Shown: positions 1 to 64,000 of the stretch, in pieces
Position numbering within the stretch: position 1 is the stretch's first letter
Layout: every line of letters begins with the position of its first letter
From: Fibrobacteria bacterium
Lineage (GTDB): Bacteria; Fibrobacterota; Fibrobacteria; UBA11236
DNA: 64,000 bases
Assembly (NCBI GenBank): GCA_041746255.1
Contig: JBGTHM010000126.1
Location: 22,953 to 86,952 of the forward strand
Reading direction: 5' to 3'
Notes under the pieces: model-generated
The model's input: only the letters and a program-made list of their open reading frames with translations
Databases searched by the model: none
Told to the model about the DNA's origin: nothing
Translations under genes and position numbers: made by a program

Positions 1-150
1 TGCGAAGCTGAAAAGCTGTCCACAGGCTTCCTTTTCAGATTTCATATTTGGGTAAAACATGGACCAGGAGCCAATTGGAAGAATCTCAGCTCTGCTAAGG
101 AGTATGGAACAGGAAGCCCGCCTACGGCACCCGGTTCATTTTTATGGGAA

Positions 151-202
151 GTGTCCACCTGGGTGTCCACTTTTTCGTAGTAGGTGGTAGTATTTCGTAG
201 TA
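151..202. repeat. Phased direct repeats (candidate integrase arm-type and excisionase sites)
   Basis: GTGTCCAC at 151 and 163 (12-bp period); GTAGTA at 177, 187 and 197 (10-bp period); about 100 bp from the tRNA fragment. Confidence 0.6.
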
Positions 203-305
203 TCTGGCACAGGCCTGCCTCTTTCCTGAGGCAAGAAAAGCGGCCTAAATAACTCGTTTTCGCCACTTTTCCGAAACCTGGTCAAAATACATGCCCCCCT
301 TCCCC

Positions 306-354
306 CTCCTTGCCAAGGAGATGGTCGAGCGTTCGAGTCGCTTAACCCGCTCCA
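306..354 (+). mobile_element. att site: 3' fragment of tRNA-Gly(GCC), end of an element lying upstream of the window
   Basis: CTCC-TTGCCAA-GGAG anticodon arm, GAGCG-TTCGAGT-CGCTT T-arm, AACCCGC-T-CCA 3' end; no D-arm or 5' acceptor strand upstream. Confidence 0.85.
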
Positions 355-355
355 T

Positions 356-383
356 AAAGCCTCTCAGAAATGAGGGGCTTTTT
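356..383 (+). terminator. Rho-independent terminator after the tRNA fragment
   Basis: AAAGCCTCTCA-GAAA-TGAGGGGCTTT stem-loop ending in a T run. Confidence 0.85.
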
Positions 384-596
384 GCGTTTTAGACTCCCTA
401 TATTTCCGATACAAATGGATTGGTTTTTTTCAGAAATCACAGGGGTGTGAGATCCCCTTTTTCGCTCTATCCGCAAATTGAGTATGGTGTAAAAAAGCAG
501 GAATCGCCAAAATGGGAAATAAAATGCCGAAACATTGATATTTCAGCTATACTCATAATGGAAATTACGATCATTTCGCTTAAGCGCGTACCAATT

Positions 597-2261
597 CTAG
601 TACACCCGAAGAAAACTTATTTGGGGTGTATTATTTCGATGTTGGCTCCGTAAAATCAATAATCCCCGCTGCAACGAAGCTTCGCCCACAAATTGGCGGT
701 CAAATACGCTTTTACGGGACCACACTACCCTGCCCTGCGTATCCATAATCTCCATATCCGCGGGATAGGCGTTGGATTCGAAATAAATGCCCCCCGCTCC
801 AGGACGTACAGTCGAGAATAGGGCTCTCGAGGGTTTGATGTGAATGCCCGTATTCGCCGTAGCACCAGGGCCCACATCGGAGGGCTTCAACGGACGCAAG
901 GTCACCGGGCTGTTACTGAATTGATCGGAGCCGACGTCTTTCTTGTCAGCCCGAGGTTGACCGTCCTTGTCATTTTTGACAAAGGTGTAATTTCCCACTG
1001 CGGCGCCTATCGCCGGGCTACCGGCCTTGAGTTGCGGAATGCCGTCGGCGCCGATACTTATTAGCGGGTCAACTTCCTTGAACCCTGCATTTGGCAAATC
1101 ACCCGCAGGTGATTTCCAGATGATATTCCCCTCGAATACGGGTGTCGTCCAGACGGACCGGCTTTCCCGAGTAACGGCCTGTTTGCAATTGACAAAAAGG
1201 TTATTTACCAGCCTTATGTCTTTAGATCCCCCATCGCCGCCATGGACGAATCCATGAGAGCTTTCGATCATGGTGTTGAACCCGACGAAGGATCGGTCCG
1301 GCCTTTGGTGAGAATAACCGTTGTCATGGTCGGGATTATTGTCTTTGCGACTAAACGCTTTAATCGCTTCCCCGACCTTTACGAAGGTATTGTTATAAAT
1401 TTTATGGTCCGTGCCGGAGAAGCGTATTCCGGAACCTCCGAAAAAGTAATTGCCGTAAACCTCCCCTTCATTGCCGTTGCGTAAATTGACGTCCCTTGAA
1501 TTGTATATCGTATTATACCGGAAAGTTACGTTATGGCATTTCGCAGACAAGACTCCCTCCGCGTCCGCATTCATTCTTTCGAACAAGTTGTGCTCTATAA
1601 GCAGATAGGCTTTACTGTGCCTCCTGGCGTGATAGCCCGGTTGGATCGCCGTATTATCGTTATCGGACCGGTTTGGAAAGTCGATGAAATGATTATGGTG
1701 AACCCAATTGCCTTTGGACATGTCCGAGGTGCCTTCGCCTTGAATCGACAGGATGGGCCCCTTGAATTTTTTGTTCCGGAATGTGTTATAACTAACCTCG
1801 TTGCTGTCACCGAATACTTTTAAATAGGAAGTGCTGGATGAACCGTTTGGCGTCAACTCATACACATTTCGCGTGATCTTAGAGTGCGACGCGCTGTTGC
1901 CCCGCCCGGTTACCGCCTTGTGTTTGAATACGAATCCCTGTAGAGTAACGTATTGGGTACCTTGCTCCAGATCGATCCCTGCTTCTCCGGTAATCGTAAC
2001 CCCGCCAATGGTTTCCGCCCGTATGATTATGGGACTCCCGGGCATTCCTTTTTTGTTCTCGACTTTGATGACGCCTGTGGAAACATAGGTTCCATTGGCC
2101 AGGACTATTTCATCCCCCATTTCAGCGTTTGCGATAGCGGTATTAAGAGCAGCCAGCGAATTAACGGATATGGTTCGGGAAGCATCCACCACTTGACTTA
2201 GGGATACCAGCACCATTATCCAAAATCCGATTCGTGGGTTAACTATTCGTGGCATTTTCAT
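597..2261 (-). CDS. Secreted polysaccharide lyase family 6 (chondroitinase B/alginate lyase-like beta-helix) with C-terminal sorting-like domain
   Basis: Signal peptide; GDEIVLANGTY and IIIRAETIGGV; beta-helix repeats; LSAKC and NLRNG match the catalytic Lys/Arg positions; tail IMDTQGRVV. Confidence 0.8.
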   Translation of the reverse strand: MKMPRIVNPRIGFWIMVLVSLSQVVDASRTISVNSLAALNTAIANAEMGDEIVLANGTYVSTGVIKVENKKGMPGSPIIIRAETIGGVTITGEAGIDLEQGTQYVTLQGFVFKHKAVTGRGNSASHSKITRNVYELTPNGSSSTSYLKVFGDSNEVSYNTFRNKKFKGPILSIQGEGTSDMSKGNWVHHNHFIDFPNRSDNDNTAIQPGYHARRHSKAYLLIEHNLFERMNADAEGVLSAKCHNVTFRYNTIYNSRDVNLRNGNEGEVYGNYFFGGSGIRFSGTDHKIYNNTFVKVGEAIKAFSRKDNNPDHDNGYSHQRPDRSFVGFNTMIESSHGFVHGGDGGSKDIRLVNNLFVNCKQAVTRESRSVWTTPVFEGNIIWKSPAGDLPNAGFKEVDPLISIGADGIPQLKAGSPAIGAAVGNYTFVKNDKDGQPRADKKDVGSDQFSNSPVTLRPLKPSDVGPGATANTGIHIKPSRALFSTVRPGAGGIYFESNAYPADMEIMDTQGRVVWSRKSVFDRQFVGEASLQRGLLILRSQHRNNTPQISFLRVY

Positions 2262-2441
2262 TGGTCAACTCTCTAAGGCATCTTATCTGTAAGGTCACGA
2301 GAATCCTTTCTCTTAACCTATCGCCAAAGTTGGGGAATGTTCTACAGAAAATGCGGTAATTTCATATAAAATCCGGTTATTTGAGCCTTTGGCCGTTATT
2401 TGGCTAAAGCGGGAATTTCTGCCAGAGCAGTATCACCCTCA

Positions 2442-4208
2442 TCAATGCCGATGCACCGGTTGCGTCCCGATATCATTATTTGCCGCTGTGCCAATGGGAG
2501 GGATTTTCCTCTCAATATCGCCGCATTGCAGCATCGCAGCGCCATAATACGGATTCTTGATGGCTTCGAATTCGCTTAACCAATAGGCGCCGGTGTCGTT
2601 CGCGGCCATGGGACAATGGTTGAGAAACAAACCCTCTCGATTCACCCCGAAAAATTCCACCGCGGCAATCAAGGAGTTCGAAAGCATTTCAAAATGATTC
2701 CTCTTTTCTTTCAAATCCTTGGCTTTGATTAAGTTTTCAACGGAAACTTGGATTTGTTTTTCCTGTTCCTTCCAAGTGGAGAGCGCATCCCCTTGCAGAT
2801 GAGACCCCCCTACTCTTTTCACCGTGGATAGCAATCGTTTACCAATACCCCCGGCCTTATCCCCATCACTCTCCACCAATGCGTTTTTAACCTCTAAGTA
2901 TGCCTCAACAACTTCCGTCAATTGTAATGTGAACTGCGCCGGAATATTGCGAGCCAGGCTCGCGGGCCGATTCATCATGCTGTAATTGCCGCTGAGCTGC
3001 GCGGCCGCGTCAATCGCGAATACCCCGTTCACCACCACTTTATCACCTGGATTGAGCCCGGATGATACGCTATAGAACTCGCCGGTACGCGAACCCAAGG
3101 TTATCTCCCGCATTTCAAAGGCGGGAAATTCACTGTCGGTAATCTCCACGTAAACCACGGAACGCGTGCCTGTCCACAACAGCGCCGACTTGGGAATCAA
3201 TAAGGTTTTTTCCTGAAAGCTGATGCCACTTTTAACTTTGGCGTTGATGAACATATCCGGCTTCAATACCATTCCCGGATTTGCGATCTCTGCCCTTACC
3301 GCAGCCGTTCGGGTTTGCGGGTTGACCAGTGGATCGACGAAGCTGATGGCGGAAGTGAACTCACGCCCCGGAATCGAGGCAACTGTGAATGTGACTTTCT
3401 CCCCCACCCTAATCAAGGGAATATCACTTTCATAGGCATCCAGAAGCACCCATACCTTGGATAAATCGGCGATTTCGAAAAGTGCGCTGCCCCGATTCAC
3501 GAAGTCTCCCGTGGAGAATCCCCGCTTAATCACCACCCCCGCAACATCCGAATAAATGTCCAACTCGGGTTTCACATCACCGGCAGCTTCGATGGCGGCG
3601 ATTTGCTTGTCCCCGATTTTCCACAGCCGGAGTTTTTCACGAACGGCATTATAAAGTACGGGGTTCGCATCCCTGTTGCGTGCGGCCTCCAATAATTCCT
3701 TTTGCGCGGTAATCAATTCAGGAGAATAAATGGTGGCCAGCTTTTGGCCTTTACTCACCTGCTGACCGGTGAAATCGATGAACAGTCTTTCAATCCTCCC
3801 GGAAAAATTGGCGGTGATGACGGCGAGGTTCTGTTCATTGACGGCTATCTTACCGGACAGGCTGATTTCATGCCCCGGAGCGAGATAATCGATTTTGACG
3901 GTTTGGATATTCGCCAGAGCCACCGCCTCGGGCGACATGGAGTGGACATAAGGGTTGGCAGGGCCACTGCCGCTTGATCGCGTCAACGGAATCAGGTCCA
4001 TTCCGCATAGCGGACACTTTCCGGGACCGTCTTGTCGGATCTGTGGATGCATGGAACAGGTATAAATTTTGGCTTCCTCGGAACTACCCGCACTGTCGCC
4101 ATGGGTGTGCCCCGCGGAACCACTGAAGAACATCCAACCCAAGGCCAAACCCACCGCCAGCATCAGGCCCAGTTGTAAAAGCCGGTTATTCACGATTCGA
4201 TTCCTCAT
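2442..4208 (-). CDS. cusB: CusB-type RND periplasmic adaptor with heavy-metal-binding domain and DUF3347-like C-terminus
   Basis: YTCSMHPQI..GKCPLCGMDL; IYSPELITAQKELL; HCPMA..WLS..IKNPYYG..MLQCG. Confidence 0.9.
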   Translation of the reverse strand: MRNRIVNNRLLQLGLMLAVGLALGWMFFSGSAGHTHGDSAGSSEEAKIYTCSMHPQIRQDGPGKCPLCGMDLIPLTRSSGSGPANPYVHSMSPEAVALANIQTVKIDYLAPGHEISLSGKIAVNEQNLAVITANFSGRIERLFIDFTGQQVSKGQKLATIYSPELITAQKELLEAARNRDANPVLYNAVREKLRLWKIGDKQIAAIEAAGDVKPELDIYSDVAGVVIKRGFSTGDFVNRGSALFEIADLSKVWVLLDAYESDIPLIRVGEKVTFTVASIPGREFTSAISFVDPLVNPQTRTAAVRAEIANPGMVLKPDMFINAKVKSGISFQEKTLLIPKSALLWTGTRSVVYVEITDSEFPAFEMREITLGSRTGEFYSVSSGLNPGDKVVVNGVFAIDAAAQLSGNYSMMNRPASLARNIPAQFTLQLTEVVEAYLEVKNALVESDGDKAGGIGKRLLSTVKRVGGSHLQGDALSTWKEQEKQIQVSVENLIKAKDLKEKRNHFEMLSNSLIAAVEFFGVNREGLFLNHCPMAANDTGAYWLSEFEAIKNPYYGAAMLQCGDIERKIPPIGTAANNDIGTQPVHRH

Positions 4209-5701
4209 TTCGTTCCACCCTTCTTAATCGCCTCGCCCATGCGTTTATCCAATGTAAACGCCCCCATCAATCTCTCCGCCCGGGCCACGGCCAGATTGTT
4301 GTCGGCCAAGGCCTTTTCCCCTTGCAATTCGTATTCCAACAGCTTTTTTTGCAGACGCAGTAATTCTTCGAATCCCTTTCCTGACCCCGTATATTGGGCC
4401 GTCAGAATATTCACCGCCTGCCGGGCCAAATTGGCTTGCGCCTGATACAATTCGATTCTGCGGGAAGCGTCCTTGAAATCACGGTTTATCTCCGCAATAC
4501 TTACCATCAACTGATTATGCACATCTTTCCGTCGCTCCACCGTAGCCTCTCGTTTAAGCTCGGCTTCTTTCACCGAAGCTCTGTATTTTCCTCTCCACAT
4601 GGGAATACTTAAGGTTACCATGGGCATCAACATGTCGTGGCCCGCGCCGCCGTGACCGGCTTCCTCCCGGACTCGAAAAAAATCGTATTGCAGGCCGACA
4701 CCAACCATGGGAAGCCCCATTCTCCTGTTCATTTTTTCCTGAAAGGAAAAAGCCTTCTCCTCCGCCTCCAACATGTTCAGCATGGGGTTGTCCTTTTCAA
4801 TGGTTTGCGTGAGCGCCGAGGGCAGCACACCAGGGTGTAGTTTGGTCGGTAGGGCAACCGGCTCCACCAATCCACTTCCCAGAATTCCATTGAATCGTGC
4901 CGTTAAGGTCGTACGACGATCCACCAAAGCCGACAGGGCGTTTTCCAATTCTTTGACTTCCATTTGCACCCACAGCACGTCGACCATTCCGGAACCACTT
5001 CCACCGGCATCCATGGTGGCCATGGAACCCTGGCTACCCGCAACGCTTTCGCCGGCGGCCATGCCCGAGGCTGCACTACCGCCCATACCGCTCATCCCTC
5101 CCATGGCATCGGCTGAACCCCCACCGGCGCTGGGAGAGGCTCCTCGAGTCGCAGCGCTTCCTCCCATGCCGCTCCCAGTCGATGCACCGGCCCCGCCACC
5201 ACCGCTGAAACGGATGAGAGCGATATTTTCCAGGCTTTTCAGTATTTCCCTGTTCTTTTCCGTAACCTTGATTTCCTGTTCCAGCATGTACAAGTCAAGC
5301 AACCCCGATTTAACGTCAAAGAACACTTGGTCTGCGGCTTCACGGAATAGCTGGTATTCGCCCTCGGCCATCATGGCGGCTTCGCTTTTGGCGGCGCTCC
5401 GGGTTCCGAACCAGGGAAACATTTGCATGATGGAAACACTTCCCACCTGATCACCCGCGTAGCGCTCCATAGGCTGAAGGAAAATTCCAAAGGAAGCCTC
5501 CGGGTCGGGCAAGGAACCCATTTGCGGAACTTTTTCCAAGGCCGCCAAATAATTTTTGAACTTGGCTTTAAGGCCGGGATTGTTCTCAGCGGCCAATATG
5601 CCATACTCTTCAACCGTTTGAGCGGATAACCCGGCATACCCAAGGAGCAAAGCCCCCAAAATAAACAGGGATATTATTTTTCTCGGGAATAAGCGCGTCA
5701 T
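4205..5701 (-). CDS. TolC-family outer membrane efflux protein (CusC role)
   Basis: Signal peptide, ENNPGLKA..LPDP, QMFPWFG, SIPMWRGKY; lies between cusA and cusB. Confidence 0.9.
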   Translation of the reverse strand: MTRLFPRKIISLFILGALLLGYAGLSAQTVEEYGILAAENNPGLKAKFKNYLAALEKVPQMGSLPDPEASFGIFLQPMERYAGDQVGSVSIMQMFPWFGTRSAAKSEAAMMAEGEYQLFREAADQVFFDVKSGLLDLYMLEQEIKVTEKNREILKSLENIALIRFSGGGGAGASTGSGMGGSAATRGASPSAGGGSADAMGGMSGMGGSAASGMAAGESVAGSQGSMATMDAGGSGSGMVDVLWVQMEVKELENALSALVDRRTTLTARFNGILGSGLVEPVALPTKLHPGVLPSALTQTIEKDNPMLNMLEAEEKAFSFQEKMNRRMGLPMVGVGLQYDFFRVREEAGHGGAGHDMLMPMVTLSIPMWRGKYRASVKEAELKREATVERRKDVHNQLMVSIAEINRDFKDASRRIELYQAQANLARQAVNILTAQYTGSGKGFEELLRLQKKLLEYELQGEKALADNNLAVARAERLMGAFTLDKRMGEAIKKGGTK

Positions 5702-8700
5702 TCAGACGTCCTCCGTAACTTGTTTTTTCCCGGCAATTGTCTTCACTTGATATTCCGCCATCGCCGCATAGAGTACCGGAACCACGAACAAGGTGATGAG
5801 CACCACCGTCATTCCGCCGAAAACCGGAATGGCCATGGGAATCATGATATCCGACCCCCTGCCCCGCGAAGTCAATACCGGCAGCAAAGCCAACAGGGTG
5901 GTGGCCGAGGTCATGAGACAGGGACGTATTCTACGCATGCCGGCTTCCAGAACGGCTTGGCGTATCTCAACCACAGTGGATGGCCGCCGTTTGGCGAAAC
6001 TTTGCTTCATATAAGTTGCGATCAGCACTCCGTCGTCGGTGGCGAGACCGAACAGGGCGATGAAACCCACCCATACCGCCACGCTCAAATTGAAGGCGCG
6101 TATCTGAAACAATTCCCGGAAATCGATTCCGAAATAAGCACCTCCCAAAAACCAAGTCTGTCCATACAGCCAGAGCATGATAAACCCGCCCGCAAAAGCC
6201 ATGGCAATGGAGGAGAAAATCATCAACGACACCGCCACCGATTGGAATTGGAAGTAAAGAATGAGGAAGATGATGACCAAAACCAGGGGAATCACGATGG
6301 CCAAACGCTTTTCCGCCCTGACCTGGTTTTCATAAGTGCCGGAAAATTGATAGCTGACTCCGGGAGGTACAAGAAGTTCGCCGTCTGCGATTTTTTTGCT
6401 GAGAAAACGCTGCGCGTCCTCCACCACAGTGACTTCCGAAAATCCTTCCTGTTTATCCAAAAGCACGTATCCCACCAGGAAAGTGTCTTCGCCCCGGATC
6501 ATCATCGGTCCGGCGCGGTAGCGAATTTCGGCGACTTCTTCCAAGGGGATTTGCGCTCCCATAGGCGAGGAAATCAAAATGCGTTTAATTGATTCTGGGT
6601 CGTCGCGATACTCCCTGGCATAGCGGGCGCGGATGTTGAAACGCTCTCGCCCTTCCACCGTAGTGGTAAGCGGCATGCCGCCTATGGCTACTTCGATATA
6701 ATGTTGCACCTCGCCCACGCTCAGGCCATACCGGCCCATGGCCTCCCGGTTCAAATCGATTTCAAGGTAGGGCTTGCCCAGGCTCCTGTCGGCATATACC
6801 GCTTCGGGCTTCACCGAGGGAATCTCTTTGAGTAAACGCTCCAGCTTCAGACTGAACTCTTCGATGGATTGTAGGTCGGGACCGAATACTTTAATCCCCA
6901 TGGGGGCCCTCATACCGGTTTGCAACATTACCAGGCGCGTTTCGATGGGATGTAATTTTGGCGCCGAGGTCAAACCGGGTATATCGTTGGTGGCATTGAC
7001 GATTTCATTCCAAATGTCGTCGGGGGTGCGAATATGGTCGCGCCATTGGCGAAAAGGTTTTCCCTTTTTATCGGGAATTAAGTCTCCCCCTTCGTCGCGA
7101 AGGAAATCCCCGTCTTTACCGATGCGGTAACGGAGGGAATACCCATTTTCATCGGTTTTGAACTCGCTTTTATAAGTGATGATGTTCTCGAACATGGATA
7201 TCGGCGCGGGATCCAGCGCGCTTTCCACCCTACCGGCTTTTCCGACCACCAGTTCCACTTCGGGAATGGCCTGCACGCGCATATCCAGCTGTCGGATATA
7301 ACCGAGGTTGGCTTCCATACCCGAATGCGGCATGGATGTGGGCATCAACAGAAAGGAACCTTCGTCCAAAGAAGGCATGAATTCCTTACCCATACCGGGA
7401 AAGGCATGGGAAAGCATTGACCAAGGTGCGGTGGCGCGGATATTCACCCCCACCTTTTCTAAGCTCTGGGGAATGATTCCGAATACCTTGTCGAAACCCA
7501 GCCAGATATTGACGCCCAAAACCATGATCAGGGCAGGAGCGGCCAGGAAGATCGTCTTATGTTCGAGACACGTTTTCAGTATTACCGGATAGTACCGGAT
7601 GAATATTCGAAAGGAACCGATAACCGAAACGATTACCAGGAGAATGAACAGGAAATTAGCCAAGAACGGATTGTTCAATCCCAGCGGCATCCAGGCACCC
7701 GCCAATAACCAGGACACCGCGACGGCGATTATCACTGCGGTAACCGCTTGGTGGTACTCGCCATGCCAGACTACCATAGACCGCAGACGGGGATGGGAAA
7801 TGCGTTCGGGGCTGATTCTCCGAAACAATCCATTTAATCCCAATAGCATCAGCACTACGCCTGCCCACGGCGATATCCAAAGCACCGCTACACCCGACAT
7901 CATCAGCAAAACCTGCAAGCGTTTGCCCCATTTACGCCCCGGTTCCTTAATGGAAAAAAGGAAATGGGCGAAAGCGGGCAGCATGGTAAACGTGACTATC
8001 AAAGCGGCAACCAGACCAAAAGTTTTGGTATAGGCCAAGGGTCCGAAAAGTTTGCCTTCGGCGGCTTGCAAGGTGAATACCGGCAGAAAACTAACCACGG
8101 TGGTGGATACTGCCGTCAATATGGCGCTGGATACTTCAGCGGAGGCGTTATATACCGTAGTCAAAATGGGCTGATTGAGCGGGGCCTCTTTCTGGTGACG
8201 GAGCACGTTCTCACTCAAAATGATTCCCAAATCCACCATGGTACCGATGGCAATGGCGATGCCGGACAAAGCCACGATATTGGCGTCGACATTCAGGTAT
8301 TTCATCATGATGAAACTCATCAGCACGGCGATGGGAAGCAGGGCGGAAATCAGCAGCGAAGCCCGCAAGTGCATAACCATGGCGATCAGGACGATAATGG
8401 TGATAAGTATTTGCAGGGAAATGGCTTGGTATAAAGTTCCGATGGTTTCATATATCAAGCTCGAACGATCATAAAACGGCACCAGGGTGACCTTGGAGAC
8501 CCGCCCGTCCGCTAGGGTTTTTGCAGGCAGGCCCGGACGGATTTGCTCAATTTTATCCTTGATATGTTGGATCACCTGTAAAGGGTTGTCCCCATAGCGG
8601 GCCACTACCACGCCACCAACCGCTTCCACTCCCCCTTTGTCCAAAAAGCCGTTATGTCCACGAGGCGCCGGCCCGATATTTACCTTGGAAATGTCCCGAA

Positions 8701-9526
8701 CACGGATGGGGACGTTTCCGGATAGTTTCACTACCGTCTGTTCGATTTCCTCGGTGGATTGGATATACCCCAATCCTCTTACCAGGTATTCCGCCATATT
8801 GATCTCAACGGTATTGGCGCCGACATCCTGATTGCTGTTGCGCAAAGCTTCGACTACCTGCATGATACCCACGCCATGGGCTTTCATGGCTATCGGGTCT
8901 AGGTCGACTTGGTATTCCTTGACGAACCCGCCTATGGAGGCCACTTCAGACACGCCTTCCACGGCGGTAAGCGAATTACGCACATAAAAATCCTGGATGG
9001 TGCGCAGCTCATGGGGATCCCATCCTCCCGCGGGCTTCCCCTTTTCGTCGCGCCCTTCGAGGGTATACCAGTAAACCTGCCCCAGGGCGGTGGCGTCCGG
9101 GCCTAAAGTAGGCGCGACACCTTGCGGTAGCAGTTGCGGCGGAAGGGAATTGAGTTTTTCCAATACCCGGGTTCGACTCCAGTAATACTCCACAGATTCG
9201 TCGAAAATGATATAAATGCTGGAAAATCCGAACATGGAGGTGCTGCGCACACTTTTCACGCCGGGCATTCCCAATAAGGAGGAGGTGAGGGGATAAGTTA
9301 TTTGGTCTTCCACGTCCTGAGGACTGCGCCCCATCCATTCGGTAAAAACGATTTGCTGGTTCTCCCCGATGTCGGGAATGGCATCCACAGGAACAGGGTC
9401 ACGGGGAAAAACGCCCAGGTTCCAATTGAAGGGAGCCGTCACCACTCCCCACCCGACAAACAAAGCAAGCAACAGAATGGTGACCAGCTTGTTTACCAAA
9501 AAGTATCGGATGATGGAATTCAACAT
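5702..9526 (-). CDS. cusA: CusA/CzcA heavy-metal efflux RND permease
   Basis: DAIPDIGENQQIV, GPDATALGQVY, EFMPSLDEG, RIRPCLMT, IPMAIPVFGG. Confidence 0.95.
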   Translation of the reverse strand: MLNSIIRYFLVNKLVTILLLALFVGWGVVTAPFNWNLGVFPRDPVPVDAIPDIGENQQIVFTEWMGRSPQDVEDQITYPLTSSLLGMPGVKSVRSTSMFGFSSIYIIFDESVEYYWSRTRVLEKLNSLPPQLLPQGVAPTLGPDATALGQVYWYTLEGRDEKGKPAGGWDPHELRTIQDFYVRNSLTAVEGVSEVASIGGFVKEYQVDLDPIAMKAHGVGIMQVVEALRNSNQDVGANTVEINMAEYLVRGLGYIQSTEEIEQTVVKLSGNVPIRVRDISKVNIGPAPRGHNGFLDKGGVEAVGGVVVARYGDNPLQVIQHIKDKIEQIRPGLPAKTLADGRVSKVTLVPFYDRSSLIYETIGTLYQAISLQILITIIVLIAMVMHLRASLLISALLPIAVLMSFIMMKYLNVDANIVALSGIAIAIGTMVDLGIILSENVLRHQKEAPLNQPILTTVYNASAEVSSAILTAVSTTVVSFLPVFTLQAAEGKLFGPLAYTKTFGLVAALIVTFTMLPAFAHFLFSIKEPGRKWGKRLQVLLMMSGVAVLWISPWAGVVLMLLGLNGLFRRISPERISHPRLRSMVVWHGEYHQAVTAVIIAVAVSWLLAGAWMPLGLNNPFLANFLFILLVIVSVIGSFRIFIRYYPVILKTCLEHKTIFLAAPALIMVLGVNIWLGFDKVFGIIPQSLEKVGVNIRATAPWSMLSHAFPGMGKEFMPSLDEGSFLLMPTSMPHSGMEANLGYIRQLDMRVQAIPEVELVVGKAGRVESALDPAPISMFENIITYKSEFKTDENGYSLRYRIGKDGDFLRDEGGDLIPDKKGKPFRQWRDHIRTPDDIWNEIVNATNDIPGLTSAPKLHPIETRLVMLQTGMRAPMGIKVFGPDLQSIEEFSLKLERLLKEIPSVKPEAVYADRSLGKPYLEIDLNREAMGRYGLSVGEVQHYIEVAIGGMPLTTTVEGRERFNIRARYAREYRDDPESIKRILISSPMGAQIPLEEVAEIRYRAGPMMIRGEDTFLVGYVLLDKQEGFSEVTVVEDAQRFLSKKIADGELLVPPGVSYQFSGTYENQVRAEKRLAIVIPLVLVIIFLILYFQFQSVAVSLMIFSSIAMAFAGGFIMLWLYGQTWFLGGAYFGIDFRELFQIRAFNLSVAVWVGFIALFGLATDDGVLIATYMKQSFAKRRPSTVVEIRQAVLEAGMRRIRPCLMTSATTLLALLPVLTSRGRGSDIMIPMAIPVFGGMTVVLITLFVVPVLYAAMAEYQVKTIAGKKQVTEDV

Positions 9527-9651
9527 GAGGCGGTTTCAGCTTTCTGTTTAAAAGGATACAGGATGTGAATATGGCGACAAATCCATGGGGAAAATCGCAA
9601 GGACACAATCATCCCGGGGCGCTTATTAACAGCGTGGGATGGCTATCGATT

Positions 9652-10056
9652 TTAAAGCAGGAAAACTTGGACGAAAGGCAGCGAGACTGCGTTCAGGTCG
9701 GGAGGAGAGTGGTAACCGGCGGTATTCCAGTCATGGGAGGTTGTAGACAGGGTTGCGAAGACGAGTTGGTCATCCCATAATGAAGGTGTTGGAACCGATT
9801 CCACCGGTGGGAAATGGTTCTGATAATCATCGACAGAGATTTCCTGGAAGTCGTCTTGGCAACAGGGAATGGAGCTGATGATGGGCTGACTATTCGCCTT
9901 TCCGGCGGCGGCCTCCATTCCGCAACTAGCCTGACCATGACCCAGAACCAGTTTGAATTCAGCCAATTCACCGTTGCAAAAATGCGCGGCAATCCCGGCG
10001 TTCAGGGAAACGACCGCCATCAGCAGGATAAGGAATAAGGGCATTAGCTTTTTCAT
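9652..10056 (-). CDS. HYC_CC_PP-family small exported protein
   Basis: HFC..CGM..CC..PP motif order; typical position upstream of metal efflux operons. Confidence 0.7.
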   Translation of the reverse strand: MKKLMPLFLILLMAVVSLNAGIAAHFCNGELAEFKLVLGHGQASCGMEAAAGKANSQPIISSIPCCQDDFQEISVDDYQNHFPPVESVPTPSLWDDQLVFATLSTTSHDWNTAGYHSPPDLNAVSLPFVQVFLL

Positions 10057-10308
10057 GTACTCCCTTATGTTAAATATAATCGCCTAAAAAAGCAATAAAT
10101 TCGCCATTTTTACCCATGGTTTAAGCATCTAGGGGAGCGAAAACCGCATGGAACCCCGAAAACGAAATTATCAATCATCGCCAAAAAATAAAGGCTTGGT
10201 CCGGACTTTTCCATTTTTCATACATAATGCAATGGACTCCCGCAACGCCCGCCCATAAAATAAAAGTGATTACGGTTGCGAATCATGCAATACATGATGG
10301 AGAAAATA

Positions 10309-10875
10309 ATGAAATGCTCTGCTCAATTGATTTTTATCGTCTTACTGGTGGGAACTCGCATTTCCAGCCATGCCACCTCCATGTTCGAACTGGAGTTAAA
10401 GGAATTGGCAACTGGTTCCCAACAGGTGGTTCAGGCCAAGGTTACGGCCGTAGTACCGCAATGGGAGAATAATCAAACCGTCATTAACACTTATGTGCGG
10501 TTAAACATAATAGACGACCTGATTGGGGACGACGAAGACAATGAAATTATCGTCAAAATACCGGGAGGTCGGATAGGGACAACCGAACTCAGGGTGGAAG
10601 GAACGGCCACCTACAACGTAGGGGAAGAAAACGTTCTTTTCCTTTTTCGAGATGTGGAAAACAGGACGATTTACCAGACTTTGGGAATGTATCAGGGAAA
10701 ATACTCGGTATATGCGGATGGAAAAGGAATCCGTCGTGTCGCCAGGGATACTACCGGAACAGGAGCAGCTCTGTTCAAGCGGGCGGGAGCCGCCGATATC
10801 GCAGAAACCGGCGATCATTTAAGTTTGGAGGATTTTAAAAAGACCGTAATCCAATACATCAAGAGTGAAAAATAA
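10309..10875 (+). CDS. Exported hypothetical protein resembling N-terminal domains found with matrixins
   Basis: GGAG RBS before ATG 10309; signal peptide; PGGRIG, GEENVLFL, GMYQGKY. Confidence 0.7.
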   Translation: MKCSAQLIFIVLLVGTRISSHATSMFELELKELATGSQQVVQAKVTAVVPQWENNQTVINTYVRLNIIDDLIGDDEDNEIIVKIPGGRIGTTELRVEGTATYNVGEENVLFLFRDVENRTIYQTLGMYQGKYSVYADGKGIRRVARDTTGTGAALFKRAGAADIAETGDHLSLEDFKKTVIQYIKSEK

Positions 10876-10888
10876 CGGGAGGGTAAGA

Positions 10889-13375
10889 ATGTATACAATC
10901 TATCGGATATTCCTTCTCGTTACTTTTGCGATTAACTCCGTATGGTCTTATAAGTTTATCGGGCCGAAGTGGCCCGGCGCCAATCCGGTTGTCCAGTATT
11001 GGATCAACGAACAAGGAAGCCCCGAAGTCCTGGACGAAGTCGACCACATTGTTAAAAGCTTCAAGGTATGGGACCAGGTGCCGACCTCCACGCTGGAAAC
11101 GAAATATCTCGGAATGACCGCGGCAAACTCGTGCGCCAAAGACAATATCAATCTATTGAAATGGGCGAAGGGGCGGGATTGGACTCTAGGACAGGGAGTC
11201 ATTGCCGCAGCCTATATCTGGTACAAAAGTGACGTCATTCAGGAATTCGATATCCTGTTCAATGACCAGCATTTTTCCTGGTCTACCTCAGGGGAGGCCA
11301 ATAAGATGGATGTCGGCCATATCGCCACCCATGAAGTGGGACATGTTCTTGGATTGGACCATTCCTCGGTTTCAGGGGCCGTGATGTGGCCCACCGCCCG
11401 CCCCGGAGACCTTTCCAATAGAAAATTACATTCCGATGACAGTGCGGGACTTTCCGCCCTATATCCACGAACCGACAACAACAATCGGGCTCCCGTCATC
11501 ACCAGTAAACCGGTAACCGAAGCCGTAGCGGGCATGAAATACGCATATAGCGTCACCGCCAATGACCCGGATGGCGACCCGGTTACCTTCAAACTTGAAA
11601 AGTATCCGCTTAATATGCGCATAGATGAAAAATCCGGACAGATTACCTGGTTTCCGAAATTCCTGGATGTAGGATCACATACCGTTACGGTAGTTGCGTT
11701 GGATAATTCGAGTAAAACCTCCAAGCAAACCTTTCAGGTAGCGGTTACCAACCTTCGGGTTTATACCGAAAACAGGGAAATCCGCCTCGGAGATACATTA
11801 TTCCATGAGGTGAAAGTGTCTCCTATGGATGAATTCGGCATCTTCTCCGGCAACATCGAACTTGATTTCAACAATTCACAGATGTCGGTATTGGGAGTGG
11901 ATACCAAGGGTTCCGTGGTCGATGGCGCCTCCTTCTTCAAGAATATCACAGACCGTCAGGTAAAAATCGCCTTCGCAGGATCTGATAGTTTTATCGGTGA
12001 AGGTATTTTATTTCGCGTGAAGCTTCTAGTTCATGAGGGTTCCTGCGGTGAAGTGATCCGCATGGGAATCGGAAAAGCCCTGTTCAACGACGGTGAGCCT
12101 GCCGCTACCGTCCAAAACGGAGACATCTTCATGAGTTGCCAGGGTGGAGATGGGTGGTCAGGTGGATACACAATGGACGGTCGGGTTACCTACCTCGGTA
12201 ACGGAGAAGGCGTATCCAAAGTGAAATTGGATTTCCCTAAAATGGGAAAAACAACCACCACGCAAGATGACGGATTTTTTGCGTTTAAAAATGTTCCCCT
12301 TCTAAAGATGGATTTTTCCATAATCGCCTCGAAAGATTCCGGCGACATACGAAACGCCATTTCCGCCTATGACGCCTCATTGGTATTGCGCCATGTTGTC
12401 GGACTTCACTCTTTGAAAGATTTTGAAAACCAGAAATATGCAGCCGATGTCAATGGAAATGGAGTTGTAACCGCGTATGATGCGGCTCTGATTTTACGCC
12501 ATTTGGTGAACTTGAAAGACATTACCCACATTGGATGGTGGGTTGTGTCTCCTGATAAACGCAATTTCAATGGGATTCTCGGAGACATGCACAATATTAA
12601 TTTTGGCGCCTACCTAGTCGGGGATGTGAGCGGTAATTGGAAACAAGACCTACCTGTCCTAGCCAAACGAACAGCTGAAAACGATAACAAAGTCTTCCTA
12701 AGCGAATACCGGCAACAGGACGTTTCACTGCCCTTGGGAGCGATTGACGGATATCGATCGGTAATTTCACTGGCACAGGAAATGGAGGGTATGTATTCGG
12801 GCGAATTCGAGTTAGCCTATGATAGCGATAAATATGAATTCCTCGATGCCCGGTCGCTTCCGATGACCAAAGGCTATCTCTTGGAAAGCAATGCCGTTGG
12901 CGACAATATCCGTGTCGTTTTCGCCGGCACCGAGCCCCTTCCCGGTTCCGGCGAATTATTCGAAGTTTTGCTGGCTCCGAAGTCAAAATTGGGAACGCCA
13001 CCGCCGCTCAATTCCGATCTCGCCTATTTCAAGGTGAATGAAGGACTCTTTCAATCTGTGGGAATTATGCAACACGATTCAAAAAATGCGGCTCGGTTCG
13101 CCGGTAAACGCCAATTCCGGGTTCAACCGAGAACCGGAGGCCACCTGGAAATGGAATATTTCGCGGAAACGCCGAGCGAGGTTAGCTTTTCCTTGCTGGA
13201 CGTCAAGGGACGCATGGTAAAACGGATGTCCCAAGGGCATAAACACTCCGGCAGCCATAGGCTGACTTGGGAAATCGATAATCGTGGAAACTCCGCAAGG
13301 TCAAATCAAATCTATTTCGTAGCCATTTCCATGGGTTCCCGGTCCGAGACCGTTAAAGTGTTACTCGTGGAATAA
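10889..13375 (+). CDS. Secreted M10 (matrixin-like) metalloprotease with Ig-like, two cohesin-like, dockerin-like and C-terminal sorting-like domains
   Basis: HEVGHVLGLDHS and Met-turn AVMWP; NRAPVITS..DPDGD; DVNGNGVVTAYDAALIL; LLDVKGRMV; GGAGG RBS before ATG 10889. Confidence 0.85.
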   Translation: MYTIYRIFLLVTFAINSVWSYKFIGPKWPGANPVVQYWINEQGSPEVLDEVDHIVKSFKVWDQVPTSTLETKYLGMTAANSCAKDNINLLKWAKGRDWTLGQGVIAAAYIWYKSDVIQEFDILFNDQHFSWSTSGEANKMDVGHIATHEVGHVLGLDHSSVSGAVMWPTARPGDLSNRKLHSDDSAGLSALYPRTDNNNRAPVITSKPVTEAVAGMKYAYSVTANDPDGDPVTFKLEKYPLNMRIDEKSGQITWFPKFLDVGSHTVTVVALDNSSKTSKQTFQVAVTNLRVYTENREIRLGDTLFHEVKVSPMDEFGIFSGNIELDFNNSQMSVLGVDTKGSVVDGASFFKNITDRQVKIAFAGSDSFIGEGILFRVKLLVHEGSCGEVIRMGIGKALFNDGEPAATVQNGDIFMSCQGGDGWSGGYTMDGRVTYLGNGEGVSKVKLDFPKMGKTTTTQDDGFFAFKNVPLLKMDFSIIASKDSGDIRNAISAYDASLVLRHVVGLHSLKDFENQKYAADVNGNGVVTAYDAALILRHLVNLKDITHIGWWVVSPDKRNFNGILGDMHNINFGAYLVGDVSGNWKQDLPVLAKRTAENDNKVFLSEYRQQDVSLPLGAIDGYRSVISLAQEMEGMYSGEFELAYDSDKYEFLDARSLPMTKGYLLESNAVGDNIRVVFAGTEPLPGSGELFEVLLAPKSKLGTPPPLNSDLAYFKVNEGLFQSVGIMQHDSKNAARFAGKRQFRVQPRTGGHLEMEYFAETPSEVSFSLLDVKGRMVKRMSQGHKHSGSHRLTWEIDNRGNSARSNQIYFVAISMGSRSETVKVLLVE

Positions 13376-13501
13376 TTGGTCTCTTCCCAGCCGCTGCCCC
13401 TCCGGTTTTGTTAACTTATCCCCGCCCAATGGCCCTCGGCGGGTTTGATCATGGGCAAACACAATTAAATCGTTCAAATAACGGTCTGTAAAGGGAATCA
13501 C

Positions 13502-14014
13502 TTGGCCAAAATGCATCAAAATGAGATAAAGCTCTACCCTTACCGGGACCAATGGCATAAGGCCTACGTTAAGGAAACAAAAAACCTGGAAAGGGAACTA
13601 GCCGGCTATGTTTTCGGCATGGAACATATCGGCAGCACAGCCGTTCCGGATATGTCGGCCACGCTCAATATCGATATCCTCATCGGCGTGGACGCATTGG
13701 CCGAAATCAAAGAATTCGAATCCATCCTCACCGAAATGGGATATCTCCTTTCCAATATCTCTCACGGTCCCAAACACAGACTCTATATTTTCGATAGCCA
13801 ACAGGGTTATCACCTGCATTTTTTCGAGGCCCGTAATCTCAAAGAAACTCCCTATGTAAAATTCCGCGACGCCTTGATTAACGATGCGAAATTGGCAAAG
13901 GAATTCAAGGAGTATAAAATCCGGCTGGTCGGAAACTACAAGTGTAAACCCAGCTGGTATGCCGTGGAAAAATCGAAATGGATTTCCGGAAGGTTGACTG
14001 GCAGTGTTGAATGA
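13502..14014 (+). CDS. GrpB-family protein
   Basis: EHIGSTAVP, IDILIGV, HLH, FRDAL, Y..EK. Confidence 0.85.
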   Translation: MAKMHQNEIKLYPYRDQWHKAYVKETKNLERELAGYVFGMEHIGSTAVPDMSATLNIDILIGVDALAEIKEFESILTEMGYLLSNISHGPKHRLYIFDSQQGYHLHFFEARNLKETPYVKFRDALINDAKLAKEFKEYKIRLVGNYKCKPSWYAVEKSKWISGRLTGSVE

Positions 14015-14046
14015 GGATATTTTGCAATGTCGGATAAATTCTCGGT

Positions 14047-16581
14047 TTATCCCGTCAATATTTCCCGTATTTTTTCCAACAGGGCTGCTCCCGTGAAGGG
14101 TTTCTGAAGGAAGGCGGCATCCTTTTTTAAAATACCCCATTGGAATATGGTATTTTCCGTGTACCCCGACATGAACAGAACCTTGGCGTGGGGATGGTTC
14201 GTCCGGATTTTTTCCGCCAACTGCACTCCCCCGATTCCGGGCATGACTACGTCCGTAAGTAGCAAATCCAGGCGTTCCGCCTCACCGGCCAGAGACTCGG
14301 CTTCTGTGCCTGAAGCAGCGTGTATCACCGAATAACCCTGATCCGTGAGTGCCCGGATTATGAATTTGCGGACGGACGCGTCATCCTCAACCAATAGAAT
14401 GTGTTCGTTACCCCCCTTGCCAATTGTCTGTTTAGCGGGTGACGGTTCTTTCTCATCTGGAGGCGCTTCTACTACTGGAAGGTAAACTTTGAAGGTGCTG
14501 CCATGACCGACCTCGGAATAAACCATGATATTACCGCCGCTTTGTTTAATGCAGCCATAGACACTGGATAGGCCCAGCCCGGTCCCCTTACCTATTTCCT
14601 TAGTGGTGAAAAAGGGTTCAAACAGCTGGCCCTTCACTTCTGGTGACATACCGGTACCGGTATCACTAACGGTAAGCAAAACATGCGGACCCGGCAGAGT
14701 TTCGGGATGCTGTTCTGAGTATTCGTCACTCAGGACCACATTGGAGGTTTCCAGCATCAGCCTTCCACCTTGCGGCATGGCATCCCTGGCATTCAGCGCC
14801 AGATTCAAAATCACATGCTCCATTTGATTCGGGTCCATGCGAATCATACGTAGATTCGGATCCCGGAAAGTCACCAATTCAATATCTTCACCAATGAGCC
14901 GATGGAGCAAGGTTTCCATATCTGAAACGATATCGTTGAGGTTGAGAATCTTTGGTAAAAGCATTTGCTTGCGGCTGAAGGCCAAAAGTTGACTGGTCAA
15001 ACCGGCGGCACGATTACCGGACCGGTTGATTTCCTCGAGAATCTCGTAGAGGGGATCTTTCGGGCTGATCATGTTTAAGCCCATACTGCTGTATCCGTTA
15101 ATGGCGGTCAACAAATTATTGAAGTCGTGTGCCACTCCTCCAGCCAGGCGACCCACCGCTTCCATCTTTTGGGATTGACGCAACTGATCTTCAGTATCCC
15201 GAATTTTATCCGCATCCTCTTTCTGCCGGGTAATATTCGAGCTGGTCCCAATAAGCCGGTAGGTTTTCCCGGTTTCATCGACAAGTGGCGCGAGCCGCGT
15301 TAACCAATGGGTAGGTTTTCCCCGAATTGGCACCGTTTCTTCGTATTCCATCGGAACTTGCGATTCAGCGCAGGCCCGATACCTCGCTTCCAAACCAGTG
15401 ACCGCTTCTTCCGGGAAAAACCGGCTCAATTCACGGGTTGATTTTCCCTTCATCACCGTCGCATCGAACCCGAACCCCTCAGCCAATCTGAGATAGGCAG
15501 GATTGTTTCCCACAATGATAAATCGACCCTCTTTATCCACATCGACTACGAAAATCGCTTCCTCGGCGCCATTATAAATACTTTCCAGGAAACGTTCATT
15601 CTCCAGTAAGGTTCTCTCCGCATTCTTCCGCTCCAGGAATTGCGCCAATTGCCGGCCAACCGAAAGCAGTAAATTGACAATCTCACCATTTTCCTTCAAT
15701 TCTTGAACGGAGAAAAATTCAAAAATTCCCAGAACACGTTTGTCCAGGAAAATGGGGAAAGCGAAGGCTGTCATCAGCCCCGCCTTTGCAGCAGTATCCA
15801 GTCGGGGAAAATTCATATCGGCATCTCTGATTCCAAGCCATAGCGGGGCCGCGGATTCCCAGACCCGACCGGGAAGGCCCACCCCAGGAGGAAAAGTTAT
15901 TGTCCGGCTTTGTTCAGCGAATGCCTCGAAGGAATCGGAAAGCAAGGAGCGCATTTCCACGCAGCGTAAAACATCAATATCCCGATCCAGAACCCAGAGA
16001 GCGCCGACGTCCCAAGGCATTCGCTCCAAAATGGCATCAAGCAGCGCTGGAGCCGCGCCTTGCAAGCTCTGTGATTCGGAAAGCACCCGGGTAGCGGCGA
16101 TTTGGAGACATATCCGGTCCTCAGCCGCCTTTTGCTCGGTGAGGTCACGGATGAAAGCCGTAAAAATCCAGCTGCCCCCGATTTTCGCAGGGGTGATGGT
16201 GAGCTCGACGGGGAATTCCATACCCCCCCGTCGAAGCGCTGTGATTCCAATGCGGCGACCCAGGATGGGACCCTTTCCCGTGGATAGAAACCGCTGCATA
16301 CCCCGATCATGGGCTTCCCTCAAGTGAGGTGGAACTATGAAATCGGCCATTGACTTACCAACGACTTCAGCCTCATTCCAACCGAATAAGTTGTGGGCTT
16401 GGCCGTTCCAGTCGATTATTAGACCGGATCGATCGATGGTTATGATGGCATCTAAAGAGGAATCTAAAATGAGGCGATAACGTTTTTCCGAATCACCAGC
16501 ACTACTAGGATGCCACTCCTCCGAGGGTGATTTTTGCAAGTGGGGATGCTCATCAGAAACCATACCTTGATAAGATATCAA
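14047..16581 (-). CDS. Hybrid sensor histidine kinase (PAS-GAF-PAS-HisKA-HATPase-REC)
   Basis: GGVAHDFNNLLT H-box, NARDAM, FEPFFTTK, GTGLGL, LLTDVVMP; no evident TM helix. Confidence 0.95.
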   Translation of the reverse strand: MISYQGMVSDEHPHLQKSPSEEWHPSSAGDSEKRYRLILDSSLDAIITIDRSGLIIDWNGQAHNLFGWNEAEVVGKSMADFIVPPHLREAHDRGMQRFLSTGKGPILGRRIGITALRRGGMEFPVELTITPAKIGGSWIFTAFIRDLTEQKAAEDRICLQIAATRVLSESQSLQGAAPALLDAILERMPWDVGALWVLDRDIDVLRCVEMRSLLSDSFEAFAEQSRTITFPPGVGLPGRVWESAAPLWLGIRDADMNFPRLDTAAKAGLMTAFAFPIFLDKRVLGIFEFFSVQELKENGEIVNLLLSVGRQLAQFLERKNAERTLLENERFLESIYNGAEEAIFVVDVDKEGRFIIVGNNPAYLRLAEGFGFDATVMKGKSTRELSRFFPEEAVTGLEARYRACAESQVPMEYEETVPIRGKPTHWLTRLAPLVDETGKTYRLIGTSSNITRQKEDADKIRDTEDQLRQSQKMEAVGRLAGGVAHDFNNLLTAINGYSSMGLNMISPKDPLYEILEEINRSGNRAAGLTSQLLAFSRKQMLLPKILNLNDIVSDMETLLHRLIGEDIELVTFRDPNLRMIRMDPNQMEHVILNLALNARDAMPQGGRLMLETSNVVLSDEYSEQHPETLPGPHVLLTVSDTGTGMSPEVKGQLFEPFFTTKEIGKGTGLGLSSVYGCIKQSGGNIMVYSEVGHGSTFKVYLPVVEAPPDEKEPSPAKQTIGKGGNEHILLVEDDASVRKFIIRALTDQGYSVIHAASGTEAESLAGEAERLDLLLTDVVMPGIGGVQLAEKIRTNHPHAKVLFMSGYTENTIFQWGILKKDAAFLQKPFTGAALLEKIREILTG

Positions 16582-16849
16582 TTCATCAAAAGAAAAGATA
16601 AAAAATGCGAAATTCCACCTTTTTTGATAGTCGCCAGTAAATACTTCTCATTTACGATACCTGGTGTTATCATGAGAGCATAATTGGGGCGAATGCACCC
16701 CAGATTATCTAAAAAGTCAATGAAATTAAGGGTTTGGGGTTTGATGACCCCAACCTGTAGAAGAGATTTCCGTGAAAAAAAATAAGGCATGGAATTACTT
16801 TTGGAAAAAGCACCCACCAGGGAATATGATGCATTAGAATGATGGAATT

Positions 16850-17698
16850 ATGACTCGCCCCAACCGAAAAACATTTTTCCCATACCTGCGAACCATTCCC
16901 GGGATTATCCTGTGCATTGCCTTTGTTAACAGTGCGACAAAGCCCACATGCGAATATACGAAAGCGATTCGGCAAGCCGAATTGGGGAATCACCAAGCCA
17001 GCCTGAAAATATTGGAACGGTGCCCCGCCGACGATTCCGTATCCCATTTCTGGAAAGGTCTAAACTACCATGCACTCTATCAACCGGATCCCTCTTTACT
17101 GCATTTAAAAAAAGCTTATGGCCAAGGCATACGCAATGATACCTTGCTGATTAAATTGGCCGAGGTATTCCTCTGGAAGAAGAACTTCCGCGAGGCCTCA
17201 CGTTTGACGGAACAGGTTATCGACAAGCGCCACCCGGAATTTCTCAAGGTCAAGGCGCGTCATCACGAAATCCTGGGGGAATTCGCGGAGGCGATAAAAC
17301 TTTATGACTTGGCCATAGCCAAGGAAAAACTTCCTTATGAAACCATGGCCCGTAAAGCAACCGTCCTTTCCTGGGCCAAGGATTACGACGGAGCCATCGC
17401 CCTTTTCACCGAAATCATCTCCGCGAAAAAGGTTCTTCCACCATTAAGGAAGAACTGCTTGATACGACGAGCGGAGGTGGTATCCTGGAAAAAAGATTTC
17501 GTAGCCGCACTGGCCGATTTGGACGCGGTATTGAAAATGGATAAACAAAACAGCGAAGCCATTTTACTCAAGGGGAAAATCCTCGAGTGGCAAGGAGAAT
17601 ACCTTTCCGCTAAAAAATTGTATGCGGAAATCCTGAGTTTCGACGCCGAAAATGACCAGGCGAAGATGCGGTTGGAAAAATTGGAATGGGTCAAATAA
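16850..17698 (+). CDS. Exported TPR protein (paralog of 25405..26256)
   Basis: Signal-like N-terminus; TPR helix pairs with recurring Trp. Confidence 0.8.
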   Translation: MTRPNRKTFFPYLRTIPGIILCIAFVNSATKPTCEYTKAIRQAELGNHQASLKILERCPADDSVSHFWKGLNYHALYQPDPSLLHLKKAYGQGIRNDTLLIKLAEVFLWKKNFREASRLTEQVIDKRHPEFLKVKARHHEILGEFAEAIKLYDLAIAKEKLPYETMARKATVLSWAKDYDGAIALFTEIISAKKVLPPLRKNCLIRRAEVVSWKKDFVAALADLDAVLKMDKQNSEAILLKGKILEWQGEYLSAKKLYAEILSFDAENDQAKMRLEKLEWVK

Positions 17699-17711
17699 AA
17701 AGTAGGAGTTT

Positions 17712-18875
17712 ATGAAATTATCTATATGGATTATAGTCGGGGCCATATCGGGAATGGGATTCCCTTCCATCACGTATTCACAAGAGACACTTACTGCCGT
17801 AACCACCAAGACCTATGCGCTCTTGGACGATAAGAAGGCGGTCTATCTCGACTACCCATCGTCGAAGGCGACCCTCTATCAAATCACTTTGGCGGACAAG
17901 AGCAAAAAAGTTCTCGTTCCCGAAGGTACGGGGCCAAACTCTACCTTGTATTTCATGTATTTCGGAGTATCGGGAGACCATCTGGCGTATATACCCTTCT
18001 CCACGCAGCCGAAGCCGACCTACCCCTTAAACTATGTCAACCTGGCTACCGGCGCCAAAAAAAAATTGACCGCAGATGAAGGATGGAAGGAAACCGTGGA
18101 GGTGGGTGGCAACATCGCAGTCTGGATAGATTTTCGCCATAAGACGGCAGGCGACAAGAATAGCGAAATCTACCTGCACAATCTTTCAACCGGTGCGGAA
18201 AAGCGAATTACGACAAGTGTCAGTTATCAGACAAAGGCCGTTACCGATGGAAAGCATGTCGCCTGGGTCGACTATGCTAACGGAAATAAAGGCATTGTGG
18301 TTCTCCATGATATCGCCACCGGTAAGGATTTTCCGTTGGGCGATGGAACTTCACATCAAGATAACCCCCGGGTTTCAGGCGATTTTGTCGTATGGGAAGA
18401 TTACAGGAATGCGACTTCCGATACCACAAATGCGGATATTTACGCCTATAATATCAAAACCAAAGAAACCTTGGGAATTTGTGTAAAACCCGGGTTCCAA
18501 GGTACGCCCTATATCAGTGGAAATGCTGTGGTCTGGGAAGATCACCGTAACGCAGGAAATACGCCTGGAAATGCGGATATTTATGCCTATGATTTGGTGG
18601 ATGGAAAGGAATATCAGGTTACCCAGGGTCTCGGGTTTGAAGGATCGCCGGTCGTCTATGGCAATAAAGTGGTCTGGCTGGGTATTGAAGGTAGCGTGAT
18701 GAGCCTATATCTCGGATCGGTCTCATTCGGAAATACTTCGGTAAAACAGACTCGGCCTGATTTTTTCCAGAGCGGAAAAAATTCCGGGTCTGAGGTTTAT
18801 CGGTTGGATGGAAGGGCAGTAACAGGTCCCATGCAAAAATTCCATCCAGCCTATTTCTCGCCCTGGGTAAAATAG
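17712..18875 (+). CDS. Secreted beta-propeller repeat protein
   Basis: Repeats of (I/V)SG..VVWEDxRN...ADIYAY; signal peptide; tail YRLDGR. Confidence 0.75.
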   Translation: MKLSIWIIVGAISGMGFPSITYSQETLTAVTTKTYALLDDKKAVYLDYPSSKATLYQITLADKSKKVLVPEGTGPNSTLYFMYFGVSGDHLAYIPFSTQPKPTYPLNYVNLATGAKKKLTADEGWKETVEVGGNIAVWIDFRHKTAGDKNSEIYLHNLSTGAEKRITTSVSYQTKAVTDGKHVAWVDYANGNKGIVVLHDIATGKDFPLGDGTSHQDNPRVSGDFVVWEDYRNATSDTTNADIYAYNIKTKETLGICVKPGFQGTPYISGNAVVWEDHRNAGNTPGNADIYAYDLVDGKEYQVTQGLGFEGSPVVYGNKVVWLGIEGSVMSLYLGSVSFGNTSVKQTRPDFFQSGKNSGSEVYRLDGRAVTGPMQKFHPAYFSPWVK

Positions 18876-18879
18876 CAGC

Positions 18880-19998
18880 ATGCCATTCAGGCTTTTACCT
18901 CCCCTTTTGGGCCTAATCTGCCTGGTAGAAGGGGCGAATATTCGCTTGGGGGCGGATTCGCAATGGGACAGCGAAGAATTGCTGTGGGTGAACCGTGGCT
19001 CCGTCGAGGCGAACCATTTCTCTGCGCCGTTCGGATCCGTTTCCGTCTCGGGCCGATATACCCATCACGGTATACTTGAAAATGCCTTCGGGCTCACACC
19101 CTTCAATGACAAATTTTACGGCCTGCGCTCCCATTATATCTTGGACCTGGGGACATACCGGCTGAAAACCGGGGTCGGATGGAATGATTTGGATAAACGG
19201 GATGACTTTTACACCCATGCCGGGTTAACCGCCCATTGGCCGATTTCGATTGGAACCGGCAGTTCCATCCGTTCCAGTCTTTCCTATACGGGTGAGGTAA
19301 ATCGGGCCAATCCCCTTCTCTCCATACTTTCCATGCAAAGCCGCGCAACTGGATTGGAAGTGGTGTTCCAAACGGGCCCTTGGGTAGTGGAAACGGCAGT
19401 CAGCCAAACTTCATTTTCGGCCGCAGATTCGCAGGCTCTGAATGAAATACTAGGCACAACCCGTTCCTTCAACCATATTCCCGAGAACCGGATTTGGAGG
19501 GGACATATTTACTTCTACCGCCCTGTGTGGGATTTCCTATATGTGGGAGCCTATGCGAATTTTGCCGATAGCCGCCACGATTTTTATCAGGCTACCCTCA
19601 CGCCGACCGCAAACACCGGCAGGTATATGTACTTCCCCTACGAAACACCGGTGGAATCCTTCGCACTGGGAGGTGTCCTTTCCGTATCCGTGAATTTAGA
19701 CGACTTTTTCATTCCGCTCGGCACTCTGAATTCCCGGCTAACCATTCCCTTCTATTCCCGACGTCAACAATTCTGGGAAGTGATCTCCCCTCCCTTCTAT
19801 AGCGGCAGCGGGTACTACGCTTTCGAGGGCAGCGAACCCATGCTCAGCGGCGTAGCTTGGAAAAAGGAGTTAATATCACATGTTACTCTCGCAATTGATT
19901 ACTCCTTTTATCTCAAACCCTATTACGCATACGGTATTTTCCGCCAAGAAAGTTATCGCCTGCATCAAGTAGAACTGTCCACTACTTATTCCTTTTGA
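18880..19998 (+). CDS. Putative outer-membrane beta-barrel protein
   Basis: Signal peptide, amphipathic aromatic-rich strands, C-terminal ELSTTYSF. Confidence 0.6.
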   Translation: MPFRLLPPLLGLICLVEGANIRLGADSQWDSEELLWVNRGSVEANHFSAPFGSVSVSGRYTHHGILENAFGLTPFNDKFYGLRSHYILDLGTYRLKTGVGWNDLDKRDDFYTHAGLTAHWPISIGTGSSIRSSLSYTGEVNRANPLLSILSMQSRATGLEVVFQTGPWVVETAVSQTSFSAADSQALNEILGTTRSFNHIPENRIWRGHIYFYRPVWDFLYVGAYANFADSRHDFYQATLTPTANTGRYMYFPYETPVESFALGGVLSVSVNLDDFFIPLGTLNSRLTIPFYSRRQQFWEVISPPFYSGSGYYAFEGSEPMLSGVAWKKELISHVTLAIDYSFYLKPYYAYGIFRQESYRLHQVELSTTYSF

Positions 19999-20018
19999 GA
20001 AAGTATTAGATACGGGTC

Positions 20019-21467
20019 ATGCTTTTCAACTCCCTCGAATTCGCCTACTTCTTCCCCTTAGTGGTCCTGTTTTTTTTCGGGATACCCCACCGCTTCCGCT
20101 GGATGCTGCTGCTGGCAGCCAGCTATTACTTCTATATGTGCTGGAAGCCGGAATATGCCTTATTGCTGATGCTATCGACAGGTATTTCCTATGGTACCGG
20201 CATCCTGATGGGGCGTACCGAGGTGAAAGCGCGAAGGAAGGCGTACCTCATTACCAGCCTTGTAGGAAACCTGGGTATTCTTTTTTGGTTCAAATATGCC
20301 GACTTCGTAAACGAGTCCTTCCGTGCAACTTTTCAACACTTCAATATTTTCTACGGGGTTCCGGTATTTCACATCATATTACCCGTAGGTATCTCTTTTT
20401 TCGTTTTCCAATCCCTCAGCTATTCTTTCGATGTTTACCGTGGCCAGCGGGAATCTGAAAAGCACCTGGGGATTTTTGCCCTGTACGTTGCCTTTTTTCC
20501 GCAACTCGTGGCTGGGCCCATAGAAAGGTCCACTCGTTTACTTCCACAATTCTTCCAAAAACAAAACTTCGACTACCAACGCGTAACCGATGGCCTGAAG
20601 CTGATGCTATGGGGGCTTTTCAAAAAGGTCGTAATTGCCGATCGCCTGGCGGTGGTGGTGGACCATGTTTACAGCAACCCTGCCGGTCAAAGCGGATCGG
20701 CTCTCCTGATAGCCACATATTTCTTTGCCTTCCAGATATACTGCGATTTTTCAGGTTATTCCGATATGGCCATAGGCGGCGCCAAAATAATGGGTTTTGA
20801 TTTGATGAAAAATTTCAACCGTCCTTATGCCTCCCTGTCGGTTGCGGAGTTTTGGAGGCGATGGCATATATCGCTGTCGACTTGGTTCAAAGACTACCTG
20901 TACTTTCCGCTCGGCGGCAATCGCGTGGCCAAATCACGATGGTATGCGAATGTATTCGCGGTGTTCCTGGTAAGCGGCCTTTGGCATGGAGCCAATTGGA
21001 CCTATGTGATTTGGGGCGCGTTGCACGGCTTCTATCTCGTTTTTGCTTTGGCCAGTGAAAACATCCGGGCAAAGGCCGCTTCCCTACTCAACATGGAGAA
21101 ATTTCCCACCTTCCACAAAACCATCCGAATTTTCATCACCTTCCACCTCGTCCTGTTGGCCTGGGTGTTCTTTCGTGCCGATTCCCTATCTGACGCCATC
21201 TATATACTCACGCATATATTCGCGGATTTTTCTCAACCATTAGGCTCATTGGACCTGGGCATGTCCTCCCAAGGACTAATTCTTTCCCTTATGGTCATCC
21301 TTTTCATGGAGGCCGTGCATTTAGTGCAGGGGCGTCAGGGGAGCGTGATTTCGGCTTTATCCCGGAAACCGGTGGTGATTCGATGGGCCGTGTACCTATT
21401 TCTGACCTTATCCGTTCTGAACCTGAGAGTGGAGTATCAAGCTCCTTTCATTTATTTCCAGTTTTAA
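20019..21467 (+). CDS. algI: MBOAT O-acyltransferase (AlgI-like)
   Basis: MLFNS, LPVGISFF, FFPQLVAGPIER, QIYCDFSGYSD, FWRRWHISLS, GLWHGA, FIYFQF. Confidence 0.92.
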   Translation: MLFNSLEFAYFFPLVVLFFFGIPHRFRWMLLLAASYYFYMCWKPEYALLLMLSTGISYGTGILMGRTEVKARRKAYLITSLVGNLGILFWFKYADFVNESFRATFQHFNIFYGVPVFHIILPVGISFFVFQSLSYSFDVYRGQRESEKHLGIFALYVAFFPQLVAGPIERSTRLLPQFFQKQNFDYQRVTDGLKLMLWGLFKKVVIADRLAVVVDHVYSNPAGQSGSALLIATYFFAFQIYCDFSGYSDMAIGGAKIMGFDLMKNFNRPYASLSVAEFWRRWHISLSTWFKDYLYFPLGGNRVAKSRWYANVFAVFLVSGLWHGANWTYVIWGALHGFYLVFALASENIRAKAASLLNMEKFPTFHKTIRIFITFHLVLLAWVFFRADSLSDAIYILTHIFADFSQPLGSLDLGMSSQGLILSLMVILFMEAVHLVQGRQGSVISALSRKPVVIRWAVYLFLTLSVLNLRVEYQAPFIYFQF

Positions 21468-21473
21468 AGAGTT

Positions 21474-22511
21474 ATGAAATATTTTCTGGTAAAAAGCATA
21501 CTCTTCCTGGGCTTGGTACTGACCGGTCAAATACTTTTATCCTTGGAATATGGAGTGAAGCCCTTCCGGGTCGGCATTCCTGACGCACAAGGCTATACTC
21601 CGGATTCGCTCATTCTGGCCTTCCAGCAATTTTTCCAGCCCCACCCCACTCTCGGATTCACCTGGAAAGAAAACCTGGGTGCTGATCGCAATATCGATTT
21701 GCGTTGGGCCGATCAGGAAGAAGGCGCCGTGGTAACGGATAGGCAAGGGTTCATCAATTCGCCCTACGCCATCGAAGCCCGCGCAGAGGGGAAACCGATC
21801 CATATCATCGGGCTCGGATCCTCGTTCATGCAGGGGGCCGCCGCCATATTACACGATTTCTTCTGGGCCAAGGGGTCGTTCTATTACAATATGGCCACGC
21901 CTCGCCATACCCTGCCCCAATTCAATATCGTGCTCCGCGATTATGCCTTGGTGGAAAAGCCGGAGTGGATAGTCTACGACTTGAACGAAGCCAGTTTCAG
22001 TTTGATTGGTGACTATGAAAGCTGGTCGGAATCCGGTTTGGAATGGTTCACTTACCATTCGGGAACCTGGAGTGGGCCTCCCATTGAAACGAGCTTCGCT
22101 GCCAGGGTTCTGGAGAAACACCCTGCATTAAACGGGTTGGCTCAATCCATGCGGAGAAAAGTCGGATTTACCCCGACAATCGAAACCTTGAGCGATAAGG
22201 AAGCCGTTGATAAGGCCTATGCCTACATCTCCTCCGCCCATGCCTTGGCGCAAAAGGAAGGGATTAAATTCTTCGTTCTACTCATCCCCAGTAAAGACGT
22301 GGCGATTTACGGTAAATCCGAAAAATCGGCTTTATTGAATGCCACCCTCCCTCGCTTGCAAAATGCGGGAATTCCCGTGTTGGACTTACGGATTCCCTTT
22401 GCCACGGAAAACGATCCGCGCGCCTTGTATTATAAAATCGACGGTCATTGGAACTCCTACGGAATCTATAAAGCCGGCATGGCCATGGCCGATTTCATGG
22501 CCGAAAAATGA
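21474..22511 (+). CDS. SGNH/AlgJ-AlgX-like periplasmic O-acyltransferase
   Basis: N-terminal TM, GSSF block I, DGHWN; directly follows the MBOAT. Confidence 0.75.
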   Translation: MKYFLVKSILFLGLVLTGQILLSLEYGVKPFRVGIPDAQGYTPDSLILAFQQFFQPHPTLGFTWKENLGADRNIDLRWADQEEGAVVTDRQGFINSPYAIEARAEGKPIHIIGLGSSFMQGAAAILHDFFWAKGSFYYNMATPRHTLPQFNIVLRDYALVEKPEWIVYDLNEASFSLIGDYESWSESGLEWFTYHSGTWSGPPIETSFAARVLEKHPALNGLAQSMRRKVGFTPTIETLSDKEAVDKAYAYISSAHALAQKEGIKFFVLLIPSKDVAIYGKSEKSALLNATLPRLQNAGIPVLDLRIPFATENDPRALYYKIDGHWNSYGIYKAGMAMADFMAEK

Positions 22512-22576
22512 ACTGTTTCGGACTTCAACGAATATGATATACTTGCACCATGTACGAATAATAGAAAGGGACGAAA

Positions 22577-23386
22577 ATGGACGATTTATCCAAATGTCAA
22601 GCTGTGATACTTTGCGGGGGACAAGGCACCCGAATCCGCTCTGTAAGCGAGGATAAACCCAAGCCGCTTATCGATGTGGGTGGTAAGCCCATTCTTTGGC
22701 ACATTATGAAAATTTATTCCTTTTACGGAGTGCGGAAGTTCATCTTGTGTCTAGGTCACAAAGGCGATGCCATCATCGATTTTTTCGAGAACTACCATGC
22801 CTATAACCATGACTTTTCCATGAGCATCGGCAATAAGGATAAGAAATCATTCCATTACCCGGAAAAGTACAAGGACGGCGCCGACGTCAATGAATGGGAA
22901 ATCACCTTCGCATTAACCGGCGAAGAAACGCAAACCGGTGGTCGAATCCGGCGCATCGAACCGTATGTCAAGAACGACACGTTTTTCTGTACTTACGGTG
23001 ATGGCGTGTGTGATTCCGACTTGCGCCAGCTCCATGCATTCCACCTGGCCAAGGGCAAGATTGCAACTCTGACGGGAGTGCATTTGCCAACCACCTTCGG
23101 CATCGTGGAAGCCGATGATAAAGGGGACATATCCTCTTTCCGGGAAAAACCGGTGATGTCAGGACTTATCAACGGCGGGTTTTTCGCCTTCAACAAAGGT
23201 CTTTTCGATTACCTGGACGGAGACGATACCATTCTCGAAGGCAAGCCCTTCAAGAAACTGGTACGCGACCAACAAATCGGAATGTTCCGCCATGAAGGCT
23301 TTTGGCATTGCATGGATACTTACAAGGATTATCAGAACCTAAACCAGCTTTGGAAGGAAAATAAGGCCCCATGGAAAATCTGGTAG
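22577..23386 (+). CDS. rfbF: Glucose-1-phosphate cytidylyltransferase
   Basis: LCGGQGTR, KPKPL, QTGGRI, TYGDG, INGGFF, GFWHCMDT. Confidence 0.92.
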   Translation: MDDLSKCQAVILCGGQGTRIRSVSEDKPKPLIDVGGKPILWHIMKIYSFYGVRKFILCLGHKGDAIIDFFENYHAYNHDFSMSIGNKDKKSFHYPEKYKDGADVNEWEITFALTGEETQTGGRIRRIEPYVKNDTFFCTYGDGVCDSDLRQLHAFHLAKGKIATLTGVHLPTTFGIVEADDKGDISSFREKPVMSGLINGGFFAFNKGLFDYLDGDDTILEGKPFKKLVRDQQIGMFRHEGFWHCMDTYKDYQNLNQLWKENKAPWKIW

Positions 23387-23406
23387 GTCGCAAGCAGGAG
23401 TTCAAC

Positions 23407-24510
23407 ATGGAAAAACTATTTTCAGGCGTCTATAAAGGAAAGACCGTGATGGTAACCGGCCATACCGGTTTCAAAGGCTCTTGGCTAAGCATGTGGCTTT
23501 GTCGCATGGGCGCCAAGGTGGTGGGATTCTCCCTCGGGCCACCCACCGAACCCAGCCACCTTCCCTTGCTTAAGCTGGACATGGTTTCCTTAAACGGGGA
23601 TGTGAGGGATTTCTCAGCGGTGCAAAAGGCCATGCAAGCGCATAATCCCGAAATTGTCTTTCATCTGGCCGCCCAGCCTATTGTGCGCCTCTCCTACCAA
23701 CAACCCCTGGAAACCTACCATACCAACGTAATGGGAACCGCCAATGTGCTGGAAGCTTGCCGCGGCCAGGACTCGGTAAAGGCGATTGTATGTATCACCT
23801 CCGATAAGGTATACGACAACCAGGAATGGGCTTGGGGGTATCGGGAGAATGACCGATTGGGAGGATTCGATCCCTATAGCGCCTCCAAGGCTTGCGCCGA
23901 ATTGGTCATTGCCAGCTACCGTAATGCCTTCATGAATCTGAAAAATTATGGAAAAACCCATAATAAGCTCATCGCCTCGGTCCGTGCCGGCAATGTAATC
24001 GGCGGGGGTGATTGGGCTCCCGACAGGCTCATTCCCGATGCCGTACGCGCTGCCAGCCGTAAGGAAACCGTGGTCATACGCAATCCTTCGGCTACGCGCC
24101 CCTGGCAACACGTGCTCGAATGCCTTTCGGGTTATCTCGTCGTCGGCGAAAAGTTACTGAAGGGAGAATCCGCCATAGCCCGCGAATGGAATTTCGGTCC
24201 CTTGGAAGGCGGAATTTACAGCGTTGGTCATGTCGTCAAGGAATTGGGAGAATGCTGGTCGGATATTAAGCATGTGGTGGAATTGGATCCCAATAATCCC
24301 CATGAAGCTTTTTCCCTTACGCTGGATTCGTCATTTGCCACCATCAAGCTGGGATGGAAACCGGCTTGGCCTAACAGCCTCACTTTCTTGCGCACCATCG
24401 ATTGGTATCGCGAATATTACACGTCCGGAAAAGTTACCAGCCAAGCCAACCTTGAGGATTATGTGGCGTCCGCCCAGGAAGGTAAGATTCCATGGTCCAA
24501 AGTATCCTGA
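23407..24510 (+). CDS. rfbG: CDP-glucose 4,6-dehydratase
   Basis: TGHTGFKGSW, HLAAQPIV, TSDKVY, DPYSASK, RAGNVIGGGDW, RPWQHVLE; GGAG RBS before ATG 23407. Confidence 0.95.
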   Translation: MEKLFSGVYKGKTVMVTGHTGFKGSWLSMWLCRMGAKVVGFSLGPPTEPSHLPLLKLDMVSLNGDVRDFSAVQKAMQAHNPEIVFHLAAQPIVRLSYQQPLETYHTNVMGTANVLEACRGQDSVKAIVCITSDKVYDNQEWAWGYRENDRLGGFDPYSASKACAELVIASYRNAFMNLKNYGKTHNKLIASVRAGNVIGGGDWAPDRLIPDAVRAASRKETVVIRNPSATRPWQHVLECLSGYLVVGEKLLKGESAIAREWNFGPLEGGIYSVGHVVKELGECWSDIKHVVELDPNNPHEAFSLTLDSSFATIKLGWKPAWPNSLTFLRTIDWYREYYTSGKVTSQANLEDYVASAQEGKIPWSKVS

Positions 24511-25415
24511 TCACCGGAGCCAACGGTTTCGTCGGTGGGCATTTGGCCCGGGCTCTGGCCTCCAGTGGCACCCGATCCCTCCTATTGACGGGAAGGCAGG
24601 AAACCTACTCCCACGGAACCTTGCCCCCGGGATGTCAATACCTACAGGCCGATTTGGAAAACCCTTCCGAGGCGATGACAAGATCACGCTTCGATATCAT
24701 CATTCATCTGGCGGCGGCGCTCAGTACCCAGGACTCCTCAACCGCGCGTAGGGCGCTGATGGATGCCAACGTATCGTGCACGCTTTCCATGCTCGAATTG
24801 GCCCGGGAGCACGGAGCTTTTTTCGTTTTCCCCTCTTCCGGTTTGCTCTATGGCGACCAACCCGGTCCGCATCATGAGGATCTGCCTTTACTGCCCTTGA
24901 ATTTTTACACGTTTTCCAAGTTGATGGCGGAGCAGCTGATCGAACATTTTCACCGATATCATGCCGTAAAGGCTTTGGTCTTACGCGCTTCGCTCATTTA
25001 CGGTCCCGGCCAGGGTGGTGCGATGTTCATTCCTTCCATCGTCAAAGCCCTGGTCGACGGCGAAGAGTTTCCCATGACGGCCGGTCAACAAAAACGGGAT
25101 TTCATCTATATCGACGATCTCATAGCTGCCCTCGATTCGGCAATCTCCCAGCAATTGACCGGCACCTTCAACTTGGGGGGAGGAGTCGCTCCCACTTTAG
25201 CGGAAGTGGCGGAAATGGCGGGTCAAATCACCGGCAATTCCTCCAAACTCCGCATGGGAGCCATACCCTACCGTAAAGTCGAGTCGTGGGAATATTTTCT
25301 GCAAATCGGAAAATTACAAAAAGCACTGGGCTGGTCTCCGCGAGTGGATTTAAAAACGGGTTTGGAAAAAGTAGTCCAGTACGAAAAGGACAAAAGGCGG
25401 CGGCTTGGAAAATAG
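24492..25415 (+). CDS. Extended SDR nucleotide-sugar reductase/epimerase
   Basis: GANGFVG, HLAA, YTFSK, YGPGQ, RDFIYIDD. Confidence 0.85.
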   Translation: MVQSILITGANGFVGGHLARALASSGTRSLLLTGRQETYSHGTLPPGCQYLQADLENPSEAMTRSRFDIIIHLAAALSTQDSSTARRALMDANVSCTLSMLELAREHGAFFVFPSSGLLYGDQPGPHHEDLPLLPLNFYTFSKLMAEQLIEHFHRYHAVKALVLRASLIYGPGQGGAMFIPSIVKALVDGEEFPMTAGQQKRDFIYIDDLIAALDSAISQQLTGTFNLGGGVAPTLAEVAEMAGQITGNSSKLRMGAIPYRKVESWEYFLQIGKLQKALGWSPRVDLKTGLEKVVQYEKDKRRRLGK

Positions 25416-26256
25416 AGATTCTCTTCGAAAAGCCGTTATCCGGGCGATTACCGGCGTCCTAGTTCCTTTAGGAATCGCTTATGCTGGTACTACAGTCCCG
25501 TCCCTCGCGTGCGATTCCGTGCACGCGCTGGAGAGAATCAGGGCGGAAGAATACCCCCAGGCCTTGAAGGAATTGCCCAATTGCCAGACTTCGAATAATT
25601 ACTCCAAGTGGGTAGGACTTGCTTATCATGGTCTGCAAATCGCCGATTCCACCGTGCATTATTTGAGTTTGGCCCGGAAAAATAAACCCGTAGACGATAC
25701 CCTGAAATTATGCCTTGCCGAGGGGCTTTTCTGGCAGAAGAAAATTCGCGAAGGGTCCCGCCTTCTGGATGAGGTCAAGAATAAGCAAAGCCTCGCCTAT
25801 TTGAGGGTAGCTGCTACGCAATTGGAAATGCGTAATAAGTTCGGTCAAGCCATCAAAGTGCATGATCGCATTCTCGCTCAGGAACCAACCGCATCTGCTT
25901 CCATCTTCAAAAAAGCCATGCTGCTTTCTTGGATGAAGCGTCTGGACGAGTCTATACAGATCTATACAGGACTCATCGATTCGGAGGATGTGCCGGCTTC
26001 CATGAAAGTGAATAGCCGCATCCATCGGGCGGAAGTCATTGCCTGGAAAGGTGATTTTGTCCGTGCCCTCGCCGAACTGGATGAAGTGCTTAAGCTGGAC
26101 GCGAATAATATTCCAGCTCGGCTACAAAAGGGTGTAATTCACGAATGGCGCGGTGAGTTCAAAGAAGCCAAAAATATTTACCGGGACATCCTCCTGATTG
26201 AGCCGGAAAACCCGTCCGGCAAGGCTAAACTGGAAACGCTGTTATGGGTCAGGTAG
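25405..26256 (+). CDS. Exported TPR protein (paralog of 16850..17698)
   Basis: Collinear with the first TPR protein, e.g. RAEVIAWKGDF vs RAEVVSWKKDF. Confidence 0.8.
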   Translation: MENRDSLRKAVIRAITGVLVPLGIAYAGTTVPSLACDSVHALERIRAEEYPQALKELPNCQTSNNYSKWVGLAYHGLQIADSTVHYLSLARKNKPVDDTLKLCLAEGLFWQKKIREGSRLLDEVKNKQSLAYLRVAATQLEMRNKFGQAIKVHDRILAQEPTASASIFKKAMLLSWMKRLDESIQIYTGLIDSEDVPASMKVNSRIHRAEVIAWKGDFVRALAELDEVLKLDANNIPARLQKGVIHEWRGEFKEAKNIYRDILLIEPENPSGKAKLETLLWVR

Positions 26257-27785
26257 GTTTTTTCACCGGTACCAAAACCCTCAAGGTCAGTACCGCCGAT
26301 AAAATTATTTTTCTAATCCTAATTACCCTGGGAATACAGGCCGCGTTGTATTTCGCCGATTATTGGTTTCTCGGTGACCACCGGAAAAACCTCATACTCT
26401 TCCCCATCCTGAGCTACGCCATTTTCCGTGGTGTTTTCCGCAGCATCGCAAGTTGGTTCATATTCCTATTCGCCTCCATACCCAGTGAGCGGAAATCCAC
26501 AAGCAGCCGGACGGTAGATGTTCTCATGACAGCCATGCCGGGGGAGCCGCTGGAGATGTTCGCCACCACCTTACAAGCCATTTCTGAAATGCGACATCCG
26601 CATACCACTTATCTGCTGGACGGCGGAGATAGCCCTGAACTCAAGGACTTGTGCCATAAATTCGGAGCGCAACACGTCAATTGTGTCGGTATCGGTGGCG
26701 CCAAAGCAGGCAAGGTGAATCACTGTTTACGGAATTTCGCCAAAAGTGAAATCGTGCTGGTGCTCGATCCGGACCACATTCCCAAACCCGACTTCATTGA
26801 CAGGGTGCTTCCGCAATTCGAAGATGAAAAAGTGGGTTTCGTCCAAGTCGTACAGAGCTATTACAACATCCGGGAAAATTTCGTCGCGAGGGGAGCGGCG
26901 GAACAAACCTACGGATTCTACGGGCCCTTGATGATGGGTCTCAACGGTTTGGGCATACCCGTAGCCATAGGCGCCAATTGCACCTTCCGCAGGGCGGCGC
27001 TCGACAGCATCGGCGGTCACGCCGAATCGTTGGCCGAGGACGTCAACACCTCGCTTCGTCTGCATGCCCAGGGATGGAAAAGCGTCTACCTACCTTTTCG
27101 CGCCTCTTACGGATTGGTTCCCGCCGATTTGAAATCCTTCTACAGCCAACAATTGAAATGGGCGGCTGGGATGTTCCGGTTGTTCTTCGGCGAATATTTC
27201 AAGGTTTTCCCACGCTTGAACCTACAGGCCAAATTGAATTATTTATTTTCCGGCACCTTCTACCTGCACGGGTTAACATATTTTCTCACCATGGTTTTGC
27301 CCATAGTCTTTTTATTCGGACAAATCTACGCGGTGGAAATGAAATTCAGCGAGTTCCTCTATCACGCCCTGCCCTTTCTCTTGGTTGCGACCTCCATCAT
27401 TTATTTCGTGCAAAGGTGGTATTCAGACGAAGGGGAAAAAGGCTTTCCTTGGCGTTCCATGCTATTGGAGCGCGGAACCTGGCACATCTATTTTCTGGCT
27501 TTGATTTATACCCTCATAGGGAAAAAGGTATTGTATTTGCCCACTCCCAAAAAGGCGGGGAAGCAGGGCGGGCTCATTCTGGCCTTGCCCCATCTGGCGG
27601 TTATTCTTCTTTCCGGAGCCGCCATTGTATTCGCCCTGAACACTTACCACCGCATCGATGATGGCACCCGGCTGATGGTATTCTTCGCAAGCTTGAATAT
27701 CGTGACGCTCTTGCCCACGGTGTTTATCTGTCTTCAGGATTATCTCCCCCGAGCCACCAAAAGCGGAAACGGCGGGGTATCATGA
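26244..27785 (+). CDS. Processive GT2 cellulose-synthase-like glycosyltransferase
   Basis: LLDGG, AKAGKVN, LDPDH (DxD), AED, QQLKW; multiple TM helices; no evident PilZ domain. Confidence 0.9.
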   Translation: MGQVGFFTGTKTLKVSTADKIIFLILITLGIQAALYFADYWFLGDHRKNLILFPILSYAIFRGVFRSIASWFIFLFASIPSERKSTSSRTVDVLMTAMPGEPLEMFATTLQAISEMRHPHTTYLLDGGDSPELKDLCHKFGAQHVNCVGIGGAKAGKVNHCLRNFAKSEIVLVLDPDHIPKPDFIDRVLPQFEDEKVGFVQVVQSYYNIRENFVARGAAEQTYGFYGPLMMGLNGLGIPVAIGANCTFRRAALDSIGGHAESLAEDVNTSLRLHAQGWKSVYLPFRASYGLVPADLKSFYSQQLKWAAGMFRLFFGEYFKVFPRLNLQAKLNYLFSGTFYLHGLTYFLTMVLPIVFLFGQIYAVEMKFSEFLYHALPFLLVATSIIYFVQRWYSDEGEKGFPWRSMLLERGTWHIYFLALIYTLIGKKVLYLPTPKKAGKQGGLILALPHLAVILLSGAAIVFALNTYHRIDDGTRLMVFFASLNIVTLLPTVFICLQDYLPRATKSGNGGVS

Positions 27786-28849
27786 AAACTTTCCGTTACC
27801 TCCTACTGGGTTTGGCCTATGCCGTCGTATTGGGTCTATTGTATATCCATGTCGTTCCCCGCATAGAAGCCCGCGCCAAACATTTGACCTTCAATTATTT
27901 GATCAAAAACCTGGCGCATGACAAAAACGCCTTACTGAAGAACCAGTCCTTCCACTTGGGAATTTATCGTCCGGAACTGCCCTATCATTTCGACAAGGTG
28001 TTTGAAGTGGAAGATAGTTTGGGCGTCTCCCTTTCCATCATTTCCTATTACCAGGCCTGGGGAGAAGGTCCCGAGCATGAGCTGAACCGGGAGATTTTGG
28101 AAAACATCCATCGCGGCGGTTATACGCCGATGATTACCTGGGAGCCCTGGGTTTCCGCATTCCCACAATACCGTGGAATCGTGCCGGATTCCAGCTTGAC
28201 ATTCATCTCCCAGGGAGAATTCGACGACTACATACGAAGGTGGGCCCGCGAGGCGACCCGATACGGAAAGCCGATGCTGGTGCGCTACGCCCATGAATTT
28301 TCCAATCATTGGTACGGTTGGAGCAGTACCCGCGGAAACGACAGCGCCGCATTCATCGATGCCTGGAGGCATGTGCATGACATCTTCCAGGAGGAAGGGG
28401 CGCGAAACGTGGCTTTCGTCTGGAATCCCTTTTTACCGCAAGATACGGCGTATTATCCCGGAGCGGAATACGTCGATTGGGTCACCTTGGATATTTTCAA
28501 CTTTGGACCCATAGTTGAGGATGGTTATTGGCTGGACTTTTTCACCTTGGCCCGGACTTTGTATAACCCCATGCGTCAATTCGACAAACCCATACTAATC
28601 GCCGAAACAGGAAGCGTTCCAGCGGGTGGAAATAAAAATCATTGGTATCGGGACATGTTTCACTCACTGGCACAAGGGGACTTTCCCCTGGTAAAAGGCT
28701 TGGTGCTTTTTGACACCCCCCTGGCCAAGGCTCCCAACGGAATGGATGTCGACCTGTCCATGACCTCCGACGATGAGGTCTATGCGGCCATCAAGGAGCA
28801 TCCTTCCATGGAAAAGTTAGGGCTTAGACCCGTCAAGCGACGAGACTGA
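27782..28849 (+). CDS. Membrane-anchored glycoside hydrolase family 26
   Basis: TWEPW, RYAHEFS..WYGW (acid/base), YYPGAEYVDW, ILIAETG (nucleophile); ATGA overlap with the GT2. Confidence 0.88.
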   Translation: MKTFRYLLLGLAYAVVLGLLYIHVVPRIEARAKHLTFNYLIKNLAHDKNALLKNQSFHLGIYRPELPYHFDKVFEVEDSLGVSLSIISYYQAWGEGPEHELNREILENIHRGGYTPMITWEPWVSAFPQYRGIVPDSSLTFISQGEFDDYIRRWAREATRYGKPMLVRYAHEFSNHWYGWSSTRGNDSAAFIDAWRHVHDIFQEEGARNVAFVWNPFLPQDTAYYPGAEYVDWVTLDIFNFGPIVEDGYWLDFFTLARTLYNPMRQFDKPILIAETGSVPAGGNKNHWYRDMFHSLAQGDFPLVKGLVLFDTPLAKAPNGMDVDLSMTSDDEVYAAIKEHPSMEKLGLRPVKRRD

Positions 28850-28858
28850 CGTCACCCA

Positions 28859-29908
28859 TCAGCGCGATAAGCGCCAAGCCAATTTGTGTCCTGCCTGCAA
28901 GGGGATGATCTCTCCGCCGTTCACAAAAGGTAATGTAGAAGGTACTCTTGCTTCCTCGCGTTCGAGGCGAATTCGCCCCGGATTTCGCGCAAGTCGATAA
29001 AAGTCGGCGCCGAAGTGGGAGGCGAATCCTTCCAAGCGATCGAGTGCGCCCAGTTGCTCGAAGAGGGTCGCGTAAAGCTCGATTGCCACCGGTGCGCTAT
29101 AACAGCCGGCACACCCACAAGCCGATTCCTTGACGCTGCGGGCATGCGGTGCGGAATCCGTACCCAGGAAAAATTTGGGATTGCCACTGATGGCCGCCTT
29201 CTGCAAGGCGATTTGATGAGCGCGCGCTTTTAAAATCGGGAGGCAATAGAGATGCGGCCGAATACCTCCCACCAACATGTCATTACGATTGAACAGCAAA
29301 TGCTGAGGCGTGATTGTGGCTGCGATATGGGCAGGCGCATTGCGTACGAAATCTACAGCGTTTTCCGTGGTGATATGTTCGAATACAATTCTTAACTTCG
29401 GGAACCGATTCAGGATTGGCTGTAAATGCCGTTCTATGAAAACCGCTTCCCGGTCGAAGATATCGATTTCAAAGTCGGTCACTTCCCCATGCACCAAAAG
29501 CGGAACATCCTGCTCTTCCATTGCTGCCACCACGGGGTAAAGTGCGGTCAAGTCCTGCACGCCGGCAGCGGAATTGGTGGTCGCTCCCGCCGGGTAGAGC
29601 TTGTAGGAATGGATGATGGGGTTAGCTGCCGCCGCCTTGATGTCCGAAGGACGGGTTTTATCCGTAAGATACAGGCTCATCAAAGGCTTGAATGCTTGGC
29701 CTTTCGGGACGTGCGTAAGAATGCGTTCGCGATAGCCTTCCGCTTCCGCAACCGTTGCCACGGGTGGGGATAGATTGGGCATGACCACGGCGCGCGCGAA
29801 ACATCGGCTGGTAGCCGGGACGGTATAGGTCAAAGCATCTCCATCCCTCAAATGAAGATGCCAATCGTCGGGGGTGCCGATTTCAAGAATCTGGGTGGTT
29901 TCGCTCAT
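28859..29908 (-). CDS. pyrC: Dihydroorotase
   Basis: [30 protein letters not shown]. Confidence 0.97.
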
Positions 29909-29991
29909 GCTTTTAGGGCCTAAATGCCCTACTCCTGCCGGGAAAGGTAATATTTCCAGGAAGTTCCCGAGAGAGCTACCCCATTACAGTG

Positions 29992-30600
29992 CTAGCGAGA
30001 GGTTAAAAATGTCATTCCGAAGGCTAGGCCAAGGACATCCCGCGCCCGTAAGCGGTCTTCCCGGAAATAGGCGGTTAAATAGGGGTCCAGAACCCCGATT
30101 TCCGCGTAAAAACCCGTACTTCCAGGCAGGACTGCCTTAAGGGGAAGCCGTCCTTCAATTCCCGTGAACAGCGAAAATCTTAATGCGGAGGGCCAATAAT
30201 AATCCCGGAAGCGATCCTTTAGGAATAGCATGTACTGATCGCCTAACCCGATATTGGCGGTGAACCCAAGGTAAATGGGAGACGATAGCGAAGGAAAATC
30301 TTTTTGCAACCGCAGTGGATACAGCTGTTGCTTAAAGGCCAGTGTGTGAATGGAAATACCCCCCACAGATTCGGGAACGTAACCATACAGCAATTGTGTG
30401 ACCACGGAACCCTTGTAATAGGTATAGCCCGCACCCAGCGCGACAAAGCCGATATTACCTGCGGTTTGCGCTGCAAATGTATTCGGTAACCAGCGAAGTT
30501 TTTCCACCTCCTGCCCTTTTGATTCCAAAGGAAAAAAAATTCCGAGTAGGGCCGAGAGTAGCCAGCCAAACCGGAAAATGAGGTGAAAAAACGGCTTCAG
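29992..30600 (-). CDS. Putative outer-membrane protein, probably starting at CTG 30600
   Basis: Frame is open upstream of TTG 30528 and gives MKPFFHLIFRFGWLLSALLGIFFPLESKG; AGNIGF..LGAGY, LLYGYVP; beta-strand C-terminus. Confidence 0.65.
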   Translation of the reverse strand: MKPFFHLIFRFGWLLSALLGIFFPLESKGQEVEKLRWLPNTFAAQTAGNIGFVALGAGYTYYKGSVVTQLLYGYVPESVGGISIHTLAFKQQLYPLRLQKDFPSLSSPIYLGFTANIGLGDQYMLFLKDRFRDYYWPSALRFSLFTGIEGRLPLKAVLPGSTGFYAEIGVLDPYLTAYFREDRLRARDVLGLAFGMTFLTSR

Positions 30601-31418
30601 AAGAACCGCCTTTCCACGCGCACCGAATCACCTCGAACATGTATCAGCGCGTAATTCCGGTCTCCGGCATCATCGACCACCAAATATCGAACGCCATCGG
30701 AATAAGGTTCTACCAGATAATAGGAATGGGCATGACCATGGATAGACAGGGAAACCGAATGCGACGCAAGCATGGTACGGAAGCGTAACTCATCCGCATC
30801 GGTGAATTGCTCTCCGAACGGAGCAATATGGGAAAAAATTATCCTTGAAGAAAATTCGTCCGCATCGGCTAATTCCGAATCCAGGAAGGAAAAATCAGGT
30901 ACGCCGTTACCGAACTCCCAACGATTGGTGTTCATGACAATAATTTTTGTGCCTCCATAAACAAAACTGTAATCGTACGGGCCAAAAATTGCCCGATAAA
31001 GCTGCTTCCCATTGGCTATACCGTCATGATTTCCGACTACGGTGAGAAAAGGAATAGTTAATTTTTCCAGGCCATCCAGTAACCAGTCAAACTCTCTCCT
31101 CAATCCATATTGAGATAAATCCCCGGCCACCAGTACGAAGTGGATTCCGTCCCGGCTATTGATGTCGCGGACAATATCATGGACACCATTCAATTGCCTT
31201 CCCGGATCACCCATAACCGCAAAGGTGAAGCTATCCGAAATTGCGGGAGCCTGGGTATGTAACCGTTCGAGGTGTTTTTGCGTCAAATCGCGGCGCGATT
31301 CGGGACCATCGATTACATAGGGACTGAATTGCAGCCAATCGCAGGATAAAAACGCGAGAATTCCCAAAATGGAAAAGATACCGGTTACGACGGACGAAAC
31401 GCAAGGTAAGGACTTCAC
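30597..31418 (-). CDS. Calcineurin-like metallophosphoesterase lipoprotein
   Basis: Lipobox AFLSC; GD, AGDL, GNHD, HIAP, HGHAH; GTGA overlap with the upstream gene. Confidence 0.88.
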   Translation of the reverse strand: MKSLPCVSSVVTGIFSILGILAFLSCDWLQFSPYVIDGPESRRDLTQKHLERLHTQAPAISDSFTFAVMGDPGRQLNGVHDIVRDINSRDGIHFVLVAGDLSQYGLRREFDWLLDGLEKLTIPFLTVVGNHDGIANGKQLYRAIFGPYDYSFVYGGTKIIVMNTNRWEFGNGVPDFSFLDSELADADEFSSRIIFSHIAPFGEQFTDADELRFRTMLASHSVSLSIHGHAHSYYLVEPYSDGVRYLVVDDAGDRNYALIHVRGDSVRVERRFF

Positions 31419-31927
31419 GAAAAAATTTTCCAACCCAATGCGAAAAAGGTCCAAGAGCTTAGCGGCGCGTCTCCCGTATAAAAGGAGGGAATTATTTTCC
31501 GACGGATCTCCAGGAAAAATCCGCTTCTCTCCACGCCCAATCCATATCCCACGACTAGGCCGCGCCAGGACATGTTTAAAGCCTCGTCGTTTCGATCCAG
31601 CTGTCGCGAATCAATCCAGGTTAGACCAGGTTCCAAAAAATTAAAAAGGGAGTAACCCATCGGTAATCCCAGATTGAAGCTGAATTGTGGCGACAGTTCA
31701 AAGACATTTTTTATCTTTGTGCTGCCGGCATCGGATTCGGATAAGGTCGAATAGCCGAAAATACCCGTATAGCTAAGTCCATGGTTATTTTTGGAACCGA
31801 AATGACAATACATATGATATCCAGACTCACTTGGGATGGATAGACCAAGCATAATTTTAACCGTTCCTGGAATCGAAGTAGGAAAGACCACAAGAATAAA
31901 AGCGAGTACCATCCTTCCATTTTTCAC
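31415..31927 (-). CDS. Hypothetical exported, small beta-barrel-like protein
   Basis: Signal-like N-terminus, Gly/aromatic strands; first of three coupled genes. Confidence 0.55.
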   Translation of the reverse strand: MKNGRMVLAFILVVFPTSIPGTVKIMLGLSIPSESGYHMYCHFGSKNNHGLSYTGIFGYSTLSESDAGSTKIKNVFELSPQFSFNLGLPMGYSLFNFLEPGLTWIDSRQLDRNDEALNMSWRGLVVGYGLGVERSGFFLEIRRKIIPSFYTGDAPLSSWTFFALGWKIFS

Positions 31928-32000
31928 AATTCAGTATAAATTTTACGCATCTTGAATCCAACTTCGAAAATTTTCCCAAATTGAACAGCGGATTTTCACT

Positions 32001-34172
32001 TTGCAAGTAAAAACTAAAATGCCGGGCGGAACGGAGGTCCTCAGGAAAACTCCCATACGGGAAAAAATGCGGATGGTTGCGACCTACCTATTCGCGGTAT
32101 TCCTTACCCATATCCTTCTCCGCTGCGCATTGTTATTCCGGAATGACGCCTTCGGACATCCATTCGTTTCCAAACCAGACTGGTATATTTTTCATGCAGT
32201 CGCCATAGATTTTCTTTGGATAGTGAATTACAGCCTTCCCTTCGTTGCCGTAATGCTGTTCCTTTCCCGATTTGAATTTCGGAAAACCTTAGCGATAGTT
32301 TTTGGAATCTTAATGTGTGGCCATTCCCTCCTTCTGCTATTGACCGTGGTGGACCATGAAGTAGCCCGTTATTGGGGTGTACACTTGGATGCCTCGCTTA
32401 TAAAAACCTATGGCAATATGGCCGCCTTTCGTGAGTTGCAAACCATGACCGGTTACGACGAGTCCGTCTCCGCCATTCCCTACCTGCTATTTTTCCTATG
32501 CGTTCCCTTTTCAATAATTCTTTTCCTCACCCTTCGGAACCGTTTTAGCTGGCCTGCCAAGCGGACGCAATTTAAAGTCGTCGCTGTAATTTTGATGGCA
32601 TGGATTTCCTCATACGTTTTCCTTTACCATATTTGGGGAGGAGGTTTTCGACTACGAAAATTAAAACCTGTTATCGAAGTCCTCCGCGAATCTGCAAACC
32701 ATAAATCCGTATTTAACCTCAATGATTCCGATTTGAATAAATTGAGCCTCGTTCACCAATCCCAATGGTTGCTGGAACAAGGGGATAGCTCCTTTGTTTT
32801 TCCATTTAAGGAATTCCCTTACTACCGCGAACCCTTGGCGCAAGCTTGTGACCGGTTGCGAAATTCGCCCGAATTGAATCCTCATCCCCCGCGGGAGTCG
32901 CTGGAACGACTTTGCGCTGATGGGCTATTACCCTCCCCCGAAGCGATTTCCACCGAGCGTCCAAATTTCGTCCTTATTGTCTTGGAATCTCATCGAGGCC
33001 TGTCATCCGGCTTTTTGCAGGCGGAAGGAGCATCGGCGGATGGAACTCCATTCCTGAATTCAATAGCCGGATCCGCAAAAGTATGGACACGGTATTCCAC
33101 TTCCAGTTTACCAACCGTTTCCGCCTTGGTATCTATCCATAATTCCGTTCTGAGCCATCCGACCCGCTACATTTCGCATAATTTTAGAGGATTGCAATAT
33201 AAGGCTTTCACCACCATACTCGCGGAATACGGGTACCGCACCCACTATTTTTCCTCCTCCGACCCCTCCTGGGACAATCAGGTACCCCTACTGCGGAATT
33301 GGTATCAAGGCTTTACCTATGATAGACGCCGGGAGAACGACGCCGATATGTTCGCTCATCTTGGTAGCTGGATGAAGGATAGTCTAAACACAAAGACACC
33401 CTTTATGCTCACGGCCGTAACCAAAACCAACCATTTCCCGTTCAATGAAGTGGCAGGAATGCCTCCCGGTAAGAATGAATCTTTGCAAACTAAGATGCTG
33501 GCGACCATGACGTATACGGAAAGCGCGGTCCGTGAATTTATGCTTTCCATTAAAGATGAACCTTGGTATGCCAACACGGTTTTCGTTTTTGTCGGAGATC
33601 ATGGATTCCCATTGGGTGAGCACGGTTCATCCAATTTGGGCCATGGCCTATACACCGAATCTACTTGGGTGCCCTTGGTTATTTACGGAAAACACCCAGC
33701 GGTTCGGGGCAGCGGAAAATATTCCACCCCCGCAAGCCACTTGGACTTGGGCCCTACCTTGCTGGATATAGCCGGCATCAAGGCCCCGAACCATTTTCTT
33801 GGGCATAGCTTATTGCGCATGCAGGGACTTGAACACAGCCTTAGCTATACCGCTCATGGATTTGAGGGAACTATGGAACTAGGTCGTTACCGTGTGCATG
33901 GTTCGGTTGGGCGTGAGCCCCGGGAGCTGGGACGGGAGGTTTTCGATATGGTTGCGGATCGCGGCCAATTTAAAAACCTTTACCCCGAACACCCTCGCTT
34001 GTATGATTCATTAATGATTATCATGGACTCTAAAATTCGGTTGAACACTTATTTGGTTGAAAATAACCGCCTATGGTCCGATACCATTTCACCAGCCCCC
34101 CCCAGCCCCGACCCGGCCTTAAGCCCTATAATTTCGATTATGAATCGATTGTCGGCACTGTTGCCCAATTAG
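32001..34172 (+). CDS. LTA synthase/sulfatase-family membrane phosphotransferase
   Basis: N-terminal TMs, PNFVLIVLES, LPT, TNHFPF, GDHG, SHLDLGPT. Confidence 0.85.
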   Translation: MQVKTKMPGGTEVLRKTPIREKMRMVATYLFAVFLTHILLRCALLFRNDAFGHPFVSKPDWYIFHAVAIDFLWIVNYSLPFVAVMLFLSRFEFRKTLAIVFGILMCGHSLLLLLTVVDHEVARYWGVHLDASLIKTYGNMAAFRELQTMTGYDESVSAIPYLLFFLCVPFSIILFLTLRNRFSWPAKRTQFKVVAVILMAWISSYVFLYHIWGGGFRLRKLKPVIEVLRESANHKSVFNLNDSDLNKLSLVHQSQWLLEQGDSSFVFPFKEFPYYREPLAQACDRLRNSPELNPHPPRESLERLCADGLLPSPEAISTERPNFVLIVLESHRGLSSGFLQAEGASADGTPFLNSIAGSAKVWTRYSTSSLPTVSALVSIHNSVLSHPTRYISHNFRGLQYKAFTTILAEYGYRTHYFSSSDPSWDNQVPLLRNWYQGFTYDRRRENDADMFAHLGSWMKDSLNTKTPFMLTAVTKTNHFPFNEVAGMPPGKNESLQTKMLATMTYTESAVREFMLSIKDEPWYANTVFVFVGDHGFPLGEHGSSNLGHGLYTESTWVPLVIYGKHPAVRGSGKYSTPASHLDLGPTLLDIAGIKAPNHFLGHSLLRMQGLEHSLSYTAHGFEGTMELGRYRVHGSVGREPRELGREVFDMVADRGQFKNLYPEHPRLYDSLMIIMDSKIRLNTYLVENNRLWSDTISPAPPSPDPALSPIISIMNRLSALLPN

Positions 34173-34409
34173 TCCCGTCACCGCCATCAGGATGAAATTG
34201 CCCAAATTGAGCAATTTAGTTGCCTGGAACAAACTGCGTTTTTGGATTAAGGGAGCGGGTGTGTTCCCCAAAGTATACAGCTAGTCGCGATTTTTGCGGG
34301 CAATACTTCCACTTTGGAGGTAGTTTTCGTGATGGTTCCATGGTTGAAAACGTTGTGCGAGGGAGTTTTTCCAATCCGTCCACCTTCAGGAGTTACTTAG
34401 GAGACGTTT

Positions 34410-36134
34410 ATGCAAATTTTTAAGGTTGGAATTTTGGCTACCCTACTTCTTTCGGGAGTTGGTTTCGGCCAGGGATTGCAGTTCAAGCAATTTTACAATT
34501 TCAATAAAGCCAGCTTCGTGAAGATGAAGGCCAAAACCATTTGGATGGACGAAGTGCCGGGAATGCCGCAACATTTCTGGGTATTGGATCAATCAGGTTT
34601 CATTTATTCGTTATACCCGGAAAAACCGGTTACCGATCCTACCGTCATCAACGACTACACTTCGGTAAAAATAGCAGATTTCAGCGAAAGGTGCTCGCAG
34701 GCCATCAGCGCGGAATGGGGCGCTTGGGGAATATCCTTCCATCCTGATTTTCTGGTTAATAAAAAGTTTTACATCATATTCATCGATCCGAACGGAGGCC
34801 CCTGGAGCAATCGCACCGACAAGGCCTTGACCACCGTAGAGGAATGGGTCGCCAGCGGCGCGAAAAACGAAATCCTGAAAAAGAGCCGTACCATCTGGAC
34901 CTACAACCATAAACATGCCTACGGCGTCGCCTCCATGGACTTCGGCTTGGACGGGTATCTCTATATCGCCAACTCCGACTATGGCGTCGACGGTCACGAT
35001 ATGAAAACCATGGGACGGAAAGTGCTCCGGATAGACGTCGATCGCAAGGATCCAGGCAAGGAATACGCCGTTCCGTCAGACAATCCCTTCGTGGGCCGAA
35101 CCGACGGCACCCCCCCCGAAATCTGGTCCTCCGGTTTACGCAACGTCTGGGGCATCCACGCCCACAAATTAACCGGCGATATCCTGACGGCCGATATCGG
35201 CCAGGAGCAATGGGAAGAGCTCAATCTGATCAAAAAGGGCTCAAATGGTGGTTGGGCCGACGGCGGTAACGGAGAAACCTACCCGGCAGGCGGCCGTAAT
35301 CACTACGGCGAAGGCTTCAGCGGACCCTGCCATCCCGGCAACACCAAGAATTGCAACCAGTTCGAGGAGCCGTTCTGGGCTTTTCCCAGATCCGCTCGCA
35401 TTACGGATCCAAAAGGCGGAGCCCCTGTGGTCCTGAGCGCTCTCAACGACAATTCAAATAATATCCGCCTCACTTGCATCATGGGCGGACGGACATTCGT
35501 GGGAAGCAAGGATTCGCCACTGTACGGCCAATATATTTTTGGCGACACGCGCGAGAACAAACTTTTCGCAATCGCCTCCACGAAAAACCGCGCAACCTAT
35601 AAATGGAATGGCAACAACCTCACCATCGAAGGAACCGGCCCCAAATATCTGGGACAGTCCCAAGCCAAAATCGGCAACGAAGACATGGCGAATAACGATG
35701 GTCACGACGGAATCGTAAACCTGGGGATGGATTCCTACGGGTACCTCTACGGCGTTTTCGTTTCATGGTACAAAGACACCAAATTCCACGAAATCTACCG
35801 CGTCGAGCATCCCGGTATGTTGCCGCGTCGCCCGGGATGCATGGATCCCGGCTACTCCGACTTCGACGCTAAAGCCGAAAGGCCCGTACCCTGCGTTGGC
35901 ACCGTCGCGGCCCTTTCCGATGCAAATCGCCTATTGCGGCAAATGCCTTCGCAAATGCTCTACCCGGGCGCGAAGACCTTTAACGTCCCCGCAGGCGCTC
36001 GTTCAGTGGAGCTTTGGAATTTGAACGGCCGCATGGTGTGGAGCACGATGGTTGCCAAATTGGACGTACCCCAGGTCATTTCCTTGCCATCCATGAGTGA
36101 CAGCGAAGCTTTGCGGGCTATTATCCACAAATAG
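34410..36134 (+). CDS. Secreted PQQ-dependent sugar (glucose/sorbosone) dehydrogenase-family protein
   Basis: FHPDF, FGLDGYLY, RIDVD, PSDNPF, EIWSSGLRN, EELNLI..GSNGGW; tail WNLNGR. Confidence 0.85.
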   Translation: MQIFKVGILATLLLSGVGFGQGLQFKQFYNFNKASFVKMKAKTIWMDEVPGMPQHFWVLDQSGFIYSLYPEKPVTDPTVINDYTSVKIADFSERCSQAISAEWGAWGISFHPDFLVNKKFYIIFIDPNGGPWSNRTDKALTTVEEWVASGAKNEILKKSRTIWTYNHKHAYGVASMDFGLDGYLYIANSDYGVDGHDMKTMGRKVLRIDVDRKDPGKEYAVPSDNPFVGRTDGTPPEIWSSGLRNVWGIHAHKLTGDILTADIGQEQWEELNLIKKGSNGGWADGGNGETYPAGGRNHYGEGFSGPCHPGNTKNCNQFEEPFWAFPRSARITDPKGGAPVVLSALNDNSNNIRLTCIMGGRTFVGSKDSPLYGQYIFGDTRENKLFAIASTKNRATYKWNGNNLTIEGTGPKYLGQSQAKIGNEDMANNDGHDGIVNLGMDSYGYLYGVFVSWYKDTKFHEIYRVEHPGMLPRRPGCMDPGYSDFDAKAERPVPCVGTVAALSDANRLLRQMPSQMLYPGAKTFNVPAGARSVELWNLNGRMVWSTMVAKLDVPQVISLPSMSDSEALRAIIHK

Positions 36135-36203
36135 AGGCTTTGAATTGCCTTCGTAAATAAACCCCGGCCTACAGGAATCAACCAAATCGGATTCTTGCGG
36201 GCC

Positions 36204-38852
36204 TTACCACCCCATCAGCCGTAAAATCGGTATGCCGGCAACTCGGGAGGCGCCCAGGTTCACTTCGAATTCAAGGGCGAAATCTTCCTCGTTTTCCTGA
36301 TAATCTCGCAACAATTGCCGCACACTCCAAAAGCCGGGATGAGCCACGCCTTCCACGGACTCCTTTTCAATCAAAGTATGGCGAAGCGACCGTCCTTCAG
36401 GATCCAGTCGGAACATTCCGTGGGTTTCGCGATAACCCTCCAGGCAGTCACGTAAACGGTCCTCGTTCCAGGCAAGCCCATCGCGGTCCGGTAGGGCGGC
36501 TCCCGCCACAGGGGGGCGGGTATCTCCCAACTCCGCCCCCGCCTCCTCAAGCCCCTCAGTAAGGGCGTCCAGGGCTCCCGAGAATTCACGCCGGGAAAGG
36601 GAGGCCAGAAAACCGAAAATCCTCGCCCGCACCGCAGCGGTAAAAGCCACGGGATCTTGGGTGATATCCCGAGCGGCGGCACGTGCGGCTTCTTCCGCTC
36701 CCGGAGGCAAGAGCTCGAAATTTTCCGGGGGGCGATAATCGGGATCACGCAATCTTTCCCATTCGTCGAGCAAAGTCGAATCCACCCGCCGAACCAGGTC
36801 TCCAAAGAACCTCTCCGTTTCACGCACGGCATCGGTTTTGGCGTTATCGGGAACCGTGTTCAATAATATCTTATACACTCCGTTCAGGTGCCGCAGCAAA
36901 AGCCCTTCGGACCGCTCCAGTCCATAGGTTTTGACATAGCCGGAAAAGGTGAAAAATCCTTCCAACATTTCCCGTGCAATGGATTTGGGACGGATGTTTT
37001 CATTGCCGACCCAAGGATGTTTATCTGCGAAATCATTGAAAGTTCCATATATGAATTCCCGCAGAGGTTTGGGATATTCCATTTCTTCCAATTGCGCCAT
37101 ACGCTCGTCGTATTCAACGCCCTGGGCCTTCATCTCGGTGACTTTCTCGGTTTTTAGCTTGTCCAGCTGTTTTCTCAGCACCTGGACAGGATCCTCGAGA
37201 ATGGATTCCGCCAAAGTCAATACGTTCAAATGATAATCGTCGCTCTCTTTTTCTAATAACGGCAATGTTTCATGCAAATAGAGGGAGAGCGTTTGATCCA
37301 TGGAGAAATTAAGCTGCAAGTCGACGTTGACACGCAGCCTTTTTTCCGCCTCACCCCTATCTTTCAAGGGAACGATTTCCACTATTTTCCGTTCCACCAG
37401 CGCCCTGAAAAGCTGGAAACTCCGTTTTTTATGGGCGATTTTCTCCTTGGTCGTATCATGACAACGGGCTATGAAATTCCGCATGGCGCGGCATCCGTCT
37501 CGATCGCGGGCCAGCACGTTCAAGAGCATGCCATGGGTAACCTGAAAGCGGGATTGCAAACGTTCCGGTTCGGCTTCGATTAGCCTTCGAAAGATCGATT
37601 CATCCCAAGGCACATAACCTCTATCGGGAGGCTTGCGTTTGACGAATTTTTTTCCGCTTTGCCCGCTCTTGGCGGCCAGTTTCAAGTTGTCCACCACATG
37701 CGCAGGCGCTTGGGCCAACACATAACCCTGATCGTCGAAGCCTTTTCTACCGGCCCTTCCGGCAATCTGGTGAAAATCACGAACCGTGAGAATAGCGGTT
37801 TTGTCCCCGCTGTATTTGCATAACTGCGTGAAGAGCACCGTCCGTATCGGCACGTTCACCCCTACCCCCAGAGTATCGGTGCCGCATATTACTTTCAGCA
37901 ACCCTTGCTGCGAAAGCTTCTCCACCAGAAACCGGTATTTGGGAAGCAATCCGGCATGGTGCAAGCCAATCCCCTGACGCAACCAACGCTTGATATCGGG
38001 GCCGAAAGGACTGGAGAAGCGGAACCCATCTAAAGCCTGTCCGATGGCGATTTTTTCTTCCTTGCTGCAAAGGTCCAGGCTGGTGAAATTCTGCGCGTTC
38101 TTGGCGGCTTCAGCCTGCGTAAAATGCACCACGTAAACCGGTGCTTTTCCGTGGGTCACCAAGTTATGCACGGTTTCGGGTAAAGAAGTAGTCGCATAGG
38201 TGAAATCCAGGGGAACCGGTCTATCTTGCGATTTGACGGTGACGGATTCACGCCCGGTAAGCTCTTCCAATACGGTTTCGAAAAACCGGGTTTCCCCCAG
38301 CGTCGCCGACATCAGTAAAAATCGGGTTTGGGAAAGTGCGAGCAGGGGAATTTGCCAAGCCACGCCTCGATCGCGATCGGAATAATAATGGAATTCGTCC
38401 ATCACCACGTCGCCGATACCGCAATCGGCGCCTTCGGACAAGGTGATATTCATGAGGATTTCGGCCGTACAACAGAGTATGGGGGCGTCGCGATTGACAG
38501 TGGCATCGCCGGTGGAAAGACCGACATTCTCAGCGCCGAACTCCTTGCACAATGCCATCCATTTTTCATTGACCAGCGCCTTGATGGGACAGGTATATAC
38601 CGAGCGTCTGCCCTGCGCCAGGGCCTGGAAATGCAGCACCGAGGCCACCAGCGACTTGCCCGATCCGGTAGGCGTGTTGAGGATGACGTTCTTCCCCTCG
38701 AACAGCTCCAAAATGGCGGCTTCTTGGGCGGGATAGATGGAAAATCCCCGCTCCAGACTCCATTCCACGAAGGCATCCAGCAAGGCCGCATTATCGAGGG
38801 GCATATTTTTGGGGAGTTGGGAAAGGATATCCTGGAAGGTGGTTCCGCTCAT
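36204..38852 (-). CDS. Ski2/HelY-like DExH helicase (DUF3516 type)
   Basis: [40 protein letters not shown]. Confidence 0.92.
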
Positions 38853-38975
38853 TCCCGGAAAGATACCACTTTCCGCTCCTTGTAAACCTTGCCAGTCAGA
38901 CTTCTGAACCCCAGCCCAAATAGGGATTTTCTACCTTAGTGCCGTCATTTTAAGTGAGAGAAAGGCCTGGGAAAC

Positions 38976-39722
38976 ATGACCATACAAAACGAAATCGATT
39001 TTCTGGCGTTGCGCAAGGTGGGAAAGGCTGTCGCGGTTACATTGGAAACCATGAAAGCCTGCGTGAAACCCGGAATGACTACGGCCGAACTCGACGCAAT
39101 TGGAAAATCCGTGCTCACAAGCCACGGAGCCCAATCCGCTCCCGTCAAGGATTACAATTTTCCCGGAACCACTTGCATCAGCATCAATCATGAAGCTGCG
39201 CATGGAATTCCCTCTCAACGCGTTATAAAAGCAGGCGATTTGATTAACATAGACGTTTCGGCGGAATTGGACGGCTATTACGCGGATACCGGCTTCACAC
39301 TATTGGTGCAGGCTTCCAACCCAAAACTCCAACGCCTGCTCGATTGTTCCCAACGGGCCTTGCATAAGGGAATCTCTCAGGCCATCGACAACGCTAAACT
39401 CAATCAAATCGGCAAAGCCATCGAAAATGAAGCGCATCGACAAGGATTCACCACCATCCGGAATCTTGCCGGGCATGGCACGGGGCGTAAATTGCACGAA
39501 GCCCCTTCGGAGATTCTGAATTACTACGATGCCAAGCAAAAGGGTCGGTTGCGTAAGGGTATGGTAATTGCCATCGAAACCTTTGTCTCCAATGGGGCTA
39601 CTTTCGTTGAAGCCGGCTATGATGATTGGACCTTATTGGCTCCCGACGGATGCTATGTCGCGCAATACGAGCATACCCTGGTGGTTACGGATGGAGAGCC
39701 GATAATCCTGACCCGTCCTTGA
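38976..39722 (+). CDS. map: Type I methionine aminopeptidase
   Basis: HGIP, IDVSA..DT, GHGTG..HE, IETF, AQYEHT. Confidence 0.95.
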   Translation: MTIQNEIDFLALRKVGKAVAVTLETMKACVKPGMTTAELDAIGKSVLTSHGAQSAPVKDYNFPGTTCISINHEAAHGIPSQRVIKAGDLINIDVSAELDGYYADTGFTLLVQASNPKLQRLLDCSQRALHKGISQAIDNAKLNQIGKAIENEAHRQGFTTIRNLAGHGTGRKLHEAPSEILNYYDAKQKGRLRKGMVIAIETFVSNGATFVEAGYDDWTLLAPDGCYVAQYEHTLVVTDGEPIILTRP

Positions 39723-39810
39723 TATTTGGAAAGGATATCCTAGTCTGAATTTCAACTCATTCCCGGAAGGATTCCATTTTCCGCTTATCTGACACCCTTC
39801 TATGGGCGAA

Positions 39811-41466
39811 TCAGGTATTGGACTTAACGCAAGGCATAAACCATTCCTTGCCTACGCTGTTGGTCTGAGGAATCTGGGTGGGAGCCTTGAATTTGAAGGT
39901 TTCATAAAAGGGCCGACGATACTCGCTGGTCCATTGGCTGAAAGCCTGATTGGCGCTTTGTTCAATAATACCGAGACCGTGGAATAAACGGAAGATTCCC
40001 AATTCCCGGCACCAATTGCACAGCCGGTCGGAAACCCTCAAATTATTGCTTCCTCCGAAAATATCCGCGTTGTGATGCGACCCATTCATCAAACACTTGA
40101 ATTCGGGATGGTATCGCCCATCCACTCCGAAAGCGCCCACCAATTTATCGGTGCTCTTATTAAATTCACCCTGGTAAACCAGGTGTTTCCAAGGCAGTTC
40201 TTCGCATTTGTTTCCGGGGGTGACATTATTGATGGAACTGAAACTGACCCGTCCGTGGCCCCGGTCGTAATATTCATCGGCAACTCTGCCAAATGAATGG
40301 AAAAACTCATGGTGCTGGGAAAGTGCATAGGCGACGCTGACACTTTGCCTGGAATTGGCGGGATTTGCATGGGATCGGGCGAAACCGGAAAATCCGCTGC
40401 GTCCTCGGGCCGGATCGAATATTGCGAATTGGACCACCCAATTCCGGGCCCTTCCATCGAAATGCTTGGGAGAAAATGGATGGCGTTTCAGTAACTCCCA
40501 AATCTTGGCCGTTGTATGCGTTTGATTGCCGGTATGTCCGCCGATTTCGATTTTGAAATAGGTATCTCCACCCATATGTGCAGCCGATGCCACGGGAAGC
40601 GTCCAGATGACGAAAGCTTCTTTGAAGGAGTTCAGGGGGTCGAGGCTGAAAACGTCCGCATACCAACTCTTAACATCAGCCAGATAACGGCCGGCATCAA
40701 TGTCCTTTTGGGTGTAGCCTTCGGGCAAGTATAAAACATGATACATTTCCTCCTTGGGAATCTTAACGGTCTTCCCAGTGGCAAAATTGGTTACCAGGCC
40801 CGATCCGATAAAAAATTGTTGGAACCCCACCCCCCTTTTCAAAGTTACGTCCGGCAGCTTTCCAGCGGACCGATTGGCTACGGCCATCACGGCATCCTCA
40901 GAACCGGCTTTGTTGAAATGCAAAGAATCGGCGTCGGCGGCGGTTTTGAATAGGGGCGCTAATGCCTCTGGTTGCCGCCCATCGCCCTGGGAAGAACCCT
41001 GAATGACATAATTCCGTTCGCCTACCACCAGCCGGAGAATTCGATGGGAAGGAAGCAATTCCTGTTGCATATATCGCTGCAAATCAAGGGAGTTTCGACC
41101 TTGTAAGAAGTTGTCGCTGCTCACCAACAGCTTCTGACGGCCTTGCACGTCGGTCAGCAGGAGCTTTACCGGTTCATTATTCTTCTCAAGGTAAAACTGC
41201 AGGTTTCCCCGGTCCACAAGCGGAGCGAAGTGGGTCGCAATTGTGGGTGACTTTAGCGACAAGGTCGAGGAAAATTGATAACGCCCATCGGAATCGGTGG
41301 AAACCTTTAACCGCTCCCCAATCAACTCGATTTCCACACCTGCAATCGGCATTCCGGTCGGGTCGATAACTCTCCCTTGCAGAGTTGGCTGTGTCCAAGT
41401 AACCGGAGTAAGAATTAGCATCAGACCGATTGTCGGAAAAAAGCCTTGCCTGATTGGGTTAACCAT
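39811..41466 (-). CDS. Secreted M64 (IgA peptidase-like) metallopeptidase
   Basis: EGYT, HHEFFHSFGRVADEY, CLMN, LCNWCRE; N-terminal carboxypeptidase-regulatory-like domain. Confidence 0.75.
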   Translation of the reverse strand: MVNPIRQGFFPTIGLMLILTPVTWTQPTLQGRVIDPTGMPIAGVEIELIGERLKVSTDSDGRYQFSSTLSLKSPTIATHFAPLVDRGNLQFYLEKNNEPVKLLLTDVQGRQKLLVSSDNFLQGRNSLDLQRYMQQELLPSHRILRLVVGERNYVIQGSSQGDGRQPEALAPLFKTAADADSLHFNKAGSEDAVMAVANRSAGKLPDVTLKRGVGFQQFFIGSGLVTNFATGKTVKIPKEEMYHVLYLPEGYTQKDIDAGRYLADVKSWYADVFSLDPLNSFKEAFVIWTLPVASAAHMGGDTYFKIEIGGHTGNQTHTTAKIWELLKRHPFSPKHFDGRARNWVVQFAIFDPARGRSGFSGFARSHANPANSRQSVSVAYALSQHHEFFHSFGRVADEYYDRGHGRVSFSSINNVTPGNKCEELPWKHLVYQGEFNKSTDKLVGAFGVDGRYHPEFKCLMNGSHHNADIFGGSNNLRVSDRLCNWCRELGIFRLFHGLGIIEQSANQAFSQWTSEYRRPFYETFKFKAPTQIPQTNSVGKEWFMPCVKSNT

Positions 41467-41648
41467 GCGAATCCTCCATTTCCGGTTAATCTTCGTACTA
41501 AATCATAACCCCATCAGCCCGATAAAATGCCCTCTTTTCACCGGATAGCGATGAAACAATTAAACAAGGAGGGTACTTCGGATGGTCGTTGATTAATCCA
41601 CAACCCCTTCCTAATTTGGCCCTACACAAACTCAAAGAACTGATCTTG

Positions 41649-42920
41649 ATGGAAAACGGAAAACTGGGCTTCCCAACTACGGAAATCGTAGTGGTCGGCG
41701 CGGGAGCGGCCGGTCTAATGGCAGGAATTTTCGCCGCCAGGCAGTCTCCGCCATCCACGGTTATTCTCCTGGATAGTGCTAAACGCGTGGGCGCCAAAAT
41801 TCTCGCCGCCGGAGGCGGTCGCTGCAATGTGACCCATTTCGAAGTATCCCCCAATGACTACGCCGGTTCGTCCCATAATGCCATTCGCAAGGTATTGTCG
41901 AGGTTCTCGGTGGAGGAAACCATCCATTTCTTCCATAAACTCGGAGTAGAACTCCATAAAGAAGAAACCGGAAAACTTTTCCCGGTCAGCAATAAAGCGC
42001 GCACGGTACTCGAGGCCTTACTTTCCGAAACCGAAAGAAGCGGAGCGCAATTACGCCATCCTCGCCGCGTGGATAACATTTTGAAGTCGCAAAATGGCTT
42101 CGTCATACAGGGTGATTGGGGCGAAATGCTAGCCAAAAAGGTTATTCTCGCCACGGGCGGCAAGAGTCTCCCGACCACCGGATCGGATGGCCAGGGTTAT
42201 GTGATTGCACGTTCACTGGGCCACTCCCTCACCCCGAGGATATTTCCATCCTTGGCTCCGCTGTTGCTCAAGGATGGTCATTTTATCCGTACCTTGAGCG
42301 GTTTGACCCTGCCCACCACCTTGGAGGTGCGGACACCCGCCGGTAAGCGTCTCAAGGCATTCACCGACTCCACCTTATGCACCCACTTCGGGCTTTCAGG
42401 TCCCTGCGCTCTGAATATCAGCCGCTTTTGGACGGACGCGCATTTGGACAACCCCGAAACCACGCTCTGGGTGAATTGGCTACCGGGAGTTACCCCTGAG
42501 GAGTTGGATAGCCGTTTACAACAACTGGGACCGACATCGCCCTTGGGTTGGTTGCGCGATAGGATGCCGGAGCGGTTGGCTTTGGCACTGTGCATGGAAG
42601 CAGGTATAGACCCCAGAATTCCGGGTCATAGGTTGGACCGCATCGGTAGAAAAGCCCTGGTGGCTGCGGTTACGACGCTGGAGTTACCGGTAATGGGTGA
42701 TAAGGGTTTCGGGGTAGCCGAAGTCACTGCGGGAGGGATCCCCCTCTCCGAAATAAACTTGGCCACAATGGAATCCCGGGTATGCCCGGGACTGTATTTA
42801 TGTGGTGAAATTTGCGATGTTGACGGACGAATCGGAGGTTTCAATTTCCAATGGGCGTGGGCGAGCGGATACGTTGCCGGTCAAGCGGCAGCGGCGGGTA
42901 AAACGGGTAAGAACAAATAG
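41649..42920 (+). CDS. HI0933/BaiN-family flavoprotein
   Basis: GAGAAG, GGGRCNVT, ATGGKS.P.TGSDG, THFGLSGP, DVDGRIGGFN; start uncertain (41589 or 41649). Confidence 0.92.
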   Translation: MENGKLGFPTTEIVVVGAGAAGLMAGIFAARQSPPSTVILLDSAKRVGAKILAAGGGRCNVTHFEVSPNDYAGSSHNAIRKVLSRFSVEETIHFFHKLGVELHKEETGKLFPVSNKARTVLEALLSETERSGAQLRHPRRVDNILKSQNGFVIQGDWGEMLAKKVILATGGKSLPTTGSDGQGYVIARSLGHSLTPRIFPSLAPLLLKDGHFIRTLSGLTLPTTLEVRTPAGKRLKAFTDSTLCTHFGLSGPCALNISRFWTDAHLDNPETTLWVNWLPGVTPEELDSRLQQLGPTSPLGWLRDRMPERLALALCMEAGIDPRIPGHRLDRIGRKALVAAVTTLELPVMGDKGFGVAEVTAGGIPLSEINLATMESRVCPGLYLCGEICDVDGRIGGFNFQWAWASGYVAGQAAAAGKTGKNK

Positions 42921-42957
42921 ATTTGCGTCGGAGACGGTTCTGTTATAGATTGGTTTC

Positions 42958-43926
42958 ATGGTAAAAAACCTCGTATCCACCTTAGCCAGTATCGTGTTCA
43001 TCCTGCTCACAGCCTGTTCGGCGAAAGCGGACGACGTCATTACCCTCAGCCATGGGGGGAAGCAACGTACCTTTATCCTTCATGTTCCTGTCAGCTACAA
43101 AGGCAATGTCTCTGTGCCTCTCGTACTCAACTTCCATGGGTATACCTCCTCCGCCTTACAACAAGGCTTGTTTTCTGGATGGCGGGACAAATCGATTAAG
43201 GAGCGGTTTATCATTGCCTGGCCACAGGGTATCGGGGATTCCTGGAATGCCGGCGCGGGATGCTGCGGTTCGGCCCTGAATCAAGGCCTTGACGATGTGG
43301 ATTTCGCCCGGTCCGTGGTAGCCCACATCCAGGCTTCCCACAAAATTGACGAACGTCGTATCTACGCTACGGGGTTTTCCAATGGCGGGGCGCTGACCCA
43401 ACGTTTAGCCGTAGAAGCCACCGATCTATTCGCCGCCGCCGCCGGTGTAGCCGGTATGCTCCTGGTCCCCGCTCAACCCAAAAGACCCATGCCGATAATC
43501 AACTTCCACGGGTACAGGGATGTTACCGTTCCCTATGCCGGAAATGATGTTTTCCCCGCTGCCCAGGTTACCTTAAAGAAATGGAGCGAAGCGAACCAGT
43601 GTGCTGGGGCTCCCATTACTCTGGCTCTCTCAGGTACCGGCAAATGCGAAAGCTATCTTTCCTGCAAGGATGATGTCGAAGTCTCATTGTGCAGCCTGGA
43701 AGGAGAGCATGTGCTGTATTTAAACGACAGGAACATCAAGATTCCGGATAGAGCGTGGGCTTTCCTTTCCCGTTTCTCCCTGGTGAATGGAGTCAGCACG
43801 ACATCCATTCCCAGGCGTGATCGCCCCACCACTGCAACTTCCACCCCTCCCTGGTCCGTTTGGTTTTTGGATTACCAAGTGGATGGAAGGCAGATCCAAG
43901 GTGCAATTTTACCTAGTACTCATTAA
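42958..43926 (+). CDS. Secreted LpqC/PHB-depolymerase-like (CE1-type) esterase
   Basis: FHGY, WNAG..CC, GFSNGG nucleophile elbow, FHG..D. Confidence 0.85.
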   Translation: MVKNLVSTLASIVFILLTACSAKADDVITLSHGGKQRTFILHVPVSYKGNVSVPLVLNFHGYTSSALQQGLFSGWRDKSIKERFIIAWPQGIGDSWNAGAGCCGSALNQGLDDVDFARSVVAHIQASHKIDERRIYATGFSNGGALTQRLAVEATDLFAAAAGVAGMLLVPAQPKRPMPIINFHGYRDVTVPYAGNDVFPAAQVTLKKWSEANQCAGAPITLALSGTGKCESYLSCKDDVEVSLCSLEGEHVLYLNDRNIKIPDRAWAFLSRFSLVNGVSTTSIPRRDRPTTATSTPPWSVWFLDYQVDGRQIQGAILPSTH

Positions 43927-43955
43927 TTACGAATGGAATTGGATGAAAACTTCCT

Positions 43956-44420
43956 GTGACCAATAACGATATTCTCCGCCGCCTCCGCTTTGTTTTTGAT
44001 TTCAACGATTCAACCATGATCGCGATTTTCGCTTTGGCTGACAGCATAGTCACGCGCGAACAGATTAGCGATTGGCTGAAACAAGAAGACAAGCCTGGAT
44101 ATAAGGAAATAAACGACACCCAAATGGCGATATTTTTAAACGGATTGATAGTCAAAAACCGGGGTAAAAAAGAAGGAGCCGCCTTCGCACCCGAGACGGT
44201 TTTGAACAACAACATCATTTTCCGAAAATTGAGAATCGCCTTGGAATTGAACGACATCGCTGTCATCGAAATCCTGAAATCGGCGGGTTTTCCCATCGGT
44301 AAACAGGAATTAAGCGCTCTCTTCCGAAAATCCGATCATAAGAATTACCGCCCCTGCCAGGACCAATTGCTGCGAAATTTTCTGAAAGGCTTACAGATTC
44401 TGCATAACAGGCCATCCTGA
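43956..44420 (+). CDS. DUF1456 (YehS) family protein
   Basis: NNDILRRLR, FLNGLI..RG, NNNIIFRKLRIAL, CQDQLLRNFL. Confidence 0.88.
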   Translation: MTNNDILRRLRFVFDFNDSTMIAIFALADSIVTREQISDWLKQEDKPGYKEINDTQMAIFLNGLIVKNRGKKEGAAFAPETVLNNNIIFRKLRIALELNDIAVIEILKSAGFPIGKQELSALFRKSDHKNYRPCQDQLLRNFLKGLQILHNRPS

Positions 44421-44452
44421 ATCATCCACCCGGAAAAAACCAGCTTTGGGGG

Positions 44453-45955
44453 TTAAATTCGAAATGTAGTGCGAATTCCAAATTCGAGACCGGACACCTC
44501 TTCAGTCCTGTCCGTACCCAAAATTTCCGCCTTACCGGGAAATCCTAAATGAGCGTCCAACACTGCACGCTGTTCCCACAAACCGAGTCCGAACCCCAAA
44601 GTAAAAGAGGAGTATCCTGTAGGTTTACCCGGCTGGGGGTTGGAAACACCTAATCGGCTGGGCACCTGCGATGTGGGCAGGAAGGGGTCAAAATGGCTGG
44701 GGCGGTAACCGGGACGATCCGACTGCAATTGGCGCCAGTTCCATCCAGCCCGTAAGGCCAAGCCCATTCCCTCCGGTATGCGCAGGGCGGCGAATCGCTC
44801 TACCGGACTTTCGATTCCCAATCCCAAACGGCTATAGCGTCTATCTATGGTGGTATCCAAGATAAAATCGTGACCGGAAGTTTCCCATTCCCATGCCAGT
44901 GTAGCCAAATCTCGGTATCCGGCTCTCCCTCCCAACCCGATAGTAACTACACCATGTTCCCAACTGAGTTCATCCAATTTCTCCCCCTTTTCCAGCGGGT
45001 TCTGATTGCCTTGAATACCGGCATAGCCCTGCGCATCTTCCGAGCGTAAAGCAAAACGTATCGCAGGCTCCAACCGGAAATCATTCACCAGGGTTGGGTA
45101 AATCCACTGGGAGTGCAATTCCCAGTAACCGGTCCAGATGATGGGATATTCCATTCCCGCTGGAACACCCTGCCGGTATTCACCGAAAAAACGTTCGGTC
45201 CCCAATTCCAATGCGATATTTCCCTGAAGCGGTAATGACTCCCAACCGCCGAAATCGACAAGGAAACCATAGCTGGGTAGCCTAAACTCGGCAACCCTCT
45301 CGAAACGAGCCGCCGGACTTTTTAAACTGTCAAAGCGAGCCGAGAAATCGAAAAACGCAGCGACTTCCACGGCTGGGTGCACCCGGCTGCCTATGTCAAA
45401 TCGCAAGGAGGGGATTTCCAGTAACATGCGCTCGGCTTCGCCGGGATATTCCATCGTGCCTAAAGACGCATGGAGGCCAAGGCCGAAACGAAGTACGCCG
45501 GAAGGTGGGCCCGCGGCCAAATCCAAACCAAAACGGGTCTTTCCGGTTTCCACGCTATCGCCTACCTGGCTTTGATAGCCTTCGTTGGTTCGATTGAAAT
45601 AAATAATGGCCGCGAAAATCCCAGAGTGGTTAAAGCTTAACTGCGGAATAAGAAAATCCTGATGACTGATTTTCAAGGTGTCGCCCGCACTTGCCCGAGA
45701 CGATCTCAAAATACCCGCGGACAGGTTCAATCGCTCTCCTGCCGACTCCAAAATTCCAAGCGGAGAGCCACCATGGTCATATAAATTGTAAAACCGCGAG
45801 TCGGAGAATTGCATCTCACCCATCGAGAGGTTACGCAGCGTATAGACTTCGCTCGCCCACGGATTGACACGAATGCCCTCGGGATGGATTTGGGATAGGA
45901 CCGGTACGATTACCAGGGTAGCAAGCGTCAAAACCACAAGAAAAAATTTCGGCAT
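44453..45955 (-). CDS. Hypothetical outer-membrane beta-barrel protein
   Basis: GAAGGAG RBS before ATG 45955; signal peptide; amphipathic strands; C-terminal EFGIRTTFRI. Confidence 0.65.
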   Translation of the reverse strand: MPKFFLVVLTLATLVIVPVLSQIHPEGIRVNPWASEVYTLRNLSMGEMQFSDSRFYNLYDHGGSPLGILESAGERLNLSAGILRSSRASAGDTLKISHQDFLIPQLSFNHSGIFAAIIYFNRTNEGYQSQVGDSVETGKTRFGLDLAAGPPSGVLRFGLGLHASLGTMEYPGEAERMLLEIPSLRFDIGSRVHPAVEVAAFFDFSARFDSLKSPAARFERVAEFRLPSYGFLVDFGGWESLPLQGNIALELGTERFFGEYRQGVPAGMEYPIIWTGYWELHSQWIYPTLVNDFRLEPAIRFALRSEDAQGYAGIQGNQNPLEKGEKLDELSWEHGVVTIGLGGRAGYRDLATLAWEWETSGHDFILDTTIDRRYSRLGLGIESPVERFAALRIPEGMGLALRAGWNWRQLQSDRPGYRPSHFDPFLPTSQVPSRLGVSNPQPGKPTGYSSFTLGFGLGLWEQRAVLDAHLGFPGKAEILGTDRTEEVSGLEFGIRTTFRI

Positions 45956-45993
45956 GCGCGACTCCTTCAAATAAACGAATCCAATCGGAAAAA

Positions 45994-46503
45994 TTATGCA
46001 ACCGCTTCCAATTTTCCGTGGCATTTCTTGAACTTCTTACCGCTACCGCAATGACAGGGATCGTTCCTACCGATTTTAGGACCATCCAAGACCACTTGCT
46101 TGACTGAAGGCGAGCGTCCGTCGTCGAAATACCATATGCCGTTTACCTTCACGAACGTTGCGAGCTCGTGATGCTTTTTTTCTTCGCCATCCTCGATAAA
46201 TTTCGCGATGAACTCGACTTGACCGGTTGAATCTTCAGGTCCACCCTTTTCCGTGGAAAGAATCTCCAAGCCGGCCCATTTGGTTTTGCGGGACCAATCC
46301 TCTATGCCTTTTCTGTCGATATCCTTTTTTCTGGAAGGAGATACCGAGTTCATGATGAAATCGATCTCCTGCTTAACAAAGGCCGTATAACGGGCGCGCA
46401 TCAAATCGACCGCGGCCTCCGCGGAGGACGCTCGGTTAATAATAGGCTCGCAGCAAACGGAGAATAATTTTTGTGAATCGCACGAACAGAGGTCTATTAC
46501 CAT
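45994..46503 (-). CDS. ychJ: YchJ family protein with SEC-C motif
   Basis: [35 protein letters not shown]. Confidence 0.93.
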
Positions 46504-46711
46504 TTTTTCTCTCTCTTTGGCTCAATCGGGTTTCCAATATTAATAATCGCTCCCTGAATCGGGAATTCTGTAGGGAAATTTGTGTTTAAAAAATTGAGGA
46601 CTTTTCTGAAATTTCGATGGAAATGCCCCCCACAGGCTGCACCCCCCCAATATATTACTTCTATTGCGCCGATTTTTGGTTCCGGCGGGTATCCTATACT
46701 TTGGAGGCTCC

Positions 46712-48790
46712 ATGCAGCTTAATTTTTCCAAATTGCCACGCGTGTTCCGTTTGATTCCCTACGCGATTTTGCTCTTCTCCCTTAACCTATTTGCACAAAA
46801 CCCGGCTCCCCTCTTTATTGAAGTCGAGACTCCGGCGCTGGCAAAAATCACAGCACACCCTTTTGGTAAACGGGCGACTTTGGTCAATATCGACTGGCGA
46901 TCGCTGGCTGGTTCCAAAACCCCCCTATCACAAGCAATGCTCTCCGAATGGTTGAATCTGAATTTGCCTGGCGAGGTAAACCTAAACGCAAAACGGACAA
47001 GAATCGCCTGGAGAGGCTCGGAAAGGTTTACTTGGTCGGGGGAATCCGAAGGCAGCACCGTCACCCTATCGGTGCACAAAGGGGTCATGTCGGGTGTCAT
47101 CCATACTGACGGAAAAGTTTTCGAAGTTGAACCGATTACCGGTGAAACCCATCGTATTACCGAACTGGATCAAACCCTATTCGAGGAACTGGAACGGCAA
47201 CACGACGACCAGGAAACGGAAACTACCATGGAGGCTTTACCGCCGGATATCACCGCGTGGGATGCAAATGAAACCGAAATCGACGTAATGATTTTGTATG
47301 AAAAAGCCGTAGAGAATCGCTACACCAACGTTACCTCTTTTATGGACGCTTTGATTGAGGTCAGCAACGAAGCTTATGTCCGAAGCGGAATACCTCAGAA
47401 AATCAGATTGGTTCACCATCAATCCATTACCGTAAACGCCTCGGGCGCTTCCGCAAGTTTGAGATGGCTAAGAGAGAATTCTGCCGTAGCCAGCTTGCGC
47501 GACAAATACGGTGCCGACCTCGTGGCCCTCATTATCGACGATGGAAGCAACGGAATCGGCATAGCCAATATGAACGGAGCTTTCAGCGTAACCGCACGTA
47601 GCTCCGCACTGGGTAACCGCACTTTCACCCATGAACTGGGCCATAATATGGGCGCCGGGCATGACCGGGCGCAAATGACCAATCCGAGCGGGTATCGCTA
47701 CGGTTATATCAACAATGCGAAAAAATGGCGCACCATCATGTCCTATGCTACCAAGTGCAGTAATTGTCCTCGCATCAATAATTTCTCCAGCCCCTTGGTG
47801 AACCATAACGGCGACTACACCGGTGTCGCGAATTCCATGGATAATGCCCGCGGTATGCGGGAAAAGTCGCAGTCCGTTTCGAATTTTAGGAAAACAATTG
47901 TTCCAACCTCTTCATCCGGATTCAAATTGGTGGTGACCAAACAAGGACGCGGCACCGTTACGAGTAATCCCGCATCCAGTATTAATTGCGGGAGCGTCTG
48001 CTCGGCGAATTTACCCTCCGGAAGCGTAACGCTTACGGCGACTCCCGCATCGAGTGGCTGGGTTTTCAAACGTTGGACGGGCGCTTGTACCGGTACGAAT
48101 AGAACCTGCACCCTCAATGTCAACGCCGACAGGCAAACCGTCGCCGAATTCGAACACCCCAATTTCTTCCGTATCTCTCTCCTTGATGTCGATGCTAAAA
48201 AGGAAATCCGAGTTCTTACCGGTAAAGACACCCTCAACTTAGCGGGCTTGCCCGCCAATTTTACCATTGAGGCCATTCCCGTAGAAGCCGTGGGCAGCAT
48301 CCATTTCCAAAAGGATGGAGCGCAATCCCGCGATCATATTGAAAACCAGGAACCCTATACGCTTTACTCCGAGAGCGCCGACGCATCCTTGCCCTGGAAT
48401 CCCCGTCCGGTTGCCGGACAATACCAGCTTACCGCCACCGCCTATACGAACAGTGGCGCCGGCGGAGAAATTTTGGCTACACGTCAGATTTCCCTTACCT
48501 TGATTTCTGCCCCGGTTGCTTTGCAAAATGGATTCGGGCTTCCCGCAACGGGAGTTTACGCCTTGAAAACCTTACCCCAGGGCGTAGCTATCCACCTTTC
48601 TCGCAGTGAAGTCCTGGAAATTTCACTCCAATCTCTCGATGGAAAAAGCACGATTTTGGCCAAGCGGATTTTTTCACCCGGTTTCCATCAAGTAAATTGG
48701 AGTTCGAATCATTCGCGTAGAGGCCTTCACTTTCTCCATGTCGAGGGCGAGAGCGGCAAGCAAATGCAAAAGGTTTTTCTAATCGATTAA
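46712..48790 (+). CDS. Secreted reprolysin-like (M12/M72) zinc metalloprotease with prodomain and accessory domains
   Basis: HELGHNMGAGH, TIMSY Met-turn; G.GTVTS.P..INCG..C repeat domain; tail SLDGK; GGAGG RBS before ATG 46712. Confidence 0.85.
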   Translation: MQLNFSKLPRVFRLIPYAILLFSLNLFAQNPAPLFIEVETPALAKITAHPFGKRATLVNIDWRSLAGSKTPLSQAMLSEWLNLNLPGEVNLNAKRTRIAWRGSERFTWSGESEGSTVTLSVHKGVMSGVIHTDGKVFEVEPITGETHRITELDQTLFEELERQHDDQETETTMEALPPDITAWDANETEIDVMILYEKAVENRYTNVTSFMDALIEVSNEAYVRSGIPQKIRLVHHQSITVNASGASASLRWLRENSAVASLRDKYGADLVALIIDDGSNGIGIANMNGAFSVTARSSALGNRTFTHELGHNMGAGHDRAQMTNPSGYRYGYINNAKKWRTIMSYATKCSNCPRINNFSSPLVNHNGDYTGVANSMDNARGMREKSQSVSNFRKTIVPTSSSGFKLVVTKQGRGTVTSNPASSINCGSVCSANLPSGSVTLTATPASSGWVFKRWTGACTGTNRTCTLNVNADRQTVAEFEHPNFFRISLLDVDAKKEIRVLTGKDTLNLAGLPANFTIEAIPVEAVGSIHFQKDGAQSRDHIENQEPYTLYSESADASLPWNPRPVAGQYQLTATAYTNSGAGGEILATRQISLTLISAPVALQNGFGLPATGVYALKTLPQGVAIHLSRSEVLEISLQSLDGKSTILAKRIFSPGFHQVNWSSNHSRRGLHFLHVEGESGKQMQKVFLID

Positions 48791-48862
48791 CCCCCCCCGG
48801 CGTCGAATTACGTACGGATATACCTCCCAGACCCCCCCTTTTCCCAGGGGGTGTACTGCCTA

Positions 48863-48891
48863 TAGACAACTCCCCTTCCGAGAATTAGGTT
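48863..48891 (+). promoter_or_regulatory. Candidate sigma70 promoter for the btu leader
   Basis: TAGACA-N17-TAGGTT; predicted start near 48898-48899 coincides with riboswitch P1. Confidence 0.5.
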
Positions 48892-48898
48892 TCTCCCT

Positions 48899-49190
48899 GT
48901 TCCAGGGCGGTTATCCATCCCGGGCTGATTTCCTTTAGCGGGAAATACAGACGCGATGGTTGACCAAGAGGAATCCCGTGGGATCCGAACCTCCGTATCA
49001 AATCGGAGGATTAGGGTCGAGTCGGGAGCGAGCCCGTCGCTGTAAGCGGAACGAACCCCGAATGGCCACTGGTTGCAAAACCGGGAAGGCAGGGTAGTAG
49101 AACCGGGTGCATGATACCGTCATCACCCAAGCCGCAAGCCAGAATACTCACTTGGAACGAAAATTTCGGCTCAAGCCTTCGGGAGCAAGG
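48899..49190 (+). ncRNA. Cobalamin riboswitch
   Basis: P1 GTTCCAGG/CTTGGAAC; AAGAGGAA; P4 TCCCG/CGGGA; GCTGTAA; GCCACTG..GGGAAGGC; AAGCCAGAATAC; L5 CCCG complementary to L13 CGGG; upstream of B12 genes. Confidence 0.92.
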
Positions 49191-49298
49191 ACTTGGGATT
49201 CGGTTTAGGTTATCCGGTCGTCGTCCTCCGTTCTTTGCGGTCGCGACATCTTCCCGGAAAGCCTTTCTCGTATTTATTGCTCCCGGAAGAAAGGTCTT

Positions 49299-51362
49299 TT
49301 GGGACGTCAACGTCGGCAGCATATCCGCTTATTCCGTATTCTCGGAGTTACCTGCCTGTTCTTGGGTCAGGCCGCCGCCGCTGAACCTACCAAAGGCGAC
49401 ACCTTGCAATTGCCTCCGGAAATCGCCCGTGACCGCGGCCCTACCCTACCCCATGCCTTTTCTGATTCCTGGTCTCCCTCTCCGTCCGAAGGCCTGCACC
49501 TGGGAATCGATCGAATGCTCCTTTCCCTACCCGGCGTCAGTGGAGTTCGCACCGGCGGTATCGGTTCCTACATGGCCTTCTCCCTCTGGGGTTCCGGCGC
49601 TTCGCAAGTGCATGTTTTCATCGACGGTATTCCCGTCAACAATGCCGCCGACGGCTTGGGGCGTCTCGGTGATTTGGATCCCTCGCGCGTGGATAAAATC
49701 GAGATCTACAAAGGGGGTTCTCCCTCCTTTCTTCCGGGCAACCCAATCGGGGGTGTCATCCATGTTACGACCCACTCTGGCCTGAAAGGAGCGAGCGTAC
49801 GCGCCCTCGGAGCTTTGGAGGATTTCGGAGGCCGTCAAACAGCGGCGGAGGTCGACTGGGGAAGCGAAAAAATCCGGCTTTACGCGCGCATGGGACAAAA
49901 TCAAGGGGACAACAATTACGGTTACTTAGGAGATCAACGTCTCGAGTATATCACCGACTCCAGTGGCGCACGCATTAAAACCCGCCTCGATTTGACGCAA
50001 AGAAGATTACTGCACAACGCCCATGCGCTTACCTCCGGCCAGGTGGGAATTACGGCTTATCCCGACGACCACCAGGGATTCAACCTATGGTTCGATATCT
50101 CGCAACTTGAAAAACGGTTTCCGCAGGTGGATGCGGATGAGGATTTGGCATTCGGAGCCTCGCGCGAGTCCGGAAACGCCTATGCCCGTTTATCCTGGTG
50201 GCGACAGCACGAAAAAACATCGCGAAGCGAAATCAATTTCGACATCCGCGGTCAAAGCGAAGAATATTCCGATAAGCTGGGAGTACTCGGAACCGGCGTC
50301 AACTGGGACTTGAACGGCTATGGCCTGGCTTCCCTCCGTGGACATCATACCCGCGCCCTTGTGCACGACTGGTCCGCATCGCTGCTGCTAAACCTCGAAA
50401 CCCAAGTCCACCAGTATGAAGATAAAATAGTACAAATATTACATCCACCGCTTTACCGCTATTCCGGAGAACTGAAGCCCTCTCTGTGGCGCGAGTTTCC
50501 GATTCTGGGTCTATTCAAGCTTCAAGGCGCCGCGACATTGATGCGTGAGGAATATTATCGCGGGGTCCGCTTCACGGATATCGGCGTACCCATGGATAAA
50601 ACCAACGAACGCTTGGAATGGGATGGTTTGACATCGTGGCAGAAAAAACTTTCCGGAGACATGAGCCTTGAAGCCCAGGCGGCGACGGGACATCGCCATC
50701 CCACCTTCCTGGAACGCTTTGGAGACCGGGGAGTCGTCAAAGGCAACCCCGCCCTGGAACCCGAACGCAGCCAATCCCTTGCCGCGGGGCTGCGCTATGC
50801 TCCTTCCGAATATCCGTTCAGTCTCACCGCCCGCCTTTTCCACCGCCATACCCGCGATGCCATTACCGCCAACCACAATTCACAACGAATCGTGGTATTC
50901 GAAAATACCGACCGCACCCTGGCAACCGGCGAAGAATTGGGCCTATCCTTCCATCGCTTAGACAGTTACAACGCGAACCTGGCGTTCACCCATCAAAGCC
51001 ACTACGCCGTTTCCTCCCGCGCCGGCGACGCCTACCGCTCCTATACCCAACTCCCCTTTATCCCTGTTTGGAGCCTGGCGTTTTCCCATGGATACCGTTA
51101 TAAGATTATGGAGCTGAAACACCTTGGGCATTTTCGGGGCCTTACCTTTTCCAATCCCTCGGGCTCACCCAGCTTCTACGACCCTTATGCCGATAACCGT
51201 GAAATCCAGGCGCGTCACGACATCCTGTTGATCCTTCGAATCGGCAAAACCGTGGAAGCCTCATTCGCTCTGGAAAATTTGGGTAATTCACCCTTATTCG
51301 ATTTTTACGGCAGTCCGCTGCCTCCCAGAACCTTCGGGGCCGCCTTGACGGCCCGGTATTGA
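49299..51362 (+). CDS. btuB: TonB-dependent receptor, probable cobalamin transporter
   Basis: Plug LPGV..IDGIPVN..IEIYKG..GGVI; GNPALEPERS; ENLGN; C-terminal Y; under a B12 riboswitch. Confidence 0.85.
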   Translation: MGRQRRQHIRLFRILGVTCLFLGQAAAAEPTKGDTLQLPPEIARDRGPTLPHAFSDSWSPSPSEGLHLGIDRMLLSLPGVSGVRTGGIGSYMAFSLWGSGASQVHVFIDGIPVNNAADGLGRLGDLDPSRVDKIEIYKGGSPSFLPGNPIGGVIHVTTHSGLKGASVRALGALEDFGGRQTAAEVDWGSEKIRLYARMGQNQGDNNYGYLGDQRLEYITDSSGARIKTRLDLTQRRLLHNAHALTSGQVGITAYPDDHQGFNLWFDISQLEKRFPQVDADEDLAFGASRESGNAYARLSWWRQHEKTSRSEINFDIRGQSEEYSDKLGVLGTGVNWDLNGYGLASLRGHHTRALVHDWSASLLLNLETQVHQYEDKIVQILHPPLYRYSGELKPSLWREFPILGLFKLQGAATLMREEYYRGVRFTDIGVPMDKTNERLEWDGLTSWQKKLSGDMSLEAQAATGHRHPTFLERFGDRGVVKGNPALEPERSQSLAAGLRYAPSEYPFSLTARLFHRHTRDAITANHNSQRIVVFENTDRTLATGEELGLSFHRLDSYNANLAFTHQSHYAVSSRAGDAYRSYTQLPFIPVWSLAFSHGYRYKIMELKHLGHFRGLTFSNPSGSPSFYDPYADNREIQARHDILLILRIGKTVEASFALENLGNSPLFDFYGSPLPPRTFGAALTARY

Positions 51363-51389
51363 ACAATTCACATCCCCAAGGAGAAACTC

Positions 51390-53267
51390 ATGTTCGGATT
51401 TTTTCACTTTCCCCGACTTACAAGTCTAAAAGCTTTTTCCGTGCCGGCTATGGCCACAGCCCTATTCTTTTCCGCCTGTATTTTCGATACGGAAAAGGTC
51501 GGAAAAACCGATCTTGAACCCCGTATTACGGTGGATACCCTATTGCTCCATGCGGAAAACATCCTGTTGGATAGCGGTGAAACCGCCTCCGTTAAACCCA
51601 ACGCCAAAGGCGACTCCCTCCAGGGTCATTACCTGCGCACCCTGCGGCATATCGCCAGTAGGCAGTATGCCATCGTCACCACCCAATCGCAAGGTGGGAT
51701 CGTAGCGGTCGATTCCGCATTTTTCAGCACTTTGGATACCCTGGAAAAATACGATACCCTACATACCATCCGTATCCCGGCTACCGGCGTCTCGGATACC
51801 GTCGCCTCATTGACGGTATTGACCGATACCACCGTCTTTATGTCGCCTGATTCCGGATTAGCCTTCCAAAGAATGCACCGGAAAAAATCCACCATTACCA
51901 AATCCTATACGGGCGCCATGAAAATTGGCGATAAAGAAAAGACCATTCGCCATTTAATGGACACCACAACCGTCTCCGATAGCGCCAGCGCCGATAGCCT
52001 CCGTTTTTTCGCTCTGGATAGCGTCTTGACCAATAGAACCGACTCCCTGGTAGCGGAAACCGTATTAAGGGAAACCCGCTTTCGCAAGGGGCAGGAGCAT
52101 ACGGTGGTCAGGGATATGAAAAAGGTGGTGACCCTGCGTAAAGTCACCGTATACGTTTTCAAATACATCAGCGCAAAATGGGTGCAGAATTCCGAAAACC
52201 AATGGGTGCAAGTCGCTGACACCCTTTTGGGACGATTCGCATCGCCGGAAAGCCAGTTAGAAAATACCCTTTTGTATCAAGATACCCTGGCCTTGAGTCC
52301 GGAAATGGTGGTCGCAACCCTATCCGATTACAGAACGGGAAGCTATAGCGCCATATCTTTGGATGGAAGGGTGATTCAGAATAAGATAGCGCCCATTCAC
52401 GCCGATGCTTTCGTGCGATATTTCGGAGGGGATAATTTCTATATCGTCAACAGCTATGGAAGAGACAATGTGCAAATCGTCGACAAGTCCACCTTGAAGA
52501 CCGTGGGGCAATTCGCTCTGCCCTCCTTGAGCAATCCCCACGATTTACTGAAACACAAAAACAAACTCTACGCCATTCTCTTCGGACTCAATAGCATCCG
52601 CATACACGATGCCCTTAGCGGAGCTTATCTCGACCAAATCGATATTTCGGCATACGCCGATACTTCCGATGGAATTGCCGAGGCCACTACGGGATTAATC
52701 GAGAAAAACATGTTGTACGTCGCCTTGGCTAGAATAGACCAAAATGCGGGCTGGATCCCCCTTCCCACCGTACTTTTACGCGTCAATTTGGAAAACAATT
52801 CCATCGACACCCTTTCTCTTCCTTTCACCAATCCCAATAGACTGATTTTGGACGGGAATGGCGATTTGATAGTTTCCGCCAACGGCAATTTCGGGGTTGA
52901 GGACGGGGGACTTATTCGCGTCGATTTGAATACCTTCGCTGTTAAGGATACCTTGATTACCGAAGCGGATTTAGGGGGGGATTTGACCGGAGCCTTATTG
53001 GCTGATGGGAAATGGATACTGCGTATTTCCAGCTTTACCGCCGATAAGGTTTTCCAATACGATGCCTCCAATAAAAATTTGCAGGAAATCGTCTCCACTT
53101 CGGCTTACGGATTTTCGGGAATGACCTATGATGCCGAAGGAAAAACCCTTTTCCTGAGTGATGTCGCCCGGGGTTTGCGCCTCTTTTCCATTCCCGGTTT
53201 GGCAGAAAAGCAATCCAGCGGCATTTCCATGGGATTGCCGGTGAGAAGTATGGCCGTCATTCGCTGA
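51390..53267 (+). CDS. Lipoprotein with a beta-rich N-terminal region and a YncE/BtuG-like C-terminal beta-propeller
   Basis: Lipobox FSAC; propeller blades YIVN..DNVQIVD, SNPHD, KLYA; btu operon position. Confidence 0.7.
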   Translation: MFGFFHFPRLTSLKAFSVPAMATALFFSACIFDTEKVGKTDLEPRITVDTLLLHAENILLDSGETASVKPNAKGDSLQGHYLRTLRHIASRQYAIVTTQSQGGIVAVDSAFFSTLDTLEKYDTLHTIRIPATGVSDTVASLTVLTDTTVFMSPDSGLAFQRMHRKKSTITKSYTGAMKIGDKEKTIRHLMDTTTVSDSASADSLRFFALDSVLTNRTDSLVAETVLRETRFRKGQEHTVVRDMKKVVTLRKVTVYVFKYISAKWVQNSENQWVQVADTLLGRFASPESQLENTLLYQDTLALSPEMVVATLSDYRTGSYSAISLDGRVIQNKIAPIHADAFVRYFGGDNFYIVNSYGRDNVQIVDKSTLKTVGQFALPSLSNPHDLLKHKNKLYAILFGLNSIRIHDALSGAYLDQIDISAYADTSDGIAEATTGLIEKNMLYVALARIDQNAGWIPLPTVLLRVNLENNSIDTLSLPFTNPNRLILDGNGDLIVSANGNFGVEDGGLIRVDLNTFAVKDTLITEADLGGDLTGALLADGKWILRISSFTADKVFQYDASNKNLQEIVSTSAYGFSGMTYDAEGKTLFLSDVARGLRLFSIPGLAEKQSSGISMGLPVRSMAVIR

Positions 53268-53290
53268 TTTTTTTTTACAGGAGAAACGTT

Positions 53291-53938
53291 ATGTCGATTC
53301 GTATCAGTAAAGTCTATACTCGCGGAGGGGATAAAGGTCAGACCTCCCTGGTCGGTGGCGCTCGCATATCCAAGGGAGCCCTCAAACTGGAATCCTACGG
53401 CTCACTGGACGAACTTCTATGCCATGTCGGTGTGGCTCGTACTTTGTTGAAGGGAGAGGATAGTGGTATTTCCGGTTCCGAACGCATGGAAATGGAAGTC
53501 CTGTTACGCCGCCTGCAAAACGAACTTTTCGACGTAGGCAGTTTATTGGCGACACCTCCGGGACAAACCTATGCTGGAATGCCGGTTATCCGCGACGAGC
53601 AGATAACCTTCCTGGAAAAGTCCATGGACACCTTGCAAGAAACTTTACCGGAGCTGAGTAGTTTCGTACTCCCCGGAGGAACGCCCTTGAACGCCGCCCT
53701 GCACCAATGCCGCGCAGTCACCCGTAGAGTGGAGCGCATAATGACACGCTTGGCCGACGAAGAGGAATTGTTCCCCAATACGCTGAAATACATCAACCGG
53801 CTCAGCGATTTTTTCTTCGTGCTGGCAAGGCATGTGGCCCGCTTGTCCGATACCCCCGAATACTTGTGGGATACCGGATTGGGTAAAGCGCGCTCGACTG
53901 GGAAAGCCGCCGAAGAAGAATCCGGCGACGACGCATGA
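53291..53938 (+). CDS. pduO: PduO-type cob(I)alamin adenosyltransferase
   Basis: KVYTRGGDKGQT, YGSLDE, FVLPGG, RRVER, YINRLSD. Confidence 0.93.
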   Translation: MSIRISKVYTRGGDKGQTSLVGGARISKGALKLESYGSLDELLCHVGVARTLLKGEDSGISGSERMEMEVLLRRLQNELFDVGSLLATPPGQTYAGMPVIRDEQITFLEKSMDTLQETLPELSSFVLPGGTPLNAALHQCRAVTRRVERIMTRLADEEELFPNTLKYINRLSDFFFVLARHVARLSDTPEYLWDTGLGKARSTGKAAEEESGDDA

Positions 53939-54912
53939 AAAAATCGGGCCGGGTATCCTATCCTTATCGCAAGATGAATTGGGTGGCGATTGGAATGCTC
54001 CTGGCATTCGCACTATGCGGTTGTCGTCAAGGCGAAGAACTACCCCGAACGCAGCCTGATAAGCCGCGCTTGATTTCCATGGCTCCCAGCCTCACCGAAA
54101 TCGTTTTCGCCTTGGGCCTGGGAGAAAACCTGGTGGGTTCGACACGCTATTGCGATTACCCGGCGGAGGCGCTGCAAATTTCCAGAGTGGGCGGTCTCTA
54201 TGATCCCAATATGGAGGCCATTGTCGGATTGCGACCCGATGCCGTATTGTTATTGGATAACAATGAAAGCCTGAAGAAAAGCCTGGATGCCTTGGGTATC
54301 GGCTATGTTGCAACTTCCAACAATACCCTGGAGGATGTCCTCGCTGCCTTCACAATCCTGGGAGAACGGTTTAACGTCGTATCCGCCGCCGATTCCCTTC
54401 TACTGGATTTCCGCACACGTATGCACGCCATTGAGGCCGCCTCCTTGGAGGCCTCCGCGCTTTTTTCCGGAAAGGAAATGCGACGCCCACGCGTCCTTAT
54501 CTCCATAGGCAGAACCATGGGGACAGGCGCAATTACGGATGCTTACATCGCGGGCCCCTCCACCTTTTATTCGGATTTATTGCAGAGAGTAGGAGGAGAA
54601 AACGCCTATCAAGGAAAGTTGGCTTATCCTAAAATCACGGCCGAAGGCCTGCTCCGGTTGAATCCCGACTTCATATTCGATATGCTGCCCAACTTGGAGA
54701 AAAAAGGACTTACCCTTACTCAGGTAAAAAACCAATGGGCCGGGTTGAGCGACATCAACGCCGTTCGGAATCATCGCGTCGTAATTTTTCCACAAAGCTT
54801 TACCGTGATTCCGGGGCCCCGGCTTATGCTACTGCTCGAAGCCATGGCGGCGTCCCTGTATCCGAATATGAGTCATACCCCTCCCCTTGTCGGAAACCGA
54901 AGTGATGGCTGA
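53935..54912 (+). CDS. btuF: Cobalamin ABC transporter substrate-binding lipoprotein
   Basis: Lipobox LCGC; APSLTEIVFALG, YCDYP, PGPR. Confidence 0.85.
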   Translation: MKKSGRVSYPYRKMNWVAIGMLLAFALCGCRQGEELPRTQPDKPRLISMAPSLTEIVFALGLGENLVGSTRYCDYPAEALQISRVGGLYDPNMEAIVGLRPDAVLLLDNNESLKKSLDALGIGYVATSNNTLEDVLAAFTILGERFNVVSAADSLLLDFRTRMHAIEAASLEASALFSGKEMRRPRVLISIGRTMGTGAITDAYIAGPSTFYSDLLQRVGGENAYQGKLAYPKITAEGLLRLNPDFIFDMLPNLEKKGLTLTQVKNQWAGLSDINAVRNHRVVIFPQSFTVIPGPRLMLLLEAMAASLYPNMSHTPPLVGNRSDG

Positions 54913-55732
54913 TACCGTTCTATCCATTCAGGATTTAAGCGTCCGTATCGGCGACGCTGTATTGTTGCAAAACATCAGCTTCAGCATTCGCACCGGAGAA
55001 AGGGTATCGCTTATCGGACCTAACGGCGCCGGAAAAACGACGCTGTTAAAATGCCTCACTCGAATCCATACACAGTATACCGGCGCAATCACCTTACAGG
55101 GAATTCCGTTGCCTACTCTCAAGCAAAAGGAATTGGCGCGCCTGATGTCCTGGGTGCCGCAAGGAGAAGGCGATGCCCCGCCATTCCGGGTGGAAGAATT
55201 CGTCACTTTGGGCCGCTATTGCCGTTTGAAGCCCTTCGTAGCCCCCAGCCCCGAAGACCGTGCCAAGGTGGAATCGGCTTTGACGCTCTGCGGGTTGGAG
55301 GAATTCCGTTCCCGCACCTTGGCGACGTTAAGCGGCGGCGAAAGACAGAAAGTGCATATCGCCGCAGCCTTAGCCCAGGATGCGCCCTTGATGTTATTGG
55401 ATGAGCCCACCACCTTTCTCGATCCCAGGCAATCGATGGAAATCGAGGATTTACTTTTCGAGCTCCACCAGCGCGCCAAACGCACCTTGCTGGTGGTAAC
55501 CCATGACATCAATCGTGCCTTGCTGGAAAGCGATCGCGTACTCGGCCTCAAACAAGGCAAGCTCCTGTTTGACTTACCACCGGAAAAGCTGATTGAAGGT
55601 ACGCTATTGGACGAACTCTTCGATCGGCAAAAACGTCCTTTCATCAAGGCTGTGCACCCCGGCCTCAATCGGCTTTTCATCGTACCCGACACTGTCCTCG
55701 GGAATCTCCCTTCCGGCGAAGTAGGCCTATGA
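54905..55732 (+). CDS. btuD: Cobalamin/siderophore ABC transporter ATPase
   Basis: GPNGAGKT, LSGGE, LLDEPT, VTHD. Confidence 0.85.
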   Translation: MADTVLSIQDLSVRIGDAVLLQNISFSIRTGERVSLIGPNGAGKTTLLKCLTRIHTQYTGAITLQGIPLPTLKQKELARLMSWVPQGEGDAPPFRVEEFVTLGRYCRLKPFVAPSPEDRAKVESALTLCGLEEFRSRTLATLSGGERQKVHIAAALAQDAPLMLLDEPTTFLDPRQSMEIEDLLFELHQRAKRTLLVVTHDINRALLESDRVLGLKQGKLLFDLPPEKLIEGTLLDELFDRQKRPFIKAVHPGLNRLFIVPDTVLGNLPSGEVGL

Positions 55733-56778
55733 ATCGCAAACAAAAAGTAATCGGCGTCTTGTCGCTGCTGACCGTTGCGACGCTCTTGACCGCACCCTTT
55801 CTGGGCATGGAAAACATCGCCTTCGAAGCCCTGCTCCACCCACCGTGGGACAATGCCCGTTACCTTGCACTCCAAGCCGAAGATGGTCGCTTTGCCCTGG
55901 AAACGCAAATATTATGGACCTTGCGAATTCCCCGTGTACTCGTGGCTTTTCTAGCAGGCTCGCTACTGGGATTGGGCGGCATGGCTTTCCAGGCCCTGTT
56001 CCGTAACCCCCTGGCCACACCTTATACCCTCGGAGTCGCCAGCGGGGCTTCCCTGGGTGCGGCCGCCTATGTCAGCTTCGGTGTCGTGATCGGTTTCATG
56101 GGTATCGACGGACTACCTCTGGCGGCCTTTGCCGGAGCCTTATTGGCCATGTCCTTCGTATACGGTATCACCCATGTTACTGCAGAACGGCGGCTGCCGG
56201 GAGCCACTTTGCTGTTGGCCGGCGTAGCCATGAGTTTCTTTTTCTCCAGTCTTATCCTGTTAATCCAATACCTGAGCGACTTCACGAACTCCTTCCGAAT
56301 TCTACGCTGGTTGATGGGCGGCCTCGAAGTGGTGGGATTCACGCAAGTGTGGCAATTGCTGCCTTTCGCATTGGTGGGTAGCGCCTTGATTTTCAGTTTG
56401 AACCGCGAATTCGATTTACTGCTCACCGGCGAATCCGTGGCCATGGGTCGTGGCGTGCGAGTGGACAAGGTAAAGAAAAAGGTTTTTCTCGCCACCAGCT
56501 TGATGATCGGAGGCGTAGTCGCCTTTTGCGGCCCCATCGGATTCGTCGGCATGATGGCGCCTCACATGTGCCGGCTGCTCTTAGGCCCCGGACATAGTTA
56601 TTTGGCTCCGGCCACTTTTTTACTGGGCGGGATCTTTCTGACTTGGTGCGATACGCTAGCCCGCACTCTGATATCGCCCGCCGAAATGCCGGTAGGTGTT
56701 ATCACGGCCCTGCTGGGAGGGCCCTTTTTCCTGTGGTTATTGTTGGGGCGAACCCGGGGCGGCTTGCATGTCCAGTAA
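55729..56778 (+). CDS. btuC: FecCD/BtuC-family ABC permease
   Basis: LRIPR, FRNPLA.PY.LGV..GA, GPIGFVG, PVGVIT..GGPFF. Confidence 0.88.
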   Translation: MNRKQKVIGVLSLLTVATLLTAPFLGMENIAFEALLHPPWDNARYLALQAEDGRFALETQILWTLRIPRVLVAFLAGSLLGLGGMAFQALFRNPLATPYTLGVASGASLGAAAYVSFGVVIGFMGIDGLPLAAFAGALLAMSFVYGITHVTAERRLPGATLLLAGVAMSFFFSSLILLIQYLSDFTNSFRILRWLMGGLEVVGFTQVWQLLPFALVGSALIFSLNREFDLLLTGESVAMGRGVRVDKVKKKVFLATSLMIGGVVAFCGPIGFVGMMAPHMCRLLLGPGHSYLAPATFLLGGIFLTWCDTLARTLISPAEMPVGVITALLGGPFFLWLLLGRTRGGLHVQ

Positions 56779-56790
56779 ATCTGGTATAAA

Positions 56791-58602
56791 TCACCCCTGA
56801 TTTTCGCGGCTTTCCACCTCTGCCGTAGCGGTCTCCAATTTTTGATAGAGATTGACGGTAGTCTCGCCCAGGCGGGCGAGCTTGACGGAAATTTCTTTGA
56901 TGGCGGGCGCATCCCCTACCTGACAAGCCTCGGCCAGACTGCTCTTCAAGGTTTCGGTTTCCATTTCGGCCTTCTCGATGGCCTCTTCGTATTCCTTTAC
57001 CTGAGCCTTTAATGGCGCCAGCGATTGCAGCCTTTCGGCGCGCAACCGGCGCATCTCTTTTTTGGTGATGGCCCCGCCCCCATTGTCGGCGGAATCGAAA
57101 TTGGAATCACCCTTTTCGGATTCCCAACCCACATCCCGTAGAAATTGCGGATAGGTTCCTTCGAAAAGGGAATGACGGCCGCCTTGAAAAACCACCAGCC
57201 TATCGGGTACTCTTTCCAATAAGCCTTCATGATGGGTAATGATGACCACGGCCCCTTCGAATTTTTCCAAAGCCTCCATCAAGGCTTCGCAAGACTCCGC
57301 GTCCAAATGGTTGGTGGGCTCGTCAAGCAACAGCAAATGACAGGGACCAATCAGTAAACGTCCCAGGCAGACGCGGCTTTTTTCGCCACCCGAAAGCACC
57401 GAGGTTTTTTTCAAAGCCTGGTCGCCGGTAAACATCATGGAACCGGCGATATCCCGCGCCCGACGCATATCCCTTTCCGGATCGGCCTCGGCGATTTCTT
57501 CAGCCACTGTCCGGTCCGGATTCAGATGGTGCGAATGGGTTTGTTCATAATAGCCGAGTTTCAATTGCGGGTGCGATTTATATTGCCCGCTACGGGGTTT
57601 GAGCTCTCCCGCCAACAGCTTCATCATGGTGGACTTACCACGCCCGTTGGGACCGATAATCGCGATGCGATCGCGTTTTCCGATTTCCAGATTGACTCCC
57701 GTCAGCAAAGGAGGCTGGTCCGCTTCGTATCCGAAACTCAAATTCTCCACGGTCAACATCACCTTCGCTTCGAAAGGTGCGCCGCGAAAAGAAAAACCCA
57801 GGTTGGCGACATTATCGAGTTTTTCCAGGCGGGTGCGTTTTTCCAGCATTTTAATGCGTGATTGCACAATCGTGGCCTTGCTGGCCTTGGAACGGAAAGT
57901 GTTGATGAATTTCTCTTCTTGTTTCCGCTTTTTTTCGTCGTTAAGGCGGGCATTTTCATGCACCTCTTCTTCGACGCGGATTTGCTCCAGTAATTTACCG
58001 GTGGAGCCGGGAACTTTGCGCATTTGTTTGCGGTGAATGAACAAGGTATGCGTGGAAATGCTGTCCATGAAATGCCGATCGTGGGTGATGAGCATCAATT
58101 CGCCCGGCCATTTCCTCAAGAAACCCGCCAGCCAGCGTACGGATAGAATATCGAGATAGTTGGTGGGTTCATCCAGTAACAGCAAATCCGGTTCCGAAAC
58201 CAGCACCTTGGCCAGGTTGATGCGGATTTGATACCCGCCGGAAAAAGTCGTGGGATCCCTTTCCGATTCTCCCGGATTGAACCCCAATCCCGCCAGGATT
58301 TTCTCCACCTTCCAGGTTTCATTCTCATAACCGGGTTGCAATCCTTTGGAAGCTTCCGCCAAAACCGTCTTTTCGGTCATGCGGATGTGTTGCTCCAGAT
58401 GCCCCACCCGATAATTGTTGGGACGGGTGATTTGGCCGCCATCGGGCAGGTCTTCCCCTAAAATCAAGCGGAATAACGTGGATTTCCCATGGCCATTGCG
58501 TCCAATGAGGCCAAGGCGGTCGCCCCGGTCCATTTGGAAACCGGCATTTTCAAACAGAACTTGCGTCCCGAAGGATTTGGAGAGGTTGGTCACTTTTAGC
58601 AT
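56791..58602 (-). CDS. ABC-F family ATP-binding protein
   Basis: Two ABC domains (GRNGHGKS, GPNGRGKS, LDEPTN twice), no TM, C-terminal coiled coil. Confidence 0.92.
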   Translation of the reverse strand: MLKVTNLSKSFGTQVLFENAGFQMDRGDRLGLIGRNGHGKSTLFRLILGEDLPDGGQITRPNNYRVGHLEQHIRMTEKTVLAEASKGLQPGYENETWKVEKILAGLGFNPGESERDPTTFSGGYQIRINLAKVLVSEPDLLLLDEPTNYLDILSVRWLAGFLRKWPGELMLITHDRHFMDSISTHTLFIHRKQMRKVPGSTGKLLEQIRVEEEVHENARLNDEKKRKQEEKFINTFRSKASKATIVQSRIKMLEKRTRLEKLDNVANLGFSFRGAPFEAKVMLTVENLSFGYEADQPPLLTGVNLEIGKRDRIAIIGPNGRGKSTMMKLLAGELKPRSGQYKSHPQLKLGYYEQTHSHHLNPDRTVAEEIAEADPERDMRRARDIAGSMMFTGDQALKKTSVLSGGEKSRVCLGRLLIGPCHLLLLDEPTNHLDAESCEALMEALEKFEGAVVIITHHEGLLERVPDRLVVFQGGRHSLFEGTYPQFLRDVGWESEKGDSNFDSADNGGGAITKKEMRRLRAERLQSLAPLKAQVKEYEEAIEKAEMETETLKSSLAEACQVGDAPAIKEISVKLARLGETTVNLYQKLETATAEVESRENQG

Positions 58603-58655
58603 GATGATTTGCCCATGCGGAAACAACGGTTTCCGTCGCGGGAGGCCACAATCTA

Positions 58656-60950
58656 TTAAATATCCGAGGTTTTAGGGAGTTTTCGAATCGTCGCCACGAT
58701 GAATTTGGAATTGGGGGTGCGGCTTTTGTTGGCGATGGAATCCAAAGGCACCAGCACATTGGCCTCCGGGAAATAGGTGGCGGCGCATCCCCTGGGTAGG
58801 AGATAGGGAACCACCAGAAATCCTTCGGCAATTCTTTCCCGTCCGCCCTCGTCCAGGCTGACCAGATTGACCCGCTCCCCTTTGTCGACCTTGAATTCCC
58901 GCATGTCGTCGGGATGGATAAACACCACCCGTCGCTCGCCCTTGATGCCGCGATAGCGATCATCCAAACCATAAATCGTGGTATTGTATTGATCGTGCGA
59001 ACGCAGCGTCATCAGTCGTAAATAGCCGGGCGGAACGGTAAGGTCGGCCAAGGGTCCCGTAACGAACCGGGCTTTGCCCGTCGCGGTTCGCCATTCCCTT
59101 TCGCGGGCGGAATTACGCAAATGAAAACCTCCGGGCTTTTCAATTTTACGGTTGAAATCCCCGAAGTCCGGAAAAACGGCCGCGATTTTATCGCGAATCT
59201 TTCCATAGTCGGCACGCATACCCTCCCAATCCACCTGGCTATCGGGCAAGGCGGCCATGGCCATACCGGTCACGATGGCAGGCTCTGACAGGATATGCGC
59301 CGTTACCGGCGCGTTGGTGCCCTGCGAGGCATGCACCATGGACATGGAATCTTCCACAGTGACTTTCTGCGGCTTGCCTGCCTGCATGTCGATTTCGGTG
59401 CGCCCCAGACAAGGAAGAATCAAGGCTTCCTTACCGTGCACCACATGGCTGCGATTCAACTTGGTGCTGATTTGTACGGTCAGCCCCACCCTACGCAAAG
59501 CCTCCTCCGAAACAGCCGTATCGGGAGTCGCTGCGGCGAAATTCCCTCCCATTCCGATGAACACCCCGACTTTTCCGGCATGCATGGCTTCAATGGCCGA
59601 CACCGTGTCCATCCCGCTGTGGGTGGGCGGCGTAAAGGAAAAGGTTTTCCCTAGCGCTTCCAGAAATTCCGCTTTGGGATGTTCGGTAATGCCGACGGTG
59701 CGATCCCCTTGCACATTGCTATGCCCGCGCACGGGACACAAGCCCGCTCCGGGGCGACCGATATTGCCTTTCAAAAGCATGAGGTTAATCAAATACTGGA
59801 TGGTCAACACCGCATGCTTGTTCTGCGTCAGGCCCATGGCCCAACAAGCGATGGTTTTTCGCGAGGTCATATAAATTTCGGCGGCTTCCTGGATTTGGGC
59901 CCGGCTCAATCCCGACTGGTTTTCAATTCGACTCCAGGAAGTGGAGAGGATGTCTTCGCGCATTTCCTCGTATCCCGAGGTATGCTTGGCGATGAATTCC
60001 GTGTCGAGAATCGCGCCGGATTTCCCATCCTTTTCCACACCTTTTTCCGATGCCCTCTCCAAAACACATTTGATAAGCCCCTTGATAACCGCCAAATCCC
60101 CTCCAACCAAGGGTTGCAGATAAAGGGAAGAAATCGCACTGGACCGGTTCAAGGCCATTCCCAATACGTCCTGGGGATGGAGAAATTCCTGCAAGCCGCG
60201 CTCGATCAGCGGATTTACGCTAACGATTTTACAGCCGCGTTTCGCGGCCCTCTGCAATTCGGATAGCATACGGGGATGATTGGTTCCGGGATTCTGCCCG
60301 AAAATGAAAATGGCCTCGGCTGCTTCGAAATCCTCCAGCGAGACCGTACCCTTGCCGATACCCACGGATTCACCCATGGCCGCCCCCGACGATTCATGGC
60401 ACATATTGGAACAGTCGGGAAAATTATTGGTCCCGACCAATCGCCCGAAAAGCTGATAGAGAAAGGCAGCTTCGTTACTGGTACGCCCCGAAGTATACAG
60501 GACGAGTTCGTCGGGATTCGCTAAGCTCCGAATATGTTTTCCCACGGTAGCAAAGGCATCGCTCCAACTAATGGGAACATACCGGTCCGAAGCGGCATCG
60601 TAGCGCATGGGCTCGGCCAAACGTCCCTGTTGCTCCAAGCCATAATGTTCCCAAGTGGACAGTTCTTCCACGGTATGTTCGCCGAAAAAATCCCGGGTTA
60701 CGGTTTTACGAGTCGTTTCCGCGGCAATGGCCTTGGCCCCGTTCTCACAAAATTCGGCGTGGGAAACCTTTCCCGGTTCCGGCCAGGCACAGCCGGGGCA
60801 ATCGAAGCCGCCGGGTTTGTTCATACGCCATAACGCCTGGGCTCCTGAAAGCAACGCCTTTTCCTGCGCCAAATGCTTTAACGAATGCTTCAAAGCTCCC
60901 CAGCCGGCCGCGGGCCCGGCATATGGAGTTTCTAAATTTTCCTGGTCCAT
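58656..60950 (-). CDS. FdhF/YdeP-family molybdopterin oxidoreductase
   Basis: GFDCPGCAW, EFCENG, PDCSNMCHE, RGHSNVQG, RSHDQYNT. Confidence 0.93.
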   Translation of the reverse strand: MDQENLETPYAGPAAGWGALKHSLKHLAQEKALLSGAQALWRMNKPGGFDCPGCAWPEPGKVSHAEFCENGAKAIAAETTRKTVTRDFFGEHTVEELSTWEHYGLEQQGRLAEPMRYDAASDRYVPISWSDAFATVGKHIRSLANPDELVLYTSGRTSNEAAFLYQLFGRLVGTNNFPDCSNMCHESSGAAMGESVGIGKGTVSLEDFEAAEAIFIFGQNPGTNHPRMLSELQRAAKRGCKIVSVNPLIERGLQEFLHPQDVLGMALNRSSAISSLYLQPLVGGDLAVIKGLIKCVLERASEKGVEKDGKSGAILDTEFIAKHTSGYEEMREDILSTSWSRIENQSGLSRAQIQEAAEIYMTSRKTIACWAMGLTQNKHAVLTIQYLINLMLLKGNIGRPGAGLCPVRGHSNVQGDRTVGITEHPKAEFLEALGKTFSFTPPTHSGMDTVSAIEAMHAGKVGVFIGMGGNFAAATPDTAVSEEALRRVGLTVQISTKLNRSHVVHGKEALILPCLGRTEIDMQAGKPQKVTVEDSMSMVHASQGTNAPVTAHILSEPAIVTGMAMAALPDSQVDWEGMRADYGKIRDKIAAVFPDFGDFNRKIEKPGGFHLRNSAREREWRTATGKARFVTGPLADLTVPPGYLRLMTLRSHDQYNTTIYGLDDRYRGIKGERRVVFIHPDDMREFKVDKGERVNLVSLDEGGRERIAEGFLVVPYLLPRGCAATYFPEANVLVPLDSIANKSRTPNSKFIVATIRKLPKTSDI

Positions 60951-61793
60951 TCAATTCCTCGCTGCGGGAAGGGAAACGGTTTCCCCTAAATCGATAATTC
61001 TTTCGGGATGGGTGTAGACGGTGGCACGATCGCCGCGGCAAAAAGCGATTAAGGTAATCCCCGCATCCCGGCAGAATTCCACCGCCAAACTGGAGGGAGC
61101 CGAAACCGCAGCCAGTACCGGTATGGCCGCCGCGGTGCATTTAGCCGCGATTTCTAAAGAGAGGCGTCCGCTCACGCATAACAACTCGGCGTCGGCTAGG
61201 CGGTTGGTGAGAAGCAACTCCCCGATCACTTTGTCGACGGCATTATGCCGACCGATATCTTCGTGAACGGAAAGCAACGCACCCGAACCATTGAAAGCCG
61301 CCGCCGCATGGCAGCCTCCGGTGGCTTCAAAATCATTTTGCCTGCTCTGCATGGCGGCGAATGCATTGCGTAAACTCTCCAGCGACAATTGGGTGGGACG
61401 ATGCAGGGGAGTCGAAACCCGAGGTAAATCGCAAATATCGGTTTTCCCACATATTCCGCACGACGCATTCGAAAGCAGCGTCCGATTGAACAGGTTTTTC
61501 CCACTCAGCAATTCAACCGGCAGGTTTAAATCTACGGATAAGGCATGTTGCCCCGAATCATCCATTTCGAAGGAATAACCCGTGATATCCGCAGCGTTCC
61601 GAATAATTCCTTCGGTTTGCAGAAGGCCATAAGCCAGAAATTTTTCCGCACCGGGCGTACGCATGGTCATGGTATAGGCTTGGCCGTTTATCTTGATTTG
61701 CAAGGCGGCTTCCAGGGTTAGGACTTCGCGCACCGGTTCGGCGCTTCCCGCGCGGATGCGCCATCCCCCTACATTCCGTAAATTCTTATCCAT
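60951..61793 (-). CDS. fdhD: Formate dehydrogenase accessory sulfurtransferase
   Basis: MRTPG, SCGICG, TGGCHAA, EDIGRHNAVDK, SAPSSLA; start 61793 or 61832. Confidence 0.93.
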   Translation of the reverse strand: MDKNLRNVGGWRIRAGSAEPVREVLTLEAALQIKINGQAYTMTMRTPGAEKFLAYGLLQTEGIIRNAADITGYSFEMDDSGQHALSVDLNLPVELLSGKNLFNRTLLSNASCGICGKTDICDLPRVSTPLHRPTQLSLESLRNAFAAMQSRQNDFEATGGCHAAAAFNGSGALLSVHEDIGRHNAVDKVIGELLLTNRLADAELLCVSGRLSLEIAAKCTAAAIPVLAAVSAPSSLAVEFCRDAGITLIAFCRGDRATVYTHPERIIDLGETVSLPAARN

Positions 61794-61866
61794 GGCCCGA
61801 AAAATGTAATCAATCGACCCCTTATGGCCCACTCATCCACATCCCAAGCGATTACCTTTTAATGCT

Positions 61867-62364
61867 ATGCAACCGTTATCCCATTTGAACTCAGGCAAAA
61901 TGCCCGCCATGGTGGACATCCATGCCAAAACCCCGACCCGGCGTATCGCCCAGGCGCGAGCCGTTGTCAATTTGACCCAGGAAATTGCATCCCGTTTCCA
62001 AAACGGAGACTTGCTCTTGGCCAAGGGACCCGTATTCCACACCGCGATTTTGGCCGGAATTCAAGCCGCCAAAAGAACCGATTCGCTCATTCCGCTTTGT
62101 CATTCCCTGCCCTTGGAAAATTGCAGCATAGAAATTTCCCTGAACGACCAAAACCAAGCGGTCGTGGTGGCGGAAGCCGGGGTTTTCGGAAAGACGGGAG
62201 TGGAAATGGAAGCGCTTACCGCCGCCAGTATCGCGTGCCTGACGATTTACGATATGTGCAAAAGCCTTTCCCATGATATCGTCATAAGCGATATCCGCCT
62301 GATACGGAAAACCGGGGGGAAAAGTGATTTTAAAACTTCGGAAGCGGCTCAGCCTCCGATTTGA
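61867..62364 (+). CDS. moaC: Cyclic pyranopterin monophosphate synthase
   Basis: MVD, KG.V, LIPLCH, TGVEMEAL, YDMCK, KTGGKS. Confidence 0.96.
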   Translation: MQPLSHLNSGKMPAMVDIHAKTPTRRIAQARAVVNLTQEIASRFQNGDLLLAKGPVFHTAILAGIQAAKRTDSLIPLCHSLPLENCSIEISLNDQNQAVVVAEAGVFGKTGVEMEALTAASIACLTIYDMCKSLSHDIVISDIRLIRKTGGKSDFKTSEAAQPPI

Positions 62365-63284
62365 TTCATAGCCTGTGCTATCAAAGGAAGCCTACCCGTG
62401 GGCTTCATTCCCATCACCCGGTGCAGGATTTCGGGGAAATCCAAGGTATCTTCATGACGGACATCCAGTCCCGCTTCCGAAAAGAGGCATGACCTCAGCT
62501 TTCCGGTAGCCGTGAGGCGCAGCCGCGAACAGGTTCCGCAAAACGGCAGGGACTCGGAAGCGATGATGCCGATTTTTCCACCACGAAGGGTGGTAAATAA
62601 GCGGGCCGTCGAATCGGGTGGCGCCGACGCAGGAATCACGTCGTCCCATTCTCCCAGCCTTTCCAATATTTCCGCAGCCGCCACGAACCGTTCCGCATGC
62701 CGCTGCGCCCCGGGACCGACCTTCATCAATTCCAGAAAGCGAACGGCCACACCATACCGGATGGAAAATTCCAGGAAATCTTTTATCTCCGCATCATTTT
62801 TTCCCCGCATCACCACCATGTTGATTTTCACGCGAAAACCTTTGTCCAGCGCCGCGTGGATGGAAGAGAGCGTAGCGGAAAATTGATCGCGACGGCTCAA
62901 TTCGGCGAAGCGATGCGGATTGAGGCTGTCTAGGCTGATGTTCAGGGAGGTACACCCGATTTCCCGGAGAAAATCCAATTTCCCCGCGAGCAACGAACCG
63001 TTGGTCGTAAGCCCCATGCTGGACCAGGGAATTTCGGCCAGGGCCTCCATGGCCGCTTCGAAATCGGACCGAAGCGTGGGTTCCCCGCCGGTAATCCGTA
63101 ATTCATCGACTCCCAAGGCATGCAAGCCCTTGCAAATACGCGTCAATTCTGCGGGAGTCAATAATTCGCGCGCGGAGAGAAAGGCCGATTTTTCGGGCAT
63201 GCAGTAGAGGCAGCGGAAATTACAGGCATCGGTAAGCTGTACCCGTAATTTATGAATGACACGGCCTTGGGGATCAATCGGCAT
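62349..63284 (-). CDS. moaA: GTP 3',8-cyclase (radical SAM)
   Basis: CNFRCLYCM, TGGEP, FCGTCSRLR..CL, C-terminal IGG. Confidence 0.95.
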   Translation of the reverse strand: MPIDPQGRVIHKLRVQLTDACNFRCLYCMPEKSAFLSARELLTPAELTRICKGLHALGVDELRITGGEPTLRSDFEAAMEALAEIPWSSMGLTTNGSLLAGKLDFLREIGCTSLNISLDSLNPHRFAELSRRDQFSATLSSIHAALDKGFRVKINMVVMRGKNDAEIKDFLEFSIRYGVAVRFLELMKVGPGAQRHAERFVAAAEILERLGEWDDVIPASAPPDSTARLFTTLRGGKIGIIASESLPFCGTCSRLRLTATGKLRSCLFSEAGLDVRHEDTLDFPEILHRVMGMKPTGRLPLIAQAMNQIGG

Positions 63285-63290
63285 TTAAAC

Positions 63291-63770
63291 CTAAGAAGCG
63301 TCCCGGGTGGGGCGCGGTACTTGAAACCCTAATACGAAATCATCTTCAATGGCGCCGGCGTTGACATGGATGCGTAATTCCCAGAGTCCGCCCATGGTAT
63401 AGGAAATGCCGGAAATGCGGTATTTTCCATCGCCCAAGGCTTCTAATACCGGCTCCTGGTCGGAACCGTGGTTATGCGCGGGCATCCAGGGTTCGACGGC
63501 CAGAAAAGCTTCGGATACCGGGTTCCCTTCCTTATCGGTCAAATCCAATACCAATTCATTTTCTCCGACTTGAGCCGGGAATGGATCTGCGGAGAAAACC
63601 AGACGAAATTCCCCGGATTGGGAGGCCACGGTCTCTCCTGCAACGAAGAGGTTTGTAGCGGAGGCATCGGTTGCGCCATCTCCAGTTTCTGCCTGGCGGG
63701 GCGAATCGTTGCCGGAACATGCCCATAATCCCATTGCGGCCAGTACCGCTAAAATTGCCTTGGATTTCAT
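63291..63770 (-). CDS. YtkA/FixH-like lipoprotein
   Basis: Lipobox LWAC; WMPAHNHGS, MGGLWEL; GGAG RBS before ATG 63770. Confidence 0.75.
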   Translation of the reverse strand: MKSKAILAVLAAMGLWACSGNDSPRQAETGDGATDASATNLFVAGETVASQSGEFRLVFSADPFPAQVGENELVLDLTDKEGNPVSEAFLAVEPWMPAHNHGSDQEPVLEALGDGKYRISGISYTMGGLWELRIHVNAGAIEDDFVLGFQVPRPTRDAS

Positions 63771-64000
63771 GAAAATCTCCTGTCTGTACATAATTCGGGG
63801 GCCGCCGTACCCATTTAGACCGAGAATCCGGATTTGGGCGGGCTAGGCTATAAATAGCAATGCGACCGGGTTCAGGGAAGGTTTTGCCCTGAACCTAGGG
63901 AGGGTTTAAGTCTGAACCGGAGACGCCGGATATCACGGAGAAGTTTGGAGGCGACAGTCGGTGGAGGACCGGAGGCCCCTGCCGAGGCGATTTTGGAGGC

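Follow-up and report, generated by a model that had tools for sequence, protein, structure and literature searches.

The window, i.e., the whole stretch of 64,000 nucleotides of Fibrobacteria DNA analyzed here, harbors a single cluster of about 12 kb that extends from TPR1 to GH26 (16850-28849), with all genes on the + strand. The preliminary description had flagged 22577..27785 only; the genes that it named are indeed found there in that orientation, but the extent was too narrow. At the 5' end lies TPR protein 1 (16850..17698; Pfam TPR_19), a predicted periplasmic scaffold with an N-terminal hydrophobic segment and a paralogue of TPR protein 2 (38% identical); among the loci compared, a second TPR copy occurs only in the window locus and in G009. 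It is followed by a beta-propeller protein (17712..18875; TIGR04275, 113 bits vs. a cut-off of 85) that is probably secreted and for which an Atlas search gave only leads below 0.9, by a predicted outer-membrane beta-barrel (18880..19998), by an AlgI/WssH-like MBOAT acyltransferase (20019..21467; PF03062) and by an AlgJ/WssI-like O-acetyltransferase of the SGNH/AlgX type (21474..22511; PF16822, 34.5 bits, over the cut-off). Three CDP-sugar genes, TPR protein 2, a GT2 synthase and a GH26 hydrolase complete the cluster. These last genes had been described as one chain of overlaps, which is correct for rfbG/SDR (19 nt), SDR/TPR2 (11 nt), TPR2/GT2 (13 nt) and GT2/GH26 (4 nt); however, an AGGAG site precedes codon 23407 of rfbG, 20 nt past the rfbF stop, and since this codon is probably the true start of the gene, an overlap of rfbF with rfbG is not required. 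Promoter and terminator scans gave no more hits than shuffled sequences (12 vs. 13.3 and 19 vs. 17.2, respectively), and no relatives were found in viral contigs.

RfbF (22577..23386) is a probable glucose-1-phosphate cytidylyltransferase by its best PDB match (1tzf, full-length, E 1e-68; next family 6e-20); its TIGR02623 score of 283.9 bits is just below the cut-off of 300.25, the next family reaching 89.6, and it is 43% identical to Salmonella RfbF. RfbG, a CDP-glucose 4,6-dehydratase (23371..24510, probable start 23407), scores 473.8 bits with TIGR02622 (cut-off 278.45) and is 50% identical to its Salmonella counterpart. It is present in a single copy, is the sole protein of the genome above that cut-off, and its motifs [ST]-D-K and YxxxK are intact in 37/37 orthologues. 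The third gene encodes an extended SDR (24492..25415), a predicted CDP-4-keto-6-deoxyglucose C4 reductase in which S115, Y139 and K143 are conserved and the D-E/K pair of dehydratases is absent. It is the genome's top match both to RfbJ, the CDP-abequose synthase (E 3e-24, next 1e-7), and to RfbS, the CDP-paratose synthase (4e-16). At most, the linked SDRs might function like these two enzymes, which form one clade with L135 and L139 (support 1.0) that leaves the linked SDRs outside, at 24-27% identity. In most SDR orthologues, strand 2 is followed by an acidic residue, a feature that fits an NAD-dependent epimerase as well, and their mean score with GalE (75 bits) nearly equals that with RfbJ (79). 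Searches of PDB, Atlas and plasmids with the SDR returned generic epimerase or dehydratase names only.

The preliminary description had noted that DdhC and DdhD are missing from the window. No DdhC was found genome-wide either: none of the five full-length DegT-family proteins scores above 180 bits, vs. a DdhC cut-off of 423 that three control proteins from relatives exceed widely (655-722). The closest match to DdhD in the genome is 25% identical (E 1e-7). A route to 3,6-dideoxyhexoses was thus rejected, because no RfbH/DdhC was found in the genome. A route to L-sugars through a 3,5-epimerase is not favored either, the sole PF00908 match lying on another contig and none recurring in the loci. 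Quinovose and fucose could not be told apart by sequence, as RfbJ, RfbS and L139, a positional paratose synthase adjoining a tyvelose epimerase, are intermixed in the tree; the same limit on reading the sugar from sequence is stated elsewhere (PMC7725333). RfbJ scores above RfbS in 35/37 SDR orthologues, which would, if anything, favor fucose.

The GT2 (26244..27785; 513 aa) is a synthase of the processive type with a BcsA fold. Its structure model (pLDDT 92.6) has BcsA (4p00, TM 0.76) as best Foldseek match, and the expected motifs are present: D126, D175-P-D177, E265-D266, Q302-x-x-K-W306 and a gating loop P433-T-P-K436. The protein ends after its last membrane helix, with no PilZ match, and scores 145 bits with the BcsA cellulose synthase family (TIGR03030), far under the cut-off of 699; matches on plasmids are all less than 31% identical. 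A Pfam scan of the 47 ORFs of the window, several of them without any Pfam match, retrieved no second glycosyltransferase, flippase or Wzy family, in agreement with the preliminary description.

The barrel, which is part of the cluster beyond what had been noticed earlier, gave a nearly all-beta model (pLDDT 91.2) whose top three Foldseek matches are BcsC structures (9b8a, 6tzk and 9b8h, TM 0.59-0.60), and the modeled fold makes it a likely polymer export pore. TPR protein 2 (25405..26256; Pfam TPR_19), a predicted periplasmic scaffold with a predicted role like that of the BcsC TPRs or AlgK, is encoded directly 5' of the GT2 throughout the clade, one small gene intervening in some loci. The membrane-anchored GH26 (27782..28849; PF02156) has an N-terminal helix and intact catalytic residues E172 and E275, and is of the CtLic26A type; it is predicted to trim chains, the role of BcsZ. 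It matches CelH/Lic26A at E 1e-25 vs. 3e-9 for mannanases, so that a mannan reading is not favored, and 2e-4 for xylanases; PMC10470212 presents Lic26A as a GH26 beta-1,3/1,4-glucanase. Among the 28 clade loci flanked by 4 kb or more in both directions, the barrel family and GH26 are each found in 28/28, the beta-propeller in 22 and the MBOAT, an optional module, in five; the SGNH gene, also optional, always adjoins the MBOAT, which is placed between SDR and GT2 in L033, L035, L039 and L062. At the level of genes, the locus thus combines the features of a synthase-dependent exopolysaccharide system: a channel-type GT2, a TPR scaffold and barrel, a hydrolase, and no Wzx/Wzy match.

The co-occurrence of rfbFG with this GT2 clade, proposed earlier as a check, was borne out. 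The clade is found in 30/296 genomes of the phylum Fibrobacterota, and rfbF-rfbG-SDR lie directly upstream of the GT2 in 25/25 other genomes in which the contig extends far enough, four further genomes with a locus cut by contig ends being left out of this count. After dereplication at 90%, and with at least 4 kb upstream, all three genes are present in 30 of 32 clade loci, the window locus included, and both misses are contig cuts; none of the three occurs in any of 18 sister GT2-GH26 loci. RfbG exceeds its cut-off in 29/30 GT2 genomes vs. 55/266 others, and SDR orthologues are found in 31/296 genomes, 28 of which carry the GT2. Gene order and linkage persist across 11 families, as they do where the GT2 shares 72-77% identity with proteins named Polyangia. 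With the exception of L070/L076, the linked RfbG and SDR branch separately from the O-antigen-type copies, each in a clade of its own (support 0.96 and 0.90), and in L065 rfbF was swapped in place for a copy of the O-antigen type that is 71% identical to RfbF of Salmonella. The recurring neighbors of the GT2 loci include no BcsB, other glycosyltransferase, lipid-carrier transferase or flippase. Partial sets also exist: G135 retains linked-type rfbF-rfbG-SDR and an MBOAT stub, with neither GT2 nor GH26 found in this 94% complete genome, G089 and G090 hold a lone linked-type rfbG, and G038 has an SDR-rfbF-rfbG triad without GT2.

The clade carries a mark at its donor site. The DDG motif of BcsA reads D126-G127-G128 in the window GT2, with Gly127 standing where BcsA has its second Asp; this position is Gly in 62/62 scorable rfbFG-linked GT2 rows and Asp or Glu in 44/44 sister rows, yet two proteins that bear Gly, P0299 and P0321, are placed among the sisters by a quick tree. 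The change from Asp to Gly falls on the very branch on which rfbFG was gained, and the two were therefore counted as one event. In poplar CesA8, an Asp of DDG contacts the ring nitrogen of uracil (PMC9934533). RfbV, a GT2 known to use CDP-sugars, is also without the second Asp. However, this position is occupied by Ser in RfbN, a dTDP-rhamnose transferase, the Orphan synthases of pseudomonads carry Asn (PMC10237404) and the D395N/D396N changes leave CESA6 no slower (PMC10291031); loss of the second Asp is therefore not cytosine-specific. A244, E265 and D266, which face the donor sugar, do not separate the linked from the sister clade.

A synthase and a barrel are thus coupled to CDP-6-deoxy-sugar genes within a conserved cluster, and it is therefore likely that the cluster secretes an undescribed deoxy-sugar polymer from a donor unusual for such synthases; our literature search retrieved no paper on this system. 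We are fairly confident that the GT2 uses some CDP-sugar, and we lean, with less assurance, toward direct polymerization of a CDP-6-deoxyhexose, with quinovose or fucose as the sugar, to yield a beta-linked 6-deoxy-glycan that is secreted. By their family membership, RfbF would make CDP-glucose and RfbG would convert it to CDP-4-keto-6-deoxyglucose, which the SDR may reduce at C4 to CDP-D-quinovose or CDP-D-fucose. The GT2, given its predicted fold, would then elongate and translocate the chain without a PilZ switch. By analogy with Bcs, Wss and Alg, the TPR proteins would lead the chain to the barrel, GH26 may trim or clear chains, and MBOAT/SGNH may O-acetylate the polymer in some lineages. 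Quinovose appears a somewhat better candidate than fucose for the sole reason that gluco-configured sugars fit with a synthase of the BcsA fold and a hydrolase of the Lic26A type. The complete scenario, in which a polymerase of the cellulose synthase fold switched from UDP-glucose to CDP-6-deoxyhexose and secretes poly-quinovose ("6-deoxy-cellulose") or a beta-D-fucan through a BcsC-like pore, with a one-residue mark at the base-binding Asp, has in our opinion an even chance of being right.

Alternatively, the GT2 may take CDP-glucose from RfbF as its main donor, the 6-deoxy sugar being a co-monomer, a cap or a chain-length control. RfbF feeds CDP-glucose into the same pool, the closest relative of GH26 is a beta-glucanase, the Asp to Gly change concerns the base and not the sugar, and the sugar-facing residues do not set the two clades apart; but a minor role explains less well why essentially all loci retain RfbG and SDR, and RfbG would drain CDP-glucose, so that we consider this reading unlikely. 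Slightly less credible is an ordinary beta-glucan made from UDP-glucose, to which a transferase encoded elsewhere, or an unrecognized activity, would add a CDP-6-deoxyhexose side chain. The sister clades presumably make such a glucan from UDP-glucose, which is also the donor of the characterized relatives, i.e., BcsA, Streptomyces CslA (PMC11022532) and RiGT2 (PMC10374906); moreover, CESA6 tolerates loss of the second Asp and the genome holds other glycosyltransferases, one weakly matching RfbV. However, the loci have no recurring second transferase, nor a recurring lipid-carrier transferase or flippase. Given that the cluster does include other accessory genes (MBOAT/SGNH, barrel, propeller), it would be odd for an essential transferase to be missing across 11 families, and the fixed Gly would stay unexplained. 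That the CDP-sugar genes are mere neighbors of the GT2 and contribute to LPS or to some other surface glycan whose genes lie elsewhere is very improbable, for although rfbFG usually serve O-antigens and the three genes stand without GT2 in G038 and G135, this reading is at odds with the linkage kept across families and in the Polyangia-like loci, the separate clades of the linked rfbG and SDR, the in-place replacement of rfbF in L065 and the separate O-antigen-type rfbFG cluster that G061 holds besides.

Alginate and mannan synthases use GDP-sugars. The processive GT2 synthases of the papers cited here use UDP-sugars. If the direct polymerization of a CDP-6-deoxyhexose is confirmed, the range of donors used by the cellulose synthase fold would widen: the donor would be of a class new to processive GT2 synthases, and the product would be both a new biopolymer and an additional substrate for GH26. 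A 6-deoxy beta-glycan would be devoid of the C6 hydroxyl that helps to bond cellulose chains and would therefore form a more hydrophobic material. As all parts lie within one cluster of about 12 kb, the claim is testable with few purified enzymes, and the sister enzymes, 40-47% identical and without CDP genes, offer a natural pair for locating the determinants of donor choice.

The sister GT2-GH26 loci, of which we found no characterization in the literature, share with the present cluster the GT2 motifs TxxPGEP and QQxKW as well as a GH26 of the same family, and their barrel is weakly related. They occur as split loci with a fused TPR-barrel or as fused GT2-GH26 proteins of about 1250 aa, and differ by Asp or Glu at the second DDG position and by the absence of nucleotide-sugar genes nearby (0/18). 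A xylan reading of these clades, with UDP-xylose genes nearby, was abandoned as no such genes recurred. Five GH26 positions differ between linked and sister clades. A 6-deoxy backbone had been proposed to explain a dedicated GH26, an argument unsupported as it was put, because this family is present in 13/13 sister loci without rfbFG.

The CDP-sugar route resembles that of Campylobacter jejuni HS:41, where HS41.21/20/18 form a three-enzyme route to CDP-D-fucose (PMC12369002): in both, a cytidylyltransferase, a 4,6-dehydratase and a C4 reductase would lead to a CDP-6-deoxyhexose without DdhC/DdhD, the SDR being set beside HS41.18 by pathway and not by sequence. In C. jejuni, the pathway continues with a 3,5-epimerase and a mutase, and its sugar becomes part of a capsule repeat (PMC12369002), whereas here the cluster is without either enzyme and the sole transferase is a processive-type synthase. 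The Salmonella RfbF-G-H-J/S pathway shares RfbF and RfbG, and the SDR falls in the wider RfbJ/RfbS group; unlike in Salmonella, the genome is without RfbH/DdhC and the cluster without flippase or Wzy. RfbV is likewise a GT2 using CDP-sugars, but it is no synthase of the membrane-channel type and attaches single side sugars.

Streptomyces CslA is presumably akin in sequence to this GT2 clade. In the CslA-GlxA system, a BcsA-related synthase also works with a membrane-anchored partner in place of BcsB, but with UDP-glucose as donor, a partial PilZ motif and no outer-membrane pore (PMC11022532). Close parallels are also the Bcs and Wss systems, with which the cluster shares a BcsA-fold synthase, a BcsC-like barrel, a TPR scaffold and a periplasmic-type hydrolase, as well as, for acetylated Wss, the optional MBOAT and SGNH pair (PMC8892547). 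Unlike Bcs, it presents no PilZ domain and no BcsB was found, the TPR scaffold is not fused to the barrel, GH26 replaces GH8, DDG becomes D-G-G and QxxRW becomes QxxKW, and dedicated CDP-sugar genes lie within the cluster itself.

The CDP-sugar genes belong to a real and conserved variant of synthase-dependent exopolysaccharide secretion that carries its own predicted CDP-6-deoxyhexose supply. Its gene content and order are directly observed: eleven genes, all on the + strand, extend from 16850 to 28849 of the window, bordered by a divergently oriented sensor kinase gene on one side and pyrC, in convergent orientation, on the other, with a GC content similar to that of the flanks (0.49-0.53). 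They encode, in this order, a first TPR protein (TPR1), a beta-propeller, an unannotated 372-aa protein, an MBOAT, an SGNH/AlgX protein, RfbF, RfbG, an SDR, a second TPR protein (TPR2), the BcsA-fold synthase (GT2) and a GH26. The preliminary description had the genes from rfbF onward chained by overlaps, which holds from rfbG; the probable start of rfbG (23407) lies downstream of the rfbF stop, and these two genes probably do not overlap. Upstream, positions 10865-13375 encode a single 836-aa chain with matrixin peptidase, Ig, cohesin-like, dockerin and FlgD-type domains.

The predicted folds and conserved motifs make it almost certain that the cluster is a synthase-dependent export system. 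The GT2 model (48 sequences, pLDDT 92.6) has BcsA (4p00) as its best structural match (TM 0.76), and the DxD, ED and Qxx(R/K)W motifs and the gating loop are kept; no PilZ domain is present at its C-terminal end. For the 372-aa protein, the model is that of an outer-membrane barrel (pLDDT 91.2), with BcsC structures as its three best matches, and the four neighbor-gene clusters initially separated in the loci merged into this single barrel family. As barrels look alike, the BcsC-like assignment is a good lead that falls short of proven orthology. The GH26 presents both catalytic glutamates and is much nearer CtLic26A than mannanases or xylanases. MBOAT and SGNH are optional (5/28 loci). In one sub-clade, a protein of about 105 aa is encoded between TPR and GT2 (L037:6079-6402, L033:2540-2845 and 13 more loci); not found in the window, it has one membrane helix followed by a conserved aromatic-rich domain with no Pfam match, and is a candidate synthase partner.

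Family scores, also direct observations, point to the sugar pathway, whose activities, like all those of the cluster, we infer. RfbG is above its family cut-off and is the only such copy in the genome. RfbF scores slightly under its own (283.9 vs 300.25), with no rival family close, and matches 1tzf across its full length. A second RfbF-like gene (G000:C67:63349-64206; L124:13370-14206; TIGR02623, 217 bits) is long-branched and has galE and a GT4 nearby but no rfbG. The SDR harbors the Ser/Tyr/Lys triad, lacks the dehydratase acid pair and is the best genome match of both Salmonella RfbJ and RfbS. A PYRxxE-type motif in the C-terminal part, present in 35/35 SDR orthologues, is common to SDRs of RfbH-containing clusters. 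DdhC was said to be missing from the window, and indeed RfbH/DdhC was not found in the whole genome (marker completeness 100%). Since the SDR falls outside the RfbJ/RfbS clade and scores almost as high for GalE, its predicted C4 reduction relies mainly on pathway logic: the keto product of RfbG has to be reduced, and the loci share no other recurrent candidate for this step. Sequence comparison gave no distinction between quinovose and fucose, a limit also stated in PMC7725333.

The donor site offers a clue on the use of this sugar. Sister GT2s, from related GT2-GH26 loci (40-47% identity), show a gap-free alignment with the DD of Escherichia coli BcsA, as do GT2s of this cluster type (the clade) with the sisters, and G127 of the GT2 therefore corresponds to the second Asp of DDG. 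The residue states are directly observed: Gly occupies this position in 62/62 scorable clade rows and 120/120 top homologues, Asp or Glu in 44/44 sister rows, and the best 150 cluster representatives comprise 138 acidic residues, five Gly, four others and three gaps. In poplar CesA8, Asp294 of DDG lies close enough to the ring nitrogen of uracil for a hydrogen bond, according to a preprint (PMC9934533), whereas a table in PMC10237404 assigns UDP-glucose coordination to the first Asp instead. Asp294 is probably the second Asp, because the Glu265-Asp294 spacing of 29 residues equals that of BcsA E151-D180. In cytosine, the ring nitrogen at the position of this contact bears no hydrogen, and for this reason loss of the acid at G127 would be consistent with a switch to a CDP donor. 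Several observations count against such a switch. The Asp-to-Gly change is a single evolutionary event at one of about ten clade-specific positions; the position is Asn in RfbV but Ser in the dTDP enzyme RfbN; two of the five Gly representatives (P0299 and P0321) are placed among the sisters in a quick tree, the composition of both being flagged; and in CESA6 the second DDG Asp is dispensable for enzyme speed, as stated in PMC10291031.

Altogether, the GT2 itself probably uses some CDP-sugar, and we lean slightly toward a CDP-deoxy sugar as its main donor. The use of CDP-glucose, accompanied by smaller amounts of the deoxy sugar, would equally suit G127 but appears unlikely next to the recurrent rfbG and SDR. 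Somewhat more doubtful is a UDP-glucan decorated by an unlinked transferase: the UDP-glucose use of BcsA and the dispensable second Asp of CESA6 would suit it. The earlier claim that the window contains no second glycosyltransferase, flippase or Wzy was borne out by a Pfam scan (0 matches among 47 ORFs).

Genomic evidence argues strongly, though indirectly, for a CDP-sugar donor. GT2 orthologues (50-89% identity) occur in 30/296 phylum genomes, spanning 11 families and 22/70 genera. Among locus regions taken from all 29 other carriers, rfbF-rfbG-SDR lies upstream on the same strand in 25, and the remaining four (G001, G091, G137, G139) end at contig edges. A metagenome scan (42/64 parts) gave 451 relatives, of which the best 80 were taken as further loci. 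From 123 loci, 12 duplicates or short cuts and five distant GH8-GT2-PilZ loci were removed; with the window, this gave a GT2 tree of 107 rows, in which 63 form one clade (support 0.97) and 44 are sisters. After 90% dereplication and with at least 4 kb upstream, all three genes are present in 30/32 clade loci, window included, the two misses (L036, L062) being contig cuts, vs 0/18 sister loci with any of them at the locus level. The supposed co-occurrence of rfbFG with this GT2 clade is thus confirmed, and no P value is attached to these counts since the genomes compared are kin. RfbG exceeds its cut-off in 84/296 genomes, i.e., 29/30 GT2 carriers and 55/266 others (G021, marked as unpublished, counted). 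Of the 31 genomes with SDR orthologues, 28 are carriers; among the other three, G134 has the same cluster on a contig ending right before GT2, G038 has an O-antigen-type triad, and in G135 the cluster looks eroded. There, L131 retains an intact rfbF-rfbG-SDR and a 128-aa MBOAT stub. In two other genomes, rfbG of the type linked to GT2 stands alone in L133 (G089) and L134 (G090); all three loci are apparent remnants.

Linked RfbG and SDR form their own clades, separate from O-antigen copies, and their distances follow those of GT2 (Spearman 0.52-0.61). Locus L065 has, at the usual position, an rfbF of O-antigen type, 71% identical to that of Salmonella (branch support 98/98), whereas the nearest loci have the linked type, which we read as an in-place replacement under selection for CDP-glucose supply. 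In L070 and L076, rfbF/rfbG are also of non-linked type, possibly through old divergence as their GT2s branch early. The CDP-sugar very likely becomes part of the cluster's polymer; O-antigen-type copies do exist in the phylum, but that the linked genes serve LPS with no relation to this polymer is highly improbable. In two loci, the GT2 is 72-77% identical to Polyangia-named proteins; the cluster is therefore probably present beyond Fibrobacterota too. One genome record with a 90% identical GT2 (L010) is titled Bifidobacteriales bacterium, likely a mislabel as other close homologues are all Fibrobacterota-named.

Other synthases were also observed. In L017:8111-11281 (G034), GH8, GT2 and PilZ are fused into a single chain of about 1050 aa, with a long TPR protein encoded next; similar fusions occur in L018 (G042) and L008 (G056). 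The source genome has a second cellulose-synthase-like GT2 (G000:C85:8237-9874; L130:6237-7781), 26% identical, adjoining an unannotated 445-aa gene and cysG. Sister GT2-GH26 loci lacking PilZ (L079, L082, L092, L098, L103, L112, L114) commonly neighbor a carboxypeptidase-regulatory-repeat protein and a GGDEF-EAL protein (11 loci), the latter hinting at c-di-GMP control without PilZ.

This variant of synthase-dependent exopolysaccharide secretion is apparently undescribed: the full-text literature searched, with few subscription papers among it, yielded nothing on the cluster or on a CDP-sugar-using processive synthase. Alginate and mannan synthases take GDP-sugar donors, and the Salmonella O:54 antigen is synthase-type. 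The MBOAT and SGNH pair parallels WssH/WssI (PMC8892547), and the predicted rfbF-rfbG-SDR route would be the same three steps by which, according to PMC12369002, CDP-D-fucose arises in Campylobacter jejuni HS:41.
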